In this document: positions 1 to 32,000 of the stretch, piece after piece
How the letters are laid out: each line of letters opens with the position of its first letter
How positions within the stretch are numbered: position 1 is the first letter of the stretch
Assembly (NCBI RefSeq): GCF_001457615.1
Contig: NZ_LN831024.1
Span: 2,220,001 to 2,252,000, forward strand
Source of the DNA: Pseudomonas aeruginosa
Lineage (GTDB): Bacteria > Pseudomonadota > Gammaproteobacteria > Pseudomonadales > Pseudomonadaceae
Length of the DNA stretch: 32,000 bases
Direction: 5' to 3'
Translations under genes and position numbers: made by a program
The notes under the pieces: model-generated
Told to the model about the DNA's origin: nothing
Databases searched by the model: none
Seen by the model: only the letters and a program-made list of their open reading frames with translations

Positions 1-261
1 GTCGAGCGCGCCGCCGGGGTCGACGGCGTGCTGGCCGCCACCGGCGACGCGGTGGGGCGGATCAACGACCTCGCCGCGCAGATCGCCTCGGCCTGCGAGG
101 AGCAGAGCCGGGTAATCGACGAAATCGCCCGCAACATCAGCGAGGTGCGCGAGCTTTCCGCCCAGGCGGCGGAACATTCGGAGCAGGGTACCGGGGCCAG
201 CCGCCGGCTGTCCGAGCTGTCCTCGGAACTGGCGCGGCTGGTCGGCCGTTTCCGCGTCTGA
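1..261 (+). CDS. Methyl-accepting chemotaxis protein, C-terminal fragment (5' end lies off the left edge)
   Basis: Frame 1 is open from base 1 to TGA at 259-261. Translation ...INDLAAQIASACEEQSRVIDEIARNISEVRELSAQAAEHSEQG... is the conserved C-terminal signalling/methylation helix of MCPs. Confidence 0.85.
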   Translation, partial: VERAAGVDGVLAATGDAVGRINDLAAQIASACEEQSRVIDEIARNISEVRELSAQAAEHSEQGTGASRRLSELSSELARLVGRFRV

Positions 262-262
262 A

Positions 263-284
263 GCGCCGCCGCCTAGCGCGGCGC
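263..284. terminator. GC-rich hairpin between convergent genes (possible bidirectional terminator)
   Basis: GCGCCGC (263-269) pairs with GCGGCGC (278-284) around an 8-nt loop. It lies between the MCP stop and the stop of the minus-strand small ORF. There is no clear U tract. Confidence 0.3.
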
Positions 285-530
285 CAGCCAGATCGCCACG
301 CCTGCCAGTGCCGCCGGGACCAGGAAGACCAGCAGCAGGATCGGCAGTTCTTCGCGCAAGCCGTAGCCGGCGTGCTGGACGCCGACCCACAGGTTGACCA
401 GCGCGACGGCCAGCCAGGTCGGCAGGAACAGGCCGGCAGCGAGCGCCGGCCCGGCATCCCAGAGTTTGCCGAAGAGCAGGAACAGGCCGAGCAGGACGAT
501 GCCGCCGGCGATTACCAGGGTCACGTGCAT
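273..530 (-). CDS. Small hydrophobic membrane protein, unknown function
   Basis: ORF 273..632 trimmed to the internal ATG at 528-530 (MHVTLVIAGGIVLLGLFLLFG...), because the longer form would overlap the 3' end of the SDR gene. It is almost entirely hydrophobic helices. I recognise no family. Confidence 0.6.
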   Translation of the reverse strand: MHVTLVIAGGIVLLGLFLLFGKLWDAGPALAAGLFLPTWLAVALVNLWVGVQHAGYGLREELPILLLVFLVPAALAGVAIWLAPR

Positions 531-580
531 GAAGGGTTTCCGCAGGCAGGCAGCGACCGCCGTGGCGGCCGCTGCGTGGC

Positions 581-1354
581 TCACTTGGTGGAGAAGCCGC
601 CATTGATGAGGATGGTCTGGCCGGTGATCCACCAGCCTTCGCTGACCAGGTGGCGGATGAACGGCACCACGTCGTCGATGTCGGTCAGGCCGGTTTTGGA
701 GAACGGCGACAAGGCCGCGGCGTTCTTCAGGTAGTCCACCGCATCGGCACCTTCGGCGGGGTAGAAGAAGGGCGTGTCCATGGGGCCCGGGCCGACCGCG
801 GTGACCGAGATGCCGCGCGCGCCGAACTCCTTGGAAGCGGCACGGGTGAAGTGCTCCACCGGCGCCTTGGTGCCGGCATAGGCGGCGTAGTACGGGGTAT
901 AGGCGCCAAGCAGGGAGGTCACCAGGGTGCAGATCTTGCCGTTGTCGTTGACGTGCTTGCCGGCTTCGCGCAGGAAGAAGAACGCAGACTTGGAATTGAC
1001 CGCGCTCATCTCGTCGTATTCGGTCTCGCTGATCTCGGTGATGGGTTTCTTCAGCACCTTGCCGACGGTGTTGATGGCGATGTCCGGCTTGCCCACCGCG
1101 GCGATGGCGTCGGCGAACAGCTTTTCCATGGCCGCGGCGCTGGTGAGATCGCCCTGCAGCGCTACCGCCTTGGCTCCGGCTGCCTGCAGCGCGGCGACGG
1201 TGGCGTCGGCATCGGCCTTGCTCGCGGCGCTGTTGTAGTGGATGGCGATCGCCTTCGCGCCGTGGGCGGCGAGATCACGGGCGATCAGCCCGCCCAGGTT
1301 CTTGGCGCCGCCGGTGATGAGGACGGTCTTGCCTTTGATGGAGTGGTCGACCAT
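581..1354 (-). CDS. Short-chain dehydrogenase/reductase (SDR), NAD(P)-dependent
   Basis: 257 aa. Rossmann motif TGGAKNLGG near the N-terminus and catalytic Y-x3-K (YAGTK). Diverges from the AraC gene. Confidence 0.9.
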   Translation of the reverse strand: MVDHSIKGKTVLITGGAKNLGGLIARDLAAHGAKAIAIHYNSAASKADADATVAALQAAGAKAVALQGDLTSAAAMEKLFADAIAAVGKPDIAINTVGKVLKKPITEISETEYDEMSAVNSKSAFFFLREAGKHVNDNGKICTLVTSLLGAYTPYYAAYAGTKAPVEHFTRAASKEFGARGISVTAVGPGPMDTPFFYPAEGADAVDYLKNAAALSPFSKTGLTDIDDVVPFIRHLVSEGWWITGQTILINGGFSTK

Positions 1355-1563
1355 GGGGTGTTTCTCCTGCGGTGAGTGGAGAACCCAGTCTAGGGAGGGC
1401 GGCCTTGCGGAGTAATCGCGGCGGCCTGGATAGATTGTCCAGAAACGCCGATCAATTCCCGCCTCCGGAGGAGCGCAGCCGCCTGCACGAATCTTCTAGA
1501 ACCCCGGACGGGCGCGTTATAGTCGCGGCGACGAAACCAACGAGTGGGAAGACCTGACGCACG

Positions 1564-2400
1564 ATGGGCAGCCGAGACTGGATCGACCTGGCCCGCGACG
1601 CCGAGACCGGGATCGAGACCCTGCGCGCCCATTTCGAGGGCCACGCCTACGATCCGCACTGGCACGACAGCTACCTGATCGGCTACACCGAGATCGGCGT
1701 GCAGCAATTCAACTGCCGCCGACGCCGACACGACAGCACCGCCGGCCAGGTATTCCTGGTCGAACCGGGGGAGATCCACGACGGTCGCGCGCCGATCGCC
1801 GGCGGCTTCACCTACTCGATGCTGTACCTGCAGCCGGACTGGCTGCGGCGCGAACTGCGGGCGACCTTCGACGATGCGCCCAGCGACCGCGACCCCGGCT
1901 TCCACGCCAACCTCACCGAAGACCCGCGCCTGACCCTGGCCATCGCCCAGGCCTTCCGCGTCCTGCATGGCCGCGAGCTGCGACTGCTGCGGCAGACCGC
2001 CCTGGAGCTGGTGCTGGAGCGGCTGCGCGTGCACCTCGGCTGGCGCGAGGCGAAGCCATTCGATCCGCGCCTGCCGCTGGTGGCGCAGAAAGCCCGCGAC
2101 TACCTGCATGCGCACTTCTACCAGGACATCGGCCTGGACGAGCTGGCCAGCGCCTGCGGCACCGACCGCTTCCGCCTGAACCGTGCATTCAAGGCCGCCT
2201 ACGGCTTGCCACCCTACGCCTACCTGGTCCAGTTGCGCCTGGCCAAGGCGCGGCAGATGCTCGCTGTCGGCGGGCAACCGGCGGACCTCGCCAGCGCTCT
2301 CGGTTTCGCCGACCAGAGCCATCTCGGCCGCTGGTTCCGGCGCGCCTACGGGATGACCCCGGCGGCCTACCGCCGGCAGTGCACCCAGCTTCCAGACTGA
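1564..2400 (+). CDS. AraC-family transcriptional regulator
   Basis: 278 aa. N-terminal cupin-like AraC ligand domain and a C-terminal double HTH (...LNRAFKAAYGLPPYAYLVQLRLAKARQML...LGFADQSHLGRWFRRAYGMTPAAYR). Confidence 0.9.
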   Translation: MGSRDWIDLARDAETGIETLRAHFEGHAYDPHWHDSYLIGYTEIGVQQFNCRRRRHDSTAGQVFLVEPGEIHDGRAPIAGGFTYSMLYLQPDWLRRELRATFDDAPSDRDPGFHANLTEDPRLTLAIAQAFRVLHGRELRLLRQTALELVLERLRVHLGWREAKPFDPRLPLVAQKARDYLHAHFYQDIGLDELASACGTDRFRLNRAFKAAYGLPPYAYLVQLRLAKARQMLAVGGQPADLASALGFADQSHLGRWFRRAYGMTPAAYRRQCTQLPD

Positions 2401-2450
2401 GGCCCGGCGCGTCGCCAGGATGAAGGCTCCCCCGCCACAGGAGCCCGTCC

Positions 2451-3044
2451 ATGCAATCCCTCGTGCCCTTCCTGCTGTTCGCCGTCGTCGCCTCGATCAC
2501 CCCCGGACCGACCAACATCCTGGTCCTGAGCAACAGCCAGCGCCACGGCCTGGCCGCCGCCTGGCCGATCGTGCTCGGCGCCTGCGCGGCGGTGGCGGCG
2601 CTGATCCTGCTGCTCGGGCTCGGCCTGGGCGAGTTGCTGCGACGCCATCCGCTGCTCCAGCAGGGGCTCGCCTGGCTCGGCGTCGGCTGGCTCAGCTACC
2701 TGGCCTGGAGCCTGTTCCGCAGCGCGGGCGGCATCGACGGCGCGGAGCCGCCGCGGCGCCTCGGCGTGCTCGGCGGCGCGGCGTTGCAACTGGTCAATCC
2801 CAAGGCCTGGATGATGGCCCTCGCCGCGCTGGCACTGTTCGCCGGGGAAGGCGCCGGACAGGCCGGGCGGATCGGCCTGCTGGCATTGCTGTTCTTCCTG
2901 GTTTCGCTGCCGTGCCTGGCCAGTTGGGCCTTGCTCGGCGTCGGCAGCGCGCGGCTGCTGCGCTCGCCGTCGCTGATGAAACGCTTCAACCAGGGCATGG
3001 CGCTGTTGTTGCTGGCATCGGCCTGGGCCGCCCTGCTGCTCTGA
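2451..3044 (+). CDS. LysE/RhtB-family amino-acid (or small metabolite) exporter
   Basis: 197 aa. The N-terminus MQSLVPFLLFAVVASITPGPTNILVLS is the LysE/RhtB hallmark. About 6 TM segments. SD CAGGAG at 2438-2443. Confidence 0.9.
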   Translation: MQSLVPFLLFAVVASITPGPTNILVLSNSQRHGLAAAWPIVLGACAAVAALILLLGLGLGELLRRHPLLQQGLAWLGVGWLSYLAWSLFRSAGGIDGAEPPRRLGVLGGAALQLVNPKAWMMALAALALFAGEGAGQAGRIGLLALLFFLVSLPCLASWALLGVGSARLLRSPSLMKRFNQGMALLLLASAWAALLL

Positions 3045-3163
3045 GGCGGTCCGGTAGCTTCCTGACAAACCTGTGGGTTGGTACGCCGGGCCCGGGTTGG
3101 CTATGGTGGGACGATCCGTAGCCATGGCGCGGTCGCCGTCAGCACGCCGCGCAAGGAACCTCC

Positions 3164-4030
3164 ATGTTGAAACCCGACATCACTGCCTTCTTCGACCCGG
3201 CCACCTCCACCTACAGCTACGTGGTGCGCGACCCGTCCAGCCGCGCCTGCGCCATCGTCGACCCGGTGCTCGACTACGACCCGGCCGCCGGGCGCACCAG
3301 CCATGCCAGCGCCGAACGCCTGATCGCCCATGTTCGCCAGCACGACCTGCAGGTGGAATGGCTGCTGGAGACCCACGTGCACGCCGACCACCTGTCGGCG
3401 GCCATCTTCCTGCAGCGCGAACTGGGCGGGTGCCTGGCCATCGGCGCGCGAATCACCCAGGTCCAGGCGAAATTCTCCGGCCTGTTCAACCTCGGCGAGG
3501 CGTTCCCGGTGGACGGCCGCCAGTTCGAGCACCTGTTCGAGGACGGCGAGTCGTTCCGCATCGGCGCCCTGGAATGCCGCGCGCTGCATACCCCGGGGCA
3601 TACCCCGGCGTGCATGACCTACCTGGTCGGCGACAGCGCCTTCGTCGGCGATACCCTGTTCATGCCCGACTACGGCACCGCCCGCTGCGATTTCCCCGGC
3701 GGCGACGCGCGCCAGCTGTATCGCTCGATCCAGCGCCTGTTCGCGCTACCCGACGCGACCCGCCTGTTCATGTGCCACGACTACACGGCTCCCGGCCGCG
3801 ACGAGCACCGCTGCGAAACCAGCGTCGGCGAGCAGCGCCGGCACAACGTGCACGTCCGCGAAGGCGTCGACGAGGAGGCGTTCGTCGCCATGCGCCAGCA
3901 GCGCGATGCCACCCTCGGCATGCCAACCCTGATGCTGCCGGCGATCCAGGTCAACATGCGCGGCGGCAACCTGCCGCCGGTGGAAGGCAACGGGGTGCGT
4001 TACCTGAAGATCCCGCTGGATCTGTTCTGA
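3164..4030 (+). CDS. Metallo-beta-lactamase-fold hydrolase, type II persulfide dioxygenase-like
   Basis: 288 aa. H-x-H-x-D-H motif (ETHVHADH), HTPGHTPAC and GDTLFMPDYGTARCDFPGG. The length and motifs resemble the ~290-aa proteobacterial PDO/SDO group. That functional call is an inference. Confidence 0.85.
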   Translation: MLKPDITAFFDPATSTYSYVVRDPSSRACAIVDPVLDYDPAAGRTSHASAERLIAHVRQHDLQVEWLLETHVHADHLSAAIFLQRELGGCLAIGARITQVQAKFSGLFNLGEAFPVDGRQFEHLFEDGESFRIGALECRALHTPGHTPACMTYLVGDSAFVGDTLFMPDYGTARCDFPGGDARQLYRSIQRLFALPDATRLFMCHDYTAPGRDEHRCETSVGEQRRHNVHVREGVDEEAFVAMRQQRDATLGMPTLMLPAIQVNMRGGNLPPVEGNGVRYLKIPLDLF

Positions 4031-5062
4031 TCAGCTGCGGCGACGCAGCAGGAGAATGAAGAACAGCCCGCCGATGGCCGCGGTGGCGATGCCGATGGGC
4101 AGGTCCTGGGGGGCGATCAGGGTGCGCGCGGCGACATCCATCCAGACCAGGAACAGCGCGCCGAGCAGGGCGCACACCGGCAGCAGTCGGCGGTGCTCGG
4201 CACCCACCAGCAGGCGCGCGGCGTGCGGCAGCATGAGACCGACGAAGCCGATGGCGCCGCTCACCGAGACCAGCACGCCGGTCAGCAGCGAGCAGCAGAC
4301 GAAGACCCACAGGCGTACGCGACGGGCGTCCAGGCCGAGGGTCACGGCGGTCTGTTCGCCGGCCATCAGCGCGTTCAGCGCACGGCCCAGCCCGAGCAGT
4401 ACCAGCAGGCCGCCGGCCACGCACAGCGCCGGCAGCCAGATCAACGACCAGCGCGCCAGGCCGAGGCCGCCGAGCATCCAGAACAGCACAGAGGAGGCGG
4501 CGCGGTGGTCGCCGAGGAACAGCAGCAGGTTGGCCAGCGCCAGGAGCACGAACGACACCGCGACCCCCGCCAGCAACAGCCGGTCGCTGCCCAGGCGGCC
4601 GCCGCGACTGGCCACGCCGAGCACCAGCAGCATGCTGCCGAGGGCGCCGAGGAAGGCCGCCAGCGGCAGGGTCAGCAGGCCGATCACCTCGCCGATGTAG
4701 AGCACCACCAACACCGCGCCGAGGGTCGCGCCGGAGGTGGCGCCGAGCAGGTGCGGATCGGCCAGCGGATTGCGCGTGACCGCCTGCAGGGCCGCTCCCA
4801 CCAGCGCCAGGCCGGCGCCGACGCAGGCACCGAGCAGTACCCGTGGGGCGCGGATCAGCCAGACGATGTGCTCCTGGCCGGCGCTCCAGGCACCGGGCTC
4901 CGCCGCCACGCCGAACAGGCGCTGGAGGACGATGCGGCCGACCAGGCCGCTGTCCAGTCGCGCCGGACCGAAGCCGAGGGCGACCACGCAGGACAGGCCG
5001 AGCAACATGACCAGGCTGCCCAGCAACAGGCAATAGGCGCGAGGGCTGCGGAACAGGGTCAT
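4031..5062 (-). CDS. ABC importer permease, FecCD/BtuC family
   Basis: 343 aa, about 9-10 hydrophobic segments, typical FecCD C-terminus (...PIGIATAAIGGLFFILLLRRR). Its ATG overlaps the stop of the upstream binding-protein gene (ATGA at 5059-5062). Confidence 0.92.
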   Translation of the reverse strand: MTLFRSPRAYCLLLGSLVMLLGLSCVVALGFGPARLDSGLVGRIVLQRLFGVAAEPGAWSAGQEHIVWLIRAPRVLLGACVGAGLALVGAALQAVTRNPLADPHLLGATSGATLGAVLVVLYIGEVIGLLTLPLAAFLGALGSMLLVLGVASRGGRLGSDRLLLAGVAVSFVLLALANLLLFLGDHRAASSVLFWMLGGLGLARWSLIWLPALCVAGGLLVLLGLGRALNALMAGEQTAVTLGLDARRVRLWVFVCCSLLTGVLVSVSGAIGFVGLMLPHAARLLVGAEHRRLLPVCALLGALFLVWMDVAARTLIAPQDLPIGIATAAIGGLFFILLLRRRS

Positions 5063-6030
5063 GGACGTGGCGCCCGAGGGTGGAGGCCGGCGACCAGGGT
5101 TTCTATCGCCGCGGCGTTGCCGATGCCCGGCGTGGCCTGGTTATAGGGCAGGACGATGAAGCGTCGCTCGCGGATCGCGGTCAGGCTGCGCAGCGCCGGG
5201 TTCTCTTCGAGGAAGCGCTGCTTCTGCGCGGCGCTGGTCTCGCCGTAGTCGACGATGACGATGACCTGCGGATCGCGGGCGACCACGCTTTCCCAGTTGA
5301 CCTGGGTCCAACTGGCCGCCACGTCGTCGGTCACGCTGCGGCCGCCGGCGGCCTCGATCAGCGCCTGCGGCATGCCCAGGCGGCCAGAGGTGAAGGGGCG
5401 GTCCTCGCCGCTGTCGTAGAGGAACACCCGCGGCGCCTCGGCGTTCGCCGGGATGCCGGCGCGGGCGCGCTCGATGCGTGCCTGGAGGCTGGCGACCAGG
5501 CGCTCGGCGCGCGGTTCGACGTCGAAGATCCGCCCCAGGTTGCGCAGGTCGCGGTACAGCTCGTCGAGGCTGGCGCGGCGCGGCTCGCCGATCTGCGCGC
5601 AGGATTCGCTCAGCTCGTAGACCTTCACCCCCAGCGGCTCCAGGCTGGCCGGAGTGAGGTCGCCGCCGACGCGCATGCCGTAGCCCCAACCGGCGAAGAA
5701 GAAGTCGGCGTCGACATCGAGCAGGGTTTCCGCCGTGGGGTAGCGCGCCACCAGCTCGGGCAGCGGCTTGAGCGCGGCGATCAATCCGGGATCGGCATTC
5801 TTCCACCAGCCGCTGATGCCGGTATAGCCGACCATGCGCGTTTGCAGACCGAGGGCGACCATCATCTCGGTGAGGTTGATGTCGTGGCTGACTGCGCGCG
5901 ACGGCGCGCGCTCGAACGTCACTTCGCGCTCGCAGCTGCGCACGCTGAGCGGGTAGCGCTCGGCCAGCGCGGCATCGGCGCAGGCGAGCAGGGCGCAGAG
6001 CAGCAGGTGGTGCAGGATCGGGTGCTTCAT
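5059..6030 (-). CDS. Periplasmic substrate-binding protein, FecB/BtuF/TroA-like (cluster A)
   Basis: ORF 5059..6111 trimmed to the ATG at 6028-6030, giving the signal peptide MKHPILHHLLLCALLACADAALA. ATGA overlaps with the ATPase gene upstream and the permease gene downstream. Confidence 0.85.
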   Translation of the reverse strand: MKHPILHHLLLCALLACADAALAERYPLSVRSCEREVTFERAPSRAVSHDINLTEMMVALGLQTRMVGYTGISGWWKNADPGLIAALKPLPELVARYPTAETLLDVDADFFFAGWGYGMRVGGDLTPASLEPLGVKVYELSESCAQIGEPRRASLDELYRDLRNLGRIFDVEPRAERLVASLQARIERARAGIPANAEAPRVFLYDSGEDRPFTSGRLGMPQALIEAAGGRSVTDDVAASWTQVNWESVVARDPQVIVIVDYGETSAAQKQRFLEENPALRSLTAIRERRFIVLPYNQATPGIGNAAAIETLVAGLHPRAPRP

Positions 6031-6800
6031 GCTTGGGTAATCCAGGTCAGGCGCGGGTGGTCGGCGAGGGGGTGGCGGTCGACCAGGGCGCGGACGCCGA
6101 ACACCCGCCACAGCAGGTCGGCGTCGAGCACTTTGGTCGGCGTGCCCTGGGCGACGATGCGGCCGCCGTCGAGCACGTAGAGGCGGTCGCAGAAGGCCGC
6201 CGCCAGGTTGAGGTCGTGGAAGCTCGCCAGGGTGCTCAGGCCGAGGCTGCGCAGCAGGCGCAGAAGCTCCAGCTGGTAGCGCGGGTCGAGGTGGTTGGTC
6301 GGTTCGTCGAGGATCAGCAGGCGCGGCTCCTGAACCAGCGCGCGAGCCAGCAGGGCGCGCTGCTTCTCGCCACCGGAGAGGCTGGCGAAGGGGCTCGCGG
6401 CACGCCCTTCGAGACCGACCTGGAGCAGCGCCTGGCGGACCCGCTGGCGGTCGTCCGCGCCGTGGCCGTCGAACAGGCCCTTGTGCGGCGTGCGGCCCAT
6501 GGCGACCACGTCCTCGACGGCGAGGCCGAAGTCCTCGGGGAATTCCTGCAACACCACCGCGATACGCCGGGCGGCCCAGCGCGGCGGCTGGCGCCAGAGG
6601 TCGTCGCCGTCGAGCACCACCCGGCCGCGCTGCGGTCGCGCATAGCGGAAGGCGCAGCGCAGCAGGCTGGTCTTGCCGCTGCCGTTGGGGCCGATCAGGC
6701 CGACGAAACTGCCGGCCGGGACTTCCAGATGCACGCCGCGCAGCAACTCGGTGGAGGCGTCGGGCGACCAGTGCAGGGCATCGAGGTGAAGGGACGACAT
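6027..6800 (-). CDS. ABC transporter ATP-binding protein (FepC/BtuD-like)
   Basis: ORF 6027..6968 trimmed to the ATG at 6798-6800 (MSSLHLDAL...). Walker A GPNGSGKTS, signature LSGGEKQR, Walker B LLILDEPTNHLD. Confidence 0.9.
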   Translation of the reverse strand: MSSLHLDALHWSPDASTELLRGVHLEVPAGSFVGLIGPNGSGKTSLLRCAFRYARPQRGRVVLDGDDLWRQPPRWAARRIAVVLQEFPEDFGLAVEDVVAMGRTPHKGLFDGHGADDRQRVRQALLQVGLEGRAASPFASLSGGEKQRALLARALVQEPRLLILDEPTNHLDPRYQLELLRLLRSLGLSTLASFHDLNLAAAFCDRLYVLDGGRIVAQGTPTKVLDADLLWRVFGVRALVDRHPLADHPRLTWITQA

Positions 6801-6852
6801 GGCTACTCGCAGGTCCGGTGGTTCAGCAGAGACGATTGCCGCGGCGCCGGCT

Positions 6853-9009
6853 TCAGAAACTGAAGTCGGCGGTGACGTTGAACGAGCGTGGCTGGCCCAT
6901 GATCCATTGCTGGCCGTTGTTGTTGTCAGCCAGGGCGTACTGGCGGTCGAACAGGTTGTACAGCTCAAGGCCGAGGGTCAGGTCCGGCCGTACCCGCCAG
7001 CCCAGGTTGGCGTCGACCACCGTGTAGCCGGGCAGGCTGGCCTGGTTGGCGGCGTCGGCGTAGCGCCGGTCGACGTAGCGCAGCCCGGCGCCGACGCGCA
7101 GGGTCTCGGCGAAGGACTTGTCCAGCCAGAGGTTGGCGGTGCGCCGTGGCACGTTCCTGGGGCGGTTGCCGTTGCGCGAGTAGGTCTGCCCGTCGATCGT
7201 TTCGTCGAAGTCGTCGTATTCGGCACGCACCAGCGCGGCGTTCGCCGACAGCCGCCAGTCCTGGGCCAGGTTCAGTTCCAGGCTGGCCTCCAGGCCGTCC
7301 GAACTCTGCTGGCCGACCTGCTGCGCGTCGTGCGGCGGCAGCGGGTTGGCGCTGAGCAGCTTCTTCTTGACGATATGGTAGGCGGCCAGGGTCCATTCGC
7401 CGCGACCGTCCGGGAACAGCTGCTTGAGGCCGACCTCGGTCTGCTTCGAGTGGGTCAGGTCCATCTGCTGCTGGGCCGCGTTGAGGGTGATCAGGTTGCT
7501 CACGCCGTCCTCGCTGGTGGAGTACTGGCCGTACAGCGACAGTTCCGGGGTCAGCGCGAAGACCAGCCCGGCGCGCCAGTTGCCGCCCTGCAGGCTGCGG
7601 TCGCTGCGGGTGCCGGCGCGCAGGTCGTCGCGGTCGATATGGTTCTGGTCGCGGCGCACCCCGGTCACCAGCGACAGGCGCTCGTTGAGCTGCAGGCGGT
7701 TCTCGGCGAACAGGGCGAAGGTGCGGGTCTGGCTGCGCGAGTGCGGCCGGTAGGGCGAGCGGCTTTCGAAGTAGCCGGGCGCGGGATGCCAGGGGTCGAT
7801 GTAGTCGCCGCCGACATCGGTATAGGGCGAGTTGTTGCTCAGGCGGAAGCGGATGCGGTTGTACTCGGCGCCGACCAGGGTGCGGCTGTCGAGGCCGAAC
7901 AGGGCGTGCTGGAAGGCGAAGGTCTGGCGGTCGCCGATCTGCTCCTGCTCGTGGCTGATGCGCAGGTAGTCCCTGCGCAACAGCTCTTCGCGCGGGACGT
8001 CCCATTCGTAGGTTTCGGCGTTGCGCCAGTGGCGGCGGGCCTTGATGTAGTACAACTGGTTGCTCGCGGTGACGCTGTCGGAAAGGCTCCAGTCGCTGGT
8101 CAGGCGGGTCCACTGGTCGTTGTAGCGCTGCACGTCGTTGCGCACGTTGTAGTTCTTCTCGCGCAGGCGCTTGTGGTACTTGCCGCCGACCAGCGGGGTG
8201 CCGAAGTCGTTCATCGGCTCCTGGTCGCCATAGTCGTGGGCGAGAGTGAAGGCCAGATCGTCGCTGGCCTGCCAGCGCAGCGCCGCGCTGATGCCCAGGT
8301 TGCGCGAGTCGCCACGGTCGATCCAGCCGTGGCTCTGCTGCTGGTTCAGGTTGAGCCGGTAGCTGAGGCTGTCGGTCAGCGAGCCGCCGCTGTCCAGGGC
8401 CAACTGGCGGTTGTCGTAGGAGCCGTAGCCGAGGCGCAGGTGGTTGCGGATCTCGCCGGCGAAAGGCTTCTTCGGCACCACGTTGATCACCGCGCCGGTG
8501 GCGCCTTCGCCGTACAGCACCGAGGCCGGGCCGCGGATCACGTCGATGCGCTCGACCATCCACGGATCGCTGGGGAAGTTCACCGTGCCCATGCCGGTGT
8601 ACAGGCGCGTGCCGTCGAACAGTTGCATCACCGATGCGTGGCCGCTGAAGCCGCGCGCCGAGAGGCCGGTACCGCCATCTCCTGGGGTGCCGATGAAGCT
8701 GATGCCGGGGCTGCGGGTGACGGCGGCCTGGACGCTGGGGTTGTTGCGCCGGCGAACTTCCTCGCCGCTGATGCTGCTGGTGCTCGCCGGGGTGTCCAGG
8801 GCGCTGAGGCCCAGACGCGAACCGGCACTGACCGGCGTGGCGAGATCGATGTGGTCGAGTTCGGCGGGGTCCTGGCGAACGCTGACCAGCTGGCTGGGCA
8901 GGGCGAGGGCGGCTTCCTCGGTTTCGGCGAGGGCGGGCGGTACCAGCAGCAGGCTGGTGGATAGGCCGAGGGCGAAAGGCTCGGTGCGCAAACGGCTGAA
9001 GCGGGGCAT
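6853..9009 (-). CDS. TonB-dependent outer-membrane receptor
   Basis: 718 aa. Signal peptide, plug-domain motifs (...IDVIRGPASVLYGEGATGAVINVV...), a long beta-barrel region and the aromatic C-terminus ...FNVTADFSF. Confidence 0.92.
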   Translation of the reverse strand: MPRFSRLRTEPFALGLSTSLLLVPPALAETEEAALALPSQLVSVRQDPAELDHIDLATPVSAGSRLGLSALDTPASTSSISGEEVRRRNNPSVQAAVTRSPGISFIGTPGDGGTGLSARGFSGHASVMQLFDGTRLYTGMGTVNFPSDPWMVERIDVIRGPASVLYGEGATGAVINVVPKKPFAGEIRNHLRLGYGSYDNRQLALDSGGSLTDSLSYRLNLNQQQSHGWIDRGDSRNLGISAALRWQASDDLAFTLAHDYGDQEPMNDFGTPLVGGKYHKRLREKNYNVRNDVQRYNDQWTRLTSDWSLSDSVTASNQLYYIKARRHWRNAETYEWDVPREELLRRDYLRISHEQEQIGDRQTFAFQHALFGLDSRTLVGAEYNRIRFRLSNNSPYTDVGGDYIDPWHPAPGYFESRSPYRPHSRSQTRTFALFAENRLQLNERLSLVTGVRRDQNHIDRDDLRAGTRSDRSLQGGNWRAGLVFALTPELSLYGQYSTSEDGVSNLITLNAAQQQMDLTHSKQTEVGLKQLFPDGRGEWTLAAYHIVKKKLLSANPLPPHDAQQVGQQSSDGLEASLELNLAQDWRLSANAALVRAEYDDFDETIDGQTYSRNGNRPRNVPRRTANLWLDKSFAETLRVGAGLRYVDRRYADAANQASLPGYTVVDANLGWRVRPDLTLGLELYNLFDRQYALADNNNGQQWIMGQPRSFNVTADFSF

Positions 9010-9099
9010 GGGCGTTCCATCTCATGACCGGGCAGGACGGAACGCGCAGGAAATCGCAGGCGCGACAGCGCCTCGAACAACCGGCTCGCTCCCGCCCAC

Positions 9100-9295
9100 C
9101 GCGGGTGTGCCAACAGGGCGTTGCAGGCCGGTCTCCGGGCTTGCGAGGGTCGTGAAATCCTCGCCTTCCCATGCTGGAGCACAGTGGCCTGAAGAGGATT
9201 TCGCTCGCTTACCGTTGCGGGGGCAGCGCCGGACTGATCACTGAAGTGACGCACCGGCTTCCCGTTTCACCTCCTGCGCGGCGGCAGGAGGCACC
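9100..9295 (-). promoter_or_regulatory. Cobalamin (B12) riboswitch in the 5' leader of the TBDR/ABC operon
   Basis: The minus strand reads ...GGTGAAACGGGAAGCCGGTGCG...AGTCCGGCGCTGCCCCCGCAACGGTAAGC...GCCACTG...GGGAAGGCG...AAGCCCGGAGACCGGCCT. The last element (9125-9142) fits the B12-box consensus rAGYCMGgAgaCCkGCcd at every position. The other blocks match the conserved cobalamin-riboswitch core. Confidence 0.85.
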
Positions 9296-9360
9296 TGGAA
9301 CGGGCCGGATGGGAACATCCGCACCGTTTCCAGTCAAGCCTTGAACGATCTGGATTGAAT

Positions 9361-9383
9361 AAAATGTTATACTATAACAATTC
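9361..9383. promoter_or_regulatory. Zur-box-like operator in the divergent promoter core
   Basis: AAAATGTTATACTATAACAATTC matches the gamma-proteobacterial Zur consensus GAAATGTTATAWTATAACATTTC at 20 of 23 positions. The core TGTTATA-C-TATAACA (9365-9379) is a perfect 7-1-7 palindrome. It sits in the only AT-rich patch of the intergenic region and contains -10-like hexamers on both strands (TATACT plus, TATAGT minus). Confidence 0.65.
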
Positions 9384-9474
9384 GCTTGTGCAGTCTTTCT
9401 TCGCCGGACCCCACGCCCTGGCGCAGCTTCCCGGGTCATCACATTTTCTTCACGCCGGCCTGCTATGCTGCCGG

Positions 9475-9600
9475 CCTTCCTTGGGGAGTAGCCTGCCGTC
9501 ACCCGTTGACGGCGCGCTGGTCAACATTCTTGGCAACCTGCCATGGCCAGCGCATCCAACCGGATTGGTGAGACCAACGACATTCCTGCGCCAAAGCCGG
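9475..9600 (+). promoter_or_regulatory. yybP-ykoY-type manganese riboswitch in the mntP leader
   Basis: Conserved blocks TTGGGGAGTAGCC (9481-9493), GGTCAACAT (9519-9527) and GGTGAGACCAA (9567-9577). P1-like pairing TTGG/CCAA. Internal hairpins GCCGTCA/TGACGGC and CCAA/TTGG. A further hairpin, GCCGGGC...GCCCGGC, abuts the GGAG Shine-Dalgarno of mntP. Confidence 0.75.
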
Positions 9601-9645
9601 GCCGCGGGGTCATGTCGTTGACTCATGCCCGGCTGGAGTATCCGC

Positions 9646-10215
9646 GTGAATCCCGTTTCCCTGATCTTCCTCGCCTTCGCCATGTCCACCGATGCCTTCG
9701 CCGCGGCCATCGGCAAGGGCTCCAGCCTGGATCGGCCGCGCCTGTCGGAGGCGCTGCGCACCGGGATAATCTTCGGCGTGATCGAGGCGATCACCCCTCT
9801 GGTCGGCTGGCTGCTTGGCCAGGCCGCCAGCCAGTTCGTCGCCGACTGGGACCACTGGATCGCCTTCGTCCTGCTGGTGCTGCTCGGCCTGCACATGATC
9901 CACAACGGCCTGCGCGCGGATCATGCGACGGAACAGGAAAAGCCCGGCCAGCATTCGTTCTGGATTCTCGCGGTGACGGCGCTGGCCACCAGCATCGACG
10001 CGCTGGCGGTGGGCGTCGGCCTGGCCTTCGTCGACGTCAACATCTTCCTCGCCGCTGGCGCCATCGGCCTGGCCACCATGACCATGGTCACCCTCGGCAC
10101 CATGCTCGGCCGGGCGCTCGGCGCAGTGACCGGCAAGCGCGCGGAGATGGTCGGCGGGGTGGTGCTGATCCTGGTCGGTGCGACCATTCTCTACGAGCAT
10201 CTCAGCGCGGCGTGA
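9646..10215 (+). CDS. mntP: Manganese efflux pump MntP
   Basis: Strong similarity along its length to E. coli MntP as I recall it ([17 protein letters not shown]...[22 protein letters not shown]...HWIAFVLL...[15 protein letters not shown]). Start set at GTG 9646, which has GGAG 7-11 nt upstream. The track ORF starts at 9625. Confidence 0.9.
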
Positions 10216-10268
10216 GCGGCGCCGGAGACGGGGCGGGACAGGTCGCGGCGAGTGGGTGGGCGTTCGCT

Positions 10269-10997
10269 TCAGGCGCTTTCCCAATCGCGGATTGCCGCCA
10301 GCAGCGCCTCGCCGTCGGCGAACTCGCGGTCCGCCGGCGGCAGCGGCGGACGTGCCAGGACCAGCACCGGCAGGCCCATTTCCCGCGCCACCTGGAGCTT
10401 CGGCTCGGTGGCCTGGCTACCGCTGTTCTTGCTCACCAGCACGTCGCAGGCGAGGCGCTCGAACAACGCCCGTTCGCCATCCAGGCTGAACGGCCCGCGC
10501 GCGCCGATCACCTCGGCGCGCGGCGCGGCCGGCTGGCCTTGCAGGCAGCGCACGGTCCAGTGCTGGTGCGGCGGGACCTGGCCGAGATGCTCCAGCGGTT
10601 CGCGGCCGAGGGTGAACAGCGGACGGCGGAAGGGTGCGAGGGCGGCGATCAGCTCGCGCCAGTCGGCTACCTCGCGCCAGTCGTCGCCGGGCCCGGCCTG
10701 CCAGCCGGGCCGGCGCAGTGCCCAGCAGGGCACTCCGGCCAGTCGCGCGGCGCGCACGGCGTTCCGGCTGATCCGTGCGGCGTAGGGGTGGGTGGCGTCC
10801 ACCAGCAGGTCGAAGCCCTGCTCGTCGATGAACGCCGCCAGCCCTTCGGCGCCGCCGTAGCCGCCGACCCGGACCTGGCAGGCCAGGTCGCCGGGCACCT
10901 TGCCCAGCCCGGCGAGGCTGTAGAGATGCGCCGGGCCGAGCCGGCGGGCGAGGGCCAGGGCCTCGCCGATCCCGCCGAGCAGCAACAGGCGTTTCAT
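10269..10997 (-). CDS. cobK: Precorrin-6A reductase CobK
   Basis: Only the C-terminal 242 aa of track ORF 10269..12035 look real ([21 protein letters not shown]...SKNSG...), which is the CobK/CbiJ family. Its ATG at 10995-10997 overlaps the cbiD stop (ATGA). Confidence 0.9.
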
Positions 10998-12094
10998 CGG
11001 CGCTCCTCGCAGGCCTGGCCGACCAGGTTGCCCTGGCGGTCGATGGCGAAGACTTCCAGCGCCACCTCGGTGGGCACGATGCCGCGGGCGAAGCGCAGGG
11101 CGTGGGCGCAGACCGCATCGCCCAGGGCCACGCCTTCGGCGTGTGCCTGGGCCAGCGCCTGCTGGCTGGTGTTGGCGGCGCGCATGCAGTCCTGTAGCGC
11201 GGCGCTGGCGCCGAGCGCGGCAGCCCAGCCGGCCAGTTGCGGCAGGTCGATGCTGGAGTGGCGGCTGTGCAGGTCGAGGTGGCCGCCGGCGAGCTTGCTG
11301 ATCTTGCCGAAGCCGCCGCACAGGCTGAGCTTTTCCACCGGTGCCTTGCGCAGGTGCTTGAGCACCGCGCCGGCGAAGTCGCCCATCTCGATCAGGGCGA
11401 TCTCCGGCAGCCCATAGCGCCGGCGCATGGCGTCCTCGCTGGCGTTGCCGGTACAGGCGGCGATGTGACGGACGCCGTTGGCGCGAGCGACATCGATGCC
11501 CTGATGGATCGAGGCGATATAGGCCGAGCAGGAGAACGGCCGGACGATGCCGCTGGTGCCGAGGATCGACAGCCCGCCGAGGATGCCCAGGCGCGGGTTC
11601 ATGGTCTTCAGCGCCAGCTCGGCGCCGCCCTCCACGCCGATGGCGACCTCGAAGCCGCCGGCGTAGCCCCGTTCGGCGGCGAGCTGGGCGAGGTGGCGTT
11701 CGATCATCTGTCGCGGCACCGGATTGATCGCCGGCTCGCCGACCGCCAGGGTCAGCCCTGGGCGGGTCACCGTACCGACCCCGGGGCCGGCATGGAAGCG
11801 CACGCCAGGCTCGGCGCCCAGGCGCACCCGGGCGAACACCAGGGCGCCGTGGGTGACGTCGGGATCGTCGCCGGCATCCTTGAGGGTGCCGGCTTCCGCG
11901 CCGTTTTCCCAGGCGCGGCAGAATTCCAGGCGCATCAGCACCTGCTGGCCCTTGGGCAGGACGATCTGCACCGCGTCGCTGGTCGTGCCGCCCAGCAGCA
12001 GGCGCGCCGCCGCCAGGCTGGTGGCGGTGGCGCAACTGCCGGTGGTGTAGCCGCTGCGCAACGGCGCGGGCTGCTCGGGGGTTTCCTCACGCAT
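10994..12094 (-). CDS. cbiD: Cobalt-precorrin-5B / precorrin C1-methyltransferase CbiD
   Basis: 366 aa. CbiD hallmark N-terminus [19 protein letters not shown]. 8-nt overlap with the cobL 3' end. Confidence 0.92.
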
Positions 12095-13334
12095 CGCGGG
12101 GAGGCTTCCTGGCGGCGGGTTTGCGCAATTCCAGCAGAGTGATCGGCAAGGCCTGGCGCCAGGTATCGAAACCGCCCAGCGGTCGCGCGTGGGCGACGCC
12201 GAGGCGGGTGAGGTTGCCCCCCAGGCGTTGCTGCCAGTCGAGCAGCACCCGTTCGCTCTGCAGGGTGACCGCGTTGGCGAGCAGGCGGCCGCCGGGCCGC
12301 AGGCGCTCCCAGCAGGTTTCCAGCACGCCCTCGGCGGTGACCCCGCCGCCGATGAAGATGGCGTCCGGCTCGGGCAGTTCCAGCAGCGCCTCCGGGGCGC
12401 TGCCGGCGACCAGGTGCAGGGACGGTACGCCGAGGGCGTCGCGGTTGTGGCGGATATGTTCCTGGCGCTCGTCGTTGGCTTCGATGGCGATCGCCCGGCA
12501 ACTGGGGTGCGCGCGCATCCATTCGATGCCGATGGAGCCGCAGCCGGCGCCGACGTCCCAGAGCAGCTCGCCGGGGCAGGGCGCCAGGCGCGCCAGGGTC
12601 ACGGCGCGGACGTCGCGCTTGGTCAACTGGCCGTCGTGGCGATAGGCTTCGTCGGCCAGGCCCGGGGTCAGCGGCAGGCGCACGGCGCCGGTGCCGGCGC
12701 GGCATTCCACCGCCACCAGGTTGAGATCGGCGGCGCGCGGCAGCGACCAGTCGCCGGCGAGGCCGTCGAGACGGCGCTCGAGCGGCCCGCCGAGGTGTTC
12801 CAGCACGCTCAGGCGACTGGCGCCGAAGCCACGGGCGCTCAACAGGCGGGCGATGGCGGCCGGGCTGTCGCCGTCGTTGCTGAGGACCAGCAGGCGCCGG
12901 CCGTCGTGGACCTGTGCCTGCAGCGCCGCCAGCGGACGCGCCACCAGTGACAGGCAGGCGACTTCCTGCAGGGCCCAGCCGAGGCGGGCGGCGGCCAGCG
13001 AGAGGGAGGAGGGCGCCGGCAGGACCCGCAGTTCGGTCGCCGGCAGTTGCCGGGCGAGACTGGCGCCGACGCCGAACAGCATCGGGTCGCCGCTGGCCAG
13101 CACGCAGGTCGGCTGGCCGCGCCGGGCCAGCAATGGTTCCAGGGAGAACGGCGTCGGCCAGGTTTCGCGGGCGGCGCCGATGCACGGCGGCAGCAGTTCC
13201 AGCTGGCGCGCCGCGCCGACGATCCGGCTGGCTTGCAGCAGGGCACGCCGGGCCTGCTTGCCGAGGCCGGGATAACCGTCCTCGCCGATGCCCACCAGGG
13301 TCAGCCAGGGCGGCGTCGAGTCTGCCGATGACAC
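12087..13334 (-). CDS. cobL: Precorrin-6Y C5,15-methyltransferase (decarboxylating) CobL
   Basis: 415 aa. N-terminal tetrapyrrole methylase domain ([11 protein letters not shown]...) plus a CbiT-like SAM methyltransferase domain ([15 protein letters not shown]). GTG start at 13334 with AGGAG 10 nt upstream. Confidence 0.92.
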
Positions 13335-13435
13335 GGTTCCGATACTCCTGAAATGCGTCTGTGAAGGGCCCGCGACGGCTTCCGGACGGAATGGGTTTTC
13401 CCGGCCCCGGGCTGGGCGGCATAATAGCGCGTTCG

Positions 13436-13665
13436 TCGGTGCCCGGCCCTTTCGCGTTAGCGCGGGGCCAACGAGGGCCGAAGAGGGAACACGGAGCCGC
13501 GGTCTTTTCGAAGCCCGGGCCTAGCCGTGGCTGCCCCCGCAACTGTATGCAGCCTGTATTCGCGCCATTCGCCACTGGATTACCGGGAAGGCGGCGCGAA
13601 GCGGAGGTTCCTCCCCCGGGTGGAACGCCGGGCTGCGAGCCAGGAGACCTGCCGCCGAAACCAGT
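13436..13665 (+). promoter_or_regulatory. Cobalamin (B12) riboswitch in the cobGHIJ leader
   Basis: Plus strand reads ...GGTGCC...AGAGGGAACACGGAGCCGCGGTC...GCCGTGGCTGCCCCCGCAACTGTATGC...GCCACTGG...GGGAAGGCGGCG...GAGCCAGGAGACCTGCCG. The last element (13637-13654) fits the B12-box consensus at every position. A CATAAT -10-like hexamer lies at 13420-13425. Confidence 0.85.
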
Positions 13666-13688
13666 CGCGAGTGCCAACATCGGGCGGG

Positions 13689-15131
13689 GTGTACCGATGC
13701 CGTGGTCTGTCCCTGGGGGACAGCGGTGCGGTCGCCGCGACGCCGATTCGAGTAGCGTTTTTGAACGACGACCAGACCCCGGCGCCCCTGCCCGTACCAC
13801 GTCCGTCGCCCTGTCCCGGCCTGCTGCGTATCGTCCAGGCGCTGGACGGCGGCATCTGCCGCATCAAGCTCGACGCCGGCCGCCTGGACGCCGCCCAGGC
13901 ACGCGCCGTGGCGGCCGCGGCGCGGGATTGCGCCAGCGGCGTGATCGAGGCGACCAACCGTTCCAACCTGCAATTGCGCGGCGTCCGTCGCGGCGAGGAA
14001 GAGCGGCTTGTCCGCCGCCTGCTGGACGCCGGCCTCGGTCCCCGGCATGGGTCCCTGGCCGGCGCCGACGACGTGCGCAACCTGATGCTCAGCCCGGCCG
14101 CCGGGCTCGATCCGCACCTGTCGCTGGACGTGCGCCCGCTGGCCGCTCGGCTGTTGCTGCGGCTCCAGGCGGACAGCCGCTACCACGCGCTGTCGGCCAA
14201 GTTCGCCATCCAGCTGGACGGCGGCGAAGACCTGGCGATGCTCGAACATCCCCATGACATTTGGCTCTCGCCGATGCCCGCGGCGCCGACCGCGACGCTG
14301 GTCTTCGGACTCGCCGGCTGCCCGGCCCGCGACCGCCCCCTGGCGGCGTTGCCGGCGGAGCGGGGCGAGTCCCTGGTGCTGGCGTTGCTCGACCTGTTCC
14401 TCGAGCGCGCCCAGCCGCAACAGACGCGGATGCGCCACCTGTTGCAGGAGCTGGACGGAGAACCCTTGCTGGAGGCCTTGCAGGCGCGCCTGGATTTCCC
14501 TCTGCGGCGTGACGAGCGGGTGGCGGCCTGGCGGCGTTCGCCGGGGCGTCCGTGGAGTCATCTCGGCGTCCAGCCGCAACGCCAGCCGGGCCTGGTGATG
14601 GTCGGCGCGGCGGCGCCGCTCGGCCGGCTCGACAGCGCTTGCCTGGAAGGCCTGGCCGAGCTGGTCGAACGCCATGGCGACGGCAGCCTGCGCCTGACCC
14701 CCTGGCAAGGCGTGCTCCTGCCGAACCTGGCGCATGCCGAGGCCGACCAGGCGCTGCTCGGCCTGCGCGGACTCGGCCTGCTGACCGAGCCCGATGCGCC
14801 GTTGGCGCGGCTGATCGCCTGCAGCGGTTCCAGCGCCTGCGCCAGAGGCCTGGCCGACACCAAGGGCGACGCCTTGCGCCTGGCCGAACGCCTCGGCCCG
14901 CGCAGCGACCTGCCGCAACTGCACCTGTGCGGCTGCGAACGGTCCTGCGCCGCCGCCCACCGCGCGCCGCTCACCCTGCTGGCGCGCAGCGGCGGGTTCT
15001 ACGACCTGTACCGGCACGACCCATGTCACCCCGGATTCGGCCAGTTGCTGGCCAGCCGCCTGACTTTCGCCACGGCCGCCGACTACCTGGCGGCCCTGCC
15101 TTCCCAGCCCACTTCCGGAAAACCCGCATGA
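13689..15131 (+). CDS. cobG: Precorrin-3B synthase CobG (O2-dependent, sulfite/nitrite-reductase-like Fe-S protein)
   Basis: Conserved CPGLLRIV... near the N-terminus and cysteine clusters ACSGSSACARGLADTKGD and LHLCGCERSCA. The start is uncertain: there is no in-frame ATG, and the candidates are GTG 13689 (used here) or TTG 13761. The track start at 13527 lies inside the riboswitch and is rejected. The stop overlaps the cobH ATG (ATGA). Confidence 0.8.
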   Translation: MYRCRGLSLGDSGAVAATPIRVAFLNDDQTPAPLPVPRPSPCPGLLRIVQALDGGICRIKLDAGRLDAAQARAVAAAARDCASGVIEATNRSNLQLRGVRRGEEERLVRRLLDAGLGPRHGSLAGADDVRNLMLSPAAGLDPHLSLDVRPLAARLLLRLQADSRYHALSAKFAIQLDGGEDLAMLEHPHDIWLSPMPAAPTATLVFGLAGCPARDRPLAALPAERGESLVLALLDLFLERAQPQQTRMRHLLQELDGEPLLEALQARLDFPLRRDERVAAWRRSPGRPWSHLGVQPQRQPGLVMVGAAAPLGRLDSACLEGLAELVERHGDGSLRLTPWQGVLLPNLAHAEADQALLGLRGLGLLTEPDAPLARLIACSGSSACARGLADTKGDALRLAERLGPRSDLPQLHLCGCERSCAAAHRAPLTLLARSGGFYDLYRHDPCHPGFGQLLASRLTFATAADYLAALPSQPTSGKPA

Positions 15132-15754
15132 TTGACTACATCCGCGATGGCCAGGCGATCTATCGCCAGTCGTTCGCCACCATCCGCGCCGAAGCGAACC
15201 TCGCCGGCATCCCGGCCGACCTTGAAAAGCTCGCGGTCAGGGTGATCCACGCCTGCGGCATGGTCGACGTGGTCGACGACCTGCGCTTCTCGCCCGGCGC
15301 CGGCGCCGCCGGCCGCGCCGCGCTGGCCGCCGGCGCGGCGATCCTCTGCGACGCGCGGATGGTCGCCGAAGGCGTGACCCGCTCGCGGCTGCCCGCCGCC
15401 AACCGGGTGATCTGCACCCTCAACGAAGCGGACGTGCCGGCGCTCGCCACGGAACTCGGCAATACCCGCTCGGCGGTGGCCCTGGAGCACTGGCGCGAGC
15501 ACCTGGAGGGCAGCGTGGTGGTGATCGGCAACGCGCCGACCGCGCTGTTCTACCTGCTGGAAATGCTCGACGCCGGCGCGCCGAAACCGGCGCTGATCCT
15601 GGGCTTTCCGGTCGGCTTCGTCGGCGCCGCGGAATCCAAGGAGATGCTCGCCGCCGATAGCCGCGGGGTGCCCTACGTGATCGTCCGCGGTCGCCGTGGC
15701 GGCAGCGCCATGGCCGCCGCGGCGGTGAACGCCCTGGCCACGGAGCGCGAATGA
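15128..15754 (+). CDS. cobH: Precorrin-8X methylmutase CobH
   Basis: 208 aa starting [22 protein letters not shown]...VIHACGM...[10 protein letters not shown], the CobH/CbiC family. ATGA overlaps on both sides. Confidence 0.92.
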
Positions 15755-16503
15755 TGAGTGTCGTGAAGGGCCGCCTGCTGGGCCTGGGCGTCGGGCCCGG
15801 CGATCCCGAACTGATCACCCTCAAGGCCCTGCGCCTGCTGCGCGCGGCGCCGGTGGTCGGCTATTTCGTGGCCAAGGGCAAGAAGGGCAACGCCTTCGGC
15901 ATCATCGAGGCGCACCTGGACCAGGCCCAGGTGCGCCTGCCGCTGGTCTATCCGGTGACCACCGAGAAGCTGGAACCGCCGCTGTGCTACGAGACCATCA
16001 TCAGCGATTTCTACGACACCGCCGCCGAACAGCTGGCCGCGCACCTGGACGCCGGCCGCGACGTGGCGGTGATCTGCGAGGGCGACCCGTTCTTCTACGG
16101 TTCCTACATGTACCTGCACGACCGCCTGGCGATGCGCTACGAAAGCGAAGTGGTGCCTGGCGTCTGCTCGATGCTCGGCGGCGCGGCGGTGCTCGGTGCG
16201 CCGCTGGTGTACCGCAACCAGAGCCTCTCGGTGCTCTCCGGAGTGCTGCCCGAGGAGGAGTTGCGCCGGCGCCTGGCGGATGCCGACGCGGCGGTGGTGA
16301 TGAAGCTCGGCCGCAATTTCGACAAGGTCCGCCGCGTGCTGGTCGAGCTTGGCCTCGAGCGCCGCGCGCTGTACGTTGAGCGGGCGACCATGGCCAACCA
16401 GCGGATCGTGCCGTTGGAACGGGTGGAGCCGATGGCCTCGCCGTACTTCTCGCTGATCGTCGTCCCCGGCGACAAGTGGCAGGGAGGGGCCGGCGGTGAG
16501 TGA
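15751..16503 (+). CDS. cobI: Precorrin-2 C20-methyltransferase CobI
   Basis: 250 aa. Class III tetrapyrrole methylase motifs ([20 protein letters not shown]..., ...[11 protein letters not shown]...). Confidence 0.92.
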
Positions 16504-18174
16504 CGCCCAGCAGGTTCCGGCCATCGTCATCCTCGGCCAGGGCGCGCTGGATACCGCGCGGCGGGTCCAGGCGCTCTATCCCGGGGCGCTGGTCCACGGG
16601 CTCGCCGGGCGGGTCGAGGCCGACCGTTCCTATACGGACTTCGGCGACACCCTGCGCGAACTGTATTGCGCCGACCGCCCGATCGTCGCCCTGTGCGCCG
16701 CCGGCATCGTCATTCGCAGCCTGGCGCCGTTGTTGCAACGCAAGGGAGCGGAGCCGCCGGTGCTGGCCCTGGCCGAGGACGGCAGCGCGGTGGTGCCGCT
16801 GCTCGGCGGGCTGGCCGGGGTCAACCGGCTGGCGCGGGAAATCGGCGAGGTGCTGGCCGTGGCGCCGGCGATCACCACCAGCGGCGAGCTGCGCTTCGGC
16901 ACCTGCGTGCTCAACCCGCCCGCCGGTTATGTCCTGGCCGACCTGGAGCAGGGCAAGCGCTTCGTTGCCGATTTGCTCGGTGGCCAGCCGGTGCGCGTCG
17001 AGGGTGCCGCCGGCTGGCTCGACGCGGCCCGTTTGCCGCGCGACCCGGAGGCAGCGCTGGCGATTCACGTAACGCCCTCGGCGCGTGCGCCGCGGGCCGA
17101 GGAACTGCTGATCCATCCGCGCTGCGTGCTGGCGGCGCTCGAACCTGCCGACGCGGCGGCGGACGCGGTGCGCCAGGCGCTGGTCGATGCCGGCCTGGCC
17201 GCGGCGGCGCTCGGCGGCTTGCTGGCCGACAGCGCGCGGATGGCCGATCCGCGCCTGCAGGCCGCCGCCGATGCGCTCGGCGTACCGCTGCGCTTCCTGC
17301 CGCAGGCCGATCCCGCTGCGCGCCTGCGCCAGGCCTTGCCCGCCGCCGAGCAGGTCGGCGACCGGCTGGCGGTGGCCGCCGCGCCCTTGGCGATGGACCG
17401 CATCGGCCAGCGTCGCGGCCGACTCACAGTGATCGGCCTGGGGCCCGGCTGCGCCGAGCTGATGGTGCCTGCGGCGCGGCGGGCACTGGACGAGGCCGAG
17501 GACATCCTCGGCTACCAGACCTACGTCGACATGGCCGGACCCTTCCGCGCCGGACAGGTGCTGCATGGCAGCGACAACCGCGAGGAATTGCAGCGCGCCC
17601 GGCATGCCTTCGAACTGGCGGCGACAGGCAGGGCGGTGGTGCTGGTATCGTCCGGCGACCCCGGCGTGTTCGCCATGGCCGCCGCGGTGCTGGAAGCCCT
17701 GCATGGCGCTGGCGAGCCGGCCTGGGACGCGGTCGAGCTGCGGATCTTCCCTGGCGTCTCGGCGGCCCTGGCCACCGCGGCCAGGGCGGGGCGCCTCTGG
17801 GCCACGATTTCTGCGTGCTGTCGCTGTCCGACAACCTCAAGCCCTGGGAGGTGATCGAGCGGCGCCTGGACCTGGCCGGCGCCGCCGACCTGGCGATGGC
17901 TTTCTACAATCCGATCTCGCGGGCGCGGCCCTGGCAACTGGGACGGGCGCTGGAGATCGTCGCCCGCCATCGTTCGCCGCAGACCCTGGTGGTGCTCGGT
18001 CGCGACATCGGGCGGCCCGGTGAGCGCCTGCTGCGCACCACCCTGGGCGAGCTGCGTGCGGAGCAGGTGGACATGCGCACCCTGGTGATCATCGGCTCGT
18101 CCACTACCCGCAGCTTCCCGCGCGCCGACGGCGAAGCCTGGGTCTACACGCCGCGCTGGTACCCATCGGAATAG
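16496..18174 (+). pseudogene. cobJ: cbiG-like/cobJ fusion (precorrin-3B C17-methyltransferase) interrupted by a -1 frameshift
   Basis: Frame A (16496..17854) encodes a CbiG-like N-terminal region and the start of a CobJ methylase domain, up to ...PGVSAALATAARAG. The conserved continuation APLGHDFCVLSLSDNLKPWE... to the true C-terminus is in frame A-1 (ends 18174). The total span of 1679 nt is not a multiple of 3. One extra G in the GGGG run at 17788-17791 would restore a 559-aa protein. Confidence 0.8.
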
Positions 18175-18243
18175 CGGGGCGGGAGCGCGCGCGGAAATGT
18201 GGCAGACTGCTGCGCGCATCCCTGTACCGCGGAGCCTGAATCC

Positions 18244-19092
18244 ATGTCCTTTCGCTGTTCCCCGTGCCGCCTGGCCGGCATCCTGCTGGCGGCGCTGTTC
18301 GTTCCGGGGCTGGCCGCGGCGGCCGGCTCCTGCGAGCGCCTGGTGGCCACCGGCAACCCGGAGTACCCACCCTACCTGTGGCGCGACCCGCAGGATCCGA
18401 AGCGCCTGATCGGAGCCAATGCCGACCTGTTGCAGCGCCTGGGCAAGGAGCTCGGCGTGCGCATCGACGTGCTCTACAGCGGCTCCTGGGAGAGGGCCCA
18501 GGAAGAGGTGACCAGCGGTCGCGCCGACCTGCTCGCCGGGGCCTACCTGACCCTGGCACGGCTCGGCAGCATGGACTATGTGCATCCGCCGTTCCTGATG
18601 ACCAGCGGGGTGGTCTGGGTGAACAAGGACGCCGCGTTCCCGTTCATCGGCCGCGACGACCTGATCGGGCACAAGGGCAGCGTGCTGGCCGGCAGCAGCC
18701 TGGGCGAGGAGTTCGACCGCTTCGCCAAGGCCAGTCTCGACCTGAAGCCGGTGCCGAGCCTGACCCAGGGCTTGCAGGACCTGATGCTCAAGCGCAGCGA
18801 GTTCCTCCTCTACCAGGCGTTGCCCGGGCAGGCCCAGGTCGAGGCGCTGGGCATGGCCGACGACCTGGAGGCGCTGGAACCGGTGCTGAGCAGCGAGGGG
18901 CTGTACCTGACGCTGTCGCACAACTCCGCCTGCAACGATCCGTGGCTGCGCGGACAACTGGCGAAAAAGATGACAGAATTGTCGGCTGCCGGCGTTCCCG
19001 TAACGCTCTTGCAGGACAATCTCGAACGCTGGAAAGCCCAGCAATTGCCGGCTTCCGGCGCCAGTTCGACTACGCAGGAAAGTGACTTGTGA
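18244..19092 (+). CDS. Periplasmic solute-binding-protein family 3 (SBP_bac_3)-like protein, orphan
   Basis: Track ORF trimmed to the ATG at 18244 (signal peptide MSFRCSPCRLAGILLAALFVPGLAAAAG). Type 2 periplasmic-binding fold motifs (...NPEYPPYLW...ADLLAGAY...). No adjacent ABC permease or ATPase. SD GGAG at 18229-18232. Confidence 0.8.
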   Translation: MSFRCSPCRLAGILLAALFVPGLAAAAGSCERLVATGNPEYPPYLWRDPQDPKRLIGANADLLQRLGKELGVRIDVLYSGSWERAQEEVTSGRADLLAGAYLTLARLGSMDYVHPPFLMTSGVVWVNKDAAFPFIGRDDLIGHKGSVLAGSSLGEEFDRFAKASLDLKPVPSLTQGLQDLMLKRSEFLLYQALPGQAQVEALGMADDLEALEPVLSSEGLYLTLSHNSACNDPWLRGQLAKKMTELSAAGVPVTLLQDNLERWKAQQLPASGASSTTQESDL

Positions 19093-19448
19093 GCATTCGA
19101 TGGATGATGGCCGCAGGCCTCGCCGCGCTGACCCTGAGCGGTTGTGCGAGCAACGACCCGGCTCCGCTGGAGCAGATGCGCCTGACCGAACAGGCGCTGG
19201 AGCAGGCCAAGGCGGTGGGTGCCACCGACGACGTGGCCGAGCTGAAACTGGCCCAGGACAAGTACGCCGCGGCGCAGATCGCGATGACCGCGGAGTCCTA
19301 CAAGAAGGCGCGCCTGTTGGCCGAGCAGGCCGAGCTGGACGCACGCCTCGCCGAGTCCAAGGTGCTGACGCAGAAGAGCAAGGACCAGCTCGGCGAGCTG
19401 GACAAGAGCCTGAAACGTCTGCGCAAGCAACTGGGGGAGACCGACTGA
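19089..19448 (+). CDS. Small coiled-coil lipoprotein (DUF4398-like)
   Basis: 119 aa. Lipobox LSGC after a basic/hydrophobic signal peptide. Ala/Gln/Lys-rich helical repeat body. The GTG start overlaps the upstream stop (GTGA). Confidence 0.75.
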   Translation: MSIRWMMAAGLAALTLSGCASNDPAPLEQMRLTEQALEQAKAVGATDDVAELKLAQDKYAAAQIAMTAESYKKARLLAEQAELDARLAESKVLTQKSKDQLGELDKSLKRLRKQLGETD

Positions 19449-20257
19449 TGCCGGGCAAAGCGACTCTCTTCGCCACCCTGCTGGCCTGCGCCGCGCTGGC
19501 TGGCTGCGCCGACCACAAGCTCAGCGAACAGTCGCTGGCCAAGGCGCAGAGCGAGTTCGACCAGGTCAAGGAAGATTCCGACGTGCTCCGCGCGGCGCCC
19601 AAGGATGTGATCCGCGCCGGCGAATCGCTGGCCCGCGCCGAACGCCTGTCCAGCTACTGGGGCAGCAGCAGCGACGTGATCCAGTATGCCTACCTGAGCC
19701 AGCGCTACAGCGAGATCGCTCGCCAGCACGCCTTGCTCAACCTCAACCAGGAGCGCCTGACCCGCCTGCAACTGGAGCGCGAGCGCTTGCAACTGGCCCT
19801 GCGCGAAGCCAAGCTGCTCAGCGTGCAGGAGCAGGGCCAGCGCCTGAGCGAGGAGATCGCCAGTCTCAGCACCGAGGAAACCGAGCGTGGCCTGGTGCTC
19901 ACCCTTGGCGACGTGCTGTTCGACTTCAACCGCGCCGAACTCAAGCCGGCGGCCAACCGCACCGCGCTGAAGCTGGTGCAGTTCCTCCAGCTCAATCCGC
20001 GGCGGGTGATCCGCATCGAAGGCTATACCGACAGCGTCGGCGACAGGCAGGCCAACCTCGACCTGTCGCGCGAGCGCGCCCAGGCGGTGGCCGACGTGCT
20101 CGCCGATCTCGGCGTGGATCCCGCGCGCATGCAGGTGGTCGGCTACGGCGAAGCCTTCCCGGTCACCGACAACGCCTCCAACCGGGGGCGGGCGCAGAAC
20201 CGCCGGGTGGAGATCGTCTTCTCCAACGACAAGGGCCAGCTCAGCGCGCCGCGCTGA
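19448..20257 (+). CDS. OmpA-C-like peptidoglycan-binding lipoprotein with an N-terminal DUF4398-like/coiled-coil region
   Basis: 269 aa from the ATG at 19448 (TGATG junction with the upstream gene). Lipobox LAGC. Coiled coil LTRLQLERERLQLALREAKLL. C-terminal OmpA/MotB domain (...FDFNRAELKP...IEGYTDSVGD...NLDLSRERAQAV...GRAQNRRVEIV). Confidence 0.88.
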   Translation: MPGKATLFATLLACAALAGCADHKLSEQSLAKAQSEFDQVKEDSDVLRAAPKDVIRAGESLARAERLSSYWGSSSDVIQYAYLSQRYSEIARQHALLNLNQERLTRLQLERERLQLALREAKLLSVQEQGQRLSEEIASLSTEETERGLVLTLGDVLFDFNRAELKPAANRTALKLVQFLQLNPRRVIRIEGYTDSVGDRQANLDLSRERAQAVADVLADLGVDPARMQVVGYGEAFPVTDNASNRGRAQNRRVEIVFSNDKGQLSAPR

Positions 20258-20276
20258 GCCCCGCGCCGCCGCAGGG

Positions 20277-20310
20277 AGCCCCGCTACCCCAAAGGGTCCG
20301 GGGCTTTTTT
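20277..20310 (+). terminator. Rho-independent terminator
   Basis: AGCCCCG (20277-20283) pairs with CGGGGCT (20299-20305) and is followed by TTTTTT. This is the first strong intrinsic terminator downstream of the cobG riboswitch. Confidence 0.8.
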
Positions 20311-20350
20311 CGCCTGGCGAACCGGGTGGCGCCGGATTTCTCTGTCAGAA

Positions 20351-20436
20351 CTTGCGCAAGAGCGGGCTATCATCGGGATCGAACTAGTTCGAGCAGCAAT
20401 CCGTGCAGCATAAGCACCTTGTATTTCGTTATAACG
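20351..20436. promoter_or_regulatory. Cluster of three perfect palindromes upstream of atvR (candidate operators)
   Basis: CTTGCGCAAG (20351-20360), TCGAACTAGTTCGA (20379-20392) and CGTTATAACG (20427-20436), all perfect, in a relatively AT-rich 190-bp intergenic region. SD GAGAGG at 20441-20446. Confidence 0.3.
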
Positions 20437-20450
20437 AGTAGAGAGGCGCA

Positions 20451-21089
20451 ATGAGTTCGAACGAAACCCTGCCGGGGCTGGTGATCGCCGATTCCTTCCC
20501 GGTCATGCAGTGGGCGCTGCAGCGCTACCTCAGCGAGGAGTGCGGACGCCAGGTGCTGGCGGTGGTCGGCGATAGCGACAGCCTGGTGGAGCGCCTGGCC
20601 GACCTGCCGCCGGAAAGCATCCTGATCACCGAGCTGGGCTTGCCTGGCCAGCGCAGCCGCGACGGTATCCACCTGGTGGAATGGCTGACCCGGCACTGCC
20701 CGCAAATGAAGGTGATGGTCTACTCGGTGTTCAGCGCGCCGTTGCTGGCCAAGGCGGTCCTGCGCAGCGGCGCCTCGGCCTACATCAGCAAGCGCAGCCC
20801 GCTGGAGACGTTGAAGGCGGCGCTGGAGTGCATGGCGCTCGGACAGACCTTCCTCGACCCCGGCCTGCACCCGCAGCGGCATACCGGCAAGCCGCTGAGC
20901 CCCACCGAGGTGGACATCCTCCGGCGCCTGGCGCGTGGCGACACGGTCAGCGAGATCGCCCAGCGGACCATGCGCAGCGTGTCGACCATCAGCACCCACA
21001 AGAAGAACGCGATGGTCAAGATAGGCCTCAACAGTGACGCCGAACTGATCGCCCTGGGCGTGATGAACTGGCTCCACGAACTCGCCTGA
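20451..21089 (+). CDS. atvR: NarL/FixJ (LuxR-type HTH) response regulator with Glu at the phospho-acceptor position
   Basis: 212 aa. The receiver domain aligns to NarL, but DD becomes AD (LVIADSFP) and the acceptor Asp becomes Glu61 (ILITELGLPG, codon GAG 20631-20633). C-terminal LuxR HTH (LSPTEVDILRRLARGDTVSEIAQRTMRSVSTISTHKKNAMVKIG). Confidence 0.9.
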   Translation: MSSNETLPGLVIADSFPVMQWALQRYLSEECGRQVLAVVGDSDSLVERLADLPPESILITELGLPGQRSRDGIHLVEWLTRHCPQMKVMVYSVFSAPLLAKAVLRSGASAYISKRSPLETLKAALECMALGQTFLDPGLHPQRHTGKPLSPTEVDILRRLARGDTVSEIAQRTMRSVSTISTHKKNAMVKIGLNSDAELIALGVMNWLHELA

Positions 21090-21174
21090 CCGGGTTCGAA
21101 ACATCTCGACCGCCAGTTGCGGAACAATCCTCGCCAGCCCCCGGGAGCCATCCCGCCGCAGCCGAGGAATCCGC

Positions 21175-21543
21175 ATGATCCGCCAGCCCCGCTTTGCCCG
21201 TTTCGTCCTGCCGTTGTTGCTGAGCCTGTGCCAGCCGTCCTTCGCCGCCGAACTCCGCGCGGTTGCCGAAGCACGCCGCCAGGAACTCCTGCTGGAGGAC
21301 TCGCCGGTGGCGTGCGGCGAGGCGGGCTGCACGGCGCGGGAAAGCCTCAGCCTGGTGGCGTTGCAGGTGCAGGCCCGGGTTCTGGTCACCCGCCTCGGCC
21401 GCGATGATTTTTCCCCGGCCGCCCGCCAGCCCGCCGCCGTCCCGGACTACCGCCTGTTCGGCGATCTCGGCCTGGCGCCAAGCCCCTTCGCCTGGCAAGC
21501 GTTGACCGGCGAGAGCGCGGCGGCGGACGCGTTGCGTTTCTGA
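21175..21543 (+). CDS. Small secreted hypothetical protein
   Basis: 122 aa. Signal peptide MIRQPRFARFVLPLLLSLCQPSFA|AE. SD GAGGA upstream and a strong terminator downstream. No recognisable family. Confidence 0.6.
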   Translation: MIRQPRFARFVLPLLLSLCQPSFAAELRAVAEARRQELLLEDSPVACGEAGCTARESLSLVALQVQARVLVTRLGRDDFSPAARQPAAVPDYRLFGDLGLAPSPFAWQALTGESAAADALRF

Positions 21544-21597
21544 CTTTCCCTATGGCCGCTCCCCAGGCGGCTCTTGGCGGACTGTTTCCCGCCCGCA

Positions 21598-21631
21598 CCC
21601 GGCCGGTGGCGACCGACCGGGTTTTCTTTTT
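21598..21631 (+). terminator. Rho-independent terminator
   Basis: CCCGGCCGG (21598-21606) pairs with CCGACCGGG (21613-21621) with one mismatch, followed by TTTTCTTTTT. Confidence 0.75.
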
Positions 21632-21764
21632 CTCGCGAACGCGCCGTCTCTGCGACCGACCCGTACAGTTTTGCGACTGTATGCCTGGTTGTCGGCCGAA
21701 CTGTTCTGGAGCAGTTTCACGAATTGAGCTACTGTTTCGGTTCAATCGCCGAGGAAAACCCGCC

Positions 21765-23204
21765 ATGACCAATCTGCTGCTTTACCAACGCATCGCCCAG
21801 CAGTTGGCCGAGGACATTCGCCGTGGCGTCTACCAGCCGGGCGAGCGGGTACCGTCGGTGCGCAAGCTCAGTACCCAGTTGAACGTCAGCCACGCCACCG
21901 TGCTGCAGGCCTACGCCACCCTCGAGGACCAGGGACTGATCCGCGCCCGTCCGCAATCCGGCTTCTACGTCCACCGCACCCCGGCGCTGACCGCGCCGAC
22001 CCCGGATATCGCGCGGGTCGAGCGTCCCGGCCTGGTCACCCGCAGCAGCATCATCAACCAGGTGCTCGCCGAGTCCCGCCGCGAAGGGGTATTCCCGCTC
22101 GGCGCGGCGGTGCCGCACGTGGACTACCTGCCGGTGCGCGCCTTGCACCAGCAACTGGCCAAGGTCACCCGCTTCCAGAGCCCACGGGCGTTCAGCTACA
22201 TGTTCAGCCCCGGTTTCGAGCCGCTGCGGCGGCAGGTGGCGATCCGCATGCGCGACGCCGGCGTGGTGGTCGACCCGTCGCAGGTGACCATCACCCACGG
22301 CTGCGTGGATGCGATCCACATGGCCCTGCGGGTGCTGACCCGTCCCGGCGACCTGATCGCCACCGAGTCGCCGAGCTACTACGGCCTGCTGCAACTGGCC
22401 GACGTGCTGGGCCTGAAGGTCATCGAGATCCCCAGCGACCCGCGCACCGGGATCAGCCTTGAAGCGCTGCAACTGGCGGCCAACCAGTGGTCGATCAAGG
22501 CCTTGGTGCTGACCGCGCGGCTGAGCAATCCCTTCGGCGGGACGATTCCCGAGGATCGCCAGAAGCAACTGCTGAAACTGACCGCCGAACACAACATCGG
22601 GGTGGTCGAGGACGACATCTACGGCGAACTGATGTTCGACCAGGGCCAGGCGCGCTCGCTCAAGTCCCACGACCGCGACGGCCGGGTGATCTACTGCTCG
22701 AGTTTCTCCAAGACCATCTCGCCCGGCGTACGCATCGGCTGGATCATCGCCGAGCGCTACCAGGAGGAGATCCGTCGCTTGCAGACCTTCACCACCCATT
22801 CGGCCTGCACCGTGACCCAGATGGGCGTCGCCGCCTACCTGGAGAACGGCGGCTACGACCGCCACCTGCGCTACATCCGCCAGGAGTACCGGAAGAACAT
22901 GACCGCCTACCAGTTGGCGGTGCAGCAGTACTTCCCGGAAGGTACGCAGATGACCCGGCCCAAGGGCGGCTTCATCCTCTGGGTCAGCCTGCCGGCCAAG
23001 GTCAACACCAAGGAACTCCACGTGCGGGCCCTGGAGCAGGGCATCAGCATCGCCCCGGGGCTGATCTTCAGCAACACCGAGCAGTTCAACAACTGCCTGC
23101 GGCTGACCTGCGGGATTCCCTGGAACCGCGAGGCGGAGCGGGCGATCATGACCCTCGGCATGCTTGCCGGGCAGCTTTGCCAGGAAGGCCTTATCGCCGC
23201 CTGA
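21765..23204 (+). CDS. MocR-subfamily GntR regulator (wHTH plus aminotransferase-like PLP domain)
   Basis: 479 aa from the ATG at 21765 (SD GAGG at 21751). GntR wHTH (ERVPSVRKLSTQLNVSHATVLQAYATLEDQGLI) and a fold-type-I aminotransferase-like domain with the PLP-lysine motif SFSKTISPGVRIGW. Confidence 0.9.
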   Translation: MTNLLLYQRIAQQLAEDIRRGVYQPGERVPSVRKLSTQLNVSHATVLQAYATLEDQGLIRARPQSGFYVHRTPALTAPTPDIARVERPGLVTRSSIINQVLAESRREGVFPLGAAVPHVDYLPVRALHQQLAKVTRFQSPRAFSYMFSPGFEPLRRQVAIRMRDAGVVVDPSQVTITHGCVDAIHMALRVLTRPGDLIATESPSYYGLLQLADVLGLKVIEIPSDPRTGISLEALQLAANQWSIKALVLTARLSNPFGGTIPEDRQKQLLKLTAEHNIGVVEDDIYGELMFDQGQARSLKSHDRDGRVIYCSSFSKTISPGVRIGWIIAERYQEEIRRLQTFTTHSACTVTQMGVAAYLENGGYDRHLRYIRQEYRKNMTAYQLAVQQYFPEGTQMTRPKGGFILWVSLPAKVNTKELHVRALEQGISIAPGLIFSNTEQFNNCLRLTCGIPWNREAERAIMTLGMLAGQLCQEGLIAA

Positions 23205-23532
23205 GCGCGAGGCGCTCCCCTGGCTGAGGGGCGCCCCGCGACAGTCCGCGAAGAATTTTCCCGGGGATTAACCCGAATCCACCGACAGCTTCGTCTCAGC
23301 GGGTATCTCCGCTGCACGACGAGGTCGTCTCGATGTTTTTCCCGGCTTCCATCCGGACCGGCACTTTCGCCGAACTGTCCGACGCTGGAAAATGTCTACC
23401 GATAGCCGCTCCGGCCGCGCTTCTGGCGACGGCCCGGGCGTTTCGTGGCGACGCCGATGCGTGCCGCGAAGGATGTGGCCGATGAGCCTGCTCTCGGTCG
23501 CCTTTGACACAGGACAGGAGTCGACCAGCGGC

Positions 23533-24117
23533 ATGCATGCCTCCACCAGCGCCACGACGGCCGCCGGCAGCGACGAAACGCTGCTGGCGCGTTACCGCAA
23601 GGGCGACAGCGCGGCCTTCGAGGTGCTCTACCAGCGCCATCGGCAGGGTCTCTACCGTTTTCTCTGCGGCCTGGCCGGACAGACCGAACTGGCCGACGAG
23701 ATTTACCAGGAAACCTGGCTCAGCCTGATCCGCAGCGAGAGCCAGCCGCAGGGCCGGGCGAGCTTCCGCACCTGGCTCTACCAGATCGCCCGCAACCGCC
23801 TGATCGATCATTGGCGCAAGCATGGCCAGCGCCAGCCGTTGCAGGACAGCTACGACGAACAGTTGCACGCGCAACCCGACCAGGGCGCCGGCCCCGAGCA
23901 GCAGCTCAGCCTGAGCCGCGACGGCGAGCGCTTGCAGAGCGCGCTGGAGACCCTGCCCGAGGAACAGCGCGAGGTATTCCTGATGCGCGCCCACGGCGAA
24001 CTGGAACTGGCCGAGATCGCCACGCTCACCCAGTCGCCGCTGGAGACGGTGAAGAGCCGTTTCCGCTACGCGGTGCAGAAGCTGCGCCGGCTGCTGGCCG
24101 AGGAGGTGGCGGTATGA
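23533..24117 (+). CDS. sbrI: ECF sigma factor
   Basis: Region 2 (...FEVLYQRHRQGLYRFL...DEIYQETWLSLI...) and region 4 (LPEEQREVFLMRAHGELELAEIATLTQSPLETVKSRFRYAVQKLR). Start set at ATG 23533 (AGGAG 12 nt upstream, 194 aa). In-frame ATGs at 23392 and 23482 are alternatives. Confidence 0.85.
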   Translation: MHASTSATTAAGSDETLLARYRKGDSAAFEVLYQRHRQGLYRFLCGLAGQTELADEIYQETWLSLIRSESQPQGRASFRTWLYQIARNRLIDHWRKHGQRQPLQDSYDEQLHAQPDQGAGPEQQLSLSRDGERLQSALETLPEEQREVFLMRAHGELELAEIATLTQSPLETVKSRFRYAVQKLRRLLAEEVAV

Positions 24118-24878
24118 ACCCACAGAAGCATTCCGCGAGCGTCGCCGAAGAGCAGATGCTGGCGCATTTCCGCGCCCACGCGCCGCAGCAGCCGGCGCCG
24201 GCGCTGGACCAGGCGATCCTCGCCGCCGCGCGACGCCAGGCGGCGCATGTCGAACCCGCCCGGTCCTGGTGGCGGCGCTGGCTGGAAGCCTCCCGCAGGC
24301 CGCGTTGGCAGGCGGCTTTCGCCAGCCTGCTGGGCGTGGCGCTGGTGCTGGGGCTGGTCAGCCACAACGTGCTGGACGACGCCGAGCGCCAGGCCCGCCC
24401 CGAAGTGGCGTTCAGCGATGTGCCCCTGCGCGACGGAGTCGCCGGGGCCGCTGCGGCAAAGCGGGCCATGCGCGCGCCGGCGGCGCCGGCTCCGCTGTCC
24501 AGCGAGATGTCGGAGCCCCCGGCCTTGCTGGCCAGCTACGCATCGTCCGGGGAGGCGCCGCAACTGATGGCCGAGGCCGCGCCGCCGGCTCCGGCTGCCC
24601 TGGCCGACCGACCGCCGGCCCAGGCCGCGCAGCAGGCGAAGGTCCAGGCGGCGCTGGCCGGCGACTTCGTCGCCCAGGCCAGGGGCAAGGCGGTTGCGGT
24701 GAAGCCGGAGGTGCTCGACGAGGCGCTCGGGGCGGTCCTTGCCCTGCGTGAGCAGGGCAAGACGGAGCAGGCCGCGACCCAGTTGGCCGAGCTGCAGAAA
24801 CGTTTCCCCGGAGAGAACCTGGTGGAACGACTGGAACGCCTCGCGACGATAGCCGCGAGCGCCAGGAAACGGCCGTGA
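24114..24878 (+). CDS. sbrR: Membrane-spanning anti-sigma factor
   Basis: 254 aa. ATGA overlap with the sigma-factor gene. Short cytoplasmic N-terminus, a single TM segment (AAFASLLGVALVLGLVSH) and an Ala/Pro-rich periplasmic region. Confidence 0.8.
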   Translation: MNPQKHSASVAEEQMLAHFRAHAPQQPAPALDQAILAAARRQAAHVEPARSWWRRWLEASRRPRWQAAFASLLGVALVLGLVSHNVLDDAERQARPEVAFSDVPLRDGVAGAAAAKRAMRAPAAPAPLSSEMSEPPALLASYASSGEAPQLMAEAAPPAPAALADRPPAQAAQQAKVQAALAGDFVAQARGKAVAVKPEVLDEALGAVLALREQGKTEQAATQLAELQKRFPGENLVERLERLATIAASARKRP

Positions 24879-24886
24879 CGACCATG

Positions 24887-24915
24887 GCCCGCGACGCGGC
24901 GGCGGCGTCGCGGGC
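24887..24915 (+). terminator. Perfect 11-bp stem hairpin after the anti-sigma gene (terminator-like, no U tract)
   Basis: GCCCGCGACGC (24887-24897), loop GGCGGCG, GCGTCGCGGGC (24905-24915). Confidence 0.45.
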
Positions 24916-25055
24916 TGACATCAAGCGGTTATCCGCGCATGACAGGTTAGACATGGGGCGAACAACAGAGAGAGTGCCAGGATGACGATAGTGACCCCTT
25001 GCCTTGGTTGCAGTCTGCCGTCAGCATTGCCGCAATTGGCCATACCTGCGTGACT

Positions 25056-25646
25056 ATGAAACGTCTTTGCCGAATTTGCGTCGTTGTTCTTTTCGGTTGC
25101 TTCCTGGCGGCCTGCGATGACGGCTCCAAGGCACCGGAAAAGAAAGCCCCGGAAGCACCGCCGCAGGAGCAGCGCGCCCCTGCCAAGCCAGTGAAGCCTG
25201 CACGAGCGGAGCCAGCGCCTGCCGTGCCTGCCGCGCCGAAAACAGCTTCGAAGAAGGTCGCGCCAGCCGCGGAGCAGGTTGCCGAACCCAAGCCGCCGGC
25301 CAAGCCGAAGCCTGCGGCTGCGCCGCCGAAGCCGGCCAGCAGGCCGGTCGCCAAGGACAAGCCGGCGCCGGCGAAGCGCGCTTCCACCGCTCGTCTCGAC
25401 CCCGAGGTACGCAAGCCGCTGCCGAGCGCCAAGCTGGACCTGCGCCTGCCGAAGGAACTGGTGCAGAAGATGGCGCCGCCCGGCACGGAAGAGACCCATA
25501 AGCCCAAGCCGCTGTTGCCGCCGATGTTCGAGGAAAAGGACGACAGCGACTTCCGCCTCAACGGCCAGTTGCTCTATCGCGACCGCGAACTGGGCGTGTC
25601 GCGGCCCCTGGAAGGGGCCGAGTTGCAGTTCGAGTTCCGCCAGTAG
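25056..25646 (+). CDS. Lipoprotein with a long Pro/Ala/Lys-rich linker and a small C-terminal domain
   Basis: Track ORF trimmed to the ATG at 25056 (MKRLCRICVVVLFGCFLAAC, lipobox LAAC). About 110 aa of low-complexity sequence (PAKPVKPA, KPPAKPKPAAAPPKPASRP), then a roughly 70-aa tail ending ...EGAELQFEFRQ. Confidence 0.7.
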   Translation: MKRLCRICVVVLFGCFLAACDDGSKAPEKKAPEAPPQEQRAPAKPVKPARAEPAPAVPAAPKTASKKVAPAAEQVAEPKPPAKPKPAAAPPKPASRPVAKDKPAPAKRASTARLDPEVRKPLPSAKLDLRLPKELVQKMAPPGTEETHKPKPLLPPMFEEKDDSDFRLNGQLLYRDRELGVSRPLEGAELQFEFRQ

Positions 25647-25659
25647 GCCGCCACGGTGC

Positions 25660-27486
25660 TCAGAAGCGGTAGCGCTGCTCCTGCAACGCCTGGTACAGCT
25701 CCGCGTCCAGCGGCTGGTAGCCGGCGCTGCCGGGCAACCTGACGAAGAGTTTGTCGCTGACCCGCGCGGGATCGTAGGCGTCGCGCTTGAGGTCGGTCTT
25801 CTTGTACTTGAAGGTGCCGGTGGTCTCGACTTCGCGCAGCAGGCGCAGGAACACCGGTGTGGCATAGGCCGGCAACTCGCGGTCGAGGTGCGCGGCGAGA
25901 GCGTCGCGGTCCAGTTCGACGCCATCGGCCAGGCGCAGCGCGGCCATCCCGCAGCGGCCGTTGGTGCCGGGAATCTCCACGCCGTAGACCACCGCATCCT
26001 CGACCCCGTCGAAGGCGCCGAGGGCGTTTTCCACCTCGGTGGTGGAAACGTTCTCGCCCTTCCAGCGGAAGGTGTCGCCGAGACGGTCGACGAACTGGGT
26101 GTGCTTGAAACCGATGTCGCGCATCAGGTCGCCGGTGTTGAACCAGGCGTCGCCCTTCTTGAACACGTCGCGGAGGATCACCGCTTCGCTCTTGGCCGGA
26201 TCGGTGTAGCCGTCGAACGGCCACTTCGCACTGATCTCGCTGATCAGCAGGCCGACCTCGCCCTTGCCGACCTTCTCCATGAAGCCCTTGGCGTCGCGCA
26301 CCGGATGGTCGTTCTCCAGGTCGTAGCGGACGATGGCGTAGGTGGCTGGGGAGAAGCCCACCGTATTGTCGAAATTGAATACATTGGTGAAGCCGATGTT
26401 GCCTTCGCTGGAAGCGTAGAACTCGGTGATCCGCTGGATCTCGAAGCGTTGCTTGAACTCGGCCCAGATCGACGGGCGCAGGCCGTTGCCGATCATGCAG
26501 GTCAGGCTATTGCCGCGTTCCTCGGCGCACGGTGGCTGGTTCAGCAGGTAGCGGCAGAGCTCGCCGATGTAGCCGAAGCAGGTCGCCCGGTAGTGTTGCA
26601 CGTCCTTCCAGAAACCGCTGGCGGAGAACTTGCGGCGCAGGGCCATGGCCGCGCCGCCGGCGAGCGCCGCGCTCCAGCAGACGGTCACGGCGTTGTTGTG
26701 GTAGCAGGGCAGGGTTAGGTAGAGCACGTCGTCGCGGCCCAGGCCCAGACCGGAATGGCCGAAGCCGCCGTAGGCCTTGATCCACTTGCCGTGGCTCATG
26801 ATCGAGGCTTTCGGCAGGCCGGTGGTGCCGGAGGTGTAGATGTAGAAGCAGGAGTCCTTGAGCCGCACCCTGCCGGTGTCCTCGAGGTTCTCCGAGGTCT
26901 GTCCCTGGGCCAGGCGCATCAGGTTGCGCCAGCCCATCGGCGGCGAGCCGGGATCGCCGAGGGTGTCGCCGTCGTCGACCCAGTAGCAATGGCCGGCGTT
27001 GCCGAGCACCTCCTGGCGGACTTCCTCGAACACCTCGCGCAACTCTTCGCCGACCACGAAGTGGCCGGGCTTCACCAGGTTCAGGCTGTGCACCAGGACC
27101 TTGCCGCGCTGGGTGGTGTTGACCAGTGCGCCGATGGCGCCGAGCTTGGCCAGGGCGGCGAGGATCGCCAGCAGCTCGACGCGGTTTTCCAGCATCACCG
27201 CGACCACGCTGCCGTGGCCTACGCCCTCGGCCTTGAAGGCGCGCGCCAGGCGATTGGCCCAGCCGTTGAACAGGGCGTAGCTGATCCGCCGCTGGCCGTC
27301 GAGCACCGCCGGGTTGTCCGGGTACAGGCGTGCCGCGCGCTCCAGCGCCCAGCCCAGGGACAGGCTCTTCTCGCGGTTACGGATCGCGGTGTAGTACAGG
27401 CCGCGCAGCATGCGCGGCACGCGGCCGAAGGTGGCAGGCAGGCGGGCAACGAAACGGTTGAAAGTGATCAGGTCGGCGTGGGTCAT
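25660..27486 (-). CDS. atuH: Long/very-long-chain acyl-CoA synthetase (FATP-like), atu cluster
   Basis: 608 aa. AMP-binding motif YIYTSGTTGLPKA. Sits at the end of the atu gene order. Confidence 0.92.
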   Translation of the reverse strand: MTHADLITFNRFVARLPATFGRVPRMLRGLYYTAIRNREKSLSLGWALERAARLYPDNPAVLDGQRRISYALFNGWANRLARAFKAEGVGHGSVVAVMLENRVELLAILAALAKLGAIGALVNTTQRGKVLVHSLNLVKPGHFVVGEELREVFEEVRQEVLGNAGHCYWVDDGDTLGDPGSPPMGWRNLMRLAQGQTSENLEDTGRVRLKDSCFYIYTSGTTGLPKASIMSHGKWIKAYGGFGHSGLGLGRDDVLYLTLPCYHNNAVTVCWSAALAGGAAMALRRKFSASGFWKDVQHYRATCFGYIGELCRYLLNQPPCAEERGNSLTCMIGNGLRPSIWAEFKQRFEIQRITEFYASSEGNIGFTNVFNFDNTVGFSPATYAIVRYDLENDHPVRDAKGFMEKVGKGEVGLLISEISAKWPFDGYTDPAKSEAVILRDVFKKGDAWFNTGDLMRDIGFKHTQFVDRLGDTFRWKGENVSTTEVENALGAFDGVEDAVVYGVEIPGTNGRCGMAALRLADGVELDRDALAAHLDRELPAYATPVFLRLLREVETTGTFKYKKTDLKRDAYDPARVSDKLFVRLPGSAGYQPLDAELYQALQEQRYRF

Positions 27487-27647
27487 GGCTCTCGCGCTTG
27501 TCGTTGTTGTGCGGGGCGTAGGACGCTCCCGCGACTCTAGACCGCAGCCGCCGCCTCGGCTATGACCGTTGCGCGGTCGCCCCGGGGCACTTCGGCAAAT
27601 AGCCCGGAAGCCCGCCGCAGAGCGCCGCGCGCCTTTCGTCGGAGACC

Positions 27648-28472
27648 TCAGTCGAGGAACAGGTCGGGCACCAGCGCGCCACCCTCCGGGTCGTAGCGGT
27701 ACTGCTCGAAATCGCTCTGGCCGCGCTCGCGCAGCAATTCCTCGTCGACCAGCAGGCGCCCGCTGAGGCTGCGCCCCTCGCTGGTGAGAATGGCGTGCGC
27801 GGCGTCGGCCATGATCGCCGGGGTGCGCGCGCGGCGGAAGGCGTCACGGCTGCCCAGCTCGAACTCGATGGCGGCGGTGGCGATCATGGTCTTCGGCCAC
27901 AGCGCGTTGACGCTGATGGCGTATTTCCCGAACTCCTCGTGCATCCCCAGGGTAAGCATGCTCATGCCGTACTTGGTGACCGTGTAGGGGCCGTGCTGGG
28001 CGAACCACCTGCCGGCCAGGTTGATCGGCGGCGACAGGCTGAGGATGTGGCCGTTGGCGCTCCTGCGCAGGTAGGGCAGGGCGGCCTGGCTGCAGACCAG
28101 CACCGCGCGGGTGTTGATCTGGTACATCAGGTCGAAGCGCTTGGGCTCCAGCTTCTCCACCCCGACCAGGCGGATCGCCCCGGCGTTGTTGACCAGCGCG
28201 TCGATCCCGCCGAAGCGTTCGGCGGCGCGGGCCATGGCCGCCGCCACGGCCTGCTCGTCGCGCACGTCGAGTTGCAGCGGCAGGGCCTGGCCGCCGGCGG
28301 CCTCGACCTCGGCGGCGACGCTGAAGATGGTGCCTTCCAGCTTCGGATGCGGCTCGGCGCTCTTCGCCGCGATCACCAGGTTGGCGCCATCGCGCGCGGC
28401 GCGCAGGGCTATCTCCCGGCCGATGCCGCGGCTGGCGCCGGTGATGAACAGGGTCTTGCCGTGCAGTGACAT
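27648..28472 (-). CDS. atuG: Short-chain dehydrogenase, atu cluster
   Basis: 274 aa. TGASRGIG Rossmann motif and catalytic YTVTK. Confidence 0.92.
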   Translation of the reverse strand: MSLHGKTLFITGASRGIGREIALRAARDGANLVIAAKSAEPHPKLEGTIFSVAAEVEAAGGQALPLQLDVRDEQAVAAAMARAAERFGGIDALVNNAGAIRLVGVEKLEPKRFDLMYQINTRAVLVCSQAALPYLRRSANGHILSLSPPINLAGRWFAQHGPYTVTKYGMSMLTLGMHEEFGKYAISVNALWPKTMIATAAIEFELGSRDAFRRARTPAIMADAAHAILTSEGRSLSGRLLVDEELLRERGQSDFEQYRYDPEGGALVPDLFLD

Positions 28473-28523
28473 GGGCGTCTCCGTTTTCTTGTCGTTGTCG
28501 TTGCGGATGAGCGGCGGGTTGTC

Positions 28524-30509
28524 TCAGGCGTCGGCTTCCACCTCGACCAGCACCTGCCGGTTGCGCACCTGCTCGCCACGGCCGACCTGGACGCGGCGGA
28601 CCACGCCGTCGACTCCGGCCTTCAGCGGGTGTTCCATCTTCATTGCCTCCAGCACCAGCAGCAGTTGGCCCTTGCCGACCCGCTCGCCCTCGCCGACCAG
28701 CACCTCGACGATGGCGCCGTCCATCGGCGCCTTGAGCGTGCCGGAACTGGCGCCGGCCTGGGCGCTGGCGCCGGCGTGGGTGACGTCGAGCAGTTCGAGG
28801 TTGCCGCCGTGGCCGTATAGCCAGAGGCGCCCGCCGTCCAGGTGGTAGGCGTGGCGGCGGCGAATGCCGTCGAGTTCGGCGCTGGCCCAGCGTCCGTCGC
28901 AGTCGAGCAGGCGCACGGCGATCTCGCGTCGCTCCAGGCGCGCCAGCAGTCGCGGCCGGCGACCGCTTTCGAGGACGTCCAGGCCGATCTCCAGGCGCTG
29001 TTCGGCGTGCTTCAGGACGATCTTCCACGGTGCCCCGGCGGCGCTGCGCCAGCCGGCCAGGCCGGGCTGGTGCGCACTGGCCTCGGCGCCGGCCTGGTAG
29101 AGCAGGGCGGCGGCCAGGGCCAGTTCCTCGGCGCCCGGCTGGCGCGGTTGCAGGCTGGGGTCTTCGGCGAAGCGTTCGCCGATGAAGGCGGTGGTCGCCT
29201 CGCCGGCGGCGAAGTCCGGATGCGCCAGGAGGTTGGCGAGGAACCGCTGGTTGCCGTCGACCCCCAGCAGCACGCAGCGCTCCAGCGCGCGGATCAGCTT
29301 GCGCCGGGCTTCGTCGCGGGTCGCCCCGTAGGCGATCAGCTTGGCCAGCATCGGGTCGTAGAAGGGCGTCACCGCCTGCCCCTCGACCAGGCCATGGTCG
29401 ATGCGTACGCCGGGCAGCAGTTCCGGGTCCCAGCGCAGCACCGTGCCGGTCTGCGGCAGGAAGCCGCGACCGGCGTCCTCGGCGTAGAGGCGGACCTCGA
29501 TGGCATGCCCGCGCAGTTCCACCTGTTCCTGCCGCAGCGGCAGCGGATGGCCCTCGGCGACGCGGATCTGCCAGGCCACCAGGTCCTGGCCGGTGACCAG
29601 TTCGGTGACCGGGTGTTCGACCTGCAGGCGGGTATTCATCTCCAGGAAGTAGAAGCGGCCATCCTCGCCGAGAAGAAACTCGACGGTGCCGGCGCCCACG
29701 TAGTTGACCGAAGCCGCGGCCTTCACCGCCGCCTCGCCCATGGCGCGACGCAGGTCGGCATCGAGCACCGGGCAGGGAGCTTCCTCGATGACCTTCTGGT
29801 GGCGGCGCTGCACCGAGCAGTCGCGTTCGCCGAGGTAGAGCAGGTTGCCGTGGCGGTCGCCGAACACCTGGATCTCCACATGGCGCGGGCGCAGCACGGC
29901 CTTCTCCAGGATCAGTTCGGCGCTGCCGAAGGCGCCCAGCGCTTCCGAGCGTGCGGTGCGCAACTGGTCCAGCAGTTGGTCGGGTTCCTCCACCAGGCGC
30001 ATGCCGCGGCCGCCGCCGCCGGCGCTGGCCTTGATCATCAGTGGGTAGCCGATGCGTTCGGCCTCGCGCCGCAGGGTCGCGTCGTCCTGTTCGGCGCCTT
30101 CGTAGCCGGGGATGCACGGCACCCCGGCGGCGAGCATGGCGATCTTCGACAGGCGCTTGCTGCCCATCAGGTGGATGGCTTCCGCATCCGGGCCGATGAA
30201 GACGATCCCGGCGGCTTCGCAGGCACGGGCGAATTCGGCGTTCTCGGAGAGGAAGCCGTAGCCGGGGTGGATCGCCTCGGCGCCGCTGCGACGGGCGGCG
30301 TCGAGGATCGCCTCGATATTCAGGTAGGACTGCGCCACCGCTGCCGGGCCGATGCACACGGCCTCGTCGGCCAGTTGCACATGGCGGGCCTCGGCGTCCG
30401 CCTCGCTGTACACGGCAACGCTGCGGTAGCCCAGTTCATGGGCGGTGCGCAGCACCCGGCAGGCGATTTCACCGCGGTTGGCGACGAGGATCTTGTTGAA
30501 GCTGGGCAT
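28524..30509 (-). CDS. atuF: Geranyl-CoA carboxylase alpha (biotin carboxylase plus BCCP) subunit
   Basis: 661 aa. N-terminal biotin carboxylase/ATP-grasp region (KILVANRGEIACRV...) and a C-terminal biotinyl domain with EAMKME. Confidence 0.95.
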   Translation of the reverse strand: MPSFNKILVANRGEIACRVLRTAHELGYRSVAVYSEADAEARHVQLADEAVCIGPAAVAQSYLNIEAILDAARRSGAEAIHPGYGFLSENAEFARACEAAGIVFIGPDAEAIHLMGSKRLSKIAMLAAGVPCIPGYEGAEQDDATLRREAERIGYPLMIKASAGGGGRGMRLVEEPDQLLDQLRTARSEALGAFGSAELILEKAVLRPRHVEIQVFGDRHGNLLYLGERDCSVQRRHQKVIEEAPCPVLDADLRRAMGEAAVKAAASVNYVGAGTVEFLLGEDGRFYFLEMNTRLQVEHPVTELVTGQDLVAWQIRVAEGHPLPLRQEQVELRGHAIEVRLYAEDAGRGFLPQTGTVLRWDPELLPGVRIDHGLVEGQAVTPFYDPMLAKLIAYGATRDEARRKLIRALERCVLLGVDGNQRFLANLLAHPDFAAGEATTAFIGERFAEDPSLQPRQPGAEELALAAALLYQAGAEASAHQPGLAGWRSAAGAPWKIVLKHAEQRLEIGLDVLESGRRPRLLARLERREIAVRLLDCDGRWASAELDGIRRRHAYHLDGGRLWLYGHGGNLELLDVTHAGASAQAGASSGTLKAPMDGAIVEVLVGEGERVGKGQLLLVLEAMKMEHPLKAGVDGVVRRVQVGRGEQVRNRQVLVEVEADA

Positions 30510-30554
30510 GTCGTTCGGCTCCTGGAGGCTGTTGCCCTGTTTCGCGGTCGTGGC

Positions 30555-31349
30555 TCACTGGGCCCAGACCGGCTTGCGTTTCTGTACGAAGGCCAGGGTG
30601 CCTTCACTGCCTTCGGCGCCGCCCACCGCTTCGGCGAACTGTCGCGCCGCATCGTCCAGCAGGGCGCCGAGTTCGCCGCTTTCGCTGGCCAGCAGCAGGG
30701 CCTTGGTGGCGGCGTTGGCGTTCGGCGCGCAGCGGCGCAGTTGCTCGAGGGTTTCCTCCAGGCGCTGTTCGAGGGCATCGGCGTCGGCCTCGCAGAAATG
30801 CACCAGGCCCAGGCGCAGCGCCTCGCGGCCGTCGAAGCGGGCGGCGGTGAGGGCCAGGCGGCGGGCCTGGGTCAGGCCGATGCGGCGGACCACGAAAGGC
30901 GCGATCTGCGCCGGGAGAATGCCGAGGCTGGTTTCCGGCAGGCCGAACTGCGCATCGGCGGCGGCGATCGCTACGTCCGACACGCAGGCCAGGCCGAAAC
31001 CGCCGCCGAGCACCGCGCCTTCCACCAGCGCCACCAGCAGTTGCGGGGCGGCCTGGGCTTCCTCCAGCAGGCTGCCGAAGGCGCGGTTCAGCGTGCGGTA
31101 GGCTTCCGCCCCGGCGGCGCGGGCACCGGCCATGTCCTTGATGTCGCCGCCGGCGCAGAAGTGCCCGCCGGCGCCGCGCAGCACCAGCGCCCGCACGCTA
31201 CGGTCGTCGCGCACGGCGGCGAGCACCGCGCGCAGTTCGCCGACCATCGCCAGGCTCATGGCGTTGCGGCTTTGCGGGCGGTTCAGGGTGATCCGCAGGA
31301 CGCCCTCGATGGGTTCCAGCAGCAGGGTCTCGCAATGCGGCAGGCTCAT
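30555..31349 (-). CDS. atuE: Isohexenylglutaconyl-CoA hydratase (crotonase family)
   Basis: Track ORF 30555..31739 trimmed to the ATG at 31347-31349 (MSLPHCETLLLEPIEGVLRITLNRP...), with AGGAGG upstream. Crotonase motif GHFCAGGDIKDM. 264 aa. Confidence 0.9.
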   Translation of the reverse strand: MSLPHCETLLLEPIEGVLRITLNRPQSRNAMSLAMVGELRAVLAAVRDDRSVRALVLRGAGGHFCAGGDIKDMAGARAAGAEAYRTLNRAFGSLLEEAQAAPQLLVALVEGAVLGGGFGLACVSDVAIAAADAQFGLPETSLGILPAQIAPFVVRRIGLTQARRLALTAARFDGREALRLGLVHFCEADADALEQRLEETLEQLRRCAPNANAATKALLLASESGELGALLDDAARQFAEAVGGAEGSEGTLAFVQKRKPVWAQ

Positions 31350-31369
31350 GCCGGTTTCCTCCTGGAACG

Positions 31370-32000
31370 TCAGCCTTTCTTCTTGCCCGGCAGGATGCCC
31401 ATCAGCTTGCAGATGATGCCGAGCATGATCTCGTCGGCACCGCCGCCGATGGATACCAGGCGGGTGTCGCGGTAGGCGCGGGAGACCGGGTTGTCCCACA
31501 TGAAGCCCATGCCGCCCCAGTACTGCAGGCAGGCGTCGCTGACCTCGCGGCCGAGGCGGCCGGCCTTGAGCTTGGCCATGGAAGCCAGGCGCGTCACGTC
31601 CCTGCCTTTCACGTACAGCTCGGTGGCCTGGTAGACCAGGGCGCGCAGCGCCTCGACCTCGGTCATCATCTCGGCCATGCGGAAGTGGATGACCTGGTTG
31701 TCGATCAGCGGCTGGCCGAAGGTCCTGCGCTCCTTGCAATACTCGATGGTGACGTCGATGCAGTGCTCCAGGCCCTTGATCATGTTGGCCGCGCCGAACA
31801 GCCGTTCTTCCTGGAACTGCAGCATCTGCATCATGAAGCCGGCGCCCTCCGCGCCGATGCGGTTGCGCTGCGGTACGCGGACGTTATCGAAGAACACCTG
31901 GGCGGTCTCCGAACTGCGCATGCCGAGCTTGTCCAGGTGCGGACTGAGGGTAATGCCCGGGGTCTTCATCGGGACCACGATCAGCGACTTGTTGACGTGC
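31370..32000 (-). CDS. atuD: Citronellyl-CoA dehydrogenase (acyl-CoA dehydrogenase), C-terminal part; 5' end lies off the right edge
   Basis: The reading frame stays open to the window edge. ACAD middle and C-terminal domains (...GMRSSETAQVFFDNVRVP...YRDTRLVSIGGGADEIM...). Confidence 0.9.
   Translation of the reverse strand, partial: HVNKSLIVVPMKTPGITLSPHLDKLGMRSSETAQVFFDNVRVPQRNRIGAEGAGFMMQMLQFQEERLFGAANMIKGLEHCIDVTIEYCKERRTFGQPLIDNQVIHFRMAEMMTEVEALRALVYQATELYVKGRDVTRLASMAKLKAGRLGREVSDACLQYWGGMGFMWDNPVSRAYRDTRLVSIGGGADEIMLGIICKLMGILPGKKKG

Follow-up and report, generated by a model that had tools for sequence, protein, structure and literature searches.

The DNA between PA2911 and PA2910 of P. 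aeruginosa carries a Zur operator, a cobalamin riboswitch and a Mn riboswitch, which raises the question of whether these three sensors are wired into one circuit and which genes each of them controls. The window, i.e. the entire 32-kb stretch of DNA that was analysed, contains this intergenic region, and its gene order is collinear with that of PA14. As an earlier note on the sequence had claimed, a 636-bp divergent gap (9010-9645) separates a receptor gene and ABC genes on the minus strand from mntP on the plus strand (Table 1); the cob cluster adjoins the PA2911-2914 operon, and the PA2911 protein shares 100% identity with a cluster of P. aeruginosa proteins. All three sensors were known beforehand, with both riboswitches and both start sites already published in Wurtzel 2012, while the ancestry of the riboswitch and its promoter, the lineage-limited Zur promoter, the leader hairpin and the putida-group layout described below are new here. 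PA2911-2914 is under study as a zinc-starvation, virulence-related cobalt importer in P. aeruginosa, and the zinc literature examined nowhere mentions the B12 riboswitch in the 347-nt PA2911 leader.

Table 1. Features of the PA2910/PA2911 intergenic region and its flanks (window coordinates)
Feature	Position	Strand	Basis
ABC permease (part of PA2912-PA2914)	4031-5062	-	
ABC binding protein ORF (part of PA2912-PA2914)	5059-6111	-	
PA2912-PA2914, ABC importer genes, ATPase included	4031..6800	-	NCBIfam BtuC/FecCD and binding-protein type matches; Wurtzel 2012 transcription-unit coordinates transferred to the window
PA2911, TonB-dependent receptor, siderophore-receptor subfamily	6853..9009	-	TIGR01783, 302.6 bits vs cut-off 223.5
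Hairpin pairing the PA2911 ribosome-binding site (GGAA), extends to the start codon	9009..9048	-	inverted repeat I1
Cobalamin riboswitch aptamer (RF00174)	9313..9109	-	121.4 bits vs gathering 31.5, E = 3e-30
Lineage-specific leader hairpin sequestering the aptamer P1 5′ strand (predicted)	9296..9334	-	thermodynamic folding
Putative ancestral riboswitch promoter: -35 TTGACT 9337..9332, 17-nt spacer, -10 TCCCAT 9314..9309	9309..9337	-	conservation
PA2911 mapped transcription start (347-nt 5′ UTR)	9356	-	Wurtzel 2012 Table S3, dRNA-seq
Zur operator ATGTTATACTATAACAA	9364..9380	.	matrix score, published EMSA
Zur-controlled promoter: -10 TAACAT 9369..9364; -35 TGCACA 9392..9387	9364..9392	-	placed from mapped start
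mntP promoter (-10 TATGCT 9464-9469) and mapped start 9477	9464..9477	+	Wurtzel 2012
Mn riboswitch yybP-ykoY (RF00080)	9471..9639	+	55.3 bits vs gathering 45
mntP (PA2910), Mn efflux pump	9646..10215	+	NF008546, 230.1 bits vs cut-off 214

The Zur operator and the promoter it covers

A near-consensus Zur palindrome had been claimed at 9361-9383, and our scan bears this out: its core, GTTATACTATAAC (9366-9378), occurs only once in the window, where 0.02 matches are expected by chance, and the 17-mer at 9364-9380 matches the PA2911 site of Pederick 2015 (Table S1) in every letter. Scored with a leave-one-out matrix from the other eight published sites the operator reaches 28.7 bits; the eight training sites score 20.5-31.2 bits, and the best score per shuffled 32-kb sequence has a mean of 9.2 and a maximum of 13.6. 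A weak Zur-like match at 31881-31897 (12.8 bits) falls inside this shuffled-sequence range and was dismissed. Zur binding and Zn repression are established by published experiments, as Zur binds the PA2911 promoter in EMSA (Ducret 2021), added Zn represses PA2911, and Pederick 2015 reported a Zur site upstream of PA2911 together with an 8-9-fold zinc response, all four PA2911-2914 genes being uniformly up (8.0-9.1-fold) in a znuA mutant by qRT-PCR and RNA-seq.

The two start sites in the gap are likewise established by experiment. The PA2911 start (PA14 coordinate 2303857 in Wurtzel 2012) was transferred to the window via an offset of 2294501, with which all gene ends map exactly, and relative to it the operator spans -8 to -24, over the -10 box and spacer of what would be a sigma-70-type promoter (TGCACA-17-TAACAT). 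Both hexamers are identical in P. paraeruginosa; a scan of 8950-9700 for consensus sigma-70 promoters was empty, and promoters were set from the published start sites. Since the operator overlaps the promoter in this manner, we propose that Zn-loaded Zur blocks initiation, and because the PA2911 start was mapped in LB this repression is not absolute. An arrangement in which the Zur box acts on the conserved TTGACT promoter (from about -64 to -76) was dropped, as the start at 9356 reveals a separate promoter upstream.

A 17-bp palindrome overlapping the -10 region is what PA2911 has in common with znuD, PA1922-25, zrmA/cntO and PA4063-66 of the P. aeruginosa Zur regulon (Pederick 2015; Ducret 2021), as are published Zur binding and Zn repression, and several of these targets are cobalt-linked. 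PA2911 differs from them in its comparatively weak induction, since other Zur targets climb 45-170-fold, and in that, among the targets in the zinc literature examined, it alone has a riboswitch between operator and gene. A 2022 review remarked on a distance of more than 300 bp between the PA2911 Zur box and the ATG without explaining it; the gap is there because the riboswitch sits in between.

A probable pair of back-to-back units with a riboswitch each

The RF00174 alignment of the cobalamin riboswitch is full-length (model positions 1-189 of 189) and scores far over the gathering threshold, and the B12 box that the earlier note had read on the minus strand at 9125-9142 corresponds to AAGCCCGGAGACCGGCCU at 9142..9125, aligned to the GCCAGGAGACCuGCC of the model. 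Low Rfam matches to Transposase-2, SorX and beta_tmRNA overlap the aptamer, lie far under their gathering scores and were rejected as chance. The aptamer is located in the PA2911 5′ UTR on the same strand, with the start at 9356 upstream and the ATG at 9009 downstream, as annotated by Wurtzel 2012, and PA2911 had previously been listed among the predicted B12 riboswitches of P. aeruginosa. In the literature the sole P. aeruginosa B12-riboswitch reporter that we found is that of cobW, with none found for PA2911.

Within 8950-9700 a terminator scan returned nothing, leaving the PA2911 leader without an intrinsic terminator, and the ribosome-binding site is held in a hairpin whose stem (9009..9048) is present in the minimum-energy fold. 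This hairpin is predicted in all orthologues, and the probability that the ribosome-binding site is unpaired is ∼0.01 in the window and 76 orthologues. Two-state constrained folding showed no switch, as none of the 76 orthologues freed the ribosome-binding site in either state, and RNAalifold on the orthologous leaders gave conserved helices but hardly any covariation, the sequences being too alike. We infer that the riboswitch responds to its ligand and acts on translation: most likely, the corrinoid-loaded class-I riboswitch would leave neither the ribosome-binding site nor the start codon of PA2911 unpaired (OFF), with secondary Rho or decay effects on the transcript being possible.

The mapped PA2911 start lies between the Zur operator and the aptamer, i.e. 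both act on one transcript. Output of PA2911-2914 would then be roughly ‘Zn low’ multiplied by ‘B12 low’, and it is this multiplicative logic that we infer for the operon. The earlier note knew of no dissection of such combined Zn/B12 logic, and we too found no paper linking Zur to the riboswitch.

A layered arrangement of this type is reportedly present at E. coli mntP, whose promoter is under MntR and Fur and whose leader contains a yybP-ykoY Mn riboswitch. At both loci a single transcript encoding a metal transporter is controlled by a metal-sensing protein at its promoter and by a riboswitch in its 5′ UTR, and the mntP of the window has the same riboswitch class as its E. coli counterpart. 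However, both E. coli layers sense Mn, whereas those of PA2911 sense different chemicals, Zn (Zur) and corrinoid (the RNA), and the circuit therefore combines two nutritional states. PA2911 also resembles the B12-riboswitch uptake genes btuB, cbiMNQO and cbtAB (Vitreschak/Rodionov 2003; PA1271, PA2945, PA2946) in having a cobalamin riboswitch before a B12-linked transporter, but it is a FhuA/FoxA siderophore-type receptor and not BtuB, and its promoter has a Zur operator, which the others are not reported to have.

The third sensor is part of a different transcript. A yybP-ykoY riboswitch had been claimed on the plus strand at 9481-9577, and RF00080 indeed scores over its gathering threshold there (9471-9639), with its terminal helix not formed as aligned. 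It precedes a Mn-homeostasis gene inside the 169-nt mntP 5′ UTR (start at PA14 2303978 in Wurtzel 2012) and its fold has a z of -3.7. In the unconstrained fold the mntP ribosome-binding site GGAG (9635-9638) pairs with aptamer nucleotides 9555-9563; the RNA would respond to Mn, the binding of which probably frees this site. A search of the literature for a paper on PA2910 and manganese found none.

Given that PA2911 and mntP are divergent with starts just 121 bp apart, and that each strand of the palindrome contains a sequence resembling an extended -10 (TGtTATAGT and TGtTATACT), one could imagine a single integrated module in which Zur also controls mntP, or in which selection favoured having the Zn, B12 and Mn sensors close together. 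We tried Zur control of mntP via the plus-strand extended -10 and rejected it, as the start is at 9477, with its own -10 TATGCT, and the Zur site is at -97 to -113 (∼100 bp away). Neither the main text of Pederick 2015, including its table of genes raised at least 4-fold, nor one supplementary file mentions PA2910. Moreover, only at locus L001, in 1 of 80 species, are mntP and its riboswitch next to the receptor, with this neighbour confined to P. aeruginosa and P. paraeruginosa, and the adjacency is therefore a lineage-specific rearrangement. We consider an integrated module highly improbable and mntP would be transcribed from its own promoter with no role for Zur; the idea, implied by the title of the earlier note, that the Mn riboswitch belongs with the zinc and B12 sensors did not survive the separate transcript and the restricted distribution.

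What is observed directly, i.e. element identities, scores, positions relative to the start sites and conservation patterns, is best explained by two independent units placed back to back (probability of about 55%), the first consisting of the Zur promoter and B12 riboswitch of PA2911-2914 and the second of mntP and its Mn riboswitch.

Ancestry of the riboswitch and cargo of the importer

A cobalamin riboswitch precedes the orthologous receptor gene in 79 of 80 species, among them putida, syringae and cichorii-group species, and Rfam confirmed it at 18 of 18 tested loci (109-120 bits). In all 78 loci compared TTGAC(G/T)-17-TCAGAT/TCATAT/TCCCAT occurs at the same position. Judged from this distribution, the riboswitch together with its promoter represents the ancestral mode of control of the receptor across Pseudomonas. 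The upstream Zur site occurs only at L001 among the compared loci, the Zur promoter being confined to P. aeruginosa and P. paraeruginosa. This lineage would have gained a Zur-repressed promoter ∼55 bp upstream of the ancestral one, which may have recruited B12/cobalt-linked uptake into the zinc-starvation regulon; the comparison thereby shows an existing riboswitch unit joining a new regulon by the mere addition of an upstream repressible promoter.

With a riboswitch this widespread, it is conceivable that it is the dominant ancestral control, that Zur is a minor overlay, that what the importer carries is a corrinoid or cobalt chelates in general, and that the assignment of pyochelin-cobalt is incomplete. 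To our knowledge, most of these riboswitch-bearing Pseudomonas species make no pyochelin. Pointing in the same direction are the RegPrecise label of PA2911 (btuB), the position of the operon next to the cob cluster, a Zn induction of just 8-9-fold and the indirect nature of the pyochelin evidence. However, BtuB identity was rejected for the receptor, which fails the BtuB models (TIGR01779, 109.5 vs cut-off 599.7; NF007926, 52.9 vs 836) and fits a siderophore-receptor subfamily. PA2914 mutants contain less cobalt and lose the response to added pyochelin, and mutation of PA2911 lowers fitness in zinc-restricting Galleria. We regard a dominant riboswitch with such a cargo as distinctly unlikely. 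The earlier note had asked if the cargo is a corrinoid, a Zn or Co chelate, or both; a published experimental answer exists (pyochelin-cobalt; Secli 2024), which upholds cobalt and not zinc, the cobalt phenotype being established by experiment and the published rationale being that Co directly replaces Zn in proteins. The earlier note had instead speculated on zinc sparing through B12-dependent enzymes such as MetH or NrdJ.

The riboswitch is independent support for a cobalt/corrinoid role of PA2911-2914. With the Zur promoter and riboswitch in series, as in the two-unit reading, imported cobalt is predicted to feed B12, which would shut down its own uptake, and B12 status, and hence cobalt supply and growth medium, is predicted to affect measurements of PA2911-2914.

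The predicted leader hairpin and the logic of the circuit

The putative ancestral promoter, with its -35 TTGACT intact, is now inside the PA2911 5′ UTR and, if still active, would give rise to Zur-independent PA2911 expression. Wurtzel 2012 lists a single PA2911 start, at 9356 and none near 9302, and one supplementary file of the Gill 2018 start sites has no entry for PA2910 or PA2911. The same stretch is predicted to form a hairpin in the long leader, with segments of 41 and 67 nt folding at -19.5 and -27.3 kcal/mol (z of about -3.0 to -3.4; -3.6 to -4.7 in P. paraeruginosa). A slightly different 41-nt segment folds at -22.5 kcal/mol in the window versus a median of -6.6 over 78 loci (median z +0.8), i.e. 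the equivalent DNA of other species, which is untranscribed, is without such hairpin potential. Only two substitutions separate P. aeruginosa and P. paraeruginosa in this stretch and both keep or strengthen the hairpin. In folding, the P1 pair probability of the aptamer is 0.0 with the long leader and ∼0.2 without it, which suggests that the hairpin may make the Zur-driven transcript a poorer sensor of B12.

These predictions open up a transcript-dependent logic that is nearer to OR than to AND. A short, B12-sensitive transcript from the ancestral promoter (start ∼9302) would supply cobalt for B12 synthesis, while in the long transcript (9356) the hairpin at 9334..9296 would trap the 5′ strand of P1 before the 3′ strand is made, biasing the RNA to the unliganded state, so that cobalt import during zinc starvation would be independent of B12 status. 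The fold energies and z-scores in both species, the P1 probabilities, the conserving substitutions, the contrast with the 78 loci and the intact -35 all favor such a scheme, and it is physiologically sensible, as cobalt is needed to stand in for zinc irrespective of B12. However, it is a thermodynamic prediction alone with two species compared, the palindrome could instead be a protein-binding site at the DNA level, and the mapped data contain no start near 9302. Many class-I cobalamin riboswitches regulate via a kissing loop and not via P1, and some sensing may persist when P1 is lost. An OR-like circuit is accordingly a possible but unlikely reading. The AND gate of the earlier note stands as far as its series wiring is concerned, with the start at 9356 between operator and aptamer, and may not hold as a strict AND, considering the ancestral promoter and the leader hairpin.

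Rather tentatively, promoter choice itself could set riboswitch function, with the Zur promoter transcribing former ancestral-promoter DNA that evolved into a P1-trapping leader hairpin, such that Zur-promoter transcripts bypass B12 repression or are less sensitive to it while those of the ancestral promoter remain B12-sensitive, and with the putida group having coupled Zur and B12 riboswitches separately. Should the hairpin indeed disable the aptamer, the locus would clearly exemplify how the choice between start sites can determine whether a riboswitch is competent, and the putida-group layout would, if true, indicate recurrent selection for joint control by Zn and Co/B12.

In 26 putida-group species the predicted Zur and riboswitch layout is a different one, in the order riboswitch, receptor, Zur site, acyltransferase-like gene, second B12 riboswitch and ABC importer. 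Like P. aeruginosa, these species combine a Zur site that scores highly on the matrix with cobalamin riboswitches in one uptake cluster, and their ABC genes may sit behind both a Zur site and a riboswitch. Unlike in P. aeruginosa, the Zur site is downstream of the receptor, which is therefore under riboswitch control only, and a gene for a 388-aa membrane protein lies between the Zur site and the second riboswitch. The predicted Zur site of P. putida is TAGTTATAAGATAACGT.

Zur and a cobalamin riboswitch on one transcript

The published PA2911 mutagenesis primers match the window exactly, the PA14 coordinates of PA2907-PA2914 (Wurtzel 2012) convert to the window's ORF ends by a single constant offset (2294501), and the receptor matches a P. 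aeruginosa protein cluster (n = 1113 member sequences) at 100% identity, so the window is P. aeruginosa DNA collinear with PA14. A 636-bp intergenic gap separates PA2911, which encodes a TonB-dependent receptor and is the first gene of the importer operon PA2911-2914, from PA2910 (mntP); the cob gene cluster is just past it. The earlier note had placed a Zn operator, a B12 riboswitch and a Mn riboswitch in this gap, and all three are present where the note put them: both riboswitches score above their Rfam gathering scores (see the table), and the 17-mer 9364-9380 is the PA2911 Zur site predicted by Pederick 2015 (Table S1). A Zur matrix trained on the eight remaining published sites gives this 17-mer 28.7 bits, compared with a maximum of 13.6 in shuffled 32-kb sequence, and the palindrome core GTTATACTATAAC is unique within the window (0.02 matches expected). 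A Zur-like match at 31881-31897 (ACGTTATCGAAGAACAC, 12.8 bits) lies within the shuffled-sequence range and is probably due to chance.

Features of the PA2911/mntP region (window coordinates) and of the putida-group cluster
Feature	Position	Strand	Remarks
PA2911 start site	9356	minus	A; mapped (Wurtzel 2012)
Zur-controlled PA2911 promoter	TGCACA -36..-31, 17-nt spacer, TAACAT -13..-8	minus	relative to start 9356
Ancestral promoter, window copy	TTGACT 9337..9332, TCCCAT 9314..9309	minus	now within 5'UTR
Lineage-specific leader hairpin	9334..9296	minus	extra leader nt + first aptamer bases; sequesters P1 5' strand
Cobalamin riboswitch, full-length	9313..9109	minus	Rfam, 121.4 bits (gathering score 31.5)
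Hairpin pairing PA2911 ribosome-binding site, reaching start codon	9048..9009	minus	stable
mntP start site	9477	plus	mapped; -10 box TATGCT 9464-9469
Mn riboswitch	9471-9639	plus	Rfam, 55.3 bits (gathering score 45)
Zur site, acyltransferase-like gene (Acyl_transf_3/HGSNAT_cat), riboswitch #2, ABC importer	L053 5280-7846; L072 5215-6656		two fetched loci

Relative to the PA2911 start the Zur site occupies -8..-24, a classical repressor position, and the aptamer spans +44 to +248, with the ATG at +348. dRNA-seq in PA14 reported a 347-nt 5'UTR 'containing a cobalamin riboswitch' for PA2911 and a 169-nt 5'UTR 'containing a yybP-ykoY riboswitch' for PA2910 (Wurtzel 2012); the PA2911 riboswitch is also catalogued in RegPrecise and by Vitreschak 2003. 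PA2911-2914 are up 8.0-9.1-fold in a znuA mutant (Pederick 2015), and EMSA showed high-affinity binding of Zur to the PA2911 promoter (Ducret 2021). Together, the mapped start sites and the published binding and expression data support the proposal that Zur and the B12 riboswitch are wired in series on one transcript. The divergent PA2911 and mntP starts are separated by 121 bp, and as the Zur site falls at -97..-113 of the mntP start, Zur control of mntP is very unlikely. The earlier observation of three sensors in this gap is confirmed; the Mn riboswitch is an unrelated neighbour.

The question of cargo, also raised earlier, has largely been answered by work that showed Zn repression and assigned the system to pyochelin-cobalt import (Secli 2024). 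According to a 2025 paper, a PA2911 mutant is less fit in Galleria, and Co is able to take the place of Zn in several proteins. A 2022 review places the Zur box 'more than 300 bp upstream of the ATG', where its own scan had missed it; in the zinc papers examined, this review included, we found no mention of the riboswitch, and literature searches combining Zur with the cobalamin riboswitch returned no paper linking them. Every element of the region is already annotated; the new points are the explicit Zur-riboswitch link, the order of evolution (riboswitch first, Zur later), the leader hairpin specific to this lineage and the arrangement in the putida group.

A second cobalamin riboswitch (13420-13670, plus strand, RF00174, 89.3 bits) lies 5' of the cobG-side cob operon, whose start site is at 13431 and first gene at 13671 (Wurtzel 2012), and which is divergent from the cobL-side operon ending at 13334. 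PA2915 and PA2916 (~3073-4059, plus strand, and further left) are up 5.2-fold and 4.2-fold in the znuA mutant, and neither has its own Zur site (Pederick 2015, Table 2). Since PA2915 is on the plus strand, convergent with the PA2911-2914 operon (Wurtzel 2012), operon transcripts that simply read through would be antisense to it. The long ORF at ~3073-4059 (plus strand) has no NCBIfam match.

Predicted action of the two riboswitches

The intergenic region contains no intrinsic terminator, the PA2911 ribosome-binding site is paired (P(unpaired) ~0.01 in 76 orthologues), and a conserved helix, CCGGCCUG/CAGGCCGG, competes with the 3' strand of aptamer stem P1. These features are in line with the prediction of translational control for gamma-proteobacterial B12 elements, and the PA2911 riboswitch probably acts on translation. 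An invariant hairpin, CCCGC-GGUGG-GCGGG, lies 3' of the aptamer; a simple two-state folding model did not reproduce switching. In the unconstrained fold (z = -3.7) the mntP ribosome-binding site, GGAG at 9635-9638, is paired with aptamer positions 9555-9563, and this riboswitch is probably a Mn-induced translational ON switch, like that of E. coli mntP.

Evolutionary order and the leader hairpin

The comparison covered 80 loci, one per GTDB species, with PA2911 orthologues at 65-95% identity. A cobalamin riboswitch lies 5' of the receptor in 79, the exception being cut by a contig end, and Rfam confirmed it in all 18 loci tested (109-120 bits). A promoter, TTGAC(G/T), 17 nt, TCAGAT/TCATAT/TCCCAT, immediately precedes the aptamer in each of the 78 sequences that could be compared (77 loci and the window). 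Among the fetched loci, only P. paraeruginosa has a Zur site 5' of the riboswitch or mntP with its Mn riboswitch as neighbour; in the riboswitch-upstream DNA of the others the best matrix matches are at background level. The receptor-plus-ABC operon layout is kept in 12 species, and of these only the P. aeruginosa lineage has the Zur site. From this distribution we infer that the riboswitch with its own promoter is the ancestral control, and that the Zur-repressed promoter and mntP adjacency are later, P. aeruginosa-lineage innovations. Riboswitch-controlled orthologues are widespread, also in species not known to make pyochelin, which suggests that the ancestral role, in cobalt or corrinoid supply, was broader. 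In one Pseudomonas sp. (locus L003, 2017-2077, minus strand), a TwoAYGGAY RNA hit (RF01731) ~600 nt 5' of the riboswitch scores 43.0 bits, exactly the gathering score.

Transcription from the Zur-controlled promoter adds 43 nt 5' of the aptamer, and these contribute to a strong hairpin overlapping the former -35, spacer and -10 of the ancestral promoter. Segments of 41 and 67 nt fold at -19.5 and -27.3 kcal/mol in the window (z ~-3.0 to -3.4) and at -23.3 and -29.5 kcal/mol in P. paraeruginosa (z -3.6 to -4.7); the only two substitutions separating these species in the hairpin stretch keep or strengthen it. The hairpin is absent from the other 76 species, where the equivalent DNA is untranscribed and lacks hairpin potential: a slightly different 41-nt segment gives a median of -6.6 kcal/mol and a median z of +0.8 over all 78 sequences, compared with -22.5 kcal/mol in the window and -26.3 kcal/mol in P. 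paraeruginosa. For the RNA starting at 9356 the P1 pair probability is 0.0, compared with ~0.2 when the start is at 9305. As the hairpin traps the P1 5' strand in these folds, the zinc-starvation transcript may sense B12 poorly. Any remaining activity of the ancestral promoter would add expression that responds to B12 but not to Zur. With either effect, the AND gate proposed earlier would come closer to OR.

A putida-group arrangement

In 33 species a strong match to the Zur matrix (17-27 bits, 19 or more in all but one) lies just 3' of the receptor stop codon, ~35 nt 5' of a gene for a 388-aa Acyl_transf_3/HGSNAT-like membrane protein. In 26 of these (Zur site 17-26 bits, 22 or more in all but one) a second cobalamin riboswitch begins ~30 nt past that gene and precedes genes for a Peripla_BP_2 binding protein, a permease and an ATPase, the whole cluster standing immediately 3' of the riboswitch-controlled PA2911 orthologue. 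Rfam gives riboswitch #2 106-107 bits in two loci, nhmmer detected it in the rest, and only a weak promoter-like match stands 5' of it. From this layout a Zur-then-riboswitch series is predicted, which may have evolved independently in the putida group. In the P. putida locus L053, a REP-like inverted repeat at 5130-5250 (gcgggtaaacccgctcccacagg with its complement) separates the receptor stop codon from the Zur site.
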